Below, piece after piece: positions 1 through 64,000 of a stretch of DNA of 64,000 nucleotides (its first letter is position 1; each line of letters begins with the position of its first letter). This DNA comes from Allosphingosinicella sp. (GTDB lineage Bacteria > Pseudomonadota > Alphaproteobacteria > Sphingomonadales > Sphingomonadaceae). The notes below the pieces were generated by a model, which did not search any database, had not been told where the DNA came from, and saw only the letters and a list, made by a program, of their open reading frames with translations. The stretch lies in assembly GCA_036386295.1 (NCBI GenBank), contig DASVVX010000006.1, forward strand, positions 1,431 through 65,430, in the 5' to 3' direction. The position numbers and the translations under genes were made by a program.

Positions 1-13
1 CTATGAGAGCGCC

Positions 14-679
14 ATGCTGCCCGCCCCGCTCGCGTCGATCGACTGCTGGATCTTCGACCTCGACAACAGCCTCTATCCCGCCTCGGCCAACCTGTTCGAG
101 CTGATCGACCTGCGCATGGGCGAGTATATCGCCAAACGCCTGGGATGCACCCCTGCGGAAGCCCGTATCGTCCAGAAGGGTTTCTTCCGGGATCACGGGA
201 CAACCCTCGCCGGCCTGATGAAGGAGCATGGAGTCGAGCCGCGCGACTTCCTCGACTATGTCCACGACATCGACATGGCCCGGCTCACCGCCGACCCGCG
301 CGTGGTCGCGGCGCTCGACCGGCTGCCGGGCCGCAAGTTCGTCTTCACCAACGGCGACGAGGCCTATGCCCGGCGCGTGCTCGACCGGCTCGGCCTCGCC
401 AACGCCTTCGACGCCGTCCACGACATCCACGCCATGGACTATGTCCCAAAGCCCGATCCGCGGGCTTATGCGGCGATGTGCGAGCGGCTCGACATCGCGC
501 CGGAACGGGCCCTGTTCGCCGAGGACATGGCGCGCAACCTCGTCCCCGCCAAGAAGCTCGGGATGACGACCGTCTGGGTCGACAACGGCTCCGAGCAGGC
601 GAGCCACGACGCCGATCCCGCCTTTATCGACTATCGCATCGCCGATATCGGCGACTGGCTCGAGGAGATCACTTCATGA
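14..679 (+). CDS. HAD-family pyrimidine 5'-nucleotidase
   Basis: [13 protein letters not shown] motif I, FTNG, PKP and ED motifs; usual neighbour of dapD. Confidence 0.85.
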
Positions 680-1509
680 CCGAGGACCTGCGCCGCACGA
701 TCGAGGATGCGTGGGAGCGGCGCGACTCGCTGTCCGGCGACGAAGCCGGCCTCAGGTCGGCGGTCGAGGATGCGATCATGCTGCTCGATTCGGGCGAGGC
801 GAGGGTCGCCGAGCCGGGCGCGCCGGAAGCGGGTGGCGGCTGGACCGTCAATCAATGGCTGAAGAAGGCTGTCCTCCTCTCCTTCCGACTCGCTCCGATG
901 GAGGCGATACCGGGCGGCCCGGGCGGCGCCCATTGGTGGGACAAGGTGCCGTCCAAGTTCGACGGCTGGGGGCCGAACCGATTCGCCGGGGCCGGCTTCC
1001 GGGCCGTTCCGGGCGCGATCGTCCGCCGCGGCGCCTTCATCGGCAAAGGCGCGGTGCTGATGCCGAGCTTCGTCAACATCGGCGCCTTCGTCGGCGAGGG
1101 AACGATGGTCGACACCTGGGCGACGGTGGGCAGCTGCGCCCAGATCGGCCGCAACGTCCACATCTCCGGCGGCACCGGCATCGGCGGAGTGCTCGAGCCG
1201 CTCCAGGCCGGGCCGGTGATAATCGAAGACGATTGCTTCATCGGCGCGCGCTCCGAGGTCGCCGAGGGCGTGATCGTCGAGCAGGGCGCCGTCCTCTCGA
1301 TGGGCGTCTTCCTCGGCGCCTCGACCAGGATCGTCGACCGGGCCAGCGGCGAGATTCACATGGGCCGCGTCCCCGCTTATTCGGTCGTCGTCCCAGGCAC
1401 CCTCCCCGGCAAGGACGGCGGCCCGGGCCTCGCCTGCGCCGTCATCGTCAAGCGGGTCGACGCGCGCACCCGCTCCAAGACCAGCATCAACGAGCTGCTC
1501 CGGGACTGA
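676..1509 (+). CDS. dapD: Tetrahydrodipicolinate N-succinyltransferase
   Basis: [19 protein letters not shown], hexapeptide repeats, [11 protein letters not shown] end; ATG 676 overlaps upstream TGA. Confidence 0.97.
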
Positions 1510-1518
1510 GGCCCCAAA

Positions 1519-1672
1519 TCCTCGCCGAGATTCTCGGGGAGGGGGGACCGCGGCCCCTCTCCCTTCAGGGGAGAGGGAGGGGACCAAGCGAAGCTTGGGA
1601 GGGTGAGGGCAAGCCTTGCTCCCTCACCCTGGTCGCTTCGCGACCTTTCCCTCTCCCCTTGAGGGAGAGGGG
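1519..1672. repeat. Composite CCCTC-type palindromic element (family D): a half element plus a full element
   Basis: cccctctccc-ttca-ggggagaggg ... ccctctcccc-ttga-gggagagggg terminal hairpins; the 1519-1551 half resembles the end of the 20539 element. Confidence 0.85.
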
Positions 1673-1684
1673 GGCGTGGGCCCG

Positions 1685-2251
1685 CTACTTGCGCCCTGAC
1701 CCTTCCTTGAGCAGCAATGCCGTCCGGCCGCTGTCCCAATCCTCCATCCCGACTACCCGCCAGACCTCCCGCCCGTCCGAATCGTAGAGGATGGTGGTCG
1801 GCAGCGTGTCGACCTTGAGCTCGCCCATCAGCGCCATCTGCGGGTCGAGCCAGGTCTCGAGGTTGCGATAGCCCTGCCTCGCGAAGAAGGCCTCGACCTT
1901 CCTGCGCCCGTCCAAATCCTGGCTGATCGTCACCACCCGAAGCCGGTCCTTCTCGCGCCCGGCGAGGGCGTCGAGGGTCGGCATTTCGGCGATGCAGGGC
2001 GCGCACCAGGTCGCCCACAGATTGACCAGCAGCGGACGCCCGCGGAAGTCGGCGAGGCTCGCCGGCGCTCCGTCCGGATCCTCGAAGGCCGTCGCCGGCG
2101 CCTCGCCGCCCGCATGCGAGCGGTCGAGCCTTCCGGTCGGCTCCGGCGCCTTCGGGCCCGCCCAGGACGGCTGGTCCGGGCCGGATCGATTCTCCTGCGC
2201 GCCCGGTCCGCAGGCGGCGAGCAGGAGGGGCAGGAGCAGGATCGGCCGCAT
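1685..2251 (-). CDS. TlpA-family thiol-disulfide oxidoreductase lipoprotein
   Basis: LLAAC lipobox; NLWATWCAPC motif. Confidence 0.92.
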   Translation of the reverse strand: MRPILLLPLLLAACGPGAQENRSGPDQPSWAGPKAPEPTGRLDRSHAGGEAPATAFEDPDGAPASLADFRGRPLLVNLWATWCAPCIAEMPTLDALAGREKDRLRVVTISQDLDGRRKVEAFFARQGYRNLETWLDPQMALMGELKVDTLPTTILYDSDGREVWRVVGMEDWDSGRTALLLKEGSGRK

Positions 2252-2294
2252 CGCCGCCGCCTAGGTCGGACGGGCTTCGCCGGCAACCCACGGC

Positions 2295-2378
2295 CGTCAT
2301 GCTGAACTTGTTTCAGCATCCAGGGCGGAGCCGCCTCGCCGATGGAGACCTGCACCCTGAAACAAGTTCAGGGTGACG
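2295..2378. repeat. CGTC-tagged palindromic element (family C)
   Basis: cgtcatgctgaacttgtttcagcat ... accctgaaacaagttcagggtgacg; second copy at 63046. Confidence 0.9.
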
Positions 2379-2425
2379 TTGGAGGTGACTCGGCGCGCCC
2401 GCTTCGGCTATGGCGGCGCGGTCTC

Positions 2426-2665
2426 ATGCGCCTCTTCCTCCTCCTTCCCGGCCTCGCCCTCACCGCCGCCTGCGGCAATATGGAGCCGCTTCAGCCGAAG
2501 ACCGGCCAGGCGATGCCGCCCAAGCCGGCCCTCGCGGTCCGGGCGCCGACCACCGAGGAGCTGCTCACCCCGCCGGCCCACGCCCGCCCCGCCCGCCAGG
2601 ACGACGGCCTTCGCCGCTCGGAGGAGCGTGAGGACGACCCGTTCGACCTTCCCCCCACCGGCTGA
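2426..2665 (+). CDS. Small proline-rich lipoprotein
   Basis: LALTAACG lipobox; EER.DDPFDLPP tail. Confidence 0.8.
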   Translation: MRLFLLLPGLALTAACGNMEPLQPKTGQAMPPKPALAVRAPTTEELLTPPAHARPARQDDGLRRSEEREDDPFDLPPTG

Positions 2666-2701
2666 CCCGCCGGCCCGCCGCCCCAGATCCCGGAGAGAGA
2701 G

Positions 2702-3562
2702 TTGAAGAAAGTCAGAAAGGCGGTCTTCCCCGTCGCCGGCCTCGGCACGCGCTTCCTGCCCGCCACCAAGGCGGTGCCCAAGGAAATGCTGACCGTCGTC
2801 GACCGGCCGCTCATCCAATATGCGGTGGAGGAGGCGCTCGAGGCCGGGATCGAGCAGATGATCTTCGTCACCGGCCGCGGCAAGACCGCGCTCGAGGACC
2901 ATTTCGACATCGCCTTCGAGCTCGAGGCGACGCTTCGGGCCCGCGGCAGGTCGCTCGACTCGCTGGCCGGGACCCGGCTCCCGCCCGGAGCGGTCGTCTC
3001 GGTGCGTCAGCAGGAGCCGCTCGGCCTCGGCCACGCCGTCTGGTGCGCGCGCGACATCGTCGGCGACGAGCCGTTCGCCGTCTTCCTCCCCGACGAGGTC
3101 ATGGTCGGGAAGCCCAACTGCACCCGCCAGCTGGTCGACGCCTACGAGCGGGTCGGCGGCAACGTCGTCGCCATGCTCGAGGTGCCGCCGGAGGAGACCC
3201 ACAAATATGGCGTCGTCCGCCCCGGCGAGACTCGGGGCAACCTCACCGAGATCCTCGGCCTGGTCGAGAAGCCCGAGCCCGGCACCGCCCCGTCCAACCT
3301 GATGCTTCCCGGCCGCTACGTGCTCCAGCCCGAGGTGATGAAGGTGCTGGGCGACATCCCGAGGGGCGCCGGGGGCGAGATCCAGCTGACCGACGCCCTG
3401 GCCGCCCTGATCGGCACCCAGAGCTTCCACGGCCTGGTTTTCGACGGCGAGCGCCACGATTGCGGCCACAAGCTCGGCTTCGTCCTCGCCAATCTCGCCC
3501 TCGGCCTCAAGCAGGACGATATCGCGCCCGCGATCCGCGCCTTCCTGGCGGCGCAGGGGTGA
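2702..3562 (+). CDS. galU: UTP-glucose-1-phosphate uridylyltransferase
   Basis: KAVFPVAGLGTRFLPATKAVPKEML, LVEKP and GEIQLTDA motifs; TTG start. Confidence 0.96.
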   Translation: MKKVRKAVFPVAGLGTRFLPATKAVPKEMLTVVDRPLIQYAVEEALEAGIEQMIFVTGRGKTALEDHFDIAFELEATLRARGRSLDSLAGTRLPPGAVVSVRQQEPLGLGHAVWCARDIVGDEPFAVFLPDEVMVGKPNCTRQLVDAYERVGGNVVAMLEVPPEETHKYGVVRPGETRGNLTEILGLVEKPEPGTAPSNLMLPGRYVLQPEVMKVLGDIPRGAGGEIQLTDALAALIGTQSFHGLVFDGERHDCGHKLGFVLANLALGLKQDDIAPAIRAFLAAQG

Positions 3563-4512
3563 GCTGCACCGCGATCCTCGTCGGCGACGGCCCCATCCGA
3601 GGAGTCACCGCCGAGGAAGCGGCCGCCTATTCGGGCCCCGGCTTCGTCTGGATCCACCTCGAGAGCAACGACCCGAAGGAGCGCTCTGCCTTTCTCGGTC
3701 CGGACATACCGGACGTCGCCGCCAACGCGCTGATCGCGACCGAGACCCGGCCGCGCTGCGACCGGATCGAGGACGGGGCGATCGTCAACCTGCGCGGCCC
3801 GGCCGTTGCCGGAGTCGAGGAAACCGACCGGCTGCTGTCGATCCGGATGTTCGTCCGGCGCGCCAAGGTCAATTCGGTGACCCGCTTCCCGCTCGCGGCC
3901 ACCGAGAAGGTCGTCGAGCAGATGAGGGCCGGGCAGATCCTCGATCCGGGCGATCTCGTCGCCGCCTTCGCCCGGACGATCAGCAAGCAGCTCGATCCGC
4001 AGGTCGCCGCGCTCGGCGACCTGCTCGACGAGTGCGAGACCGAACTGGAGCCGCGGAATGTCTGGCGCCTGCGCAGCGTCATCGCCAAAACGCGCTCGGA
4101 GGCGATCGCCTACCGCCGTTTCGTCGCTCCCGACCGCGACGCCCTGCTCACCCTCGCCCAGCTCGATTTCGAATGGCTGGCCGACGAGGACCGGCTCCAC
4201 ATCCGCGAGGCGGCCGACCGGTTCGCCCGGATGGCCGAGGAACTCGAGGCCGTCCGCGAGCGCGCGGCCCTGCTTCACGAGCAGATCACCGACATGCGCT
4301 CCGAGCAGATCGACCAGAGATCGCTCTACATCTCGGTCGTCGCCTTCATCTTCCTGCCCCTCACCTTCATCACCGGCCTTCTCGGTATGAATGTGGAGGG
4401 CATCCCCTACGCCCACACCCAATGGGCCTTCTGGGGCGTGGTCGGCTTCTGCGTGCTCGTCGGCGCGCTCGTCCTCGGCTGGTTCCGCTACCGCCACTGG
4501 CTGAGGCGCTGA
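3559..4512 (+). CDS. zntB: ZntB/CorA-family metal transporter
   Basis: ETRPR motif, FLPLTFITGLLGMN signature, two C-terminal TM helices; GTG overlaps galU stop. Confidence 0.85.
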   Translation: MSCTAILVGDGPIRGVTAEEAAAYSGPGFVWIHLESNDPKERSAFLGPDIPDVAANALIATETRPRCDRIEDGAIVNLRGPAVAGVEETDRLLSIRMFVRRAKVNSVTRFPLAATEKVVEQMRAGQILDPGDLVAAFARTISKQLDPQVAALGDLLDECETELEPRNVWRLRSVIAKTRSEAIAYRRFVAPDRDALLTLAQLDFEWLADEDRLHIREAADRFARMAEELEAVRERAALLHEQITDMRSEQIDQRSLYISVVAFIFLPLTFITGLLGMNVEGIPYAHTQWAFWGVVGFCVLVGALVLGWFRYRHWLRR

Positions 4513-4525
4513 TCGGGGAGAAAGC

Positions 4526-4616
4526 CGTCATCCCGGCGAAAGCCGGGACCCAGGAACATCGCGGCATGAAGCTGAAACCCGGGTGTTCCTGGGTTCCGGC
4601 TTTCGCCGGAATGACG
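4526..4616. repeat. CGTC-tagged palindromic element (family A)
   Basis: cgtcatcccggcgaaagccgggacccaggaaca ... tgttcctgggttccggctttcgccggaatgacg, between convergent genes. Confidence 0.93.
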
Positions 4617-4617
4617 A

Positions 4618-5040
4618 TCAGCTCCTGAAACTTTCCCTGAGCGCCATCATCGCGATCGCGGCCTTGGCCGCCTCGCCGCCCTTGTCCTTCTCCCCGGGCC
4701 GCGCCCGGGCGAGGGCCTGGGCCTCGTCCTCGACGGTCAATATGCCGTTGCCGATAGCGAGACCGTCCAGGGTCAGGGCCATGATCCCGCGCGCGCTTTC
4801 GCCGGCGACGATCTCGAAATGATAGGTCTCGCCGCGGATCACGACTCCGAGCGCGACGAAGCCGTCGTAACGCCCGGTCTCCGCCGCGAGCGCGATCGCC
4901 GCCGGCACCTCGAGCGCGCCGGGCACGGTCACCGTATCATGCTCGTGCCCGGCCGCCTCGATCGCCGCCCGCGCTCCGGCCAGGAGCAGGTCGTTGAGAT
5001 GGTCGTAGAAGCGCGCCTCGACGATCAGCATCCGGGCCAT
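4618..5040 (-). CDS. ribH: 6,7-dimethyl-8-ribityllumazine synthase
   Basis: [19 protein letters not shown] and DKGGEAA motifs. Confidence 0.96.
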
Positions 5041-5041
5041 C

Positions 5042-6151
5042 TCAATCCTCCAGCGGGATCGGCCGCTCGCCGACGATGGTGAGGCCGTAGCCGCCGAGCG
5101 CGACCGGCGTATGATGGGTGTTGGTCAGGAGCACCATGTCGTGGACGCCCAGCGCCGACAGGATCTGGGCTCCGCCGCCATAGTCGCGAAGCTCCTCGGG
5201 GCCCCTAGCCGCCTTGCCGGAACGCAGGTTCAGCGCCGCCGACAAGGCGTCCGGCATGGCTCGGTTGAGGACCACGATGACCCCGCTGCCCTCCTCGCCG
5301 ATGATCTTCATCGCGCCGCGGAGCATTCCGCCCCGGCCGCTCTCCTCGCCGAACGCGTCGGAGAAGAGGCTGAGCTGGTGCATCCTCACCAGTGTCGGCT
5401 TCGACGGGTCGATCTCGCCCTTGACCAGCGCCACCTGCTCGGTGCCCGTCGCCTTGTTGAGGAAGCTCCTGGCGGTCCAGCTTCCGCCCCAGCGGCTCTC
5501 GAAGCTCGCCTCCCCCGTCTGCTCGACGAGATGGTCCTTCTTCAGCCGGTAGGCGATGAGGTCGCGGATCGTCCCGATCCTGAGGCCGTGCAGCTGGGCG
5601 AAGGCGACGAGGTCGTCCATCCGCGCCATCGTCCCGTCCTCCCGCATGATCTCGCAGATCACTCCGGAGGGATTGAGCCCCGCGAGCCTGGCGACGTCGA
5701 CCGCCGCCTCGGTATGGCCGGCCCGGATCAGGACTCCGCCGTCGCGCGCGACCAGCGGGAAGATGTGGCCGGGCGTGCAGATGTCGTCGCGACCCTTCGA
5801 CGCGTCGATCGCCACCGACACTGTCCGCGCCCGGTCGGCGGCGGAAATGCCTGTGGTCACGCCCTCCTTCGCCTCGATCGAGGTCGTGAAGGCGGTCTCG
5901 TGCCGGGTTCCGTTGTTGCGGCTCATCAGCTCGAGGCCGAGCGTCTCGACCCGCTGGCGGGTCAGCGCCAGGCAGATCAGGCCGCGGCCATGCTTGGCCA
6001 TGAAGTTGATCGCGTCGGGAGTCGCCATCTGGGCCGGGATGACGAGGTCGCCCTCGTTCTCGCGATCCTCGTCGTCGACGAGGATGAACATGCGGCCGTT
6101 GCGCGCCTCGTCGATCAGCTCTTCGGGCGAGGACAGGAAGCCGCGTTCCAT
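5042..6151 (-). CDS. ribB: DHBP synthase fused to a degenerate GTP cyclohydrolase II-like domain (RibBX type)
   Basis: [17 protein letters not shown] and CEIM motifs; the C-terminal domain lacks the zinc-binding cysteines ([10 protein letters not shown]). Confidence 0.93.
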
Positions 6152-6753
6152 CAGCGCCTCAGCTCGAGCATCCGGCCGATGTAGCGGGCGAGGATGTCGA
6201 TCTCGACATTGACCGTCCGGCCCGCCTCCAGCCGGGCGAAGCTCGTCTGCTCGGCGGTATGGGGGATGATGTTGACGGCGAAGCGCACGCCGTCCGTCAC
6301 CGGCTCGACCTCGTTCACCGTCAGCGACACGCCGTCGAGCGCGATCGAGCCCTTCGGCGCGATATAGCCCTCCAGCTCGGCCGGAGCGATCACGGTCAGC
6401 CGAACAGAGCCGCCGACCTCGACCGCCGCCTCGACCTCGCCGACCGCGTCGACGTGACCGGTGACGATATGGCCGCCGAGCTCGTCGCCAAGGCGAAGCG
6501 AGCGCTCGAGGTTGAGGCGGGCGCCCTCTCGCCACAGGCCGGCCGCGGTTCGCGAAACGGTCTCGCGGGACAGGTCGACCGCGAACCAGTCCGCGCCCTT
6601 GTCGACGACGGTGAGGCAGACTCCGGAACAGGCGATCGACGCGCCGAGGTCGACTCCCGCCATGTCGTAGCCGCAGGCGATGCGCAGCCGCAGGTCGCCT
6701 CGCTCCTCCGCCGCGACGACGCGGCCGACGTCGGTGATGATCCCTGTGAACAA
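6151..6753 (-). CDS. ribE: Riboflavin synthase
   Basis: MFTGII N-terminus, GGHIVTGHVD; TTG start. Confidence 0.96.
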   Translation of the reverse strand: MFTGIITDVGRVVAAEERGDLRLRIACGYDMAGVDLGASIACSGVCLTVVDKGADWFAVDLSRETVSRTAAGLWREGARLNLERSLRLGDELGGHIVTGHVDAVGEVEAAVEVGGSVRLTVIAPAELEGYIAPKGSIALDGVSLTVNEVEPVTDGVRFAVNIIPHTAEQTSFARLEAGRTVNVEIDILARYIGRMLELRR

Positions 6754-6757
6754 TGTC

Positions 6758-6890
6758 CGTCCTTCGATACGGGTCTTCGCCTTCGCTCAGCCCCTACTCA
6801 GGATGAGCGGTCGGATTCCAGTCCTTCCGCTCATCCTGAGTAGCCGGTGAGCCTGGCGAACCGGCGTATCGAAGGACGTATCGAAGGACG
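6758..6890. repeat. CGTC-tagged palindromic element (family E) with a 12-bp terminal tandem duplication
   Basis: cgtccttcgatacg...ctactcaggatgagcgg / ccgctcatcctgagtag...cgtatcgaaggacg, followed by a repeated tatcgaaggacg. Confidence 0.9.
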
Positions 6891-6899
6891 TTCGGAGGT

Positions 6900-7868
6900 C
6901 TATGTGTCGCGCTCGTAGACTTCGAGCCGGTCGATGCCAAGCATCCGGCTGTCGGCGAGGGCCCAGCGCCGATGCGCGTCGGCGAGATCGGTGAGGCCGA
7001 TGTAGCCGACCGACGATTTGCCGTCGCCGATCAGGATCGGCGCCCGGTAGATCAGCATACGGTCGACGAGATCGGCCGCGAGGAACGCGGAGGCGGTCGC
7101 CGAGCCGCCCTCGACGAGCAGGTCGTTGACGTCGCCGAGGCCGGATACCTCCTCGGGCGAGCCCAGCCGGGTCCAGCCCTCGACCGCCTCGCCGCGGGTC
7201 AGCAGGGCGCGGCGCGGCGAGCGGTCTTCCAGGCCGGGCAGCCGCACGTCGAGCATCGGGCGGTCGCGCTCGTAGGTCCCTCGTCCGACCAGGATCATGT
7301 CCGAGCGCGCGCGTTCGAGATGGACGTGGGCCCGCGCGTCCTCGCCGGTGATCCAGCGGCTCTCGCCGGAGGGCAAGGCGATCTTGCCGTCGAGCGACAT
7401 GGCGAGCTTGAGCGTGACGAAGGGACGGCCGAGCCGCACCCGGGTCAGGAAGCCCGCCATGGATCGCTCGGCCTCCTTCGCGCCGGGGCCCGTGGCGACG
7501 TCGATTCCGGCCGCTCGGAGCCGCTCGAAGCCGCCGCCGGCGATGCGCGGATCCGGGTCCGTCAGCGCCGCGACCACGCGCGCCACCCCTGCCTCGACGA
7601 GCAGGCCGGCGCAGGCGGGGCCTCGGTCGCTGAGGTGGCAGCATGGCTCGAGGGTGACGTATACGGTCGCGCCGCGCGCCGACTCGCCCGCCTCCGCGAG
7701 CGCCATCGCCTCGGCGTGGGGCCGCCCGCCCGGCTGGGTCCAGCCGCGGCCGACGACGGTCCCGTCCCGGACGATCACGCAGCCGACATTGGGATTGGGG
7801 GCGGTGGTGCCGCGGCCGCGCTCGCCCAGCGCGACCGCGGCGCCCATGAAACGGTCGTCCGCGGTCAA
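6900..7868 (-). CDS. ribD: Bifunctional riboflavin deaminase/reductase
   Basis: PNPNVGC, HAE, TLEPC, SLDGK and LLVEGG motifs; TTG 7868 overlaps upstream stop (ATG near 7847 is an alternative). Confidence 0.96.
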   Translation of the reverse strand: MTADDRFMGAAVALGERGRGTTAPNPNVGCVIVRDGTVVGRGWTQPGGRPHAEAMALAEAGESARGATVYVTLEPCCHLSDRGPACAGLLVEAGVARVVAALTDPDPRIAGGGFERLRAAGIDVATGPGAKEAERSMAGFLTRVRLGRPFVTLKLAMSLDGKIALPSGESRWITGEDARAHVHLERARSDMILVGRGTYERDRPMLDVRLPGLEDRSPRRALLTRGEAVEGWTRLGSPEEVSGLGDVNDLLVEGGSATASAFLAADLVDRMLIYRAPILIGDGKSSVGYIGLTDLADAHRRWALADSRMLGIDRLEVYERDT

Positions 7869-8191
7869 ATGCCGAGGCGCTCGAGCCTTTCGTCGAGCCT
7901 CTTGAATTGCTCCTGCCGCTCCTTCTTGGCCTTGTCGCGCGCCGCCTGGTCGATCTTCTGCTCGGCCTTGATCTGCTCGTCGGTGCGGTCGGCGGGCCAG
8001 CTCTCGACGTAGATCAGCTGCGGCCCGGGCGCGATGTTGGTCCGGCCGTCGAGGTCGAAGATGAAGACGATGCCGAGCGGGATCGAAAGGGCGAGGGCGA
8101 GCGCGACCCAATGGTGCGGCCGCCGTTCGGAGGTGAAGGCGCGGATGTCGGCCCAGAGCGCGCGGGGGGAAGCGGGGCGGGGAAGCGGCAT
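7865..8191 (-). CDS. Small membrane-anchored hypothetical protein
   Basis: One TM helix and a charged C-terminal helix; host-like codons; stop coupled to ribD. Confidence 0.8.
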   Translation of the reverse strand: MPLPRPASPRALWADIRAFTSERRPHHWVALALALSIPLGIVFIFDLDGRTNIAPGPQLIYVESWPADRTDEQIKAEQKIDQAARDKAKKERQEQFKRLDERLERLGI

Positions 8192-8235
8192 CGCGCCAAG
8201 ATAGGCGTTCCGCCGCTCCCCCGCCAGCCCTGGCC

Positions 8236-8907
8236 CTAGTCGGGCAGGACCCAGCGGATCGCGCTGGTGACGCTGTCCGACGTCGGTTCGCCGGCGCTGT
8301 TACGCGCCGGGGTGAATTTGGCGCGCTGCTTCATCAGCCGGCAGGTAGCCGAATCGAGGGCTGACGACCCGCTCGAGCCGACGATCGAGCATTCGGTCAC
8401 CTGCCCGTTCGGACCGACCACGAGCCGGAAGCGGGTCGTCCCCTGCTCCTCGTTGCGCACCGCCGTCGTCGGATAATCCTCGTCCGAGACGTAAGACGCG
8501 AGGTTCGCCTTGGCCCGCGCGGGCTTCACCGTCCGGACCGGATCCGCCGGCGGCGCGATTTCGATCCGGGGCGCCGGCACCTCGGGCGGGTCGGCGATGA
8601 CGATCTCCTGCACGGGCGGAAGCGGCTTCAGGGTCACCTCAGCCGGCCGCGGCAGGATCTGCACGAGCGGGGGCGTGTGGGTGACCACCGTCTCCGGAGG
8701 AGTCTTCTTGACGACGGGTTCGACGGGCTCGGGGGGCGGCACCTTGTCCGGCTCGACGTTGAAGACCTTGGTCCTGGTGATCGCGTCGACGATCACCTCG
8801 CCCTTGGCCAGGGCCAGCGCGGTCAGCGCGGCGCCGTGCATGAGCACGACGATGGCCAGAGCGGCGGGATTGGCCTTTTTCTGCTGGGTGAATGCTCCTT
8901 CCATCAT
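8236..8907 (-). CDS. tonB: Energy transducer TonB family protein
   Basis: TM segment with conserved His, Pro-rich linker, DYP..A...EQG and SSGSSALD TonB_C motifs; GGAGAGAGG RBS. Confidence 0.9.
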   Translation of the reverse strand: MMEGAFTQQKKANPAALAIVVLMHGAALTALALAKGEVIVDAITRTKVFNVEPDKVPPPEPVEPVVKKTPPETVVTHTPPLVQILPRPAEVTLKPLPPVQEIVIADPPEVPAPRIEIAPPADPVRTVKPARAKANLASYVSDEDYPTTAVRNEEQGTTRFRLVVGPNGQVTECSIVGSSGSSALDSATCRLMKQRAKFTPARNSAGEPTSDSVTSAIRWVLPD

Positions 8908-8947
8908 GGCCTCTCTCCTGCTTCGGTCGCTTCTGCGACTCATGAGA

Positions 8948-8980
8948 CATTATCTCATAACATTATGTTACAATGTCACA
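8948..8980. promoter_or_regulatory. Tandem AT-rich palindromic operators, Zur-box-like, upstream of tonB
   Basis: TGTTAC-AAT-GTCACA (8966-8980) and CATTAT-CTC-ATAACA (8948-8962) resemble TGTTAT-N3-ATAACA. Confidence 0.55.
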
Positions 8981-9039
8981 CAAGTCTCAAAAGTTCCCCC
9001 TTCCGGAGCCGTCGGCGCCCTTTGCGGGTTGATGCGGCC

Positions 9040-9609
9040 ATGAAAGCCGGGCTGTTCGCCGCCTTGATCCCGCTCGCCGCCTGCACCGCGACGCCCGCTC
9101 CGGCGCCCGCCGAGCGAGCCGACGCCGCCGGCCTTGCCCTTGCCGCTCCGGCGCCGGACGGCGGCGCGGCGGCGGCCGAGCGCGAATTCGAGCGGGTTCG
9201 CGGCGAAGAGGCGGCGCGGCGGGTTCGCTCGGCGTCACAATCGGTGATGGCGGTTTTCCATCAGGGCCTGCCGAAGCCGATCACGCTGCCCGACGACCGG
9301 GTCGCCTATGCCGGCCCGTCCCTCAACGCCGTCATGCTCGAGGACGGCCGGTGGCTGGGCTGGAAGACGGGACGGCCGGAGCCGGTCCCCGCCGATGTCG
9401 CCGAGCGTCTCGAGTCGATCCTCGCCGATCCGGCCTTGTGGGGCGAGCCCGACGATTTCCCGCGCGGGAGCTGCACCGACGCCGGAAGCCTCCAGCTCGC
9501 CATCCGCCGCGACGGCCGCCTGAAGTCGAGCCGCCAGGACAATTGCGATTCGCGCGGGCTCGCCGGGAAGCTCGGCCGGATCGTCCTCGACGAACGGCTG
9601 GAACCGTAA
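9040..9609 (+). CDS. Hypothetical lipoprotein
   Basis: PLAAC lipobox; pair of C-terminal cysteines. Confidence 0.7.
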   Translation: MKAGLFAALIPLAACTATPAPAPAERADAAGLALAAPAPDGGAAAAEREFERVRGEEAARRVRSASQSVMAVFHQGLPKPITLPDDRVAYAGPSLNAVMLEDGRWLGWKTGRPEPVPADVAERLESILADPALWGEPDDFPRGSCTDAGSLQLAIRRDGRLKSSRQDNCDSRGLAGKLGRIVLDERLEP

Positions 9610-9615
9610 GGCGCG

Positions 9616-10947
9616 TCAGAGCGCCGCGCGAAGCCGGGCGATCGCCTCGCCGCGGCCGATCAGCGGCAGCAGGGCGGCCATCTCGGGCCCGCTCTCGCGC
9701 CCGGTGAGAGCCAGTCGAAGCGGCCTGAACAGCTCCTTGCCGGTCCGCCCGGTGCGCGCCTTGAGCCTCGCGACGAGCTGCGGCCATGGCGCCTGCGTCC
9801 AGTCCACCGCCGCCGCTTCCTCGGCGGCCGCCTCGATCAGCCCGCGGTCCTCCGCGGCCGCGCCGGTCTCGACATGGCCGTGGAGAATCTCCCACCAGCC
9901 GGCCGCCTCCCCGACCGTCTTGAGGTTCGGGCGGATCGCGGCCCAGTCTTCGGGACCCATTCCGGCCGGCAGCCGACCGGCCACGGCTTCGAAGGGCAAT
10001 AGATGGACGATGCGCGCGTTGAGCTGGGCCAGCTCGTCGAGGTCGAAGCGGGCCGGCGCCCGGCCGAACGTCGCGAAGTCGAAGGTCTCGATCAGCGGCC
10101 CCGGCTCGGTCACCGGCTCCACCGGCAGGCTGGTGCCGAGTCGGGCGAGCTTGGCGACCAGCGCGATCGGCTCGATCCCCTGCTCCCTAAGCGAGTCGGC
10201 GCCGAGCGACCCCAGCCGTTTCGACAGCTTGCCCTCCGAGCCGACGAGAAGCGCCTCGTGGGCGAAGGCCGGGGGCGGGGCGCCGAGCGCTTCGAACATC
10301 TGGATCTGAAGCGCGGTGTTGGTGACATGGTCCTCGCCGCGGAGGACGTGGGTGATGCCCATGTCGATGTCGTCGACGGTGCTCGGCAGCATGTAGAGCC
10401 AGCTTCCGTCCTCGCGCCGGACCACGGGGTCGGAGAGCAGCGCCGGGTCGAAATGCTGGCGGCCGCGGATGAGGTCGTCCCACTCGATCGGCGCACCGTG
10501 ATCGAGCCGGAAGCGCCAGTGGGGCCTGCGACCTTCCGCCTCGAGCCGCTTGCGCTCGGCCTCGCCCAGCCCGAGCGCGGCCCGGTCGTAGACGGGCGGC
10601 TTGCCGCGCGAGAGCTGCACCTTGCGCTTGAGGTCGAGCTCCTGCGCGGTCTCGTAGGCGGGATAGACCCGCCCCGCCTCGCGAAGCCGCCCGAGCGCCG
10701 CCTCGTAGCGGTCGAAGCGCGCGGACTGGCGATGCTCCTCGTCGGGATCGAGGCCCAGCCAGGCGAGATCCTCTCTTAAGCCCTGAACATGCGCCTCGCT
10801 CGACCGCTCGCGGTCGGTATCGTCGAGCCGCAAGATGAACCGGCCGCCCTGCTTCCTCGCCCACAGCCAGTTGTGGACGGCGGTGCGGATGTTGCCGACA
10901 TGGAGCCGTCCCGTCGGCGCGGGGGCGAAGCGGGTGACGACGGTCAT
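9616..10947 (-). CDS. gltX: Glutamate--tRNA ligase
   Basis: [30 protein letters not shown] and anticodon-binding domain. Confidence 0.95.
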
Positions 10948-11046
10948 CGGGGCGCTGTACGGCGCGAGGCGGGGACGGGCAACGCTTGCCATCCCGCCGC
11001 GTGCGCCTATGGAGTCGCGCCCAGGCGTACCCCCGGAGACTCTCCC

Positions 11047-11981
<935 letters not shown>

Positions 11982-11982
<1 letters not shown>

Positions 11983-12650
11983 TGGCGCGGGTCCTCGTCA
12001 CCGGCGCCAGGCGCGGCATCGGCCTCGAATTCGCCCGCCAGTACGCCGCCGCCGGCTGGGACGTCATCGCCACCGTCCGCGACCCCGGCAAGGCCGAGGA
12101 GCTCGCCGCCCTCGGAGTCCGGGTCGAGCCTCTCGACATGCGCGACTTCGCCGCTCTCGCCGCCTTCCCGGAACGGCTCGGCCGCGAACCGCTCGACCTT
12201 TTCATCGCCAATGCCGGTATCTCCCGCGCGAAGTGGATCCGCTCCCGGGAGGATGCGGAGGCGTGGCAGGAGGTGCACGCCGTCAACGCCGTCGCGCCGA
12301 CGCTCCTCGCCGAATCGCTGCTTGCGATGGTCGAGGCGGCCGGCGGCCGGATGGCGGCGATCAGCAGCCAGATGGGAAGCATCGCCGACAGCTCCGGCGG
12401 CTATATCGGCTACCGGGCCTCGAAGGCGGCGCTGAACGCCGCCTGGCGAGCGCTGGCGCTCGGCTGGAGCGGCCGCGACGTCACTTTGCTCCTGCTCCAC
12501 CCGGGCTGGGTGCAGACGGACATGGGAGGCCCCCAGGCGCCGCTTCCGGTGGAGGAGAGCGTCGCGGGAATGCGCCGGGTGATCGCCGGCCTTCCCCGCC
12601 GTGCATCCGGCGCCTTCGTCGATTATCGCGGCGCCGCCGTCCCCTGGTAG
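11982..12650 (+). CDS. Short-chain dehydrogenase/reductase (CsgA-like)
   Basis: TGARRGIG, NAG, YRASK and HPGWVQTDMGG motifs. Confidence 0.92.
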
Positions 12651-12659
12651 GACCGCGGC

Positions 12660-12929
12660 TCAGGCGGCGAGCTTGAGCGCCTCGCCGGATTCGTCGGGCC
12701 ATTCCGAGGCCGCCTCGACGGCGACCGGATCGGGGGCGAGCCAGCGCGACACGGCGACGATCGCCCCGAGCGCCGCATAGCCGCCGAACGCGCCCAGCGG
12801 GCTCCAGAACAGCACCGCCGCGAACAGGATACGCAGATAGAGCGGGTTGAAGCCGAAGTCCTGCGCGACCGCGAAGCAGAAGCCGAGCAGCGTGTCGTCG
12901 CGGACGAGGATCGATCGATAGGTCGCCAT
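12660..12929 (-). CDS. PspC-domain membrane protein
   Basis: LLGFC.AVAQDFGFNPLYLR motif; GGAG RBS before ATG 12929. Confidence 0.8.
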   Translation of the reverse strand: MATYRSILVRDDTLLGFCFAVAQDFGFNPLYLRILFAAVLFWSPLGAFGGYAALGAIVAVSRWLAPDPVAVEAASEWPDESGEALKLAA

Positions 12930-13073
12930 GATCATGCTCCATCGCTTCACAGGCCGCCGGGATCGGGGCGGCGAGCGGTTGGCTAGAACAGTTGCTTTTC
13001 GAAACTGTGTCGCGCTCCGGGCGAAATCGTTTCGATTGTGGCAGCGACGGAGCCGCGCTTCGCGGGTACAGGC

Positions 13074-13200
13074 TTGCGTTCGAAGGGCCTCGCCTCTATA
13101 CGCGCGCCTTCTTTCCAGCTTTGGAAGAAACGAACGGCCCGGCCGATAGGGCTGCCGTGGCCGTTCTCAAACGTCGCGCCGCTGGGCGCACAAGGAGACG
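13074..13200 (+). promoter_or_regulatory. Sigma70-like promoter and structured rpmI leader
   Basis: TTGCGT-N17-TATACG followed by three hairpins before the AAGGAG RBS. Confidence 0.6.
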
Positions 13201-13203
13201 AAA

Positions 13204-13407
13204 ATGCCCAAACTGAAGACCAAGAGCGGCGTCAAGAAGCGCTTCAAGCTCACCGCCAGCGGCAAGCTGAAGCACGGAGTCGCCGGCAAGCGCCACCGGC
13301 TGATCAGCCACAACGCCAAGTACATCCGCCAGAACCGCGGCACCGAAGTTCTCGCCAAGGCCGACACGGCCCGGGTGAAGCTCTGGGCGCCCTACGGCCT
13401 GAACTAG
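13204..13407 (+). CDS. rpmI: 50S ribosomal protein L35
   Basis: MPKLKTKSGVKKRFKLTASGK. Confidence 0.98.
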   Translation: MPKLKTKSGVKKRFKLTASGKLKHGVAGKRHRLISHNAKYIRQNRGTEVLAKADTARVKLWAPYGLN

Positions 13408-13420
13408 GAGTATTTGAGAC

Positions 13421-13798
13421 ATGGCACGCGTCAAAAGGGGCGTGACGACCAAGGCTCGTCACAAACGGATCCTCGAGCAGGCGAAGGGCTATTACGGCCG
13501 CCGCAAGAACACGATCCGCATCGCCAAGCAGGCCGTCGAGAAGGCCGGCCAATACGCCTATCGGGACCGCAAGGTGAAGAAGCGCTCGTTCCGGGCGCTC
13601 TGGATCCAGCGCATCAACGCCGCCGTCCGCCAGGAAGGCCTGACCTACGGCCAGTTCATGCACGGCCTCAAGCTCGCCGGAGTCGACCTCGACCGCAAGG
13701 TCCTCGCCGACATCGCGATGCACGAGGGCGAAGCCTTCAAGGGCATCGTCGCCCAGGCCCGCGGAGCGCTTCCCCAAGAAAGCCAGGCTTCGGCCTGA
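13421..13798 (+). CDS. rplT: 50S ribosomal protein L20
   Basis: MARVKRG; [22 protein letters not shown]. Confidence 0.98.
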
Positions 13799-13817
13799 CC
13801 TTCGGAGCTTTTCCAAC

Positions 13818-13858
13818 AAAAGGAGGTGCGGAGGGGAGACCCTGCCGCGCCTTTTTTT
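13818..13858 (+). terminator. Intrinsic terminator after rplT
   Basis: ggtgcgg-aggg-GAGA-ccct-g-ccgcgcc hairpin followed by a T7 tract. Confidence 0.85.
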
Positions 13859-13894
13859 GGGTGCCGTTAACGGGCTTATCAGTATCTCGCCCTC

Positions 13895-14374
13895 ATGCTC
13901 TTCCGAACCTCCCCGGGAGCTGAAATGCCTCCTCGTACGAACTTGCAGTACATGCTGAGGTGTCTTGGGGCGGTCGCGATGATCGTGCTCTCGGCCTGCC
14001 TGTTTCTGGGGAGTGTCAAGGTTTTGATCTTGGCCGCTCCACTGGTCCTCATCGGATTGGCACTGGCCGCGCCAGCGCTTGCAGCCATGCATCTCCTGGG
14101 CCGCGGTGCTCTGCTCCGATACCACCTGCTGGTTGGTGGATCGGTGGGCGTGCTGCTGCTTCTTATTCTGGCAAGTCTACTTTCGGGCCTTGAACCGGAT
14201 GCTGGCGCGCTGGGCGAGATAAACTGGGCAGGCTTTGCCATCTTAGCATGCCCTGCGGCGGCGTTTGGAGCGTGGAGCGGCTTCCTGTGGTGGAGTTTCT
14301 TCGCCGGTGGTGGGCGACTCAAGGGACTCTTCTCTTTCGAACGCCTCATGAAGTCCCACCCAAACGATTGGTAG
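13895..14374 (+). CDS. Hypothetical multi-TM membrane protein with atypical lower-GC codon usage
   Basis: About four hydrophobic segments; many A/T-ending codons; start uncertain (13895 or 13925). Confidence 0.6.
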   Translation: MLFRTSPGAEMPPRTNLQYMLRCLGAVAMIVLSACLFLGSVKVLILAAPLVLIGLALAAPALAAMHLLGRGALLRYHLLVGGSVGVLLLLILASLLSGLEPDAGALGEINWAGFAILACPAAAFGAWSGFLWWSFFAGGGRLKGLFSFERLMKSHPNDW

Positions 14375-14381
14375 CGACTGC

Positions 14382-14582
14382 TTAGTGCAGCGTCTCCGCC
14401 GCAATCGAGTAGCGCACAGTCGCGCGGCCGCTCTTTTCGGGGCAGCAGCTCAGCCGGGTCCATTCCGTTCTCGCGCGTCCCTCGTCGTCGAACGGGCCGG
14501 CCATCGTCTCCGTGCCGGGAATCAGGGCGCGGAAGTCGGGGCCCTCATATTCCCCCCCGATCACCCAGAATCTTTTGGTCAT
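14382..14582 (-). CDS. DUF4170-like small protein
   Basis: FWVIGGEY...F...GPF...A..W motif; directly downstream of aceA with GGAGA RBS. Confidence 0.8.
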   Translation of the reverse strand: MTKRFWVIGGEYEGPDFRALIPGTETMAGPFDDEGRARTEWTRLSCCPEKSGRATVRYSIAAETLH

Positions 14583-14593
14583 GTCGGGTCTCC

Positions 14594-15880
<1,287 letters not shown>

Positions 15881-15959
15881 AATCGCCTCGAATGTTGGTG
15901 ATCTCGCCCGGGCATGAAAGCGCAAGGCCGGACCGCGGGCGCGTCGAAAAGGGTCGCGC

Positions 15960-15998
15960 TGTCACGCCATGACTTGCGACACTTGTGAAGTTGTGACA
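15960..15998. promoter_or_regulatory. Candidate RamB/ScfR operator between aceA and its regulator
   Basis: Direct repeats TTGCGACA, TTGTGAAG and TTGTGACA plus an inverted TGTCAC. Confidence 0.5.
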
Positions 15999-16008
15999 GT
16001 TTCGAGCT

Positions 16009-17418
16009 ATGCCCGGGCCCGAACGAAAGCTCTATCTCGGCGGCCGCCTGAGGCGGCTCCGCCGGGAGCTCGGGCTGAACCAGAGCGCGATGGCGGGCGA
16101 GATCGGAGTCTCCCCCTCCTACCTCAACCATCTCGAGCGCAACCAGCGCCCGGTCACCGCCCAGGTGCTGCTCCGGCTCGCCGAGGTCTACGACGTCGAC
16201 CTTCGAGCCTTCGCCGCGGAGGGACCGGAGGCGACCGGAGTCGACCAGCTCGCCGAGATCTTCGCCGATCCGATGTTCGCCGACATCGGCATCCCGCGCT
16301 ACGAACTGCTCGAGGTCGCCGACAATGCGCCTTCGGTCGCCGACTCGATCTCGCGCCTCTACGCGGCCCTGGTCGAGCGGCGCCAGCACCCGGCCGGCGC
16401 GGTCCCGGACGAGACCTCGCTGGTCACGCCTGAAGCCTGGGTTCGCGACCATATCCAGGCCCAGCGCAACCATTTCCCCTATATCGAGGAGGCGGCGGAG
16501 ACCCTGGCCGGCGCGCTCGGCGATCCGACCGCCATCTTCGACGCGCTCCGGCGCCGGCTCCGCGAGGGTTTCGGAATCGACACCCGGCTGGTTCCCCCCG
16601 AGCTGGTCGAGCCGACCAGCCAGGCCTTCGACTTCCACCGCAAGCGCCTCATGCTCTCCGCTTTGCTGCGCGCGGAGAGCCGGACCTTCGGCGTCGCCTA
16701 CCAGCTCGCGCTGGTCGAGTTCGGGCCGATGCTGAACCGGATGGTCGAGACCGCCGGCGCCCCGGACGCGCCGACCCGCCGCCTGCTCCACATGAGCCTC
16801 GCCAATTACGCGGCGGGAGCGATCATGATGCCCTACGCGGCCTTCCTCGCCGCGGCCGAGCGCCACCGCTACGACGTCGACCGCCTCTGCGCCGATTTCG
16901 GCGCCAGCGTCGAGCAGGTCTCGCACCGCCTGACCACGCTGGCCCGAACCGGCGCCCGCGGAGTGCCCTTCTTCATGCTGAGGGTCGACGCCGCCGGCAA
17001 CATCTCGAAGCGCTTCGCCGGCGAGAGCTTTCCTTTCTCGCGCTTCGGCGGCACCTGCCCGCGCTGGAACCTCCACGCCGCCTTCCAGACGCCGGGCCGG
17101 GTCGCCACCCAGATCGTCGAGACCCCCGACGGGATGCGCTTCTTCACCCTCGCCCGGACCGTCGACCGCGCCGTCCGGCTCGACCCGCGCGAGAGCTCGC
17201 AGCTCGCCATCGGCCTCGGCTGCGACGTCAAATACGCCCCTCGGATCCTCTATTCCGACGGCCACGATCTGGCCAAGCCCTACGTCACCCCGATCGGCCC
17301 CGCCTGCACGCTGTGCCCGCGCCTGCGCTGCCCCCAGCGCGCCGCCGCCCCGGCCGGCCGCACCCTGGCGCTGAACGAGACCCAGAAGACGATCTCGCCT
17401 TATCCGTTCGTGGGGTGA
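16009..17418 (+). CDS. XRE-family short-chain fatty acyl-CoA regulator (RamB/ScfR type)
   Basis: N-terminal HTH (SPSYLNHLERNQRP), RVDAAGNISKR, GGTCP.W and C-terminal C..C.R..C.QR; divergent from aceA. Confidence 0.92.
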   Translation: MPGPERKLYLGGRLRRLRRELGLNQSAMAGEIGVSPSYLNHLERNQRPVTAQVLLRLAEVYDVDLRAFAAEGPEATGVDQLAEIFADPMFADIGIPRYELLEVADNAPSVADSISRLYAALVERRQHPAGAVPDETSLVTPEAWVRDHIQAQRNHFPYIEEAAETLAGALGDPTAIFDALRRRLREGFGIDTRLVPPELVEPTSQAFDFHRKRLMLSALLRAESRTFGVAYQLALVEFGPMLNRMVETAGAPDAPTRRLLHMSLANYAAGAIMMPYAAFLAAAERHRYDVDRLCADFGASVEQVSHRLTTLARTGARGVPFFMLRVDAAGNISKRFAGESFPFSRFGGTCPRWNLHAAFQTPGRVATQIVETPDGMRFFTLARTVDRAVRLDPRESSQLAIGLGCDVKYAPRILYSDGHDLAKPYVTPIGPACTLCPRLRCPQRAAAPAGRTLALNETQKTISPYPFVG

Positions 17419-17499
17419 GCGGAGCCGCCGGTTTCCGGAACCACCCGCGGCAATCTCGGGAATGGAAGGAAGCGCCCCGTTCGCGCTTTATCTTGCCGG

Positions 17500-19206
17500 A
17501 TGAGGCCGTATATTGCGTCGAATACGGTGGGGGGCGGGCCGTTGCGGCTGTTTCTTTTGTCGATTTTGGCGTTCGCGCTTGCCTGCTGCGCTACACGCGA
17601 AGTGGGAACGGTTCGAGGCCTCGGCCTCGCCGACCCGCCAGTGGACGAGGAAGGCAGCGCGAGCCGCGGCCCCTGTGTGCGGCCGAAGGTCGTTTTCGTC
17701 ACCATCGACGGCACGGCCGACACCCCGGTTGCCCGAACCGCCGCCGCGCGGCTGCATGAGATGGTTGAGGCCTATGCCTACACCGGGCCGGGAAGTCCGT
17801 TGGCCGTCTGGTACGCCGAAGGGGTTGGCAGCGTCGGTCACGACATCGCGGGGAAGGTGCTCGGCGTCGGCGTCAACGAGGACATCAAGAAGGCCTATGC
17901 CTTCCTCACGCGCGTCTGGCAGCCGTGCGACCGGCTGTTTCTCAACGGCTTCAGCCGAGGCGCCTACAGCATCCGGGCCCTCGGCGGCCTGCTGTACATG
18001 GCCGGCATACCGGACCTCAGCGGAATGTCCCAGCGCGAGCGCGACGCGATCGTCGATCGACTCTTCGATGCTTATAAGACCCGCACCGCCTATCCGGGCC
18101 CGGAGGGCCTTGCGAGGCGGCGCGCCCAGCGCATCGCGGCCGTCTACGCGCGCCTTCCCCGCAAGGTGTCGGCCGATCCCGACCGCAAGGCCGGATTCGG
18201 CCATCCCGGCACCAAGGTCGCGATCGAAGCGATCACCGTCTGGGACACCGTACATGCGATCGGCCTGCCGGACGGTTCGGAAGATCCCCTCGAAGGCCCG
18301 GCCTATTTCCTCCTTACGGCGTGCAACGCCAGGGCCATCTTCCAGCCGCTCGCCCTCGACGACAACCGCGCCTACAGCTTCACTCCGATCCTCGCCGGCG
18401 GCGACCAGGCCACTCAAGCCTGCCGGGGACGGCCCGACCGGCAAAACGTCAGCGAGACGATCGAGGAAGTGTGGTTCAGCGGCGCCCATGCCGATGTCGG
18501 CGGGACCTACAGCGCCGGCGCGATGCTCGACGGCGAGCTGGCGTCGGTAAGCCTCAATTGGGTGCTCGACCGGCTGCGCAGCCCGAAATGTCCCGGCTGC
18601 GGAGAGGCACTTGCGTTGCCGGCGAAGCTGAGAGTCCCGGAAAACCGCCTGACCGCCGTTCACGACGGGAAGCGGACCAGCATCGGTTACCGCAAGCTCT
18701 ACCTCCAGTCGCGCAAGCCCTCCGTCTATTGGTACAGGGTTTATGGCCCGGGAAAACCCGTCGCCGTTCACGCCAGCGTCTTCCAGCGATTCGACCACCT
18801 CTTCCAACTGGATCGTCGCACGGCCGGCTGCAGGGGCACCCTCGCTCCCGGCAAGCCGGTGCTCTGCGCCCGGCAAATCGCTTCGCACGGCCTGATACCC
18901 GAGCTGCTCAAGGGGATCCCCGATCCGCTGGACGGGCGCGAACGCCCATGCCTTGAAGTCTCCGACTGGGGCTATCGGCTCAAGGCAGATCAAAAATGCG
19001 TCGATCCGGTCGGCGACTCCGCGGAATCGGAGCCGGCCAAGGCCCCTGCCTGCCCGGACACCGGCCAATCGTTCGACGGGATGGTGTACACGGGCCATAT
19101 CAAAGACGCCGCCGAGTCTCTCGCCCACGACAAGTTCGTCACGCGTGAACCTTTTGCCATCCTTTATCCGCGGTGCGAGACAGCGGAAGCATCGCCCCCG
19201 CGCTAG
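17500..19206 (+). CDS. DUF2235 (Tle1-like alpha/beta hydrolase) domain protein, probably exported, Cys-rich
   Basis: IDGT, Y.EGVG, GFSRGA, VWDTV and EVWFSGAHADVGG motifs; hydrophobic N-terminus ending LACC; start uncertain. Confidence 0.85.
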   Translation: MRPYIASNTVGGGPLRLFLLSILAFALACCATREVGTVRGLGLADPPVDEEGSASRGPCVRPKVVFVTIDGTADTPVARTAAARLHEMVEAYAYTGPGSPLAVWYAEGVGSVGHDIAGKVLGVGVNEDIKKAYAFLTRVWQPCDRLFLNGFSRGAYSIRALGGLLYMAGIPDLSGMSQRERDAIVDRLFDAYKTRTAYPGPEGLARRRAQRIAAVYARLPRKVSADPDRKAGFGHPGTKVAIEAITVWDTVHAIGLPDGSEDPLEGPAYFLLTACNARAIFQPLALDDNRAYSFTPILAGGDQATQACRGRPDRQNVSETIEEVWFSGAHADVGGTYSAGAMLDGELASVSLNWVLDRLRSPKCPGCGEALALPAKLRVPENRLTAVHDGKRTSIGYRKLYLQSRKPSVYWYRVYGPGKPVAVHASVFQRFDHLFQLDRRTAGCRGTLAPGKPVLCARQIASHGLIPELLKGIPDPLDGRERPCLEVSDWGYRLKADQKCVDPVGDSAESEPAKAPACPDTGQSFDGMVYTGHIKDAAESLAHDKFVTREPFAILYPRCETAEASPPR

Positions 19207-19305
19207 CGGCCCCAGCCCGAGGCGGCTCCAGTCCTCGGAAGAGATCTCGCCTTACCCGTTCCTCGGGCAAGCTTCGGCGAGGGCCTTAAGCGGCGGTCGG
19301 CGGAC

Positions 19306-19779
19306 TCAGGCCTCGAGCCGTTTTTCCATGGCGAAATAGTGGATGGCGACGCCGCCGAGGGTGAAATCGCGGCGCCGGAGAAGGCGGAAGCCCTTGCGAA
19401 GGAAGAAACGCCGGGCCGGCTCGCTCGCTTCGACGTGGAGGCGGCCGATGCCGCTTTCCCTCGCCGCCGCTTCCAGCCGGTCGTAGAGGGCGGAGGCGAC
19501 GCCGGTCCCGGCGACGTCGGGCCGGCAGTAGAGATGGTCGATATGGCCGTCCCTCTCGACGTCGCCATAGGCGAGCGGCCGGTCGGACTCGTCCGCCGCC
19601 ACCAGCAGGATCCGGCCGTCCGAGCCGCGGTCGACAAAGCGCTGCGCCTCCGCCACGGCGGGCGCCCAGGCGTTGACCTGCTCGGTCGAGTAGTGAAGCG
19701 CCGCGACCTGGTGGACGGCGGCGTGGAAGATCCGGGCGAGCGCGGGGGCGTCCTCGGGTCGAAACGGACGGATGGGCAT
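19306..19779 (-). CDS. GNAT N-acetyltransferase (YafP-like)
   Basis: GHIDHLYC.P..AGTGVAS.LY and VEASEPARRFF..KGF motifs. Confidence 0.9.
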   Translation of the reverse strand: MPIRPFRPEDAPALARIFHAAVHQVAALHYSTEQVNAWAPAVAEAQRFVDRGSDGRILLVAADESDRPLAYGDVERDGHIDHLYCRPDVAGTGVASALYDRLEAAARESGIGRLHVEASEPARRFFLRKGFRLLRRRDFTLGGVAIHYFAMEKRLEA

Positions 19780-19934
19780 GGGCGACTGGCTAGGGCGGCC
19801 GCCGTCGCGGCGCAATGAGTCGGGACTGCGTGCGCTCCCGCCCGCTGGACAAGGGAAAGCCATTGCAACATGATCGGCGCTTCCCAGGCGTCCTCCCGCG
19901 CGGAGCCGCTCCAGCTTCGAGGGCCCGTGACGCC

Positions 19935-20525
19935 ATGAGACCATTCGCCATCGCCGCCGCCGCGGCCCTGCTTGCCGTCCAGCCTGGACCCGGCCTCGCG
20001 CAGCCGCCCGGAGCCCCTCCGAGCGAGGCGCTGGTCGAGCGCCTCATCGCCGTCCTTCCCGACGCGGCGCAGCTCGACTCGGGCGGCGCCGAAGTGGACC
20101 CCGCCGAGCTCGGCGCCCTCGTCGCGCTCAATCCCGGCAAGGAGGCGCAGGTGCGCTCGATCCTCGAGGCCAACCTCGCCTGCTCGGGCGAGGCGATCTC
20201 GGCCGGGACCCGGCGCATGCTTCGGACCGTCGCCGGCGACCTGGGGGAAGCCAGGGTCAAGCGGCTGGTCGATTTCTACCAGGGACCGGATTACGCCGCC
20301 TTCGAGGCGCTCGGCACCCGGATGAGCGCGACTCCGACCCCCAGCGCCGAGGACCGGGCGGCGATGGCCAAGCTGATGGAGGCCTATCCGCTCCAGGCCT
20401 GGCTCGACGGGCTGAACCGGGCCCAGGAGATCATCGCCGCCGACGAGGGCTTCCTCGGCGCCGCGATGAAATGCGCCGAGCAGCAGATGAACGCGCTCGA
20501 GTCCGCCGGGCTCAAGTCGCATTAG
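19935..20525 (+). CDS. Secreted hypothetical protein
   Basis: Signal peptide (AIAAAAALLAVQPGPGLAQ); host-like codons; two Cys. Confidence 0.75.
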   Translation: MRPFAIAAAAALLAVQPGPGLAQPPGAPPSEALVERLIAVLPDAAQLDSGGAEVDPAELGALVALNPGKEAQVRSILEANLACSGEAISAGTRRMLRTVAGDLGEARVKRLVDFYQGPDYAAFEALGTRMSATPTPSAEDRAAMAKLMEAYPLQAWLDGLNRAQEIIAADEGFLGAAMKCAEQQMNALESAGLKSH

Positions 20526-20538
20526 GCAGGCACCGAGA

Positions 20539-20663
20539 AATTCCTCCCCTGCCCTTGCAGGGGAGGGGACCGCGCGAAGCGCGGTGGAGGGGCCTGCGTT
20601 TCGTAGAACCCCTCCACCGGGCTTCGCCCGGTCCCCCTCCCCGAGAAATCTCGGGGAGGAATT
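20539..20663. repeat. CCCTC-type palindromic element (family D)
   Basis: aattcctcccc...ggggaggggacc..ggtggagggg / cccctccacc..ggtccccctcccc...ggggaggaatt. Confidence 0.9.
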
Positions 20664-21597
20664 AGAGCGGCCGGGGGACTCTCGGCCTCCCGGTCTCGCA
20701 CTCCAGCGCGGGGCGGTCCCACTCCGCGAGATTGGCCGCGGCCAGGTAGCTGCTCTCGAGAAAGGCCATTAGCGCCTTGTCCGGATCGTCCGCCGACCGA
20801 ACCGCCTCGTAGGGGAGGACGAACTCGCCGAGCGCCTCGTCCCAACGCGCCGCCTTCGGCCCGACCGGCGCCCGGGCGAAGCCCTCCGGCGAGGGATAAG
20901 CGTAGGAATAGAAGAAGGGATCGCCGCCGCCCGCCGCTCCGCCGGGCCAGAAGCCGGCGCTCGAGACTTCGTGGCTGTAGGCCTCGCGGGTGACGGCGTC
21001 GGGCAGGTTGGGGATTCCGCCGGGGTGGAGCGGCGCGGGGCGGCCCGAGAAGCGGGTGACGGCCAGATCGAAGCTGCCCCAGAAGAAATGGACCGGGCTC
21101 GCCTTGCCGAGGAAGCCCGAACGGAACAGGTTGAGGACCCGGTCGGCGCCGACCAGGGCCTCAAGCAGGCGGCCGGCGCTGTCGCGGTCGTAGGCGCGCG
21201 GCGCCTCGTCGACGGCGAAGGGGATGGCGGGATCGATCTCGTTGGGCGAGGGATGGATCCGGACCTGGTGCCCGGCGGCCTCGAGCAGCCCCGTCACCTC
21301 GGCGTGGAACTGGGCGACCGTCATCGGGCCGAGCGGCACCCGGCGCTCCCCGGCGGAGTCGGCGAAGAGGAAGTCGTGGGCGGCAAGGTCGAGGCCGAGC
21401 TCGAACGTCCCGCCCGGCCCGTGCAGCGGCTCGGTCCTCAGCCCGCGCGGGCAGACCCGGAGGGTGACGTGCCAGCCGTGGTTGCGCCAGGGCAGGAGCG
21501 CGACGGCCGCCTTGCCGAGGATCTGGCTGTAGAGGTGGAGCGCGGCGACGGTCGGGCCGTCGCGGGCTTCGGAGAGTTCGGGCCAGGCATTCCGCAT
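20662..21597 (-). CDS. DUF5996-family protein
   Basis: W.NHGWHV, FLGKASPVHFFWGSFDLAVTRFSGR and EAYSHEVSSAGFWPG motifs. Confidence 0.85.
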   Translation of the reverse strand: MRNAWPELSEARDGPTVAALHLYSQILGKAAVALLPWRNHGWHVTLRVCPRGLRTEPLHGPGGTFELGLDLAAHDFLFADSAGERRVPLGPMTVAQFHAEVTGLLEAAGHQVRIHPSPNEIDPAIPFAVDEAPRAYDRDSAGRLLEALVGADRVLNLFRSGFLGKASPVHFFWGSFDLAVTRFSGRPAPLHPGGIPNLPDAVTREAYSHEVSSAGFWPGGAAGGGDPFFYSYAYPSPEGFARAPVGPKAARWDEALGEFVLPYEAVRSADDPDKALMAFLESSYLAAANLAEWDRPALECETGRPRVPRPL

Positions 21598-21653
21598 TTC
21601 CGCTTTGCCTCTGCAGCTTCTTAAGTAGCCCATATTTGGCTAGGATCGTGGTT

Positions 21654-21797
21654 ATGGCAACGGACACTCCCAATCGTCCCAGAGAGCCGGCACCCGTGGA
21701 TGACCGTTTGAAACACGCTGTCGAACGTCAGAAGGAGCTCCGCCGCCTGCGCGGAATCGGATGGGTCGGCGATCTCGACGCGATGCGAGCGGACTAG
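21654..21797 (+). CDS. 47-aa ORF resembling the C-terminal half of a VapB-type antitoxin (not in the ORF track)
   Basis: Hand translation [47 protein letters not shown]; the LRG..W.GDLD.MR tail is typical of VapB antitoxins; AGGA upstream. Confidence 0.65.
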
Positions 21798-21808
21798 CAC
21801 AAACCGGC

Positions 21809-21840
21809 ACCCTTCCTTTGCGGGGAAGGGTTTCATTGTT
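21809..21840 (+). terminator. Terminator-like hairpin between the VapB-like ORF and pheS
   Basis: acccttcc-tttgcgg-ggaagggt followed by ttcattgtt. Confidence 0.5.
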
Positions 21841-21898
21841 CCGTCAACCTCGTTTAGAGCGGCGGACATGCCTTACCTCCTGTCGGTCCTACCCTGAG

Positions 21899-23140
21899 AT
21901 GCCAGTCACCCTTACACATGCCGATGTGTTGAGCCCGGAACTCAACAAGGCGCTGTTGGCATCTATGATGCAGCTCGCCGCGACGGGAAATGCGCCCACT
22001 CTGGGTGTGCTTGAAAATTGGCTTCATGACGTCTTGTCTCGCATCGATTCCTGCCGCGAAATGGCGACATTGGAGAAAATCCGGGTCGATTCCCTTGGCA
22101 AGCTTGGAATCCTTACATCGCTTCTAAAATCGCTTGGTAGATTGCCGCCTGAGTTGCGATCAATCATCAGCCCTGAACTAAACAAGGCGAAGGACGAACT
22201 CGCGGACGCGATCGCCGGGCGCAAGGCGCTGCTGGAAGCTGAGGCGCTCGAGCGGCGGCTGGCCGCCGAGGGGCTCGACATGACCCTTCCGGTGGCGGCG
22301 CCCGCGCAGGGCAGCGTCCACCCGGTCAGCCAGGTGCTCGACGAGCTCGCCGAGATCTTCGCCGACCTCGGCTTCTCGGTCGCGACCGGGCCGGAGATCG
22401 AGGACGACTGGCACAATTTCACCGCTCTCAATTTCCCGCCGGACCATCCGGCGAGGGCGATGCACGACACATTTTATCTTCGTCATCCCGGCGCAAGCCG
22501 GGACCCAGGCACGCCGGACTCCGAGGTCTTGGGTCCCGGCCTTCGCCGGGATGACGGCGGGGGGGCGATGCTGCTGCGAACCCACACCTCGCCGGTGCAG
22601 ATCCGGACGATGCAGTCGCAGGAGCCGCCGATCTACATCATCGCGCCCGGGCGCACCTACCGGTCGGACAACGACTCCACCCACACGCCGATGTTCCACC
22701 AGATCGAGGGGCTGGTGATCGACCGCGGGATCCATCTCGGCCACCTCAAATGGACTCTCGAGACCTTCCTCAAGGCCTTCTTCGAGCGCGACGACATCGT
22801 GCTGAGGCTCCGCCCCTCCTATTTCCCGTTCACCGAGCCCTCGGCCGAGGTCGACGTCGGCTTCACCCGGGTGAACGGCCGCCGGGTGCTCGGCGGGAGC
22901 GAGGGATGGATGGAGCTGCTCGGCTCCGGCATGGTCCATCCCCGGGTGATCGCCGCCTGCGGGCTCGATCCGGAAATCTGGCAGGGCTTCGCCTTCGGGG
23001 TCGGAATCGACCGGCTGGCGATGCTCAAATACGGAATGGACGACCTTCGCGCCTTCTTCGACGGCGATCTGCGGTGGCTGAGGCACTACGGCTTCGCCGC
23101 GCTCGACGTGCCGACTCTGAGCGGGGGGGTCGGGGCATGA
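21899..23140 (+). CDS. pheS: Phenylalanine--tRNA ligase alpha subunit with atypical N-terminus and internal repeat insertion
   Basis: [39 protein letters not shown] and GFAFG.GIDRL motifs; start uncertain (21899 or 21965). Confidence 0.96.
22481..22556. repeat. Family A palindromic element inserted in frame within pheS
   Basis: cgtcatcccggcgcaagccgggaccca ... tgggtcccggccttcgccgggatgacg; encodes [25 protein letters not shown]. Confidence 0.95.
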
Positions 23141-23247
23141 GGGTGAACGTCACCCCAGCGAAAGCTGGGGTCCATGCGGGGCCGGAGCTCGTCGTGGAGT
23201 CAGCATGGATGCCAGCCTGCGCTGGCATGACGGGGGGAGCGACATGA
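23137..23247 (+). other. Repeat-derived 36-aa mini-ORF bridging pheS and pheT
   Basis: ATG overlaps pheS stop (ATGA 23137-23140); TGA overlaps pheT start (ATGA 23244-23247). Confidence 0.55.
23148..23232. repeat. Family A palindromic element between pheS and pheT
   Basis: cgtcaccccagcgaaagctggggtccatgc ... gcatggatgccagcctgcgctggcatgacg. Confidence 0.92.
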
Positions 23248-25622
23248 AGTTCACCCTCTCCTGGCTGAAGGAGCATCTCGACACCTCGGCTTCGCTCGAG
23301 ACGATCGTCGCCACCCTCACCGCGATCGGGCTCGAGGTCGAAGGAGTCGAGAACCCGGCCGAGACGCTCGCGCCGTTCACCGTCGCCAGGATCCTCACCG
23401 CCGAGCGCCATCCCCAGGCGGACAAGCTCCAGGTCCTCACCGTCGACTCCGGGACGGGCGAGGCGGTCCAGGTGGTGTGCGGGGCGCCCAACGCCCGGGC
23501 CGGGATGCTCGGCGTGTTCGGAGCGCCCGGCGCCTATGTGCCGGGGAGCGACCTGACCCTGAAGGTCGCGTCGATCCGCGGGGTCGAGAGCCGCGGGATG
23601 ATGTGCTCGGTCCGCGAGCTCGAGCTGGGCGACGAGCATGACGGGATCATCGAGCTGCCCGCCGACGCTCCGGTCGGCGCCGGCTATGCGGCCTGGGCCG
23701 GGCTCGACGATCCGGTGATCGACGTCAACGTCACGCCCAACCGGCAGGATTGCATGGGCGTGCACGGCATCGCCCGCGACCTCGCCGCCGCCGGCCTCGG
23801 CACCCTGAAGCCGGTCGGGATCGAGGCCGTCCCCGGCCGCTTCCCGTGCCCCGTCGAGATCCGCACCGACGATCCGGAGACCTGCCCCGCCTTCTACGGG
23901 CGAGTCGTCCGGGGGGTGCGCAACGGGCCGTCGCCCGCCTGGCTCCAGCAGCGGCTCAAGGCGGTCGGGCAAAGGCCGATCAGCGCGCTGGTCGACATGA
24001 CCAATTTCGTCACCCTTTCCTACGGGCGCCCGCTGCACGTCTACGACCTGGCGAAGCTCGAGGGAGCGGTCGTCGCCCGCCGGGCTCGGGACGGCGAGGA
24101 GATGACCGCCCTCAACGGCAAGTCCTACCGGCTCGATCCGTCGATGACGGTGATCGCCGACGACCGCGGCGTTCACGACATCGGCGGGATCATGGGCGGC
24201 GAGCATAGCGGGGTCACCGAGGCGACCACCGACATCCTCATCGAATGCGCCTATTTCGACCCGAAGAGCATCGCCCGCACCGGGCAGAAGCTCGGCCTCT
24301 CCTCCGACGCCCGCACCCGGTTCGAGCGGGGGGTCGATCCGGAGTTCGTCGCGCCCGGGCTCGAGCTCGCGACCCGGCTGGCGATCGAGCTGGCCGGGGG
24401 CGAGGCCTCCGCGACCGTCCGGGCGGGCGAGCCGCCAAGGCTCGACAAGGTCGTCGACTACCGGCCCGAGCGGGCGCTGGAGCTCGGCGGGATCGAGGTC
24501 GGCGAGGCTCGGCAGTCCGAGATACTCGGCCGGCTCGGCTTCGAGGTCGAGCCGGGGGAGCCTTGGCGGATCCGGGTCCCCTCATGGCGGCGCGATATCG
24601 ACGGCTCGGCCGACATCGTCGAGGAGGTCGCCCGAATCGAAGGCTATGACAAGGTCGAGGCGACCCCGCTGCCGCGCGCTCCGGGCGTGGCTCGGCCGAC
24701 CGCGACCGCCGAGCAGCTGGTCGAGCGGCGGGTCCGGCGCACCGCCGCGGCTCGCGGGCTCAACGAAGCGGTGACGTGGAGCTTCCTCCCCGAGGCCGAA
24801 GCGCAGGCCTTCGGCGGCTCGCCCTGGATCCTGGCCAATCCGATGAGCGAGGAGTGGAAGGCGATGCGGCCCTCGCTCCTGCCCGGCCTGCTCGCCGCCG
24901 CCCGCCGCAACGCCGACCGCGGCGCGCTCGGAATCCGGCTGTTCGAGGTCGGTCGGCGCTACCTGGCCGAGGGCGAGCGGCCGACGCTCGGCCTGCTGCT
25001 CGCCGGCGAGCGGGCGCCGCGCCACTGGCGGAGCGGCAAGGCGGGCGGGTTCGACGCTTATGACGCCAAGGCGGAAGCGCTCGCCATCCTCGCCGCGGCG
25101 GGAGCGCCGGTCGACAATCTGCAGTCGCTCGCCGGAGCCTCGGGCGCCTACCATCCGGGCCGCTCGGCTCGGCTCGCGCTCGGGCCGAAGGCGGTGCTCG
25201 CCGAATATGGCGAGGTCCATCCGGCGATCCTCAAGGCGTTCGACCTCGACGGACCGGCGGTCGCCGCCGAGATCTTCCTCGATTCGATCCCCCGCAAGCG
25301 CGGCGGCGGCGGCCGGATGCGCGAGGCCTATGCGCCGCCCGCGCTGCAGGCGGTGCGGCGCGACTTCGCCTTCCTGGTGCCGGCTGAGCTGCCGGCCGAG
25401 ACCCTGCTTCGCGCCGTTCGGGGCGCCGACCGGGCCTCGATCGCCGCGGTGTCGCTGTTCGACGTCTTCACCGGGCCGGGCGTGGCGGAAGGGGAGAAGT
25501 CGCTCGCCGTCGAAATCGTGCTCCAGCCCGGCGAGAAGAGCTTCACCGAGGAGGAGCTGAAGGCGATCTCCGCCCGGATCGTCGCCGCGGCGGCCAGGGC
25601 CGGTGCCAGGCTCCGCGACTGA
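23244..25622 (+). CDS. pheT: Phenylalanine--tRNA ligase beta subunit
   Basis: MKFTLSWLK, HPQADKL, VCGAPN, TPNRQDC, RFERGVD and RRDFAF motifs. Confidence 0.97.
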   Translation: MKFTLSWLKEHLDTSASLETIVATLTAIGLEVEGVENPAETLAPFTVARILTAERHPQADKLQVLTVDSGTGEAVQVVCGAPNARAGMLGVFGAPGAYVPGSDLTLKVASIRGVESRGMMCSVRELELGDEHDGIIELPADAPVGAGYAAWAGLDDPVIDVNVTPNRQDCMGVHGIARDLAAAGLGTLKPVGIEAVPGRFPCPVEIRTDDPETCPAFYGRVVRGVRNGPSPAWLQQRLKAVGQRPISALVDMTNFVTLSYGRPLHVYDLAKLEGAVVARRARDGEEMTALNGKSYRLDPSMTVIADDRGVHDIGGIMGGEHSGVTEATTDILIECAYFDPKSIARTGQKLGLSSDARTRFERGVDPEFVAPGLELATRLAIELAGGEASATVRAGEPPRLDKVVDYRPERALELGGIEVGEARQSEILGRLGFEVEPGEPWRIRVPSWRRDIDGSADIVEEVARIEGYDKVEATPLPRAPGVARPTATAEQLVERRVRRTAAARGLNEAVTWSFLPEAEAQAFGGSPWILANPMSEEWKAMRPSLLPGLLAAARRNADRGALGIRLFEVGRRYLAEGERPTLGLLLAGERAPRHWRSGKAGGFDAYDAKAEALAILAAAGAPVDNLQSLAGASGAYHPGRSARLALGPKAVLAEYGEVHPAILKAFDLDGPAVAAEIFLDSIPRKRGGGGRMREAYAPPALQAVRRDFAFLVPAELPAETLLRAVRGADRASIAAVSLFDVFTGPGVAEGEKSLAVEIVLQPGEKSFTEEELKAISARIVAAAARAGARLRD

Positions 25623-26658
25623 GGCGAAGGTCCGCGCCGCCTTCGCCCGGCAGGCGCAATGGGCCGAGGCTTTGGGGTCGCCCCTGATGGTCCGGCTGTG
25701 CCGGCTGCTGGGCGAGCGGCTCGACCGGGAGAGCGAGGTCGGGCGGCGGGTGCTCGACTGGCGCGGCGACTCCGATCCTTTCGCCGACGCCCTGCCGCTG
25801 AGGCTGACCGGCGGGCTCCACGCCCTGGTGCGACGGGGCGAGGCGCCGGCGCTCGCCGCTTGCTATCCGCCCCGCCCGCTGCCCGGGGAGGACGGCCTTT
25901 GGGCGGCGGTCCGGCCGGCGCTCGGCCATCCGGACCTGCCGGCCTGGCTCGACAGCGCGCCGCAGACCAACGAGGTCGGGCGCTCGGCGGTGCTGATGGC
26001 CGGGCTGCTCGTCGTCGCCGGGCAATTCGCTCGGCCGGTCGAGCTGCTCGAGCTCGGCGCCAGCGCCGGCCTCAACCTGATCCTCGACCGCTACGGCTAC
26101 GATCTCGGCGGACTGCTCGCCGGCAATCCCGATTCGCCCCTGCGGCTGAAGCCGGAATGGATGGGGGACCGGCCGCCGGACGTCCCAGTCGAGGTGGCGA
26201 GCCGGCGCGGAGTCGACCTCAATCCGCTCGATCCGAGGCGCGACGGCGAGCGGCTGCTCGCCTACGTCTGGCCGGACCAGAGGCGTCGGCTGGCGCAGCT
26301 CGAGGCGGCGCTGCGGATCGCCGCCGCCGATCCGCCGGTCGTCGAGGCGGGCGACGCCGCCGGCTGGCTGGAGGCGAGGCTCCCCGAGCCGGCGGCGGCG
26401 GGAGCGGTCCGGGTCGTGCTCCACTCGATCGCCTTCCAATATTTCCCGCCGGAGACGAAGCGGCGGATCGCCGGCTCGATGGCGAAGGCCGGCTCGGCGG
26501 CGACCCGCGAGGCGCCGGTGGCCTGGCTGCGCTACGAGCATGACGAGGGCGACGAGCGGATCACGCTTCGGCTGAGGACCTGGCCGGGGCAGGAGAGCCT
26601 GCTCGCCTATTGCCACGCCCACGGCAGCGTCGTGCACTGGGTGGACGGGGACGACTAG
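25603..26658 (+). CDS. DUF2332-family protein
   Basis: PQTNEVGRS, LELGASAGLNL, G.DLNP and LAYVWPDQ motifs. Confidence 0.85.
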   Translation: MPGSATEAKVRAAFARQAQWAEALGSPLMVRLCRLLGERLDRESEVGRRVLDWRGDSDPFADALPLRLTGGLHALVRRGEAPALAACYPPRPLPGEDGLWAAVRPALGHPDLPAWLDSAPQTNEVGRSAVLMAGLLVVAGQFARPVELLELGASAGLNLILDRYGYDLGGLLAGNPDSPLRLKPEWMGDRPPDVPVEVASRRGVDLNPLDPRRDGERLLAYVWPDQRRRLAQLEAALRIAAADPPVVEAGDAAGWLEARLPEPAAAGAVRVVLHSIAFQYFPPETKRRIAGSMAKAGSAATREAPVAWLRYEHDEGDERITLRLRTWPGQESLLAYCHAHGSVVHWVDGDD

Positions 26659-26659
26659 C

Positions 26660-26767
26660 TCCCCTCCGTGCACGCAGGGAGGAGCCGGGGGTGGGTGCGT
26701 CGTCGCAGACTCATTGCCGGCGGAGACCCACCCACCCCTAACCCCTCCCTGGATCCAGGGACGGGGA
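26660..26767. repeat. CCCTC-type palindromic element (family D) overlapping the 3' end of plsC
   Basis: tcccctcc...gggagg..ggggtgggt / acccacccc..cccctccctggatccagggacgggga. Confidence 0.8.
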
Positions 26768-27448
26768 TTCGAGGGCGTTGATGGCGCCGTGGACCCTCGC
26801 TTCGGCCTCCTTGCGCGGGAGCCCGGGCGGGATCGGCGCTCCGAAGCGCATCGTCACCGCCCCGGGACGCTTCACGAACGAGCGGCGCGGCCAGACCTGG
26901 CCGCTGTCGAGCGCGACCGGGACGACCGGCAGGCCGAGCGCGCGGTAGAGGCCGGCGAAGCCCGGCTCGAGCGGCGGCTGCTCGCCCGGCGCCACCCGAG
27001 TGCCTTCCGGGAAGATGACGATCGGCCGGCCTTCCGACCGGGCCTCGTCCGCGGCCCGAAGCATCTTTCGAAGCGCCGCCGCGCCGCCTTCGCGGTCGAC
27101 CGGGATGATGCCGTAGACGCGAGTCAGCCGGCCCCACAGCGGGATCCGGGCCAATTCGCTCTTCATCACCGTCGCCGGCGTGTCGAGAATGAGCGCGATC
27201 TCGAGAGTCTCGAACATCGACTGGTGCTTGACCGCGACCAGCACCGGCCCGGCAGGCACCTCGCCCTCGACCCGGCTGCGGATGCCGAGCAGGAAGCGCG
27301 CGCACAGGCGGTTGAAGCCGGCCCAGGCGTCGGCGACCCGGCGCACCGCGTTCCGGCCCAGCGGGATGACGAGGATTCCGGCGAGGACGTAGAGGACGCT
27401 GCCCGGGTAGAAGACGAGCGCGTAGAGCAGCGACCTCAGGAGGTTCAT
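26738..27448 (-). CDS. plsC: 1-acyl-sn-glycerol-3-phosphate acyltransferase family protein
   Basis: KHQSMFE and IFPEGTR motifs. Confidence 0.9.
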   Translation of the reverse strand: MNLLRSLLYALVFYPGSVLYVLAGILVIPLGRNAVRRVADAWAGFNRLCARFLLGIRSRVEGEVPAGPVLVAVKHQSMFETLEIALILDTPATVMKSELARIPLWGRLTRVYGIIPVDREGGAAALRKMLRAADEARSEGRPIVIFPEGTRVAPGEQPPLEPGFAGLYRALGLPVVPVALDSGQVWPRRSFVKRPGAVTMRFGAPIPPGLPRKEAEARVHGAINALESPSLDPGRG

Positions 27449-27978
27449 CAGATGCCGACGAGGACCGCGGACCGGCGGAGCAGATATTTGTTATATTCGG
27501 TGAAGAGCTGGGCGAAGCTGGGATTGGATTCCACCGCATCGCCGACCACCGCGACGCCGCCGCCGAGCCGGCGGGAGAGCTCGAAGCGGGCGCGCGGCAT
27601 GTGCCAGTCGGTGGTGACGAGGCGCATCGAGCGGAATTTGTGCCGCTCCATCCAGCGCGCCACCTCTTCCGCATTGGAGCGGGTGTCGACCGCCTCGCGG
27701 CCGAGGTCGACGCAGCAGCGGAACAGCGCCTCGTTGGCCTGATATTCGGCGGCGAGCTCCCCGGGGCGGACGGTTCGGGCGACTCCGGAAACCAGCATCC
27801 GCTTGGCCAGCTTCTTCTCCATCAGCGCCAGGCCGCGCTCGATCCTCTTGGCGCCGCCGGTGAGGACGACGATGGCGTCGGTCGGATGCTCGTCGGCGGG
27901 CCTCGGCAGCAGCACGGCGAACAGGGCATAGCCGAGGATGTAGAGCAGAAGGACGGCCGAGGCGGCGCGGCGGATCAC
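27448..27978 (-). CDS. YdcF/DUF218-family protein
   Basis: DAIVVLTGG, T.SNA.E, LVTTDWHMPRA and EYNK motifs; GTG overlaps ftsX stop. Confidence 0.9.
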   Translation of the reverse strand: MIRRAASAVLLLYILGYALFAVLLPRPADEHPTDAIVVLTGGAKRIERGLALMEKKLAKRMLVSGVARTVRPGELAAEYQANEALFRCCVDLGREAVDTRSNAEEVARWMERHKFRSMRLVTTDWHMPRARFELSRRLGGGVAVVGDAVESNPSFAQLFTEYNKYLLRRSAVLVGI

Positions 27979-28865
27979 AACATTCTCCCAAGCGCCCGAA
28001 GGATGGTGGCCCGGGCGACCAGCATGGCCAGCCCCACTCCGAGCACGGGCAAGGCCGTGAGCGCAAGCCAGCTCGTGCCGGTAAAGTTGGCGGAGCCGAG
28101 GAGATCGGAGCCGAGCGCGCCGATCCTCCGGCCGATGACGAGCAGGGCGAGCGCCGCGGCCGCGAAGCCGACGGCTCCGCCGAACAAGGCGTCGAGGGCG
28201 ATCCGCCGCTGGAACAGGCGGGCGACCTGGACGTCGGTGGCGCCCATCAGGTGGAGCACCTCGATGGTGCTGCGATGGGTGTCGAGCGCGGCGCGGGCGG
28301 CGAGGACGACGGTGGCGCCGGTGGCGCCGATCATCAGGGCGACGAGGCCGAGCGCAAGCCATTTCAGGGCCGAGATCAGCCGGCCGAGCGGCGCAAGCCA
28401 CTGGCCGTTGTCGTCGATCCTCGCCGACGGAGCGGCTTCGGTCACCGCGGAGCGCAACGTGTCGGCGCGCGCGCCGGGGATGAGCCGCGCGTCGATCATC
28501 GCCGGGATCGGAAGGTCGCCGTCCAGCGCTCCGGCGCCGAGCCAAGGCTCGAGCAGCGCCTCCATCTCCTCGGGCGGCAGCCGGCGGACGCTCTCCACCT
28601 CGGGCGTCCGCCGCAGCCGTTCGAGGGCTCGGGCCGCCTCGGCCTCGCGGCGGTCGGGATTGGGCTCGAGCACCTGCACCGTCACCCGGTTGCCGAGGCC
28701 CGCTCCGAGGCTCGCTGCGGCGCTGCTCAGGCCGAGGCCGGCCGCGGCCGCGATCACCGTCAGGAACATCATGATGGCGATCACCCAGGGCATCGGGCCG
28801 GCGAGCCGCCCTTCCGGGAGCAGTCGGCGGTCGGCGGCGCCGAAGCTGCGCTGGCCCCCTTTCAC
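27975..28865 (-). CDS. ftsX: Cell division permease FtsX
   Basis: [17 protein letters not shown] and [11 protein letters not shown] motifs; follows ftsE. Confidence 0.92.
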
Positions 28866-29578
28866 GAGTCGGCCCGCCGCGGCGGATGGCGAAGCGCGCC
28901 GGTCGGGTCGAGCAGCGTGCCGCGGTCGAGGCGGAGCATCTCGGAGCGGCCGATGCTCGAGATGAGGTGGAGGTCGTGGGTGGCGACGACGACGGTGGTC
29001 CCGAGCTTGTTCAACGAGTCGAACAGGTGGAGCAGGCGCTTGGCCATCTCCGGGTCGACGTTGCCGGTCGGCTCGTCGGCGACGAGCATCTCGGGGCGGG
29101 CGATGACCGCCCGGGCGATGGCGACCCGCTGCTGCTCTCCGCCCGAGAGGGTGGCGGGCCTGGCGCTGGCGCGGTGGCCGAGGCCGACCCAGGCCATCAT
29201 CTCGCTGACCGGCCCCTGCAGATCCTTCTCGTCGACCCCGGCCACCCGAAGCGGCAGGGCGACATTGTCGAAGGCGGAAAGGTGGTGGACGAGTCGGAAG
29301 TCCTGGAAGACCACCCCAATCCGCCGCCGGAAGCCGGGAAGCCGCTTCCTCGGCATGGTGACGATGTCCTCGTCGAACAATTTGATCAGGCCGCGGCTCG
29401 GCCGCTGGGCGAGGTAGAGCAGCTTGAGCAGCGAGGTCTTGCCGGCGCCGGACGGACCGGTGAGGAAGTAGAAGCCGCCGCGGCGCAGCGAGAAGCTCAG
29501 GTCCGAAAGCGTCTCCGCCCCGGTCCCGTAGCGCAGTCCGACATTATCGAACTGGACGATGTTCCCGCCGTTGCTCAG
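28862..29578 (-). CDS. ftsE: Cell division ATP-binding protein FtsE (probable CTG start)
   Basis: Walker [10 protein letters not shown] lies upstream of the ORF-track start; [15 protein letters not shown] and ADEPTGN motifs; GGAGG-N5-CTG. Confidence 0.93.
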
Positions 29579-29719
29579 ATCGACCTCCGCTCCACGGCTT
29601 CAATGGCATGCGCCGCGCGGGGCCGTAAACCACTCAATGTAGGCGCAATGGCTTGCATGGCGCGGCGCGGCGTGCTTGGATTCGCCGCGAGCACCCGCCT
29701 TTGGGACCTCCAGTCGCCG

Positions 29720-30430
29720 ATGATCCTGAGCTGTCCCGCCTGTAAGACGCGCTACGTGGTGCCGGACAGCGCGATTGGCCCGTCCGGCCGTCAGGTGCGA
29801 TGCGCTTCGTGCCGCCACAGCTGGCTTCAGCCGCCGCCGGCGCCGCGAATGGCCGCCGACTGGCAGCCGCCCCCGCCGCCGCTTCCCTCGCCGCCGCCGC
29901 CGATCCGGGAACCGGCCGCGGCGAGGCCGTCCGCCTCGATGCTCGGGCCGGCGTCGGCATCCGAGCCGGAGGATTACGACGCTTTCGCCCACCAGCCGCC
30001 GTTCCGGCCGCGCCGCAATCCCGCCCGCCTCTGGACCCTGGCCGCGATCGTCGCCGCGGTCCTGATGCTGGCCGCGACCGCCGCGGTCTATTCGTTCGGC
30101 CTTCCCGAGCTCGGGGTCGATATCGCCCTGCCCGGCCGGACCCGAACCCCGCTCAAGCTCGAGTTCCAGGCCGAGAACCGCACCCTGGCGAGCGGCAACG
30201 CCTTGCTCACCGTCACCGGCCGGATCACCAACCCCACCCAGTCGGTACAGCGAGTCCCGCAGCTTCGCGCCGAGGTTCGCGACTCCGGCGGAAGGACGAT
30301 TCACAGCTGGTCGATCTCGCCGCCGGTGTCGGAGCTCCAGCCGGGCCAGAGCGCCACCTTCAACAGCGCCGAGATGGACGTGCCGGCGAGCGCCGCCAAG
30401 CTTCACCTCGGCTTCCCGGCCGCGGGCTGA
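29720..30430 (+). CDS. Zinc-ribbon (MJ0042-type) / DUF3426 membrane protein
   Basis: [12 protein letters not shown]...VRCASC.HSW, Pro-rich linker, one TM, Ig-like C-terminus; divergent from ftsE. Confidence 0.9.
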
Positions 30431-30434
30431 GCCG

Positions 30435-31535
30435 GTGCGCATCGGCCTGCTGACCGGCGGCGGCGACGTGCCGGGCCTCAACCCCTGCATCCGCTCGGTG
30501 ACCTTGTCGGCCGACGCCCTCGGCTGGCGGGTGACGGGCTTCCGGCGCGGCTGGGAGGGCGTCCTTGCCATCGATCCCGGCGACTCGGCGAGCGTGGCGG
30601 CGAACAGCCTCGAGCTGACCCGCGAGGGCGTCCGCGGCATCGACCGGATGGGGGGGACCATCCTCCACACCTCGCGCACCGATCCGCGCACCCTGGCCGA
30701 CGGCGACCAGACGGCGCGGGTGATCGACGTCCTCACCCGGCTCGGGATCGACGCGATGATCACGCTCGGCGGCGACGGCACCTTGCGCTTCTCCGCCCAC
30801 CTCGCCGCGCAGGGCGTTCCCGTCATCTCCATCCCCAAGACGATGGACAATGACGTCTACGGCACCGATTATTGCATCGGCTTCTCGACCGCGGTGAGCC
30901 GCTCGGTCGAGGCGATCAACGCGCTGAGGACGACGGTCGAGAGCCACGAGCGGATCGGTGTCGTCGAACTGTTCGGACGGCGAAGCGGCGAGACCGCCCT
31001 CCTCGCCGGCTTCCTGGCGCAGGTCGACCGGACCGTCATCGCCGAGGTTCCAGCGGACCTCGACGTGCTCCTCCCCCTCCTCGCCGAGGACAAGTCGTCG
31101 AACCCGGCCGGCTATGCGATGTGCGTCGTCTCGGAAGGGGCGACCCTGAAGGGCGCGGCGGACGACGCCGCCGAGCTGTCCAAGCCGGCCAGCGACCGCG
31201 GCGAGGGCGGCATCGGCCAGCGGCTCGGCACCGAGATCAAGGCGCGGCTCGGCCACGGTACCGTCATCCAGGAGCTGGCCTATCTGATGCGCGCCGGCGA
31301 GCCCGACGCGATGGACCGGATGGTCGGCTTCGCCTTCGGCGGCCTCGCCATCCAGCTCCTCCAGCGCGGCGAGGCGGCGCGGATGGTCACCCTGACCCGG
31401 GGCAATTACGGCCACGTCCCGATCGGCACCCTGCTCGAGGGCCGAAAGTCGGTCGACGTCAACGGCCTCTACGATCCCTTGACCTATCGTGCGCGTTTGA
31501 TGCGGGTCGAGGGAATGCCGATGTTCCTCTACTGA
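30435..31535 (+). CDS. pfkA: 6-phosphofructokinase (PfkA family)
   Basis: LTGGGDVPGLN, GGTIL.TSR, GGDGT, PKTMDND and ELFGR motifs. Confidence 0.92.
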   Translation: MRIGLLTGGGDVPGLNPCIRSVTLSADALGWRVTGFRRGWEGVLAIDPGDSASVAANSLELTREGVRGIDRMGGTILHTSRTDPRTLADGDQTARVIDVLTRLGIDAMITLGGDGTLRFSAHLAAQGVPVISIPKTMDNDVYGTDYCIGFSTAVSRSVEAINALRTTVESHERIGVVELFGRRSGETALLAGFLAQVDRTVIAEVPADLDVLLPLLAEDKSSNPAGYAMCVVSEGATLKGAADDAAELSKPASDRGEGGIGQRLGTEIKARLGHGTVIQELAYLMRAGEPDAMDRMVGFAFGGLAIQLLQRGEAARMVTLTRGNYGHVPIGTLLEGRKSVDVNGLYDPLTYRARLMRVEGMPMFLY

Positions 31536-31582
31536 TTCGCCTGCTACTTTCCCCGGGAAGGCGCTTTTCGGGGGATTTGCAC

Positions 31583-32836
31583 ATGCGGAAATACTGGCTT
31601 TTTGCGGCGGGCGCCTCGCTCGCCGCCGCGTCGCCGGCCTCGGCCGACACGGTCTGCGAATGGATCGACTTCGCCCAGGCGATCCAGACGGCCGCGGCGC
31701 CGCCGCCCGACGCGCCGCGCACCGGCGAGCACGACCGCGCCCAGACCCAGGTCGCCATCGCCATGTTCGAGGCCCTGAACGCGATCGACCGGCGCTATGA
31801 ATCCTATCTCGGAATGCCCGCTGCGGCCGAGGCGGGAGCCTCGCAGGACGCCGCGGCGGCGACCGCCGCCTATCAGGTGCTTCTCGCCCACTTTCCCGGC
31901 CAGAAGACCGCGCTCGACGACAGCTACAGCGTCGCGATGATGGCCGTGGCCGACGCCGCCGCCCGCGACCGAGGCAAGGCGATCGGCGAAGCGGCGGCGA
32001 AGCTCGCTCTGGCCGCCGGCGGCTTCGACCCGGGCCGGAAGCCCGTCCCCTACCGGCCGCGGACCAGCGCGGGCACCTGGACCGCCACCCAGCTGCCGGT
32101 CTTCGCGCCTTACGTCACCACCTTCAAGCCCTGGATCCTGCCGAGCTACGAATCGGTCCGGCCGGCGCCGCCGCCGGCGCTCACCAGCGAACGCTGGGCG
32201 CGCGACTATGAGGAGATCCGCCGGCTCGGCGCCAAGACGGGAAGCAGCCGGACGCCCGAGCAGACCCTGATGGCGCGCTACCGGATCACGCCCAACATGA
32301 CTCCGACCCTGCGCCTGATCGCCGACGCGAAGGGCCGCTCCGCGGTCGCGAACGCCCGCATGTTCGCGCTGCTCGCGATGGTCACCGACGATGCCGGCAT
32401 CGCCAATGCGGAGGCCAAGCTCCACTACAATTTCTGGCGGCCGATCACCGCGATCCGCAACGCCTCGGACGACGGCAACGACGCCACTCAGGAGGATCCG
32501 GCGTGGGAGCCGCTGATCGCCACTCCCAACCATCCCGAATATCCCTGCGCCCACTGCACCTTCGCCGCCTCGACCGCGGCGGTGCTCAAGAGCGAGGTGG
32601 GCGATTCTCCGCCGGGCGGAGTCCGGGTCCATTCCCGCTCGATCCCCAACAGCATCGTCCAGGTCGTGCCGAGCCTCGACGACTGGGTGAGGGAGGTGTC
32701 GATCTCGCGCACCTATGGCGGAGTCCACTATCGTTTCTCCAACGAAGCGGGCGAGGAGATCGGCCGCAAGGTCGCCGCGATGGCCCTGGCCCAGGTGATG
32801 CGCCCGCTCCCGGCGAAGGGGAAGCGGAAGGGTTAG
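31583..32836 (+). CDS. Exported vanadium-dependent haloperoxidase / PAP2-superfamily protein
   Basis: Signal peptide; K.HYNFWRP, HPEYPCAH and SRTYGGVHY motifs. Confidence 0.88.
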   Translation: MRKYWLFAAGASLAAASPASADTVCEWIDFAQAIQTAAAPPPDAPRTGEHDRAQTQVAIAMFEALNAIDRRYESYLGMPAAAEAGASQDAAAATAAYQVLLAHFPGQKTALDDSYSVAMMAVADAAARDRGKAIGEAAAKLALAAGGFDPGRKPVPYRPRTSAGTWTATQLPVFAPYVTTFKPWILPSYESVRPAPPPALTSERWARDYEEIRRLGAKTGSSRTPEQTLMARYRITPNMTPTLRLIADAKGRSAVANARMFALLAMVTDDAGIANAEAKLHYNFWRPITAIRNASDDGNDATQEDPAWEPLIATPNHPEYPCAHCTFAASTAAVLKSEVGDSPPGGVRVHSRSIPNSIVQVVPSLDDWVREVSISRTYGGVHYRFSNEAGEEIGRKVAAMALAQVMRPLPAKGKRKG

Positions 32837-32844
32837 GCTCGCCC

Positions 32845-32935
32845 CGTCATTGCGAGCGGAGCGAAGCAATCCAGGCTGAGCCTGAGAGAGGCGCCGCGAC
32901 TGGATTGCTTCGTCGCTGCGCTCCTCGCAATGACG
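32845..32935. repeat. CGTC-tagged palindromic element (family B)
   Basis: cgtcattgcgagcggagcgaagcaatccag ... ctggattgcttcgtcgctgcgctcctcgcaatgacg. Confidence 0.93.
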
Positions 32936-32948
32936 GTTCCTGAAGCCA

Positions 32949-32977
32949 TTGCGCACCCCCGTCCCCTTTGCTAGAGG
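32949..32977 (+). promoter_or_regulatory. Candidate sigma70 promoter of the tRNA gene
   Basis: TTGCGC-N17-TAGAGG about 45 bp before the tRNA. Confidence 0.45.
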
Positions 32978-33021
32978 CCCCGCTCCTACCGGCCCCGGAA
33001 CCCGTCCGGGGGCAATCACGT

Positions 33022-33108
33022 GCGGTCGTGGCGGAACTGGTAGACGCGCAGCGTTGAGGTCGCTGTGGCCGAAAGGCCGTGGAAGTTCGAGTCTTCTCGA
33101 CCGCACCA
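33022..33108 (+). tRNA. tRNA-Leu (anticodon GAG)
   Basis: GCGGTCG/CGACCGC acceptor stem, CAGCG-TTGAGGT-CGCTG anticodon arm, long variable arm, GTTCGAG T-loop, encoded CCA. Confidence 0.97.
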
Positions 33109-33170
33109 CATCATGCCGATAAGAAGCCGTCCGGGGGACGGCTTGGCATGATGTCCCCCGAAGAGGGGGG

Positions 33171-34519
33171 ATGGCAGCGACACCCGACACCGGTCCCAAG
33201 CGCGCCTTCGGCTTCTGGATCTGCCTCGCCCTCGTCGTCGGCAACACCATCGGCAGCGGCATCTTCCTGCTTTCCGCCGCGCTCGCGCCCTACGGCGCCA
33301 ACGCCGTCGCCGGCTGGCTGGTGACGATCGCGGGCTGCCTGTGCCTCGCCCATGTCTTCGCCGCCCTCGCCCGGGCGCTGCCGGAGGCGGGCGGACCCTA
33401 TGACTATATCCGGCCCGCCCTCGGCGCGCCCGCCGCCTTCTTCGTCATGTGGAGCTACTGGATCTCGTCCTGGGTGACGAACGCCGCGGTTTCGGTCGGG
33501 GCGGTCAGCTACCTTTCCTCGCTCGCGCCCGGATTCTTCGCCCCTTTCTCCGCCGGTCCGCTCGCCGCGGCCGGCTTCGTCATCCTCTTCACCCTGATCG
33601 CGACCCGCGGCGCGAAAGCCTCGGGCGAGGTCCAGGTGGCGACGACGATCCTCAAGCTGCTGCCCCTGATCGCGGTCGTCGCGCTCGCCGCGATCGTCCT
33701 GGGAGGCCATGGCGAGGCGGCCGGCGGGCTCGCTCCGGCGCCGCTCCTCCCCTCCTCGGTCGCGGCCGCGGCGACCCTCACCTTGTGGGCGATGCTGGGA
33801 TTCGAATCGGCGACGATGCCGGCGGGTCGAGTCCGCGACCCGCAGCGCACCGTGCCTCGCGCGACCCTCGTGGGCACGTTCCTGGTGGGAGCGGTCTATC
33901 TGCTCGTCACCGGCGCCGTCTTCCTGCTCCTCCCGGCCGCGGAAGCGGCGCGGTCGCCGGCGCCGCTCGCCGACCTGATCGGGCGCTATTGGGGCCCGGG
34001 GCCCGCCCAGCTCGTCGCCCTGTTCGCGGCGATCAGCGCGCTCGGCGCCCTCAACGGCTGGGTGTTCGTCCAGGCGGAGGTCCCGCTGGCGCTGGCGCGA
34101 AGCGGCGTCTTCCCCGCCGCCTTCGCCAGACTCAACCGGGCCGGCACCCCGTCGTCGGCCACGCGCTCGGCTGCGGCCTCAGCTGCGCCCTGATCGCGAC
34201 CAACCTCAGCCGCGGCATGGCGGCGCTGTTCGAGTTCATGATCCTCCTCGCCACCGCCGCGACCCTGGTGCTCTACCTGCTCGCCGCGCTCTCGGTTCTC
34301 GTCCTCCGACGCCGCGGCGCGGTCGGCGGCGCCCTGGTGGTAGCGACCGCCGGCGGCGGGACTCTGTTCGCCTTGTGGACCTTCTACGGGGCGGGGCTGG
34401 AGGCGACCGGCTGGGGCCTCGCATTGTTGCTGAGCGGCGTTCCGGTCTATCTGCTGATGAATCGCAACCTGTCGCGGCGCCGAACCGTTGAGGCGGCTTC
34501 GACGACAATGGAGGAATGA
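33171..34519 (+). pseudogene. APC-family amino acid permease with a single frameshift near 34150 (pseudogene or sequencing error)
   Basis: GNTIGSGIF, GGPY.Y and WAMLGFE motifs; frame changes at ..AGTP|VVGHALG.. in the run ACCCCG. Confidence 0.8.
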
Positions 34520-34528
34520 GGGAGCCAG

Positions 34529-34936
34529 ATGGCGGATCAGGTGCGGGATCATGCGGCCCTTTCGGAGCGCGAGTGGCGCGAGAAGCTGAGCCCGGAGCAA
34601 TATCACGTGCTCCGCGAGGCGGGCACGGAGCCGCCCTTCGCAGGCCGCTACGTCCACAATCACGAGGACGGCGAATATCGCTGCGCCGGTTGCGGCGAGC
34701 TGCTGTTCGACAGCCGGACCAAGTTCGACAGCGGCAGCGGCTGGCCGAGCTTCACCGAGCCGGCGGCGCCGACGGTCAGCGAGCATGCCGACATGAGCCA
34801 CGGCATGCGCCGGGTCGAGGTCCGCTGCGCGCGCTGCGACGGCCATCTCGGCCACGTCTTCCCCGACGGGCCCGGGCCGACCGGCCTGCGCTATTGCATC
34901 AACAGCTGCTCGCTGGACTTCAAGCCGAAGAAATGA
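34529..34936 (+). CDS. msrB: Peptide-methionine (R)-S-oxide reductase
   Basis: [27 protein letters not shown] and RYCINS motifs. Confidence 0.97.
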
Positions 34937-34946
34937 CTGCGGCAGC

Positions 34947-35037
34947 CGTCATTGCGAGCGCAGCGAAGCAATCCAGTCCGGGCGAGACGCTGGCGCCGTA
35001 GCTGGATTGCCGCGTCGCTGCGCTCCTCGCAATGACG
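34947..35037. repeat. Family B palindromic element
   Basis: cgtcattgcgagcgcagcgaagcaatccag ... ctggattgccgcgtcgctgcgctcctcgcaatgacg. Confidence 0.93.
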
Positions 35038-35117
35038 GGTCCTGCCCGACTCCTCCTCCGCTTCTCCCTTCCCCGTCCCTTGTCGCCCGACTGGCGACGC
35101 CCTAGTCTGCGCTCGCA

Positions 35118-37229
35118 ATGGCCAGTGTCGCTTCCCCGCCGTCCCGCATTCGCCGGACTCTGATCACCGTCCTGAAGATCGGCCTTTACGGCGGCCTGCT
35201 CGCGCTCGTCGCCCTGATCGTCGCGGTCGGCGTCGCGATGAGCTCGCTGCCCAGCTACCAGGAGCTGATCCGCCGCGACGATCTCGGCCAGACCATAAGG
35301 GTGCGCGCCGCCGACGGCTCGATCCTGCTCGCTTCCGGGCCGAGCTTCGGCAACTGGCTGCGCTACGACGAGATACCCGAGATCATGAAGGCGGCGATGG
35401 TCGCGGTCGAGGACAAGCGTTTCCGGTCCCATCCGGGGGTGGATCCGATCGGCACGGCGCGCGCCTTCAAGGTCCGGTTCCAGAAGGGACGCTGGACCCA
35501 GGGCGGCTCGACGATCACCCAGCAGCTCGCCCGCAACATCTTCCTGACCAACAGCCGGACCTTCGGCCGCAAGGTGCGCGAGGGCGTTCTCGCACTGGCG
35601 CTCGAGCGGCGCTTCTCGAAGGACCAGATCCTCGAGCTCTACCTCAACCGCGTCTATTTCGGCGGCGGCGCCTACGGCATCGACGCCGCTTCGCGCAAAT
35701 TCTTCGGCCACAGCGCGAGGACGCTGAGCCTGTCGGAAGCCTCGATCATCGCCGGCCTGGTCAAGGCGCCGTCCAATTACGCACCTTCTGCCGATGCCGA
35801 GGCCGCGCGCAGCCGGGCCGCCGTGGTCATCCGGCTAATGCAGGAGAATGGCGACATCAGCGCGGCCACCGCCGCCTCCGCCGAGCCGGCGGAAGTGAAG
35901 ATCATTCCGACCGCCACGCCCAACAGCGTCCGCTACTTCACCGACTGGGTGCTTCCGCAGCTCGACACGCTGATCGACGAGACGGTCGAGCCGATCGAGG
36001 TTTGGACGACGCTCGATCCGAACATGCAGCGCCTCGGCGATCAGGTGATCAACGCCGTCACCCCCGCTGGCGCCCAGGGCGCCCTGGTGGCGCTCGACCG
36101 GGACGGCTCGGTGCGGGCGATGATCGGCGGCCGCGACTATGTCCGCTCGCTCTACAACCGCGCCACCCAGGCCAACCGCCAGCCCGGCTCCGCCTTCAAA
36201 TTGTTCGTCTACCTCGCGGCGATCGAGGCGGGCTACAAGCCGGACGACCTCGTCTCGGACGAGCCGATCACGATCAACGGCTGGAGCCCGCGCAACAACA
36301 ACCGCACCTTCGCCGGCCAGGTGCCGCTCCGCCAGGCCTTCGCCCAGTCGATCAACACCGTGTCCGTTCGGCTCGCCCAGGAGGTCGGCTTCCGCACCGT
36401 CGCCGACATGGCGCAGCGCTTCGGGATCACCACCCCGGTCGTCACCCATCCGTCGATGGCCCTGGGCAGCTCGGAGGTAAGGCTGCTCGACATGACCCGG
36501 GCCTTCGCGTCGGTGGCGGCGAAGGGCAATGCGGTCATGCCCTATGGAATCAAGCGGGTAACGACCGCCGACGGCGCCATCCTCTACCAGCACCCGCCGG
36601 CCGAGGGCCGGGTGCTGGTGGCGCCGTGGGTCGCGGCTCAGATGACCGACCTGCTCCAGGCCGCGGTGCTGACCGGAACCGCTCGGGCAGCCCAGATCGG
36701 CCGTCCCGTCGCCGGCAAGACCGGAACGACCAGCTCGAACAAGGACGGCTGGTTCCTCGGCTTCTCGAGCGGGCTGACCACCGGCATCTGGATGGGCCGG
36801 GACGACAACAAGGCGATACCGGGGCTCCAGGGCGGACGGGCGCCGGCGCGGGCCTTCCACGACTTCATGACCCGAGCCGTCGCCAACCGGCCGGCGGAGG
36901 CGTTCGAGATCGAGGTGCAGACTCCGGAATGGGCGATCACCGAGCCCGACGAGGAAACCTGGTTCGAGGCGCCGGACAACGGCGTCTTCGTCAACCCCGA
37001 CGGCAGCGGGCCGGCCGGACCGATCCCGCCGTCGCTGCCGCGCGACGACGAGCCGGCCCCGCCCCCCGACGACGAGGATCGGCTCGACCAGGACTTCATC
37101 GACCGGGCGACCGACCGGGTCCGTCCCGAGCCGCCGCCGCGGCGGGACCGCGACGCGCCCCGCCCCGACCGCCGTTCAGTCCGCCCGCCCGAGCCGGTGG
37201 AGGACGGGCCCATGACGTCGGAGCCATAG
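35118..37229 (+). CDS. Class A penicillin-binding protein (PBP1A family)
   Basis: EDKRF..H.G.D and GGSTITQQL transglycosylase motifs; SAFK, SIN and KTGT transpeptidase motifs. Confidence 0.95.
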   Translation: MASVASPPSRIRRTLITVLKIGLYGGLLALVALIVAVGVAMSSLPSYQELIRRDDLGQTIRVRAADGSILLASGPSFGNWLRYDEIPEIMKAAMVAVEDKRFRSHPGVDPIGTARAFKVRFQKGRWTQGGSTITQQLARNIFLTNSRTFGRKVREGVLALALERRFSKDQILELYLNRVYFGGGAYGIDAASRKFFGHSARTLSLSEASIIAGLVKAPSNYAPSADAEAARSRAAVVIRLMQENGDISAATAASAEPAEVKIIPTATPNSVRYFTDWVLPQLDTLIDETVEPIEVWTTLDPNMQRLGDQVINAVTPAGAQGALVALDRDGSVRAMIGGRDYVRSLYNRATQANRQPGSAFKLFVYLAAIEAGYKPDDLVSDEPITINGWSPRNNNRTFAGQVPLRQAFAQSINTVSVRLAQEVGFRTVADMAQRFGITTPVVTHPSMALGSSEVRLLDMTRAFASVAAKGNAVMPYGIKRVTTADGAILYQHPPAEGRVLVAPWVAAQMTDLLQAAVLTGTARAAQIGRPVAGKTGTTSSNKDGWFLGFSSGLTTGIWMGRDDNKAIPGLQGGRAPARAFHDFMTRAVANRPAEAFEIEVQTPEWAITEPDEETWFEAPDNGVFVNPDGSGPAGPIPPSLPRDDEPAPPPDDEDRLDQDFIDRATDRVRPEPPPRRDRDAPRPDRRSVRPPEPVEDGPMTSEP

Positions 37230-37856
37230 CCGGGCCGGCCTCGGATCGGCGCCGAGCAGGCGCTCTACCAGCCGGTGGAAATCGGGGCCGTGGTTCATAT
37301 GGACCCTGTGCGCGACCTCATGGGCGACGGTGGCGCGCCGAACCCATTCGGGCGCGAGGATCAGCCTCCAGCTGTAGCGTATCCCTCCGCTCGCCGAGCA
37401 GCTGCCCCAGCGCGACAGCGGGTCTCCGACTCCGACCCGGCTCACGGTCACCCCGGCCTTGGCGGCGAACTCGGCGGTCTCGCCGGCCAGCACGTCCAGC
37501 GCATGGCGGCGCAGCCAGCGCAGCAGCCGGTTTTCCAGGCCCTCGGCGGGGCCTCCGACGACCAGCCGTCCCTCCTCGCGCTTCGGAGTGCGCGGCCGGT
37601 CGGGCATCCAGTCGATCCGATGGGGGAGGTCGTAGAGGGGGACGTTCGCCCCGGGGACGATGGGCACGGCGGGCGCCACCTGCGCCAGCTGAGTCTCGAT
37701 CCAGGCGCGATGGCCCTCGGCCCAGGCCAGCGCCTGCCGGCGCGACGCCCGCCTCGGAATGGTCAGCACGACCTCGCCGGTGCGCCGGTCGACCTTGAGC
37801 CGCATCCTTCGCGCCGTCGGCGATATCCTCAGAGAGACCTCAAAGCCCACGCTCAA
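37176..37856 (-). CDS. YgjP/SprT-like (M48) metallopeptidase
   Basis: RWGSCS and VAHEVAH.VHMNHGPDF motifs; start uncertain. Confidence 0.88.
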   Translation of the reverse strand: MSVGFEVSLRISPTARRMRLKVDRRTGEVVLTIPRRASRRQALAWAEGHRAWIETQLAQVAPAVPIVPGANVPLYDLPHRIDWMPDRPRTPKREEGRLVVGGPAEGLENRLLRWLRRHALDVLAGETAEFAAKAGVTVSRVGVGDPLSRWGSCSASGGIRYSWRLILAPEWVRRATVAHEVAHRVHMNHGPDFHRLVERLLGADPRPARLWLRRHGPVLHRLGRAD

Positions 37857-38265
37857 CCAGATGATGCTCGAGGTCGCCGGCCTCGTCCTCGGCGACGGTC
37901 CAGCCGCGGACCGACATGCCGGCGCGGTGCACGGCCTCGCGGTCGCCGGAGATTAGGTAATGCCATTCCGGCAAGGGCTTCCCCTCAAATCGCAGACGGT
38001 AGGCACAAGTCGAGGGCAGCCAGGCCAGATTTGCGACCTTCGAGGAGGTCAGGCGCACGCAATCGGGCACGAAGGCCTTGCGGCCGCGGTAGTTCGTGCA
38101 GCGCGCGCTGTGCCGGTCGAGCAGCCTGCAGGCGACGTTGGTGGCATGGATCGCCCCCGTCTCCTCGTCCTCGAGCTTGTGAAGGCAGCATTTGCCGCAG
38201 CCGTCGCACAGCGCCTCCCATTCGCCGCGGTCGAGCGCCGCCAGCGGCTTTTCCCAGAAGTTCAT
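37840..38265 (-). CDS. YcgN-family cysteine cluster protein
   Basis: EWEALCDGCGKCCLHKL and WLPSTCAYR motifs. Confidence 0.92.
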   Translation of the reverse strand: MNFWEKPLAALDRGEWEALCDGCGKCCLHKLEDEETGAIHATNVACRLLDRHSARCTNYRGRKAFVPDCVRLTSSKVANLAWLPSTCAYRLRFEGKPLPEWHYLISGDREAVHRAGMSVRGWTVAEDEAGDLEHHLVERGL

Positions 38266-38861
38266 TCGACCCACCGGTCGAGTTCGGCTGCCACCGCCTC
38301 GGCGCCCTTGTCGTAGGGCAGGAGCGCGATCGGCTCCCCCCCGGGCCCGATCAATTCGGCGAGGCGGCTGTGGTTGACGTTGTAGCCGCCGCCCGCCTCC
38401 GGGGCCTCCTTCTGGCCGTAGGCGCCGTATCGCTTGACGGTATCGGCGATCTGCGCCGGCGTTCCGGTGAGGCCGACCAGCCTCGGGTGGAAAGCGGCGA
38501 CATAGTCCTTGAGCACCGCCGGGGTGTCGCGCTCGGGATCGACGCTGACGAAGACCGGGACGACCCGGGCGGCCCGCGCCGGGTCGCTTTTCTCGAACCG
38601 GCGCAGCGCCTGGCCGAGGATCGCGAGATCGGTCGGGCAGACGTCGGGGCAATGGGTGAAGCCGAAATACATGATCCGGTAGCGCCCCGCGAAATCGCGG
38701 TCGGTCTTCGGCCGGCCGTCCTGGTCGGTCAGCGCGAACGGTCCCCCGATCGCCGCGCCCTTGAGCGGCGGCTCGCCTCTGTCCGCCGAACAGCCGGCGA
38801 GGACCAGCGCCAGGAGCAGGCAAGCGATCGTCGCGGCGCGAGTCTTGGAAACTTCGTTCAT
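38262..38861 (-). CDS. SCO-family copper chaperone lipoprotein
   Basis: LAGC lipobox; YFGFTHCPDVCP, SVDPERD and conserved His. Confidence 0.93.
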   Translation of the reverse strand: MNEVSKTRAATIACLLLALVLAGCSADRGEPPLKGAAIGGPFALTDQDGRPKTDRDFAGRYRIMYFGFTHCPDVCPTDLAILGQALRRFEKSDPARAARVVPVFVSVDPERDTPAVLKDYVAAFHPRLVGLTGTPAQIADTVKRYGAYGQKEAPEAGGGYNVNHSRLAELIGPGGEPIALLPYDKGAEAVAAELDRWVE

Positions 38862-38920
38862 GGCGGAGGCAGGCTTGCCTTGCTATAGCGGCGCGAACAA
38901 GTCGAGACGGGGAAACAAGA

Positions 38921-39541
38921 GTGGATAACAGGTTCGGCCGCGCGTTCGCGGCGTCGATGGCGCTGGCTCTGGCGGCCGTTCCGACAGCCGCCGCGGCCCA
39001 GGGCGGTTTGACCTATTCGGACAGCTATACCTTCCTCAAGGCGGTCAGGGACCGGGACGGCGCCAAGGTCAACGAGCTGGTCGGAAGCGCCACCGGCCCG
39101 ATCGTCATCAACAGCCGAGACCGCACCAACGGCGAGGGCGCGCTTCATTATACGGTGCGGGCGAGGGACCTGACCTGGCTGGCCTTCCTTCTCGGCAAGG
39201 GCGCCCGACCCGACATCCAGAGCAACCGCGGCGACACGCCGCTGACGCTCGCGGCCCAGATCGGCTGGCTCGAGGGCGCCGAGCAGCTGCTCGCGCGCCG
39301 GGCCAGCGCCGACCTCGCCAACGGCCGCGGCGAGACCCCGCTGATCCTCGCCACCCAGCGGCGCGACCTGGCGATGGTCCGCCTGCTGCTCGCCCGCCGG
39401 GCCGATCCCAAGCGCACCGACAATGTCGCCGGCATGTCGGCGCTCGATTACGCCCGCCAGGATCCGCGCGCCGGAGCGGTGCTCAAGTTGCTCGAGGCGA
39501 AGGTCGCCCCGGCGAAGCCGGCCGCGGGGCCGACCAAGTAG
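38921..39541 (+). CDS. Exported ankyrin-repeat protein
   Basis: GEGALH, GDTPL.LA, GETPL.LA and GMSALD repeats; signal peptide. Confidence 0.9.
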   Translation: MDNRFGRAFAASMALALAAVPTAAAAQGGLTYSDSYTFLKAVRDRDGAKVNELVGSATGPIVINSRDRTNGEGALHYTVRARDLTWLAFLLGKGARPDIQSNRGDTPLTLAAQIGWLEGAEQLLARRASADLANGRGETPLILATQRRDLAMVRLLLARRADPKRTDNVAGMSALDYARQDPRAGAVLKLLEAKVAPAKPAAGPTK

Positions 39542-39542
39542 C

Positions 39543-39632
39543 CGTCATTGCGAGGAGCGAAGCGACGAAGCAATCCAGTCCTGCGCCTGCGACGGACGCT
39601 GACTGGATTGCTTCGCTTTGCTCGCAATGACG
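39543..39632. repeat. Family B palindromic element, opposite orientation to the other two
   Basis: cgtcattgcgaggagcgaagcgacgaagcaatccagtc ... gactggattgcttcgctttgctcgcaatgacg. Confidence 0.93.
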
Positions 39633-39637
39633 GTGGC

Positions 39638-40135
39638 TTAGGCGAATCCCGCCAGCCCAGGATCGAGATCCCCGACCAGCCGCCGAGCGGCTCGGCGGGC
39701 GAAGCGCAGGGTCTCGGCCTTGCGGCGCGCCGCCGGCAGCTTCCTGAGCGGCGCCTCGCGCACCACCGCGGCATCGTAGCGGTCGGCGACGAGCAGGCCG
39801 CAATGCTCGGGCTGGAAGCCCGGCTGGTCGAACGGGCTCAGGTCGAAGCTTGCCGGCACCGCCCAGAAGAAACGATCGCAATAGCCGAGATAGTCGTTCC
39901 ACTTGCAGTCGCTCATCAGGTCGGCCCGCGACACCTTGATCTCGACGATGGTGATGAGGCCGCCCGAATCGATTGCCATCATGTCGGCGCGCCGGCCGTT
40001 GGGCAGCGGCACCTCGCAGAGCGCGAACATGTCCCGGTTGAAGAACAGCCGGGTCACTCCGCGCGCCACGTCGCGAGCCGCGGGCGGCGCGTCGGCGAAG
40101 CATAGTTCGGGCTGGAGACTCGGACGGGCGGCCAT
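39638..40135 (-). CDS. mmcB: MmcB-family DNA repair protein
   Basis: EVPLPNGRRAD, IVEIKVSRAD..D.KW..Y..YCDRFFWAV motifs. Confidence 0.9.
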   Translation of the reverse strand: MAARPSLQPELCFADAPPAARDVARGVTRLFFNRDMFALCEVPLPNGRRADMMAIDSGGLITIVEIKVSRADLMSDCKWNDYLGYCDRFFWAVPASFDLSPFDQPGFQPEHCGLLVADRYDAAVVREAPLRKLPAARRKAETLRFARRAARRLVGDLDPGLAGFA

Positions 40136-40147
40136 GGGCCCAGGCTA

Positions 40148-40162
40148 GAATGAATCGGGAAC
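40148..40162 (-). promoter_or_regulatory. Candidate alphaproteobacterial LexA (SOS) box upstream of mmcB
   Basis: GTTC-N7-ATTC on the minus strand, one mismatch from GTTC-N7-GTTC, 12 bp from the start codon. Confidence 0.6.
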
Positions 40163-40173
40163 GGAGAAAAGCC

Positions 40174-40812
40174 TCAACGGTAGAATATGTGGTTCCCGAC
40201 CGCTGCTACCCTGGTCAGCCGCCAGCGCGGCGAAACGTAGCGGGCGTGGAAGAAGAGAGCGCGCGGGGCGCCGCCGTCGGCCAGCTTCTCGCGGGCGATA
40301 TGGGCGATCGCGACGGCGCGCTTCCAGGCCAGCGAGGCCCGCGCGACCGCCGGGATCCGGCCGCTGCGGACGAACGAGAACTGGCCGCGCTGCTTGACCA
40401 CTCCGCACACCGAGGCGGGGAAGCGGCCGGAGCGGGCGCGGTTGAGGATGACCTCGGCGACGCTGAGCTGGCCGCGGAGCGGCTCGCCCTTCGACTCGAA
40501 ATAGACCGCGCCGGCGAGGCATTCGTGCTGCGCATCCGCGGTCCGGGCGCTGGCATGGCGGTCGACGAGCTCGTCGAGGCTGCTTGGAGCCGGCTTCTCG
40601 GGTTCCGCGGCCGGAGCGGGATCCGCGGCCGCGACGGGCGGGGCCGAGGCGGCGGGCGGCGGAGCGCCGACCGGGCCGGAGATTTCGGCGGCGGGCTCGG
40701 CAAGGACGGTCGGCAGGGGCGAGCCGGTCAGCTCCCACGCCAGGGAGGGGGCGCCGAAGACGAAAACGAAAGTAGCGGCCGCGAAGGACGCGGCTCGGAA
40801 AAAGCGGATCAT
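40174..40812 (-). CDS. SleB-like cell wall hydrolase
   Basis: CLAGAVYFESKGE..GQ..VA.VILNR, CGVV.Q..QFSF and GNHIFYR motifs. Confidence 0.93.
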   Translation of the reverse strand: MIRFFRAASFAAATFVFVFGAPSLAWELTGSPLPTVLAEPAAEISGPVGAPPPAASAPPVAAADPAPAAEPEKPAPSSLDELVDRHASARTADAQHECLAGAVYFESKGEPLRGQLSVAEVILNRARSGRFPASVCGVVKQRGQFSFVRSGRIPAVARASLAWKRAVAIAHIAREKLADGGAPRALFFHARYVSPRWRLTRVAAVGNHIFYR

Positions 40813-40980
40813 TCAATCTCTAGTCAGTGCGGCGAGCGTCCCACGCCGGATGCCTGTGAAGAATGCGCATCCCGGGCCGCCTTCCGTCTCGCGTGGCCGC
40901 CCCCTCCCAATACCCCGGGCTCGTTGCGGCCCCCCGCTCTCGAAGGACGGGTTCCGGCTAGGTTGTGCGCTGCAGCAGAG

Positions 40981-41325
40981 TCAATCGACCGCGTTCATTT
41001 CAGCGGCGAACCGTTCGGCAGACGGGACGTCCAGTTCAATCAACCAGGAATCCGGGTCGAAACGCCTCAGCCGTGCGATAAAATCCGGAACTTCCCGAGG
41101 ATTTTCAATGCGTTGGCTTCCGCTCTCCTGCCAGGCGTAGCGGCCCTCCGGCTGGAGGAGGCGCTCGAACAGCCGCGGATTAGCGCCTTTTTCGAGGAGG
41201 ATAACGAGAATCGAGCCGGAGGTGGCGTCGCCCTTGGCGAGGACCGCTCCGAACCCGCCTTCGCCTTCGGCCTTGCGGATCAGGCCCCCTGCCACCACCG
41301 ACGCGGTGATTCGCGGCTCCATCAC
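40981..41325 (-). CDS. DUF1491-family protein
   Basis: GGFGAVLAKGD..SG and RFDPDSWLIEL motifs. Confidence 0.82.
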   Translation of the reverse strand: MMEPRITASVVAGGLIRKAEGEGGFGAVLAKGDATSGSILVILLEKGANPRLFERLLQPEGRYAWQESGSQRIENPREVPDFIARLRRFDPDSWLIELDVPSAERFAAEMNAVD

Positions 41326-41783
41326 CCGGCCGAATAGCCGGGCAGCCCGCTGAGCGGGATGTGGGACCGCATGAAGGTGCCGGTGCCGCTGGCGGCGAGC
41401 TGGCCGTCCGAGTCGATCAGCCGGGCCTCGCCGACGAACACGCGCCGCTTGCCGCTTGCCCAGCGGCCCTCGACGGTCGCCCGGCCGGCGCGGAGCGGCC
41501 GGGTGAACAGCAGGTTGAAGGCGGTGGTGAGCAGGAAACGGTCGGTGACGAGGCTGTTGCAGGCATAGAAGGCCGCGTCGTCCATCATCTTGAAGTAGAG
41601 CGTCCCGTGGGCGGCCCCGGCGGCGTGGTAGAGACCTTCGGCGATCTCGAACGTGATTCGGGCGAAGCCCCTCTCGACGATCTCCAGCCGCGATTCGAAC
41701 AGGCCGTTGACCGGGGCGTGGCGATAGAGCGATTCGAGCGCCCGGAAGTGCGCCGCCGCACCGGCCTCGGCCTCAGGCGGCAT
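41322..41783 (-). CDS. PaaI-family thioesterase
   Basis: HAAGAAHGT.YFKMMDDAAFYA hot-dog fold motif. Confidence 0.9.
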   Translation of the reverse strand: MPPEAEAGAAAHFRALESLYRHAPVNGLFESRLEIVERGFARITFEIAEGLYHAAGAAHGTLYFKMMDDAAFYACNSLVTDRFLLTTAFNLLFTRPLRAGRATVEGRWASGKRRVFVGEARLIDSDGQLAASGTGTFMRSHIPLSGLPGYSAG

Positions 41784-42240
41784 CTCGGTTTTCGACTCCG
41801 GACAGCAAGGCGAACAGGGCGTCCCTCGACCGCGCGCCGCGCAGCTTGGCGACCGTGGCACGATCGCGCAGCACCCGGCTGACCGACGCCAGCGCCTTCA
41901 GATGGTCGGCGCCGGCGTCGGGCGGCGACAGGATCAGAAAGACCAGGTCGACCGGCATTGTGTCGACGGAATGGAAATCGACCGGCGCGGTCAGCCGGAC
42001 GAAATAGCCGAACACGCCCTTCAGGCCCTCGATCCGAGCGTGCGGGATCGCGACCCCGCCGCCGAACCCGGTCGAGCCGATCTTCTCGCGCTCGCTCAGG
42101 GCGGCGGCGATGGTCTTCGAATCGAGCCCCGTCCGGCGCGCCGCGGCGACCGCGAGCAGCTGGAACAGGCCCTTCTTGTTCGGAACGGTCATCCCGGCAT
42201 CGACCCGGTCGACGGTGAGGATGTCGGTCATGTCGTTCAT
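41773..42240 (-). CDS. ptsN: PTS EIIA-Ntr-like protein
   Basis: EREKIGSTGFGGGVAIPH and HLKALA motifs; follows hpf. Confidence 0.92.
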   Translation of the reverse strand: MNDMTDILTVDRVDAGMTVPNKKGLFQLLAVAAARRTGLDSKTIAAALSEREKIGSTGFGGGVAIPHARIEGLKGVFGYFVRLTAPVDFHSVDTMPVDLVFLILSPPDAGADHLKALASVSRVLRDRATVAKLRGARSRDALFALLSGVENRDAA

Positions 42241-42325
42241 CGATCCAATCGATCCACCGGATGCGGTCGCGCGGGAAGCCGCGCTGGGAATGGAAAAGGA
42301 TAGCGAGGCTCGCTCGCCGGGCGGA

Positions 42326-42703
42326 TCAAGCGCCGGGCGACTCGGCCCCGCCTCGTCGGTAGCCGAAGCCCTCGGCCGCCTCGAGCTCGGCGGCGGCGTC
42401 GGCATGGTGATCCTTGAGCCGGCGCGTGTGCCGGCGCAGCTGCTTCTCGATCTTGTCAGCGCTCGAATCGAAGGCCGCCGGCGCCGTGGCGGCGCGGTCC
42501 GCCGCCTTCAGCACCACGCCCTGCGGCGCATAAGCGACGATCTCGCAGGTGAAGCCGTGATCGTGCGGGCCCTTGCCGAACGTCACCTGGGCCGAGACCA
42601 GGCGGGACGAATATTTCTCGGCGGCGGCGGTCAGCCGGGTCGCGACCCGCTCGCGCAGAGCTTCGCCGGTATCGACCTGGTGGCCCGAGACGCGGATATC
42701 CAT
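42326..42703 (-). CDS. hpf: Ribosome hibernation factor HPF/RaiA, short 125-aa form
   Basis: MDIRVSGHQVDTGEAL and DKIEKQLRR..RRLKD motifs; no C-terminal domain. Confidence 0.9.
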   Translation of the reverse strand: MDIRVSGHQVDTGEALRERVATRLTAAAEKYSSRLVSAQVTFGKGPHDHGFTCEIVAYAPQGVVLKAADRAATAPAAFDSSADKIEKQLRRHTRRLKDHHADAAAELEAAEGFGYRRGGAESPGA

Positions 42704-42755
42704 TTCATTCTCCAGCAAAGGGCCGGCGCGGATTAGGCGCCGCCGCGGCTCAACG

Positions 42756-43469
42756 TCAACCGCGCCCGTCCAGCCGATGCCATATGGGATTGGCAAGCGT
42801 CGACAGGAAGTGGGCGTGCGCCTGAAGCTCCTCCTCGGTCGGCCCGTGGGCGCGCGGAGGCCGGACCTCGATGACGATCGGCTCGATCTCGCCGACGCCG
42901 GCCATGTCATCCCGGGCGATCGGCTCGGCGACGATGTCGGTGAGGGTCAGCCCGATCTGGCGGCCGCCGGTGAGCTCGACATAGCATTGGGCGAGCAGCT
43001 GGGCGTCGATCAGGGCGCCGTGCTTGACTCGAAGGCTGCGGTCGACTCCGAAGCGGGTGCAGAGCGCGTCGAGGCTGTGCTTGGCGCCGGGATGGCGGCT
43101 TCGGGCGAGCTGAAGCGTGTCGACCATCCTCGACATGCAGATCAGCGGATGCCCGCAATTGTTGAGCTCGTGGTTGAGGAAGCCGAAATCGAAGCCGGCA
43201 TTGTGCGCGACCAGCGGACAGTCGCCGAGGAAATCGAGCAGCTCCCGGGCGCGGTCGCGGAAGCGAGGCTTGTCGGCGAGGAAGGCGTCGGTGAGTCCAT
43301 GCACCGCCTCGGCGCCGCTCGGCATCGGCCGCTCGGGATTGAAATAGGCATGAAAGGTCCGGCCGGTCTCGACCCGGTTGAAAAGCTCGACGCAGCCGAT
43401 CTCGACGACCCGATCGCCGGCGAGCGGGCTGAGGCCCGTGGTCTCGGTGTCGAAGACGATTTCCCGCAT
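42756..43469 (-). CDS. dnaQ: DNA polymerase III epsilon subunit
   Basis: FDTETTG, AHNAGFD, HGALIDA and LTGGRQ motifs. Confidence 0.96.
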   Translation of the reverse strand: MREIVFDTETTGLSPLAGDRVVEIGCVELFNRVETGRTFHAYFNPERPMPSGAEAVHGLTDAFLADKPRFRDRARELLDFLGDCPLVAHNAGFDFGFLNHELNNCGHPLICMSRMVDTLQLARSRHPGAKHSLDALCTRFGVDRSLRVKHGALIDAQLLAQCYVELTGGRQIGLTLTDIVAEPIARDDMAGVGEIEPIVIEVRPPRAHGPTEEELQAHAHFLSTLANPIWHRLDGRG

Positions 43470-43477
43470 GGCTTCGA

Positions 43478-44071
43478 CTATGAATCGGCGGGCGGGAGGA
43501 GGCAAGCGAGGATGCGGCGAACCGCTCGTCGCGTCTCGTCGAGGGAGCCGCCGGTGGGGATGACGAAGTCGGCCCGGGCGCGCTTCTCCTCGTCCGGAAG
43601 CTGGCGGGCGAGGATCTTCTCGAATTTATCCGCGGTCATGCCGGGACGGGCGAGGACCCGCTCGCGCTGAACATCGGCCGGGGCGGAGACGACGGCGACC
43701 TTGTCGACCTGCTCCGAGCCGCCGGCTTCGAAGAGGAGCGGGATGTCGAGGACGACGACCGGCTCGGCCCGATGGCCGGCCAGGAACGCCACCCGCTCAC
43801 GGGCCACCGCCGGGTGGACCAGCGCCTCGAGTCGCCGGAGCGCCTCGGGCTCGCCAAGCACCCGCTCGGCCAGCGCTGAGCGATTCACGCCCTCGGGTCC
43901 GGTGGTGCCGGGAAAATGCGCCTCGATCGCCTCGACCAGCGCTCCCTCCGGCCCCTGCAGCCTGTGCACCGCCGAATCGGCGTCGAACACCGGCACGCCC
44001 TCGTCGGCGAACATCTTCGCCACGGTCGACTTGCCCATGCCGATCGAGCCGGTGAGGCCGAGGACGATCAT
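43478..44071 (-). CDS. coaE: Dephospho-CoA kinase
   Basis: [12 protein letters not shown] and LDIPLLFE motifs. Confidence 0.96.
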
Positions 44072-44895
44072 CGGGCGAGCAAGGCTCTCAATTCCTCGTC
44101 ACAGGCCCGGCTCGGCAGCAGCCCGTAGAAACGCTCGAAGGCGCGGCGGGCCTGGCCGATCAGCACCGCGAGGCCGTCGACGGCCGTCAGGCCGGCCTCG
44201 CGAGCGCGCCGGAGCAGGACGGTTTCGACCGGCGACGTCACCATGTCCAGCACATAGCCTCCCCGCCGGAGGCCGCAAAGGCTGTCGAGGACCGTGTCGG
44301 GCATCGGCGGAAACCCCGTCATTCCAAGGGGGCTGGCATTGATCACGGCGGCGCAGTCGACGAGCGCGCGCTCCGCGTCGTCGATCCAGAGAGCCGCACC
44401 GTCCACGCCCAGGCTCTTGAGCAATCTCGCCGCTCGGCGCGGATCCCTGGCCAGCACGCGCAGATCGAACGCGCATTCGACCGGAATCGAGGCGACGAAC
44501 GCCCGCGCCGCGCCGCCGGCGCCGATCAGGCAGACGGCGTTTTCGGTCGGGGCGAAAAGCCAATTCGAGGTCGCCTCGCTTATCCCCTCCCTGTCCGTGT
44601 CGAAGCCGACGAGGCCGCCGCCGCGAGGGATGACGCAATTGAGGGAGGGCAGTCCCTCCTCCACCTCGTCCAGAAGGGGCACGACCGCCTGCTTGAGCGG
44701 CATGGTGACGTTGCAGCCGCGCCAGTCGGGATCGCCGCGACGCGCCTCGAGGTAGGAACGCAGATTCCCGGCCGGGACCCGGGTCGCTCGATAATCCCCG
44801 TCCAGGCCGAGCCTGGCGAGCCAGAATTTGTGGATGGTCGGCGACTTGGAGTGGACGACCGGATCGCCGATCACCTCGGCATAGGGGACGCCCAT
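44068..44895 (-). CDS. aroE: Shikimate dehydrogenase, divergent central region
   Basis: HSKSP.IH, NVTMPLK, GAGGAA and DGL..LIGQA motifs; maf-aroE-coaE synteny. Confidence 0.88.
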
Positions 44896-45488
44896 CAGCT
44901 TTTCAGAAGCCCCCGCTCGCGAAGATAGCCGAGCAAAGGGAGGAGCGGCATTCCGAGGATTGCGAAATGGCTGCCCTCGATTCGCTCGAACAATTGCGCG
45001 CCCATGCCCTCGATCCGGTAGCCGCCGACGCTCCAGCGCACCTGCTCATATTCCCGGTCGAGATAGTCGCGAAGGAAGTCCTCGCCGAAGTGGCGCATCG
45101 TCATCTCGACTGTTTCGCAATGCCACCAAACCGCCTCGCCGGCCTGAGCGACAACCGCCGACGAATGGAGCAAATGGGTGCGGCCGCTGAGAATCGCCAG
45201 CTGCTCATAGGCTTCTTCGCGCGACCCCGGCTTGCTCATCATGCTGCCGTCGTCGAGTTCCAGGGTCTGATCCGATCCGAGCACGAGCGCATCGCTTGCC
45301 GCCTGGACCGACAGCGCCTTCAGCTGGGCCAGTTCCTCGGCAATTCCTCTCGGGTCGAAGCCGGCGGCCTCGAGCCCGCCTTTCGCCGCCGCCTCGTCCA
45401 GCTCCGCCTCGACCGTCTCGAACGGCACCCCCGCGGCCTCGAGCATCTTCCGGCGCGCTTCGCTCTTCGAGGCGAGGAGGAGCCTCAC
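44895..45488 (-). CDS. maf: Maf-family nucleoside triphosphate pyrophosphatase
   Basis: LLLASKS.AR, LA.LKA, LGSDQ, SKP and GGY.IEG motifs; GTG start. Confidence 0.92.
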   Translation of the reverse strand: MRLLLASKSEARRKMLEAAGVPFETVEAELDEAAAKGGLEAAGFDPRGIAEELAQLKALSVQAASDALVLGSDQTLELDDGSMMSKPGSREEAYEQLAILSGRTHLLHSSAVVAQAGEAVWWHCETVEMTMRHFGEDFLRDYLDREYEQVRWSVGGYRIEGMGAQLFERIEGSHFAILGMPLLPLLGYLRERGLLKS

Positions 45489-46312
45489 GCGCCGGCCGCC
45501 GCGGCGTCGGTGCGCTCGTTGCACAATTTGACGATCGCGAAGGCGGTTTCCTCGATCGAGCGGCGGGTGACGTCGATCACCGGCCAGCCGTTGTCCGCGA
45601 ACAGACGGCGGGCGAAGGCGAGTTCGGCGTTGACGGCCTCGAGGTCGACATAGTCGGTCTCCGGCGCCTGGTTGAGGGCGAGCAGCCGGTTGCGGCGGAT
45701 CTGGACCAGGCGGTCGGGATTGGTGGTGAGGCCGACGACGAGCGGATGCTCGAGCGAGAAGAGCGACGGCGGCGGCGGCGCCTCGGGCACCAGCGGGATG
45801 TTCGCCACCTTGAAGCCCCGGTTGGCGAGATAGATGGCGGTGGGGGTCTTGGACGTGCGCGAAACGCCGGCGAGGACGATGTCGGCCTCCTCCCAATTCT
45901 CGGAGCCGATTCCGTCGTCATGGGCGATGGTGAACTGGATCGCGTCGACCCGGGCGAAATAGGCGGCGTCGAGGGCGTGCTGGCGGCCCGGGCGGCCCGC
46001 CGCCTCGCGGCCGAGGACGACCGAGAGCGCATGGGTCACCGGGTCGAGGGCGGCGACGGCGTGAATGCCGCGGCGCCGGGTCTTCTGCTCGAGATCGCGC
46101 CTGAGCGTATTGTTCACGAGCGTATAGAGGACGAGCCCGGGCCTGCGCTCGACATCGTCCAGGACCCGGTCGAGATGCCCTTCGGAGCGAACCATCGGCC
46201 ACAGGTGGCGGCGGACGTCGACGCCCTCGAATTGCGCGAGGCAGGCGTTGGCGATGACCTCGAGAGTCTCACCCGTCGAATCCGACAGGAGATGGAGATG
46301 AAGCAGGGTCAT
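45485..46312 (-). CDS. ppsR: Pyruvate dikinase regulatory kinase/pyrophosphorylase (DUF299)
   Basis: SDSTGET, HDDG, GVSRTSKTP and IDVTRRSIEETA motifs. Confidence 0.93.
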   Translation of the reverse strand: MTLLHLHLLSDSTGETLEVIANACLAQFEGVDVRRHLWPMVRSEGHLDRVLDDVERRPGLVLYTLVNNTLRRDLEQKTRRRGIHAVAALDPVTHALSVVLGREAAGRPGRQHALDAAYFARVDAIQFTIAHDDGIGSENWEEADIVLAGVSRTSKTPTAIYLANRGFKVANIPLVPEAPPPPSLFSLEHPLVVGLTTNPDRLVQIRRNRLLALNQAPETDYVDLEAVNAELAFARRLFADNGWPVIDVTRRSIEETAFAIVKLCNERTDAAAAGA

Positions 46313-46624
46313 CCCCGAATTCGCCTGTGGATAAGCATGGGGAAATCGCTAGCTTAAGCCTCGGGAGCGTTGCAAGCGCGGGCTTTCTCCCCGCAATCCG
46401 GAATCGGTCCACAGTTTCGCAAAGGTGAAAAAGTTCCTGACACTCGCCTGTGGAAAGCGGGGATGGATGGCGCGAATCCGCAGGCTTCCGCCAACCGCCC
46501 AGAGTCAAGCTGTTTGCAAAATCGGGTGGAGCCAATAAACCCCGCGACGCGCCTTCCTACAACCTACTACTGACTCTCTTTAAATAAGAATCTTATAGAG
46601 AGTAGAGCGGAGCCTTCCTTCCTC
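46313..46624. other. Chromosomal replication origin (oriC)
   Basis: ppsR/hemE divergent intergenic region; perfect DnaA box TGTGGATAA 46326-46334, near-match TGTGGAAAG 46449-46457; five GANTC sites; AT-rich tract 46578-46597; parABS nearby. Confidence 0.88.
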
Positions 46625-47650
46625 ATGGCCCTGGCCGAAAAGCCCCTGCTGAGCGTGCTAAGCGGCCGAAAAGCCGGGAAAACTCCCATTTGGCTGATGC
46701 GGCAGGCGGGCCGCTACCTGCCCGAATACCGCGCTTTGAGGGCCGACAAGGGGGGCTTCCTCGACCTCGTCCAGGATCCGGAGGCGGCGGCCGAGGTGAC
46801 CCTTCAGCCGATCCGGCGGTTCGCCTTCGACGGCGCCATCCTGTTCTCCGACATCTTGATGGTGCCCTTCGCCCTAGGCCAGGACCTGCGCTTCGAAGCC
46901 GGGGAAGGGCCGCGCCTGTCGCCGGCTCTGGTCGACTCGGCGCTGGCCGGGCTCGACTCGGCCGGGGAGCGTTTGGAGCCCGTCTACCAAACTGTGGAGA
47001 AAGTGGCCGGCCAGTTGCCGGAAAGCACCACTTTCCTCGGCTTCGCCGGCAGCCCCTGGACGGTCGCGACCTACATGGTCGCCGGCCAGGGCAGCCGCGA
47101 TCAGGGCGAGACGAGGCGGCTCGCCTACCGCGATCCCGCCGCCTTCGAGGCGATCGTCGACGCCATCGCCGGGCTCACCGTCGATTATCTTTCCCGCCAG
47201 GTCGAAAGCGGGGTCGAAGCGGTGCAATTGTTCGACAGCTGGGCCGGGAGCCTCTCGCCCGCGCAGTTCGAACGCTGGGTTATCGCTCCGACCGCGGCGC
47301 TTGTCGCCGCCTTCAAGGCCCGCCACCCGGCCACGCCGGTGATTGGCTTTCCCAAGGGCTCCGGTGGCAAGCTGGCGGCCTATGCGCGCGAGACCGGAGT
47401 CGATGCGGTCGGCCTCGACGAGACGGTAGACCCGGCCTGGGCGAACGCGGTGCTCCCGCCGGGCCTGCCGGTCCAGGGCAATCTCGACCCGCTGGCCCTG
47501 ATCGCCGGCGGCGAGGCGCTTGAAAGCGGGGTGGCACGCATCCTATCTAGCCTTGCGGAGCGGCCGCACGTCTTCAACCTGGGGCATGGCATCTTGCCGG
47601 ACACGCCGATCGGACACGTCGAAAAGCTCATCGAGCTGGTGCGCGCGTGA
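46625..47650 (+). CDS. hemE: Uroporphyrinogen decarboxylase
   Basis: WLMRQAGRYLPEY, AILFSDIL, QGNLDP and FNLGHGI motifs. Confidence 0.98.
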   Translation: MALAEKPLLSVLSGRKAGKTPIWLMRQAGRYLPEYRALRADKGGFLDLVQDPEAAAEVTLQPIRRFAFDGAILFSDILMVPFALGQDLRFEAGEGPRLSPALVDSALAGLDSAGERLEPVYQTVEKVAGQLPESTTFLGFAGSPWTVATYMVAGQGSRDQGETRRLAYRDPAAFEAIVDAIAGLTVDYLSRQVESGVEAVQLFDSWAGSLSPAQFERWVIAPTAALVAAFKARHPATPVIGFPKGSGGKLAAYARETGVDAVGLDETVDPAWANAVLPPGLPVQGNLDPLALIAGGEALESGVARILSSLAERPHVFNLGHGILPDTPIGHVEKLIELVRA

Positions 47651-48102
47651 TCGATGACATCGGAACGGCGCTCAGCTTGACCTACGCCTGGATCAAGGCC
47701 GGCCACGTCATCTTCGTGATCTTCTGGATCGCGGGCCTGTTCATGCTTCCGCGCTTCTACGTCTACCACCAGGAGGCGGCACCCGGATCGGCCGAGGAAG
47801 CGCGCTGGATCGAGCGGGAGCGCAAGCTCAGGCGCATCATCATCACCCCGGCGATGCTGCTCGTCTGGGTGTTCGGGCTGAGCCTGGCCTGGATCAACGA
47901 GGCCTGGGTCCTCGGCTGGTTCCAGGCGAAGTTCGTCCTGGTCGTCGCGCTGTCCGCCTATCACGGCTGGATGGTCGGCTATGGCCGCAAGCTGGCGCGG
48001 GGCGAGCGCCCGCTCAGCGGCAAGGCGCTTCGAATGATGAACGAAGTGCCCGGCCTCGCGGTCGTGCTCATCGTCGTCCTGGTCATCGTCAGGCCGTTCT
48101 GA
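47647..48102 (+). CDS. hemJ: Protoporphyrinogen oxidase HemJ
   Basis: WIKAGHVIFVIFWIAGLFMLPR.YVYH and RMMNEVP motifs. Confidence 0.93.
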   Translation: MIDDIGTALSLTYAWIKAGHVIFVIFWIAGLFMLPRFYVYHQEAAPGSAEEARWIERERKLRRIIITPAMLLVWVFGLSLAWINEAWVLGWFQAKFVLVVALSAYHGWMVGYGRKLARGERPLSGKALRMMNEVPGLAVVLIVVLVIVRPF

Positions 48103-48106
48103 CTAG

Positions 48107-48194
48107 CGTCGCCCCAGCGAAGGCTGGGGCCCCATGGGGCGAAGGGCACCGACGCCCTTCACCCGCCGGGATCCCAGCCTTCGCTGGGATGACG
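48107..48194. repeat. Family A palindromic element upstream of rho
   Basis: cgtcgccccagcgaaggctggggcccc ... gggatcccagccttcgctgggatgacg. Confidence 0.93.
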
Positions 48195-48207
48195 TATCTC
48201 TCTCGCC

Positions 48208-48236
48208 TTGACTTGAAAAATCGCGGAGCCTAACGC
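48208..48236 (+). promoter_or_regulatory. Candidate sigma70 promoter of rho
   Basis: TTGACT-N17-TAACGC about 100 bp before the ATG. Confidence 0.55.
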
Positions 48237-48334
48237 CCGTCAAGTCGTTCGCCTGCCGTCCGCGTAGGCATCCCCAGCCGCCGAAATCCCCATTCCCGCG
48301 CGGCCTGTCGACCATTCCTATTTGAGTATCCCCA

Positions 48335-49591
48335 ATGCATCTCAAAGATTTGAAGCAAAAATCCCCCGCCGATCTCGTCGCCATGGCCGAGGAGCTCGGC
48401 ATCGAGGGTGCATCGACGCTGCGCAAGCAGGAGCTGATGTTCTCGATCCTCAAGGTCCAGGCCGAGAACGGGCAGGAGATCATGGGGCAGGGGACGATCG
48501 AGGTGCTCCCCGACGGCTTCGGCTTCCTTCGCTCGCCCGAAGCCAATTACCTCGCGGGCCCCGACGACATCTACGTCGCGCCCAACCAGGTGCGCAAGTT
48601 CGGGCTGAGGACCGGCGACACGGTCGAAGGCGAGATCCGCGGGCCGAAGGACGGCGAGCGCTATTTCGCCCTCGTGCGGCTTTCCCAGGTCAATTACGAC
48701 GACCCCGACGCGGTGAGGCACCGGGTCAATTTCGACAATCTCACGCCGCTCTATCCGGACGAGAAGCTCACCCTCGACAGCGCCGATCCGACGATCAAGG
48801 ACAAGTCGGCGAGGGTGATCGACATCATCTCGCCCCAGGGCAAGGGCCAGCGCGCCCTCATCGTCGCCCCGCCCCGGACCGGCAAGACCGTGCTCCTCCA
48901 GAACATCGCCCGGGCGATCACCGACAACCACCCCGAGGTCTTCCTCATCGTCCTCCTGATCGACGAGCGGCCCGAGGAGGTCACCGACATGCAGCGCTCG
49001 GTGAAGGGCGAGGTGATCAGCTCCACCTTCGACGAGCCCGCCAGCCGCCACGTCCAGGTCGCCGAGATGGTGATCGAGAAGGCCAAGCGTCTCGTCGAGC
49101 ACAAGAAGGACGTCGTCATCCTGCTCGACTCGATCACCCGCCTCGGCCGGGCCTACAACACGGTGGTGCCCTCCTCTGGCAAGGTGCTGACCGGCGGCGT
49201 CGACGCCAACGCCCTCCAGCGGCCCAAGCGCTTCTTCGGAGCCGCCCGCAACATCGAGGAAGGCGGCTCGCTCTCGATCATCGCCACCGCCCTGATCGAC
49301 ACCGGCTCGAAGATGGACGAGGTCATCTTCGAGGAGTTCAAGGGCACCGGCAACTCGGAGATCGTCCTCGACCGCAAGGTCAGCGACAAGCGCATCTTCC
49401 CCTCGCTCGACGTCGGCAAGTCCGGCACCCGCAAGGAGGAGCTGCTCGTCGACCAGGGCACGCTCTCGAAGATGTGGGTGCTGCGCCGGATCCTCATGCA
49501 GATGGGCACGGTCGACGCGATGCAGTTCCTGCTCGACAAGATGAAGGACGCCAAGTCGAACGAGGACTTCTTCGCCTCGATGAACCAGTAG
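48335..49591 (+). CDS. rho: Transcription termination factor Rho
   Basis: [34 protein letters not shown] and EEFKGTGN motifs. Confidence 0.99.
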
Positions 49592-49595
49592 CTCC

Positions 49596-49682
49596 CGTCA
49601 TCCCAGCGAAGGCTGGGATCCCAGTGGGTGAAAGGCGCCCCCGTTCTTCACCCGACGGGGCCCCAGCCTTCGCTGGGGCGAC
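49596..49682. repeat. Family A palindromic element downstream of rho, inverted copy of 48107-48194
   Basis: cgtcatcccagcgaaggctgggatccc ... ggggccccagccttcgctggggcgac. Confidence 0.93.
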
Positions 49683-49684
49683 TA

Positions 49685-50664
49685 TCACGGAATCAGCACC
49701 GTCGACCCCGTCGTCGCCCGGGCCTCGAGCGCCCGGTGGGCGTCGGCGGCCTTGAGCAGCGGGAAGGTGGCGCCGATTCGGATCGTCACCGCGCCTTTCT
49801 CGATCATCTCGAACAGCCGCGCCGCCGAGGCCTGCAGCTCCTCGGCCGTCCGGCAATAATCGGCGAGGGTGGGACGGGTGACGAAGACCGAGCCGGCGCC
49901 GAGCAGGTCGATCGCGGTGAAGGGCGGCACTGGCCCCGAGGCGTTGCCGTAGGTCACGACGAGCCCGCGCCGGGCGACCGAGCCGAGCGAGGCCGCCCAG
50001 CTCGCGGCTCCGACGCCGTCGAGGACGACCGGCACGCCCTTGCCGTCGGTCAGCGCGCGCACCTCGGCGGCGAGAGCGTCCATCGGGCAGCACAGGGCAT
50101 GGTCGGCGCCGAGCTCCGCGGCCAGCGCCGCCTTGCGGCTGTCCCGGCATGGGCGATCACGGTCGCCCCGGCCGCCTTCAGCCACTGGACGAGGATCGAG
50201 CCCATCCCGCCGGCTGCGGCATGGACGAGGACCGTCTGTCCCGCCTCCACCCGGGCGCACCGCTCGACGAGATATTCGGCGGTGCAGCCTTTGAGCATCG
50301 CCGCCGCCGCCTGCTCGGCGCCGAGCGAATCGGGCAGCCTGACCAGCCGGTCCGCGGCGATGACGCGATGGGTCGCGTAGGATCCGAGCGGGCCGGTGAA
50401 ATAGCCGACCCGGTGGCCTTCGCGAAACGCGGTCACACCTTCCCCGACCGACTCGACGATTCCCGCGCCCTCCCCGCCCAGGCCCGAGGGAAGGGGAAGC
50501 TTGTAGAGGCCGGAGCGGTGATAGGTGTCGATGAAGTTCAGCCCCACCGCCTCGTGCCGGACCAGCACCTCGCCAGGTCCCGGACGAGGCACGTCGATAT
50601 GCTCCGCTTCGAGCTTCTCGGGGCCGCCGGTTTCGCGGAGGACGAAGGCGTAGGGGTCGGTCAT
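49685..50664 (-). pseudogene. qor: Quinone oxidoreductase with a single frameshift near 50143 (pseudogene or sequencing error)
   Basis: GLNFID.YHRSGLY and HAAAGG motifs in one frame; DGVG, YGNASG and RPTL motifs in another; join at GCCGGG|ACAGC. Confidence 0.82.
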
Positions 50665-51107
50665 CTCGCTCCCGCTGCAAGCGTCGGCCAGGCCCGGAAG
50701 GTTCCGACCGCGTAGGTGATTCCGAAGGCGAGCACGATCAGCGAGCTCCACCACAGGAACGGGCTCGCCCTGCCCCCGTTCATCGCCAGAGCCGGCGCCA
50801 GCACGAGGCCGCGGAGCAGATAGACGGCGGTGATCGTCACCAGCGCGGTCCGCAGCAGCGGCAGGCGCGGGATAAGCCCGGCCCCGGCGAGGGCGTAGGC
50901 CGACCAGATCGCCAGAACGCTCGCGATCAGCAAGGTGATCAGAGCCGGCCGCGGCGAGCCGGCTTCGGCCAGCCTCGCCATGCGCTCGCCGGCGCCGAGG
51001 AATCGGTACCAGCCCGGGCCGCCGGCGATCGTCGCCAGATGGAGGAGGGCCGCGGCGCCGCTGAGCGCGGCCGCGGCGATCAGCCAGGGTTGCCGGGCAT
51101 CGCTCAT
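50661..51107 (-). CDS. Four-TM hypothetical membrane protein
   Basis: Hydrophobic segments, GGP.WYRF.GAGE motif; stop coupled to qor. Confidence 0.8.
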   Translation of the reverse strand: MSDARQPWLIAAAALSGAAALLHLATIAGGPGWYRFLGAGERMARLAEAGSPRPALITLLIASVLAIWSAYALAGAGLIPRLPLLRTALVTITAVYLLRGLVLAPALAMNGGRASPFLWWSSLIVLAFGITYAVGTFRAWPTLAAGAR

Positions 51108-51802
51108 CCGATATGTCGGGCGAAGAATTCCTCGGTCCGCCGGTCGGCCAGCTCAGCCGCCGCCTCGCTGCGCCTCTGCCCCGTCTCCGCGGCGAAGCCG
51201 TGGTCCTCGCCGGGATAGTCGTGGAGGGTGACCCGGGGATGGTCGTCGAGGCCCTCGTGCATCGCCTGCTGCTGGTCCGGGCCGACGAAATGGTCGGCGC
51301 CGGCGATGTGCAGCATCAGCGGGTTGGCGATGGCATGCTTCTCGCCGAGCAGGCCCGGAACCCCGACGGCATAATAGCCGACGCTGGCGTCGGCGTCGGT
51401 ACGCGCCGCGACCATGAAGGCGAGTCGGCCGCCGAGACAATAGCCGACGACCCCCACCTTGCCGGCCTCGCCCAGCCTTGAGCGGGCGGTCCGGATCGTG
51501 GCTTCGAGGTCGCGGACGCCCTGGCCCTGGTCGAAGCGATTCATCAGGTCCAGCGCCTGCTTGAACTGCTCGGGCACATCGGGATCGAGCTCGACCCGGG
51601 GCTCGAGCCGCCAGAACAGATCGGGCGCGAGCGCGAAATAGCCCTTCTCCGCCCATTTGTCGCACTTGCGCCGGATGCCCTCGTTGACTCCGAATATCTC
51701 CTGGATGACGACGATGGCCGCCTTCGGCGTGCCGCCGGGCTCGGCCACATAGGCGTCGAAGCCGCCGTCGCCCTCGAGCGTGTCGATCCGGATCGTCCCC
51801 AT
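51104..51802 (-). CDS. Dienelactone hydrolase family protein
   Basis: QEIFGVN, APDLF, GYCLGG and HGF motifs. Confidence 0.95.
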   Translation of the reverse strand: MGTIRIDTLEGDGGFDAYVAEPGGTPKAAIVVIQEIFGVNEGIRRKCDKWAEKGYFALAPDLFWRLEPRVELDPDVPEQFKQALDLMNRFDQGQGVRDLEATIRTARSRLGEAGKVGVVGYCLGGRLAFMVAARTDADASVGYYAVGVPGLLGEKHAIANPLMLHIAGADHFVGPDQQQAMHEGLDDHPRVTLHDYPGEDHGFAAETGQRRSEAAAELADRRTEEFFARHIG

Positions 51803-51872
51803 CCAACCCTCCTGCTTGTGTCTCGCGGCGCTTCTATACACATAGCGGCGAGACCAGCGGAAGGACCCGGCC

Positions 51873-52109
51873 ATGAAGATCAGCGTCGATGTCGACTGCA
51901 CCCCCGAGGAGGCGCGCCGATTCCTCGGCCTGCCGGACCTCACTCCGGTCCATCAGGCCTATGTCGAGCGAATGACCAAGGTCGCGAGCGAGGGGCTCAC
52001 CGCCGATTCGGCGGCCGAGATGATGAAGGCCTGGGGCCCGATGAACGAGGCCGGCATGGCGATGTGGCGCTCGATGCTGGAGGGGATGAGCGGCCGGCGT
52101 GACGGCTGA
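51873..52109 (+). CDS. DUF6489-like small protein
   Basis: VDCTPEEARRFLGLPD motif; precedes mnmE. Confidence 0.8.
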   Translation: MKISVDVDCTPEEARRFLGLPDLTPVHQAYVERMTKVASEGLTADSAAEMMKAWGPMNEAGMAMWRSMLEGMSGRRDG

Positions 52110-53373
52110 CACCATCTTCGCTTTGTCGTCCGGGTCCCCGCCCGCCGCCGTGGCGGTGGTCCGGATCAGCGGTCCGGGCGCGGCGGGCGCGCTTCGGGCG
52201 CTGGCGGGGCATATTCCCGAAGCGCGCAAGGCGACCCTGGTCAGCCTCAGCGCCGCCGGCGAGCCGCTCGACCGGGCGCTGGCGTTATGGTTCGCCGGTC
52301 CCCGCAGCGCCACCGGCGAGGATGTCGCCGAGCTCCACTTGCACGGCGGGCGGGCGGTGGTCGCGGCGGTGCTCCAGGCGCTGGCTGCGCTGGAGGGCCT
52401 GCGACCCGCCGAGCCGGGCGAGTTCACCCGCCGCGCTTTCGAGAACGGCCGAATCGACCTGGCGGAGGCGGAGGGGCTCGCCGACCTGCTCGCCGCCGAA
52501 ACCGAGTCGCAGCGGCGCTCGGCGCTGGCCCTGGCGGGCGGCGCGCTCAGCCGGCGGGTGGAGGCATGGCGTCAGTCGCTGCTCGGCCTCGCGGCGTCCC
52601 TGGAAGCGGCGCTCGACTTTTCCGACGAGGGCGAGGTGGGCGAAGCCTGGCCGGCCGGATGGCGCGAGAGCCTGGAGGCCCTGTCCGGCGAGATCGCCGC
52701 GCTGCTGGCGAGGCCGCCGTCCGAGCGGCTGAGGGACGGGCTGCGGGTCGTCATCGCGGGGCCGCCAAACGCCGGAAAATCCAGTCTTCTCAACGCTCTA
52801 GCCCAGAGAGACGCGGCCATTACCTCGGCCGTTCCGGGCACCACCCGCGATCTGATCGAGGCTCCGACCTCGATCGGCGGGATGCCTTTCGTCCTGATCG
52901 ATACGGCGGGCCTCCGCGACGGCGCCGAGGACGTGGAGCGCGTCGGGGTCGCCAGGGCGAAGGCGAGCCTCGAAGCGGCCGACCTCGTCCTCTGGCTGGG
53001 AGAGCCGGGAGAGGCGCCCCGCACCGCGCCGACGATCCTGGTCCGATCCAAATCAGATCTGGGCGGGAGCGAAGGGGACGTCGGGTTGCGGGTATCGTCC
53101 CTCACCGGGGAGGGCCTCGACAGGCTGACGGCCGCCTTGTCGGCACACGGAGCGCGACTGCTGCCCGGCGAGGCGGAAGTGACCGCCAATGCCCGGCAAC
53201 GCGGCGCCCTGCGAAACGTTCTTCGCCACCTCGGCGAGGCCTCGGCCGATGACATGCTCGTTGCCGCGGAGGCGTTGCGCCAGGCGCGAATTGAGCTCGA
53301 TCTAATCACGGGACGCGCGGGCGTGGAGGATATGCTCGACGCTCTGTTCAGCCGTTTCTGCGTAGGAAAATGA
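52099..53373 (+). CDS. mnmE: tRNA modification GTPase MnmE
   Basis: [37 protein letters not shown] and FCVGK motifs. Confidence 0.97.
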
Positions 53374-55283
53374 ACGCCATGGACCTTGCCGGCGCTTCAT
53401 TGTTCCACGTGGAACATGTAGAGCGCGCATCGGTGCAACGTAATTTCGATATCGTCGTCGTAGGGGGCGGGCATGCGGGGTGCGAGGCCGCCTCCGCCGC
53501 GGCCCGCATGGGCGCATCGGTGGCGCTGCTCAGCTTTGCGCGCGCCCAGATCGGCGCCATGTCGTGCAACCCCGCGATCGGCGGGCTGGGCAAGGGCCAT
53601 CTCGTCCGCGAGGTGGATGCCTTCGACGGGCTGATCGCCCGCGCCGCCGACGCGGCCGGAATCCACTATCGGATGCTCAACGCGAGCAAGGGCGCCGCCG
53701 TGCGCGGGCCCCGAGTGCAGGCCGACCGGCGCATGTTCAAGGCCGCGATCCATCGATTGCTCGAAGAGCAGCGCGGAGTGGAGATCGTGGAGGGCGAGGC
53801 GGCGGCGCTTGCGCTCGACGGCCGTCGGGCGACCGGGGTCGTGCTGGCCGACGGGCGGCGGCTGGCCGCCGGCGCCATCGTCCTTGCCACCGGCACCTTT
53901 CTGGGCGGCAAGCTCCACTTCGGAATGACCAGCCGCCCCGGCGGCCGGGTCGGCGAGCGCTCGGCGACGGCGCTCGCCCGCCAGTTGCGGGATCTGGGCC
54001 TGCCGCTCGCCCGGCTCAAGACAGGGACCCCGCCCCGGCTCGACGGCCGCACGATCGACTGGGCCGCGCTCGTGCGCCAGGAATCGGACCCGGGCGACTG
54101 GACGATGTCGCCCATGTCTCCGGCGCGGCCGGCGCCCCAGCTCTTCTGCGCCATCACCCGCACCAATGCCGAGACCCATGCGCTGATCCGCTCCAACCTC
54201 GACCGCTCGCCCCTCTTTGCCGGCGAGATCGAAGGTGTCGGGCCCCGCTACTGTCCTTCGATCGAGGACAAGGTCCACCGCTTCGGCGACCGCGACGGGC
54301 ACCAGATCTTCCTCGAGCCGGAGGGCCTGGACGATGCGGCCGTCTATCCCAACGGCATCTCGACCTCGCTTCCCGAGGACGTGCAGTCCGCGATGGTGCG
54401 CTCGATGGCCGGCCTCGAACGCGCCCGGATCCTGCAGCCCGGATATGCGGTCGAATATGACCATGTCGACCCGCGCATCCTCGAGCCGACCCTCGGGGTG
54501 CGCGACGTCGAGGGCCTCTATCTGGCCGGGCAGATAAACGGCACCACCGGCTATGAGGAGGCCGCCGCGCAGGGCCTGGTCGCCGGACTCAACGCGGCTG
54601 CGTGGGCCGGGGGGAGCGCTCCGGTCATGTTCGACCGCGGCGACAGCTATATCGGGGTGATGGTAGACGACCTGGTCCTGCAAGGCGTGACCGAGCCCTA
54701 TCGGATGCTCACCGCCCGGGCCGAATATCGCCTGCGGCTGCGCGCCGACAATGCCGAAGCGCGGCTGACGCCGAAGGCGATCGCGGCGGGGTGCGTCTCG
54801 CCGGTCCGGCGGGCGGCGTTCGAGCGAAGGCGCGCCGAGCGCGCGATGGTCGAGCGCCATCTCTCCCGCGTCTTGAGCGCTGCCCAGCTCAGGGCGGCGG
54901 GCGTTCCCCTCCAGGCCGAAGGCGAGCGCCGGAAGCTCGCACAATGGCTTCGCTTCCCCGCGGTGGATGCCGCGGCCCTCCTGCGGCTGGAGCCCGCCCT
55001 TGGGAGCGCCAGCCGGCCTGCCCTCGACGAAGCGGTCGAGGATCATCGCTACGCGCCCTATGTCGAGCGCCAGCAGGCGGAAGTGGCGAGGCTGCAAAGC
55101 GACGAGAAGCTCCGGCTTCCAGGAGATCTGGATTACGGTTCGGTTCCCGGCCTCTCGACTGAGATGGTGGAGAAGCTCGCCGCTGCCAAACCATCCACCT
55201 TGGGCGCGGCCCGGCGCATCCGCGGTATCACGCCCGCCGCTTTGGCCGCGATCATTGTCCATTCGCGCCGTAAGGCGGCGTGA
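53370..55283 (+). CDS. mnmG: tRNA uridine 5-carboxymethylaminomethyl modification enzyme MnmG
   Basis: [38 protein letters not shown] and [13 protein letters not shown] motifs; start 53370 or near 53433. Confidence 0.97.
53401..53416. other. parS centromere site
   Basis: Perfect palindrome TGTTCCACGTGGAACA. Confidence 0.93.
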
Positions 55284-55909
55284 TGGACGCCGAGGCCGTA
55301 AAACGCGCCCTCGATGTTCCACGTGAAACAATCGAACGCCTCGAGGCCTTCGAAATACTGCTCAGAGACGCGAACGAGCGCCAGAATCTCGTTTCCAGAA
55401 ACTCGCTCGATACGATTTGGGAGCGGCACATTCTCGATTCGGCCCAGTTGGTCCGCTTCGCGCCCCCGCAGGCCGCGACATGGCTCGATCTCGGCACCGG
55501 GGCCGGCTTTCCGGGTCTCATGGTTCCGCTGTTCCACCCCGCACAGGCCATCCTGGTCGAAACGAGGCGCCTCAGGGCCGATTTCCTGCGCGCCGCCGCA
55601 GCCCTGCTCGGCATCTCGGCGAGGGTCGAGATCCTGTCTTCCAGGATCGAGGCGGTTCCACCGCGGGACGTCGACGTGATCAGCGCCCGCGCCTTCGCGC
55701 CGCTGCCGAAGCTTCTCGACCTGGCGGAGCGCTTTTCGAACCCTGAGACGATCTGGATCCTTCCCAAGGGCCGCAATGCCAAGTCCGAACTGGATGCGGC
55801 GCGATCTTCGTGGCAGGGTGACTTCCGTCTCGAACCCAGCCTCACCGATGCCGACGCCCGGATCATCGTCGCGAGCGGGGTTCGCCGCAGAACGAGGGGA
55901 AGACGTTGA
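55280..55909 (+). CDS. rsmG: 16S rRNA m7G527 methyltransferase
   Basis: [20 protein letters not shown] and SARA motifs. Confidence 0.96.
55315..55330. other. parS centromere site within rsmG
   Basis: TGTTCCACGTGAAACA, encoding DVPRET. Confidence 0.92.
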
Positions 55910-56685
55910 TCCGAATCGCGGTGGCCAATCAGAAAGGCGGGGTCGGCAAGACGACGACGGCGATCAATCTCGCTACCGCTCTGGCCGCCACCGGCTGGCG
56001 CGTGCTGCTCATCGACCTCGACCCGCAGGGCAACGCCTCGACGGGCCTGGGCATCGGCCATGCGCTCCGCGACCGGTCGAGCTACGACGTGCTGACCGGC
56101 GGCGCGAGCCTCGACGAGGCGGTGGTCCCGACCAAGGTGCCGCGGCTCGACCTGGTCCCGGCGACGGTCGACCTGTCGGGCGCCGAGATCGAGCTGGTCG
56201 CGCTCGAGGAGCGGACCCACCGGCTCGACTCCGCGCTCGACGCCGCCTCGGCGCGCTGGGACGTCTGCCTGATCGACTGCCCGCCGAGCCTCGGGCTCCT
56301 GACCATCAACGCGCTCGTCGCGGCCCAATCGATCCTCGTTCCGCTCCAGACGGAATTCTTTGCTTTGGAAGGACTTAGCCAGCTTCTGCAGACGATCGAA
56401 CGGATCCGCGCCCGGTTCAATCCGGAGCTCTCGATCCTCGGCGTCGCGCTGACCATGTTCGACCGCCGCAACAACCTCTCCTCGCAGGTCGCCGACGATG
56501 TCCGGGCCTGCCTCGGCAAGGTGGTGTTCGAAACCGTGATCCCGCGCAACGTCCGGCTCTCGGAAGCGCCCAGCCACGGCATCCCGGCCCTGATCTACGA
56601 CCATCGCTGCCCGGGCAGCGAGGCCTATATGGCGCTCGCCCGAGAGACGATCGGCCGGCTGCCCAAGCGGGCGGCCGCGGCGTGA
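55906..56685 (+). CDS. parA: Chromosome partitioning ATPase
   Basis: NQKGGVGKTTT, DLDPQGN, DCPPSL and IPRNVRLSEAPSHG motifs. Confidence 0.97.
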   Translation: MIRIAVANQKGGVGKTTTAINLATALAATGWRVLLIDLDPQGNASTGLGIGHALRDRSSYDVLTGGASLDEAVVPTKVPRLDLVPATVDLSGAEIELVALEERTHRLDSALDAASARWDVCLIDCPPSLGLLTINALVAAQSILVPLQTEFFALEGLSQLLQTIERIRARFNPELSILGVALTMFDRRNNLSSQVADDVRACLGKVVFETVIPRNVRLSEAPSHGIPALIYDHRCPGSEAYMALARETIGRLPKRAAAA

Positions 56686-57575
56686 GCGACGACCCGCCCC
56701 GCAAGCGCCCTTCCGGGCTGGGCCGCGGCCTCTCCTCGCTGCTCGGCGAGGTCGCTCAGGAGGCGCCGGTGACGGGCGGCGTCGCGCCGGCCCGGGGCGG
56801 CATCCAGATGATGCCGGTGTCGTCGATCGAGCCGCATCTCGACCAGCCGCGCCGCCATTTCGACGAGTCGGCGCTCGAGGAACTGGCCGCGTCGATCAAG
56901 GCCCGCGGCCTGATCCAGCCGATCGTCGTGCGCCCGCACGGCCATCGCTACCAGATCGTCGCCGGCGAGCGGCGCTGGCGCGCGGCGCAGCGGGCGCGGC
57001 TGCACGAGATTCCCGTCATCGTCCGCGATTTCGACGATGCCGAGACGCTCGAAGTGGCCCTGCTCGAGAACATCCAGCGCCGCGACCTCAACGCGATCGA
57101 GGAGGCGGAGGGCTACCGGCGCCTGATCGGCGAATATGGCCATACCCAGGAAGCGCTCGGCAAGCTCGTCCACAAGAGCCGGAGCCATATCGCCAATCTG
57201 CTGAGGTTGCTCGATCTGCCCGAGGCTGTCCGCCAGCTGGTCGAGACCGGCGAGCTCAGCATGGGCCATGCGCGCGCGCTGATCGGCTCGGCCGACGCCG
57301 AGGCGCTCGCCCGCGAGGTCGTCGAGCGCGGCCTCTCGGTGCGCGAGACCGAGAAGCTCGCCCGCTTCGGCAAGCCCGGCCGCGAGCGCCAGGGACGGCT
57401 CGAGATCAAGGGCGCCGGCGCCGACATCGAGGCGCTCGAAAGGCAATTGGGGGACATGCTCGGCCTCAAGGTGAAGATCGCCTACCGCCCCGACGGCGGC
57501 ACGGTCGCGCTCAATTACTCGACGCTCGACCAGCTCGACATGATCTGCCAGCGACTCAGCGGCGAGAAGATCTAG
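56682..57575 (+). CDS. parB: Chromosome partitioning protein
   Basis: GLGRGL, QPR, AGERRWRA and ENIQR.DL motifs; HTH KSRSHIAN. Confidence 0.97.
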   Translation: MSDDPPRKRPSGLGRGLSSLLGEVAQEAPVTGGVAPARGGIQMMPVSSIEPHLDQPRRHFDESALEELAASIKARGLIQPIVVRPHGHRYQIVAGERRWRAAQRARLHEIPVIVRDFDDAETLEVALLENIQRRDLNAIEEAEGYRRLIGEYGHTQEALGKLVHKSRSHIANLLRLLDLPEAVRQLVETGELSMGHARALIGSADAEALAREVVERGLSVRETEKLARFGKPGRERQGRLEIKGAGADIEALERQLGDMLGLKVKIAYRPDGGTVALNYSTLDQLDMICQRLSGEKI

Positions 57576-58594
57576 CGCAGCCGGGCCGCCTGGCGGCAGA
57601 TGGCGAACAGTTCCTCGTCGACCGCCCGCGGACCCAGGCCGCCCGGCGACTTGACCTGCCGTTCGGCCTCGAGAAGCCGGCTGACGCTGCGCGCCAGAGC
57701 GTCCGACCGCCAGCGCGAAAGCTGCCTGCCGACGGAGTCTTTTTCCTTCCAGAACAATGACTTGCCTTGTGACGCCATGACGGCGTCGGGGCCGCTGCCG
57801 CGCTCGACCTGGGCGCGCAGCCGGGCGAGAAGGCTCATCCGCCGGAGCACGGCCCGAATGAGGACGATGCCCTCCACGCCTTCCCCCGACAGGCGCAGCA
57901 GCTCGGCCTGGAGCATCGCGGCGTTGCCGCTTCCGACGCTGTCGACGAGCCGGCTCAGATCCCCTTCCTCGGCGGCGGCGCCGACCGCGTCGAGCGCCTC
58001 GTGGTCGAGCGGCCGGGGCCGGTCCGGCGCGGCGTCGAGATAGAGGGCGAGCTTCTGAAGCTCGAGCGCGAGGATGGCGCGGTTGCCGGCGCAGGCGTCG
58101 GCGAGGCGCCGGGCGACGTCCGAGCGCGCAATCAGGCCTTCGGCGCGCGCCATTTCGAGCACGAGCCGCTCCGCTTCCTGCCCTTCGGGCGCATAGCTGG
58201 CGAAGGCCAGCGCGGCCGGCGCGGCGACGGCGAGCTTGAGAAGCTTCGAGGCCGGCTTGAGCGCGCCGGCGACGAGGAGGACCGGATTGCCGGCCGCCGG
58301 CGCCTCAAGCAGGGCCTCGACCGCGGCGACGCACTCGTCACCGGCGGGCTGGACGACGATGTAGCGGGCGCCGCCGAACAGCGAGATCGACGCCGCCTCG
58401 TCGGCGAGGCGGGCCGGGTCGGCCCTGAGCTCGGCGCCGGTCAGCTCGACCCGCTCCGCCCCCTCGCCGGCCCCCGCCCCGGCGAGCCTGACGAGGGCGT
58501 TCGATCCCGATTCATCGGGGCCGTAGAGCAGGAAGACGCGATAGCCAGAGGGGCTGCGCAGCGCCCGCTCCATCTCGGCCCTTTTCGCCTTCAC
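57572..58594 (-). CDS. holA: DNA polymerase III delta subunit
   Basis: LLYGPD, DEA..ISLFGG and ELQKLALY motifs; leuS-lptE-holA synteny. Confidence 0.92.
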   Translation of the reverse strand: MKAKRAEMERALRSPSGYRVFLLYGPDESGSNALVRLAGAGAGEGAERVELTGAELRADPARLADEAASISLFGGARYIVVQPAGDECVAAVEALLEAPAAGNPVLLVAGALKPASKLLKLAVAAPAALAFASYAPEGQEAERLVLEMARAEGLIARSDVARRLADACAGNRAILALELQKLALYLDAAPDRPRPLDHEALDAVGAAAEEGDLSRLVDSVGSGNAAMLQAELLRLSGEGVEGIVLIRAVLRRMSLLARLRAQVERGSGPDAVMASQGKSLFWKEKDSVGRQLSRWRSDALARSVSRLLEAERQVKSPGGLGPRAVDEELFAICRQAARLR

Positions 58595-59082
58595 GGCGCC
58601 TCGCCGCTGCGCCTCGCATAGAGGGCGATTCGAGTGACGATCTGGTCGGCGATCTCCTTCGACAGCCGCTCGAGCGCGGTCTGCTCGGCGGCGACCGTGG
58701 CATATTCGGAGCCGACCACGTCGATTCCGGCGTCCGAGCCTGCCGTCGCATCGAGCAGCACGGTCCCCTTGGCGGCGTCGACCAGCCGGTAGCGGGCTCG
58801 AAGGGTCCGCCGCTCGCGGGTGACCGCGTCGTCGGAGCGGATTCCGAAGCCGGTGATGTCGTCGTCGAGCAGGACTTCCAGGCGGTAGCGGACGGCTCCG
58901 GCCTCGGGGGCGCCGAGCCGGTCCTCGAGGGCGGTGCGGACCAGCCAGCCGGCCCGTCCGTCGATCGGGCCGACGGCGATCGAGCGCAGCGACCGGGCGA
59001 CCGGCCCGCCGCCGCCGCCGGTGTAGAGCGGCTGCAGACCGCAGCCGGCGAGAAGCAGGGTCAGGACCAGCAGGCGCTTCAT
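58591..59082 (-). CDS. lptE: LptE-family lipoprotein
   Basis: [12 protein letters not shown] lipobox; position between leuS and holA. Confidence 0.88.
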
Positions 59083-61580
59083 GCGACCAGATTGACCAGT
59101 CGGTCCGGGACGACGATCACCTTGCGCGGCGGCTTGCCGTCGAGCAGGCGCGTCACCTTCTCCGAAGCGAGCGCCATCTCTTCCAAAGTCTCTCTGGCAG
59201 CGCCCCTCGGCGCGGTCAGAGTGTCGCGCAGCTTGCCGTTGACCTGGACGGCGATCGTCACCTCGTCCTCGACGAGCAATGCGGGGTCGGCGGCCGGCCA
59301 GTCCGCTTCCGCGATCAGGCCCTCGCGGCCGAGGGCGGCCCAGGCCTCCTCGGCGAGGTGCGGGACCATCGGCGCGGCGAGGCGGATGAGGGTTTCCACG
59401 CCCCGGCTTCGGGACGGCGAAGGCGCCGCCTTTTCGAGCGCGCTGGTCAGTTCGTAGAGGTTCGCGACCGCCTTGTTGAAGGCGAGCGTCTCGATATTGG
59501 CGCCGACCGCCGCGATGGTGCGATGAACCCTGCGGTCGAGCGCCGAGTCCTCGCCGTCGCCCAGCCAGGTCGAGCCGCCTCGCTCGGCCTCTTCGGCCGC
59601 GAGCCGCCAGATCCGCTGGACGAAGCGCCAGCTGCCCTGGATCCCCGCCTCGCTCCACTCGAGGTCGCGCTCGGGAGGGCTGTCGGAGAGCATGAACCAG
59701 CGCACCGCGTCGGCGCCGTACTGGTCGACGATCGGCTCGGGATCGACCGTGTTTCGCTTCGACTTGGACATCTTCTCGATGCGTCCGCGCGTCACCGGTC
59801 CGGGATGGGTCTCGGCCTCGTCGGGGGTGAGCCAGCGTCCCTCCGGATCCTGGAAGGTGACGTGGGTCACCATGCCCTGGGTGAACAGTCCCTTGAACGG
59901 CTCCTCGACGTCGAGCCGCCCGATCCGCTTCAGCGCCCGGGTCCAGAAACGGGCGTAGAGCAGGTGCAGGATCGCATGCTCGACCCCGCCGATATACTGG
60001 TCGACCGGAAGCCAGCGCTCGGCCTCGGCGCGGTCGAACGGCTCGTCGTCCGGCTGGCTGGCGAAGCGGATGAAATACCAGGACGAATCGACGAAGGTGT
60101 CGAGCGTGTCGGTTTCCCGCCGGGCCGGGCCCCCGCACCCCGGACAATCGACCTTCGCCCATGTCGGATGGCGGTCGAGCGGATTGCCCGGGGTCTCGAA
60201 ATCGATGTCCTCGGGCAGCACCACCGGCAATTGCTCGCGCGGCACCGGCACCGGCCCGCACTTTTCGCAATGGACGATGGGGATCGGCGTCCCCCAGTAG
60301 CGCTGGCGCGACACGCCCCAGTCGCGAAGCCGCCAGACGGTCGTCCCCTCGCCCCAGCCCTCCGCTTCGGCCCGGGCGATGACTTCGCGAATCCCGTCCT
60401 CGGCCGCAAGGCCATCCAGGAAGCGGCTGTTCACCAGCCGACCGGGCCCCGAATAGGCCTCGTCGCCGATCGGCTCCTCGGCCTCTTCCGGCGACGGCGC
60501 GACGACCCGGGTGACCTCGAGGCCGTATTTCCGGGCGAAATCGAGATCGCGCTGGTCGTGGGCGGGGCAGCCGAAAATGGCGCCCGTGCCGTAGTCCATC
60601 AGAACGAAATTGGCGATGTAGACGGGCAGCGTCCAGCCGCTGTCGAGGGGGTGCAGCACCTCGTCTATCTCGAGGCCGAGCTTCTCGGCGGTCTCCAGCT
60701 CCGCCGCGGTGGTGCCGCCCTGCTTGCAGCGCGCGATGAACTCCGCCACCGCGGGGCTCTCGGCTGCGGCTCGCGCAGCGAGAGGGTGGTCGGGCGAGAC
60801 AGCGACGAAGCTCGCGCCGAAGATCGTGTCCGGCCGCGTCGTGAAGACTTCGATCGTCTCGTAGCCGGGAATCGTCTTGAAGCGGAACTTCAGTCCCTGG
60901 CTCCTGCCGATCCAGTTCTCCTGCATCAGCCGGACCTTGTCGGGCCACTGGTCGAGCTCGCCCAACCCGTCGAGCAGCTCCTCGGCGAAATCGGTGATCC
61001 TGAGGAACCACTGGTTGAGCTTGCGGCGCTCGACCGGCGCTCCCGAGCGCCAGCCGCGGCCGTCGATCACCTGCTCGTTGGCGAGCACGGTCATGTCGAC
61101 CGGGTCCCAATTGACCTCGCTCTGCTTCCTGTAGACCAGGCCGGCCTCGTAGAGATCGAGGAACAGCGCCTGCTCATGGCCGTAATATTCCGGTTCGCAG
61201 GTCGCGAGCTCGCGGCTCCAGTCGATCGCGAAGCCGAGCAGCTTGAGCTGCGCCCGCATCGTGTCGATGTTCGAACGGGTCCAGGCGCCGGGATGGACCT
61301 TCTTCTCCATCGCCGCATTCTCGGCCGGCATCCCGAACGCGTCCCAGCCCATCGGATGGAGCACGTCGAACCCGTTCATCCGCTTGTAGCGGGCAAGGAC
61401 GTCGCCCATCGTGTAGTTGCGGACGTGGCCGATGTGGATGCGCCCGGAGGGGTAGGGAAACATCTCGAGGATGTAGGCGCGAGGACGCTCGCCGGCGCCG
61501 GAAGCGTGGAAGGTGCCTTGCTCCTCCCACACTCGCTGCCAGCGCGCGTCGGCCTCGAGCGGGTTGAAACGCGCCGCCAT
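59079..61580 (-). CDS. leuS: Leucine--tRNA ligase
   Basis: [30 protein letters not shown] and KMSKS motifs. Confidence 0.98.
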
Positions 61581-61594
61581 GGCGAAATCGCTCC

Positions 61595-62068
61595 CTAGCT
61601 GGCGATGGCGTTCCGGCGCAGGTCGCGGGCGCGGGTGAGGATGATCTCCTCGAGCTTCTGGACCGTCGCGGCGGCCACCGGGGCGTCGATCCACTGGCCG
61701 CCCTGCATCACCTGCCGTGCCGCGGCGACTCGAAGCGCGTCGGCGCGCAGGTCGCGGTCGAGGATGGTGGCGGTGATCTTGACCCGCTCGTTCGGCGAGC
61801 TCGGGTTGGTGTACCAGTCGGTCACCAGCACTCCGCCGTTCGAATCGACCTGGGCCATCGGGGCGAACGAGAGGGTGTCGAGCGCCGCCCGCCACAGATA
61901 GGAATTGACGCCGATCGTCGTCACCTGCGACGCCGCCAGGTCCGCCTCGCGAGCTCGGTCGGGCGAGCCGCCTCCAAGCGTTTTGTTGATGTCCTCCTGG
62001 ACGTAGGAACAGGCCGAAAGCCCGAAGGCGCCGGCTGCTGCCAGGGCCAGAATTGAGGCGCGTCGCAT
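61595..62068 (-). CDS. DUF3576-family lipoprotein
   Basis: LSAC lipobox; [22 protein letters not shown]...TDWY motif. Confidence 0.88.
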
Positions 62069-62306
62069 GAAAGCTTGTGTCCTTGAAACTACAGGGGTCG
62101 AGCGCCGTTATAGAACGCGCCACGCGGGCGGCAAGCCGTCTCTCTCGGTAGGGAGCATCGCCGACCGGGGGCGCTGGACCGAGAGCCGAGTTCGGGGCTG
62201 TGGAAAAGATGCAACATGCCGGAACGATTCGTGTCCCCCCGGGCCGCTTCGCTGGTTTGACGCGTTTGGACGTACTACATCCCGAACGGTACGGGAGTCG
62301 CCAGTC

Positions 62307-63023
62307 GTGGTATTGAAGCTCGCAGGACCGGTTGCAGTGGGAGGCGCGGCGCTCGTCGCGCTGTCGCTTCTGCTGAGTCCGGCGATCGCGGCGAATACCC
62401 AGCCCGCCAGGAAGGCCCGGCCGACCGCCTCGCTCCGCGCCGGCACGTTCACGCCTGCCGTCGCCGATCCCCGCCTTGCCGCCGAGCTCGCCCGACGCGG
62501 TTCGCAGGCCAGCAGCTTCCGCTTTACCCCGGCGCCGACGGCGGTGAGCCGCAGCAAGTCGATCCGGGTCGCCATCCGGGCCCGCGCCGCCACTCCGGCC
62601 GGAGCGTTGCGCTCGGTCGCCGACGCTTCGGCGACGCCGGTCACCGCGATCACCCCGGTCGTCTACAATCTCGGCGCGTCGATCGGCTGGAAGCGCTTCG
62701 CCGTCTCCGGCGACGTCGATAGCGTCAAGGGCGGCACTTTGCCCGGCGGCCGCCAGGCGGCGGAGGTCGGCGTCAGCTATTCCGGTGACCGCTTCACGGC
62801 CCGCGCCGAGGCCGGAGTCGCCCGCGCCGATCCGGCGACGCCGCGGATCATCGCCGACGACGAGAGCTACACGGTCGGCGTCGGCGGTTCTTACCGCATC
62901 GCCCGGAACCTCGATGTCACCGGCGGAGTCCGCTACAAGGTGCAGCGCGACCGCCTCGAGGCTCTCGCCGACCAGCGCCGCGACAGCCAGGCGGTCTACG
63001 TCGGGACGGCGTTCCGCTTCTAA
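62307..63023 (+). CDS. Putative outer-membrane beta-barrel protein
   Basis: Signal peptide, amphipathic beta-strands, C-terminal YVGTAFRF; start estimated. Confidence 0.75.
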
Positions 63024-63045
63024 CGCCCGGCCTCCGTCCTCTCGC

Positions 63046-63135
63046 CGTCACCATCATCCTGAACTTGTTTCCGGATCCAGTTTCCGCCTCCCCGGCGAAT
63101 GACGAGCTGGACCCTGAAACAAGTTCAGGGTGACG
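63046..63135. repeat. Family C palindromic element
   Basis: cgtcac-catcatcctgaacttgtttccggatccag ... ctggaccctgaaacaagttcagggtgacg. Confidence 0.9.
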
Positions 63136-63153
63136 GGTTGAGGGCGCGAGCGT

Positions 63154-63660
63154 TCAGGGGGACGTGAGCGCGTCGATCCCGGCCCAACCGTAGATGTGCG
63201 GCAGCCGACGCGCCTTCTTCGAATCCACTCCCCCCAGTGCGATGACCGGCACCCGCGCCTGTCGGGCGATCAGGCCGAAGCGCACCGGCCCGAGCGCCCG
63301 GGCGTCCGGATGCGATCGGGTGGGGAAGGCGGGAGAGAGAAAGATCAGCTTCGCGCCGGAGCGCTCGGCCATCTTCAGCTCGATCAGGCTGTGCGCAGAG
63401 GCGCTGAACGAGCGGTGACGACCGCCATGCCGCCCGTCTCCGCGCAGTCCGTCGCCGCCGGCGAGGATGAGCAGCCGGCGCCGACGAGCCACCTTGCGCA
63501 CCCGCTCGAACAGCTTCCGCCTTTCGCGGGGCTCAAGGCGATAATGGCGGAAGACGACCCCCGCCCCTCTCGGCAACGCGTCCAGCGCCGCCCACAAGGC
63601 CTCCCCCTGGCGTTCGTCGGTCATCAGCCAGAGGCGCGGCAGAGGCTGGCGGCGGGACAT
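63154..63660 (-). CDS. Thiamine phosphate synthase-like (ThiE/TenI) protein
   Basis: LMTDER, SAHS, FLSP.FPTRSHP and IALGG motifs. Confidence 0.85.
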   Translation of the reverse strand: MSRRQPLPRLWLMTDERQGEALWAALDALPRGAGVVFRHYRLEPRERRKLFERVRKVARRRRLLILAGGDGLRGDGRHGGRHRSFSASAHSLIELKMAERSGAKLIFLSPAFPTRSHPDARALGPVRFGLIARQARVPVIALGGVDSKKARRLPHIYGWAGIDALTSP

Positions 63661-63681
63661 GGGCCTTCCTATAGCCGCCTT
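63661..63681. promoter_or_regulatory. Candidate bidirectional -10 element for two leaderless genes
   Basis: Palindromic CTATAG (63669-63674) lies 8 and 7 bp from two divergent ATGs. Confidence 0.55.
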
Positions 63682-64000
63682 ATGACCGGCGCATCACCCG
63701 CCCAGCGGCTCGACGAAATTAGGGAAAGGATCGCCAGGGCGGCGCGCCTTGCGGGCCGCGATCCCGACGAGGTCGCCCTGATCGCCGTCTCCAAGACCCA
63801 TGCGGCCGAGGCGATCCGGCCGCTGATCGAAGCCGGCCAGCGCGAGTTCGGCGAGAATCGGGTCCAGGAAGCGCAGTCGAAATGGCCGGCCCTGAAGGCC
63901 GAGGCCCGGGACGTCCGGCTCCACCTTATCGGCACGCTCCAGTCCAACAAGGCCGAGGAGGCGGTCGCCCTGTTCGACGTGCTCCATTCGGTCGACCGGC
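63682..64000 (+). CDS. yggS: YggS-family PLP-binding protein, truncated by the window end
   Basis: LIAVSKTH, FGENRVQEA, HLIG.LQSNK and HSVDR motifs. Confidence 0.95.
   Translation, partial: MTGASPAQRLDEIRERIARAARLAGRDPDEVALIAVSKTHAAEAIRPLIEAGQREFGENRVQEAQSKWPALKAEARDVRLHLIGTLQSNKAEEAVALFDVLHSVDR

Follow-up and report, generated by a model that had tools for sequence, protein, structure and literature searches.

A foreign tRNA-binding front module common to four otherwise separate pheS lineages

The pheS gene at 21899-23140 of the window, by which we mean the whole 64,000-nucleotide stretch of DNA that was analysed, encodes a PheS of 413 residues and is followed by pheT. Its front is a foreign module of about 101 codons that is common to four otherwise separate pheS lineages. 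We regard this module as a real horizontal graft (probability about 0.9), one that has been transferred repeatedly and that replaces a domain-sized front part of an essential synthetase. An entire functional domain has thereby moved as a unit between species and genera, in a translation enzyme that is essential and as a rule inherited vertically. The window, which by its protein sequences we assign to a sphingomonad-type alphaproteobacterium, sits on contig C6 of a 3.1-Mb assembly with 208 contigs, 87% completeness and 69% GC; its features around pheS are collected in Table 1.

Table 1. Features in and around pheS, in window coordinates
Feature	Position	Strand	Basis or remark
47-codon ORF, C-terminal half like VapB antitoxin tails	21654..21797	+	53% identity to residues 25-62 of G161 VapB
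Terminator-like hairpin just 5' of the pheS promoter, where G161 has vapC	21809..21831	+	Consensus scan only; alignment
Host-type pheS promoter	21832..21860	+	-35 (21832-21837) and -10 (21855-21860) both predicted, 17 nt apart
ATG of the ancestral pheS and the 9-codon ORF that it now begins	21868..21897	+	Left edge of foreign piece at 21870/21871
N-terminal extension, residues 1-35	21899..22003	+	Met in the same column in 4/4 carriers; predicted extra helix 13-29
First SPELNKA copy	21932..21952	+	Predicted start of extra helix
Foreign tRNA-binding helical arm (Pfam Phe_tRNA-synt_N), residues 36-103	22004..22207	+	Pfam; identity comparison
Second SPELNKA copy	22169..22189	+	Inside the long arm helix; contains N95
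Right junction zone, foreign module to native pheS	22190..22207	+	DNA likeness, GC3, residue type
Native linker and catalytic core of pheS	22208..23140	+	Core 97.6% identical to G161
Palindromic repeat, in frame in a loop of the PheS core	22481..22556	.	27-nt arms, 93% complementary

A first-pass annotation of this DNA had proposed that the 5' end of pheS was replaced by low-GC sequence and extended, and the composition bears it out. Its counts of 30/60 GC at 22081-22140 and 46/60 at 22201-22260 are exact, and the abrupt in-frame switch that it placed near 22200 is real: the reading frame is kept, and the best change points in third-position GC (GC3) lie at 22181-22202, a result reached by 0 of 2000 permutations. 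GC3 is 0.594 in codons 1-101, 0.891 in codons 102-193 and 0.917 in codons 222-413. Over 21899-22200 the GC content is 158/302 (0.523), and only 32 of the 10,307 302-bp segments of the assembly are as low. The arms examined in the genus all have a GC3 between 0.74 and 0.99 (49/49); the arm here has 0.55. DNA likeness to the relatives ends near 21590 and is back at 22200-22219, and contigs of other organisms begin to fit at 22208.

The foreign front is nevertheless recognizably PheS, as the same annotation had held. The low-GC part scores above the Pfam cut-off as the tRNA-binding arm, so that the protein has the family's N-terminal helical arm and class II catalytic domain (PF02912 and PF01409, both above cut-off), then pheT; matches in the fold search are bacterial PheRS alpha chains. 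The claimed N-terminal extension of about 35 residues is also present, and among the genus genomes with a match it is peculiar to this one. Residues 1-108 find a match in 142 of 156 genus genomes, a tally that takes in up to three genomes flagged unpublished, and the other 141 are 29-47% identical and lack the extension without exception; the low-GC start is thus not common to the relatives. The foreign arm shares 22/65 residues with that of the closest relative, G161, and 43-54/65 with those of the other carriers, whereas the core groups with G161, G017 and G123. Separate trees of arm and core disagree in topology, and together with the survey of relatives and a single contig that spans the join, described below, this supports the suggestion that the tRNA-contacting arm was exchanged as a segment.

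Three metagenome proteins have the same extended arm (P0002, P0003 and P0156, respectively 81%, 63% and 66% identical over residues 1-108), and all begin at the same Met as this PheS. Identity among the carriers is 50-83% in the extension (residues 1-36), and they diverge by 17-42% over residues 1-101. All four have cores that we take to be of sphingomonad type, but not of one kind. The nearest normal-armed cores are those of G161 for this gene (97.6%), G166 for P0002 (98.4%) and G054 for P0003 (95.5%), and for P0156 they belong to genomes of other genera (about 91%). A 62-row core tree puts this gene, P0002 and P0003 in three places separated by starred branches, and monophyly of the four cores is rejected (p-AU 2.3e-5, delta lnL 132, in a set of 33 rows chosen around the carriers). 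In contrast, the arms of these three carriers form one long-branched clade outside the genus (SH-aLRT 99), in a 65-column tree built by a quick method, with P0156 left out and a long-branch warning attached.

In all four carriers the residues are of carrier type up to position 100 and of host type from 101-104. The P0156 arm matches those of the other carriers at 41-46/63 positions, while the arms of their nearest hosts match at only 32-34 of 59-63, indicating that the module crossed the genus line after the hosts had split. Trees alone do not separate gains of the module from losses; its rarity and its foreign composition point to gains. The module's DNA, its GC3 and its left edge are read in one carrier, and P0002, P0003 and P0156 are seen as proteins.

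These observations leave very little room for an assembly chimera, a mis-called start, or fast divergence in place after a local duplication, readings that are already largely refuted and to which we assign next to no weight. The genome is, to be sure, a 208-contig assembly, and one database entry, P0004, begins PheS at residue 55. However, a single Logan contig from run X1 covers 21300-22336 with zero differences, so that the assembly is not chimeric at about 22200. Since X1 is possibly the source of this very assembly, the contig excludes a mis-join but does not stand for an independent organism; runs that share little with the genome (X2-X6 and X14) do not cover the module. Against a mis-called start, the extension and first Met recur in three different proteins from other records, and divergence in place cannot set one arm on four separate cores. 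Gene calls do differ by source: P0005 starts at residue 1, with one core residue different. An ATG at 21761 was rejected as the pheS start, because it lies upstream of the conserved promoter and inside the vapB-like ORF. pheS often serves as a marker gene, and its 5' part can lead both phylogenies and gene prediction astray, as in the entry that lacks the first 54 residues.

The left edge of the module falls at the host's own start codon. In relatives the promoter block consists of a -35-like and a -10-like hexamer set 17 bases apart, with the ATG 6-8 bases after the second; here the block is in register and terminates in ATG 21868-21870, the old start codon. Among the 49 promoters compared, the best matches are G108 (30/35) and G161 (27/35). 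The frame that the old ATG opens is not that of pheS, and the stop of its 9-codon ORF lies one base before the new start at 21899. Among 20,000 random leaders, 550 and 1260 have such an abutting stop (3-6%), a comparison chosen after the pattern had been noticed. Across the genus, the ATG of pheS follows a -10, loosely defined, at a distance of 6-8 bases in 42 of 49 genes; a -10 of the narrower type TAGA[GC] is found in 30/49 and a purine run like a ribosome-binding site in 6/49. From the short distance and the scarcity of such runs, pheS looks leaderless in this genus. The transcript here is likely to be leaderless from 21868 as well. Ribosomes would then start at 21868, translate the nine codons, terminate, and reinitiate at 21899. 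Eight codons of this short ORF are foreign, and in the donor they may have ended a gene located in front of the module.

The module is predicted to add one helix to the PheS arm. An AlphaFold2 model, computed from a 136-row alignment in which only four rows inform the extension, has helices at residues 13-29, 33-51, 55-66, 71-81 and 84-123 and a mean pLDDT of 80; pLDDT is 75-82 for residues 11-40 and below 50 for residues 1-10. In M. tuberculosis PheRS, the portion of the structural report available describes an arm that bonds the D and T loops of the tRNA via R45, R56, D37, A57 and N64 (PMC8136816). R87 and N95 of the present enzyme align with R56 and N64, at an offset of 31 from the ungapped-length match; R87 occurs in 131 and N95 in 67 of 132 other rows, and both are kept in 4/4 carriers. 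R45 would map to L76 or, one position off, to K77.

Close to these residues the carriers have L/F69, L86, I/V90 and S91, and the L69, L86, I90 and S91 of this gene occur in 0, 1, 3 and 0 of the 132 other PheS rows. The extra helix would pack on the new hydrophobic residues L69, L86 and I90, next to the surface by which the tRNA elbow is held. The enzyme probably still charges tRNA-Phe, as we infer from its arm being the only copy in the assembly. It thus departs from the usual bacterial PheRS alpha chain in its 35-residue extension, the predicted extra helix, the odd residues at 69, 86, 90 and 91, and an in-frame palindrome in the core. The carriers of the module are natural variants with which to study what portion of the PheRS arm is exchangeable and how recognition of tRNA-Phe responds to an added helix.

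The first-pass annotation had also drawn attention to a duplicated SPELNKA, and the copies at 21932 and 22169 do match at 19/21 nucleotides with both differences synonymous. This match exceeds all of 1000 codon shuffles (best 17; none reaches 18/21), and the 7-residue repeat exceeds all of 2000 residue shuffles (best 5; none with 6). Among 62 natural PheS sequences, one other has a 6-residue repeat. The repeat holds at 5, 3 and 2 of 7 positions in the other three carriers and at 7/7 in this copy only, and nothing aligns beyond nine residues. S-P-E at the start of a helix is a common capping motif. The SPELNKA pair, a minor feature of the module, stems from an old duplication within the gene or from local conversion. 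It was rejected as an attachment site, since normal hosts have no such sequence at that place.

How the module reached its hosts is less certain than that it did. We favour, tentatively and at slightly under even odds, the reading that it is the relic of an integrative element that targets pheS and brings along a front end for it, the rest of the element having been deleted here. Such elements have precedents: an element that targets dusA supplies a new promoter and a 35-residue N-terminus, and SXT does likewise for prfC, according to the portion of the source available (10.1101/2021.06.18.448947). The elements at dusA and prfC insert in the gene and furnish its 5' end themselves, again as far as the available parts of the two reports go (10.1101/2021.06.18.448947; PMC2654960).

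Under this element reading, the module would evolve in a lower-GC mobile pool and come into use only on fusion to a host core; this would account for selection for PheS function, low GC3, and occurrence in grafts only. It would join the host where the long helix first becomes conserved (residues 100-104). Here a deletion would have brought the start codon of the host up against the 28 bases that precede the module's own start, removing the old arm along with the body of the element. This deletion must be assumed, since no element parts are left and the promoter is the host's. The reading draws on a single junction zone in different hosts, on a foreign in-frame 5' coding segment, and on the persistence of low GC3 although the carriers differ by 17-42%; an element of this sort would also carry its piece from one genus to another.

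The comparison with known elements is imperfect in several respects. The target here is an essential synthetase, unlike those of the dusA elements (IMEVchUSA3) and of the SXT/R391 ICEs at prfC. The 35 residues exchanged at dusA are of the same length as, and 61% identical to, those they replace, in the portion of that work available, whereas here about 66 host codons have become 101, a whole folded domain plus a helix. The features that accompany the dusA and prfC elements were sought and not found: a recombinase gene or element body beside the new 5' end (among tyrosine-family enzymes), a repeat of an attachment site flanking the module, an element-borne promoter in place of the host-type one, and a host remnant. 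The assembly has three tyrosine recombinases, none of them on C6; its single arm match, at 87% completeness, leaves no displaced host arm; and the 64-kb window has no low-GC island. Three tests of a 5'-restoring element thus failed, and the module is not classed as the scar of such an element, though it works like one. If an element does drive the swap, pheS is a new integration target, and the piece replaced is far larger than at dusA or prfC.

The absence of a recombinase, host remnant, attachment repeat and low-GC island counts against the element reading, and two of the remaining observations admit another explanation. A shared right edge is also expected if recombination in the host wears away all donor DNA that can be aligned, and a promoter nearer to G108 than to G161 fits a longer tract imported from another strain. 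The alternative, possible though clearly below even odds, is that the extended arm is a sub-gene homeoallele that entered once from a lower-GC donor and has since passed from strain to strain by recombination in conserved flanks, with the DUF5996 gene or promoter on the left, the pheS core on the right, and no dedicated element. Both edges indeed meet host-type sequence, the DUF5996-pheS-pheT synteny is intact, no element parts were found, and the promoter is closest to that of a more distant member of the genus.

Replacement of synthetase homeoalleles via flanking recombination is described in the accessible part of a study of such genes (PMC3191353). As with the homeoalleles of TyrRS, ThrRS and SerRS and of spirochaete PheRS in that same part (PMC3191353), the form is rare and divergent, patchy among kin, and set in an unchanged neighbourhood, the last point being established in this genome alone. 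Those homeoalleles are whole-gene forms, whereas here only the arm is divergent and the core is of host type. A long stay in GC-rich chromosomes should moreover have raised GC3, yet it is 0.59 in spite of the divergence among carriers; a genus crossing would need a left flank that differs between genera; and the donor lineage was not found. For these reasons we favour the element relic over recombination in the flanks.

Donors and further carriers were sought widely. In 400 genomes of the family, 20 matched at E<=1e-13 (best 3.5e-16; this gene, 5.9e-63), and none of the 20 matches reaches the first 23 positions. Searches of four other genera at E<=1e-17, in sets that held no known carrier, gave 0/51, 0/301, 0/401 (overlapping the 301), 0/3 and 0/121. 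No module turned up when metagenome, genome and viral contigs were scanned with sequence patterns, some of which would miss an arm of the P0156 type; three viral matches to the C-terminal pattern proved not to be PheS. The plasmids and phages searched have ordinary PheS arms only, with the module on no phage, plasmid or viral contig, and in the two phage records examined pheS adjoins host-type genes. The top match in a search of 1.8 billion proteins, P0006, was discarded as a repeat protein whose score is the sum of weak matches, and the other matches are ordinary arms of at most 51%. The protein searches returned no full-length donor with this arm on its own core; they rest on shared words, so more carriers may exist.

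PHROGs gave a match to a PheS-length family only, and Rfam none. In the Atlas, residues 1-105 matched only arm families, and residues 1-60 had no match at 0.9. The Atlas also contains a cluster of 75-residue stand-alone PheS-arm proteins whose most frequent phylum on record is tailed phages (a record exists for 6 members), and this cluster is a lead for mobile PheS arms. The literature searched, which covered few subscription journals, contains no report of a PheS extension of this kind or of an element integrating in pheS.

It has been suggested, in the first-pass annotation, that a toxin or phage drove diversification of the arm. This claim found no direct support: four carriers have one conserved arm, no toxin or defence gene adjoins, and vapC is absent. 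That the swap was kept as protection of PheRS, or of the tRNA elbow that it holds, from a toxin or phage protein is compatible with either route of entry, but we consider it unlikely. The changed residues L69, L86, I90 and S91 adjoin the tRNA-binding face, and vapBC occupies the slot upstream of pheS in G161, G149 and G106. Protection would however lead one to look for many different arms rather than one conserved, rare module, whose only carrier among the 142 matching genus genomes is this one; PheT has no swapped or divergent segment, and the literature searched describes no toxin or phage factor that has the PheS arm as its target. The order in G161, the closest relative, is DUF5996, vapB, vapC and a normal pheS; a vapC match is absent from the present assembly. 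The slot varies across the genus, so the loss of vapC is not tied to the arm swap. More speculative still, and in our view very improbable, is the idea that mobile elements swap the tRNA-binding domain of PheS for a toxin-resistant one of their own, such that excision restores the sensitive enzyme and kills the cell. If true, this would be addiction through target replacement instead of through an antitoxin.

The slot upstream of pheS takes up varied cargo, to judge from the sequences compared. The VapB-like ORF in this genome has a different N-terminal half from its G161 counterpart and matches no Pfam family (the G161 proteins match VapB_antitoxin and PIN). A contig from run X2 covers 21551-21743 with 22 differences, and a relative may share the ORF. 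In genome G011 (locus L002) the DUF5996-pheS slot contains 1.4 kb of 58%-GC DNA with two small genes, one of which looks by eye like an aspartyl protease. Two pheS copies each in G009 (L121, L122) and G131 (L123, L124) were considered as integration scars and rejected; each copy has its own syntenic surroundings, and bin contamination is likely.

The palindrome in the core is a separate event, as it is found in relatives with normal arms. About 106 loci in the assembly are related to it, and 10 of 62 PheS sequences have a loop of at least 31 residues (31-56) at its site, some with two copies. It resembles protein-coding palindromic repeats in being dispersed, in frame and in a surface loop, and we take it to be comparable to the Rickettsia RPE type. 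A further palindrome lies between pheS and pheT, at 23148-23232.

No tRNA-Phe gene was found in the 87%-complete assembly, and an ARAGORN call on contig C189 is unlike the gene of the relatives. On contig C147 of G000 (L135) the last 20 bases of tRNA-Phe, at 1964-1983, stand beside a lower-GC stretch with a 558-codon ORF, and this site is likely the end of an island inserted at tRNA-Phe. Elsewhere in the window, a gene at 17500-19206 with a Tle1-like phospholipase domain (PF09994) lies between an XRE regulator and a GNAT gene and is without a counterpart in the matching syntenic regions of G161, G123 and G145.
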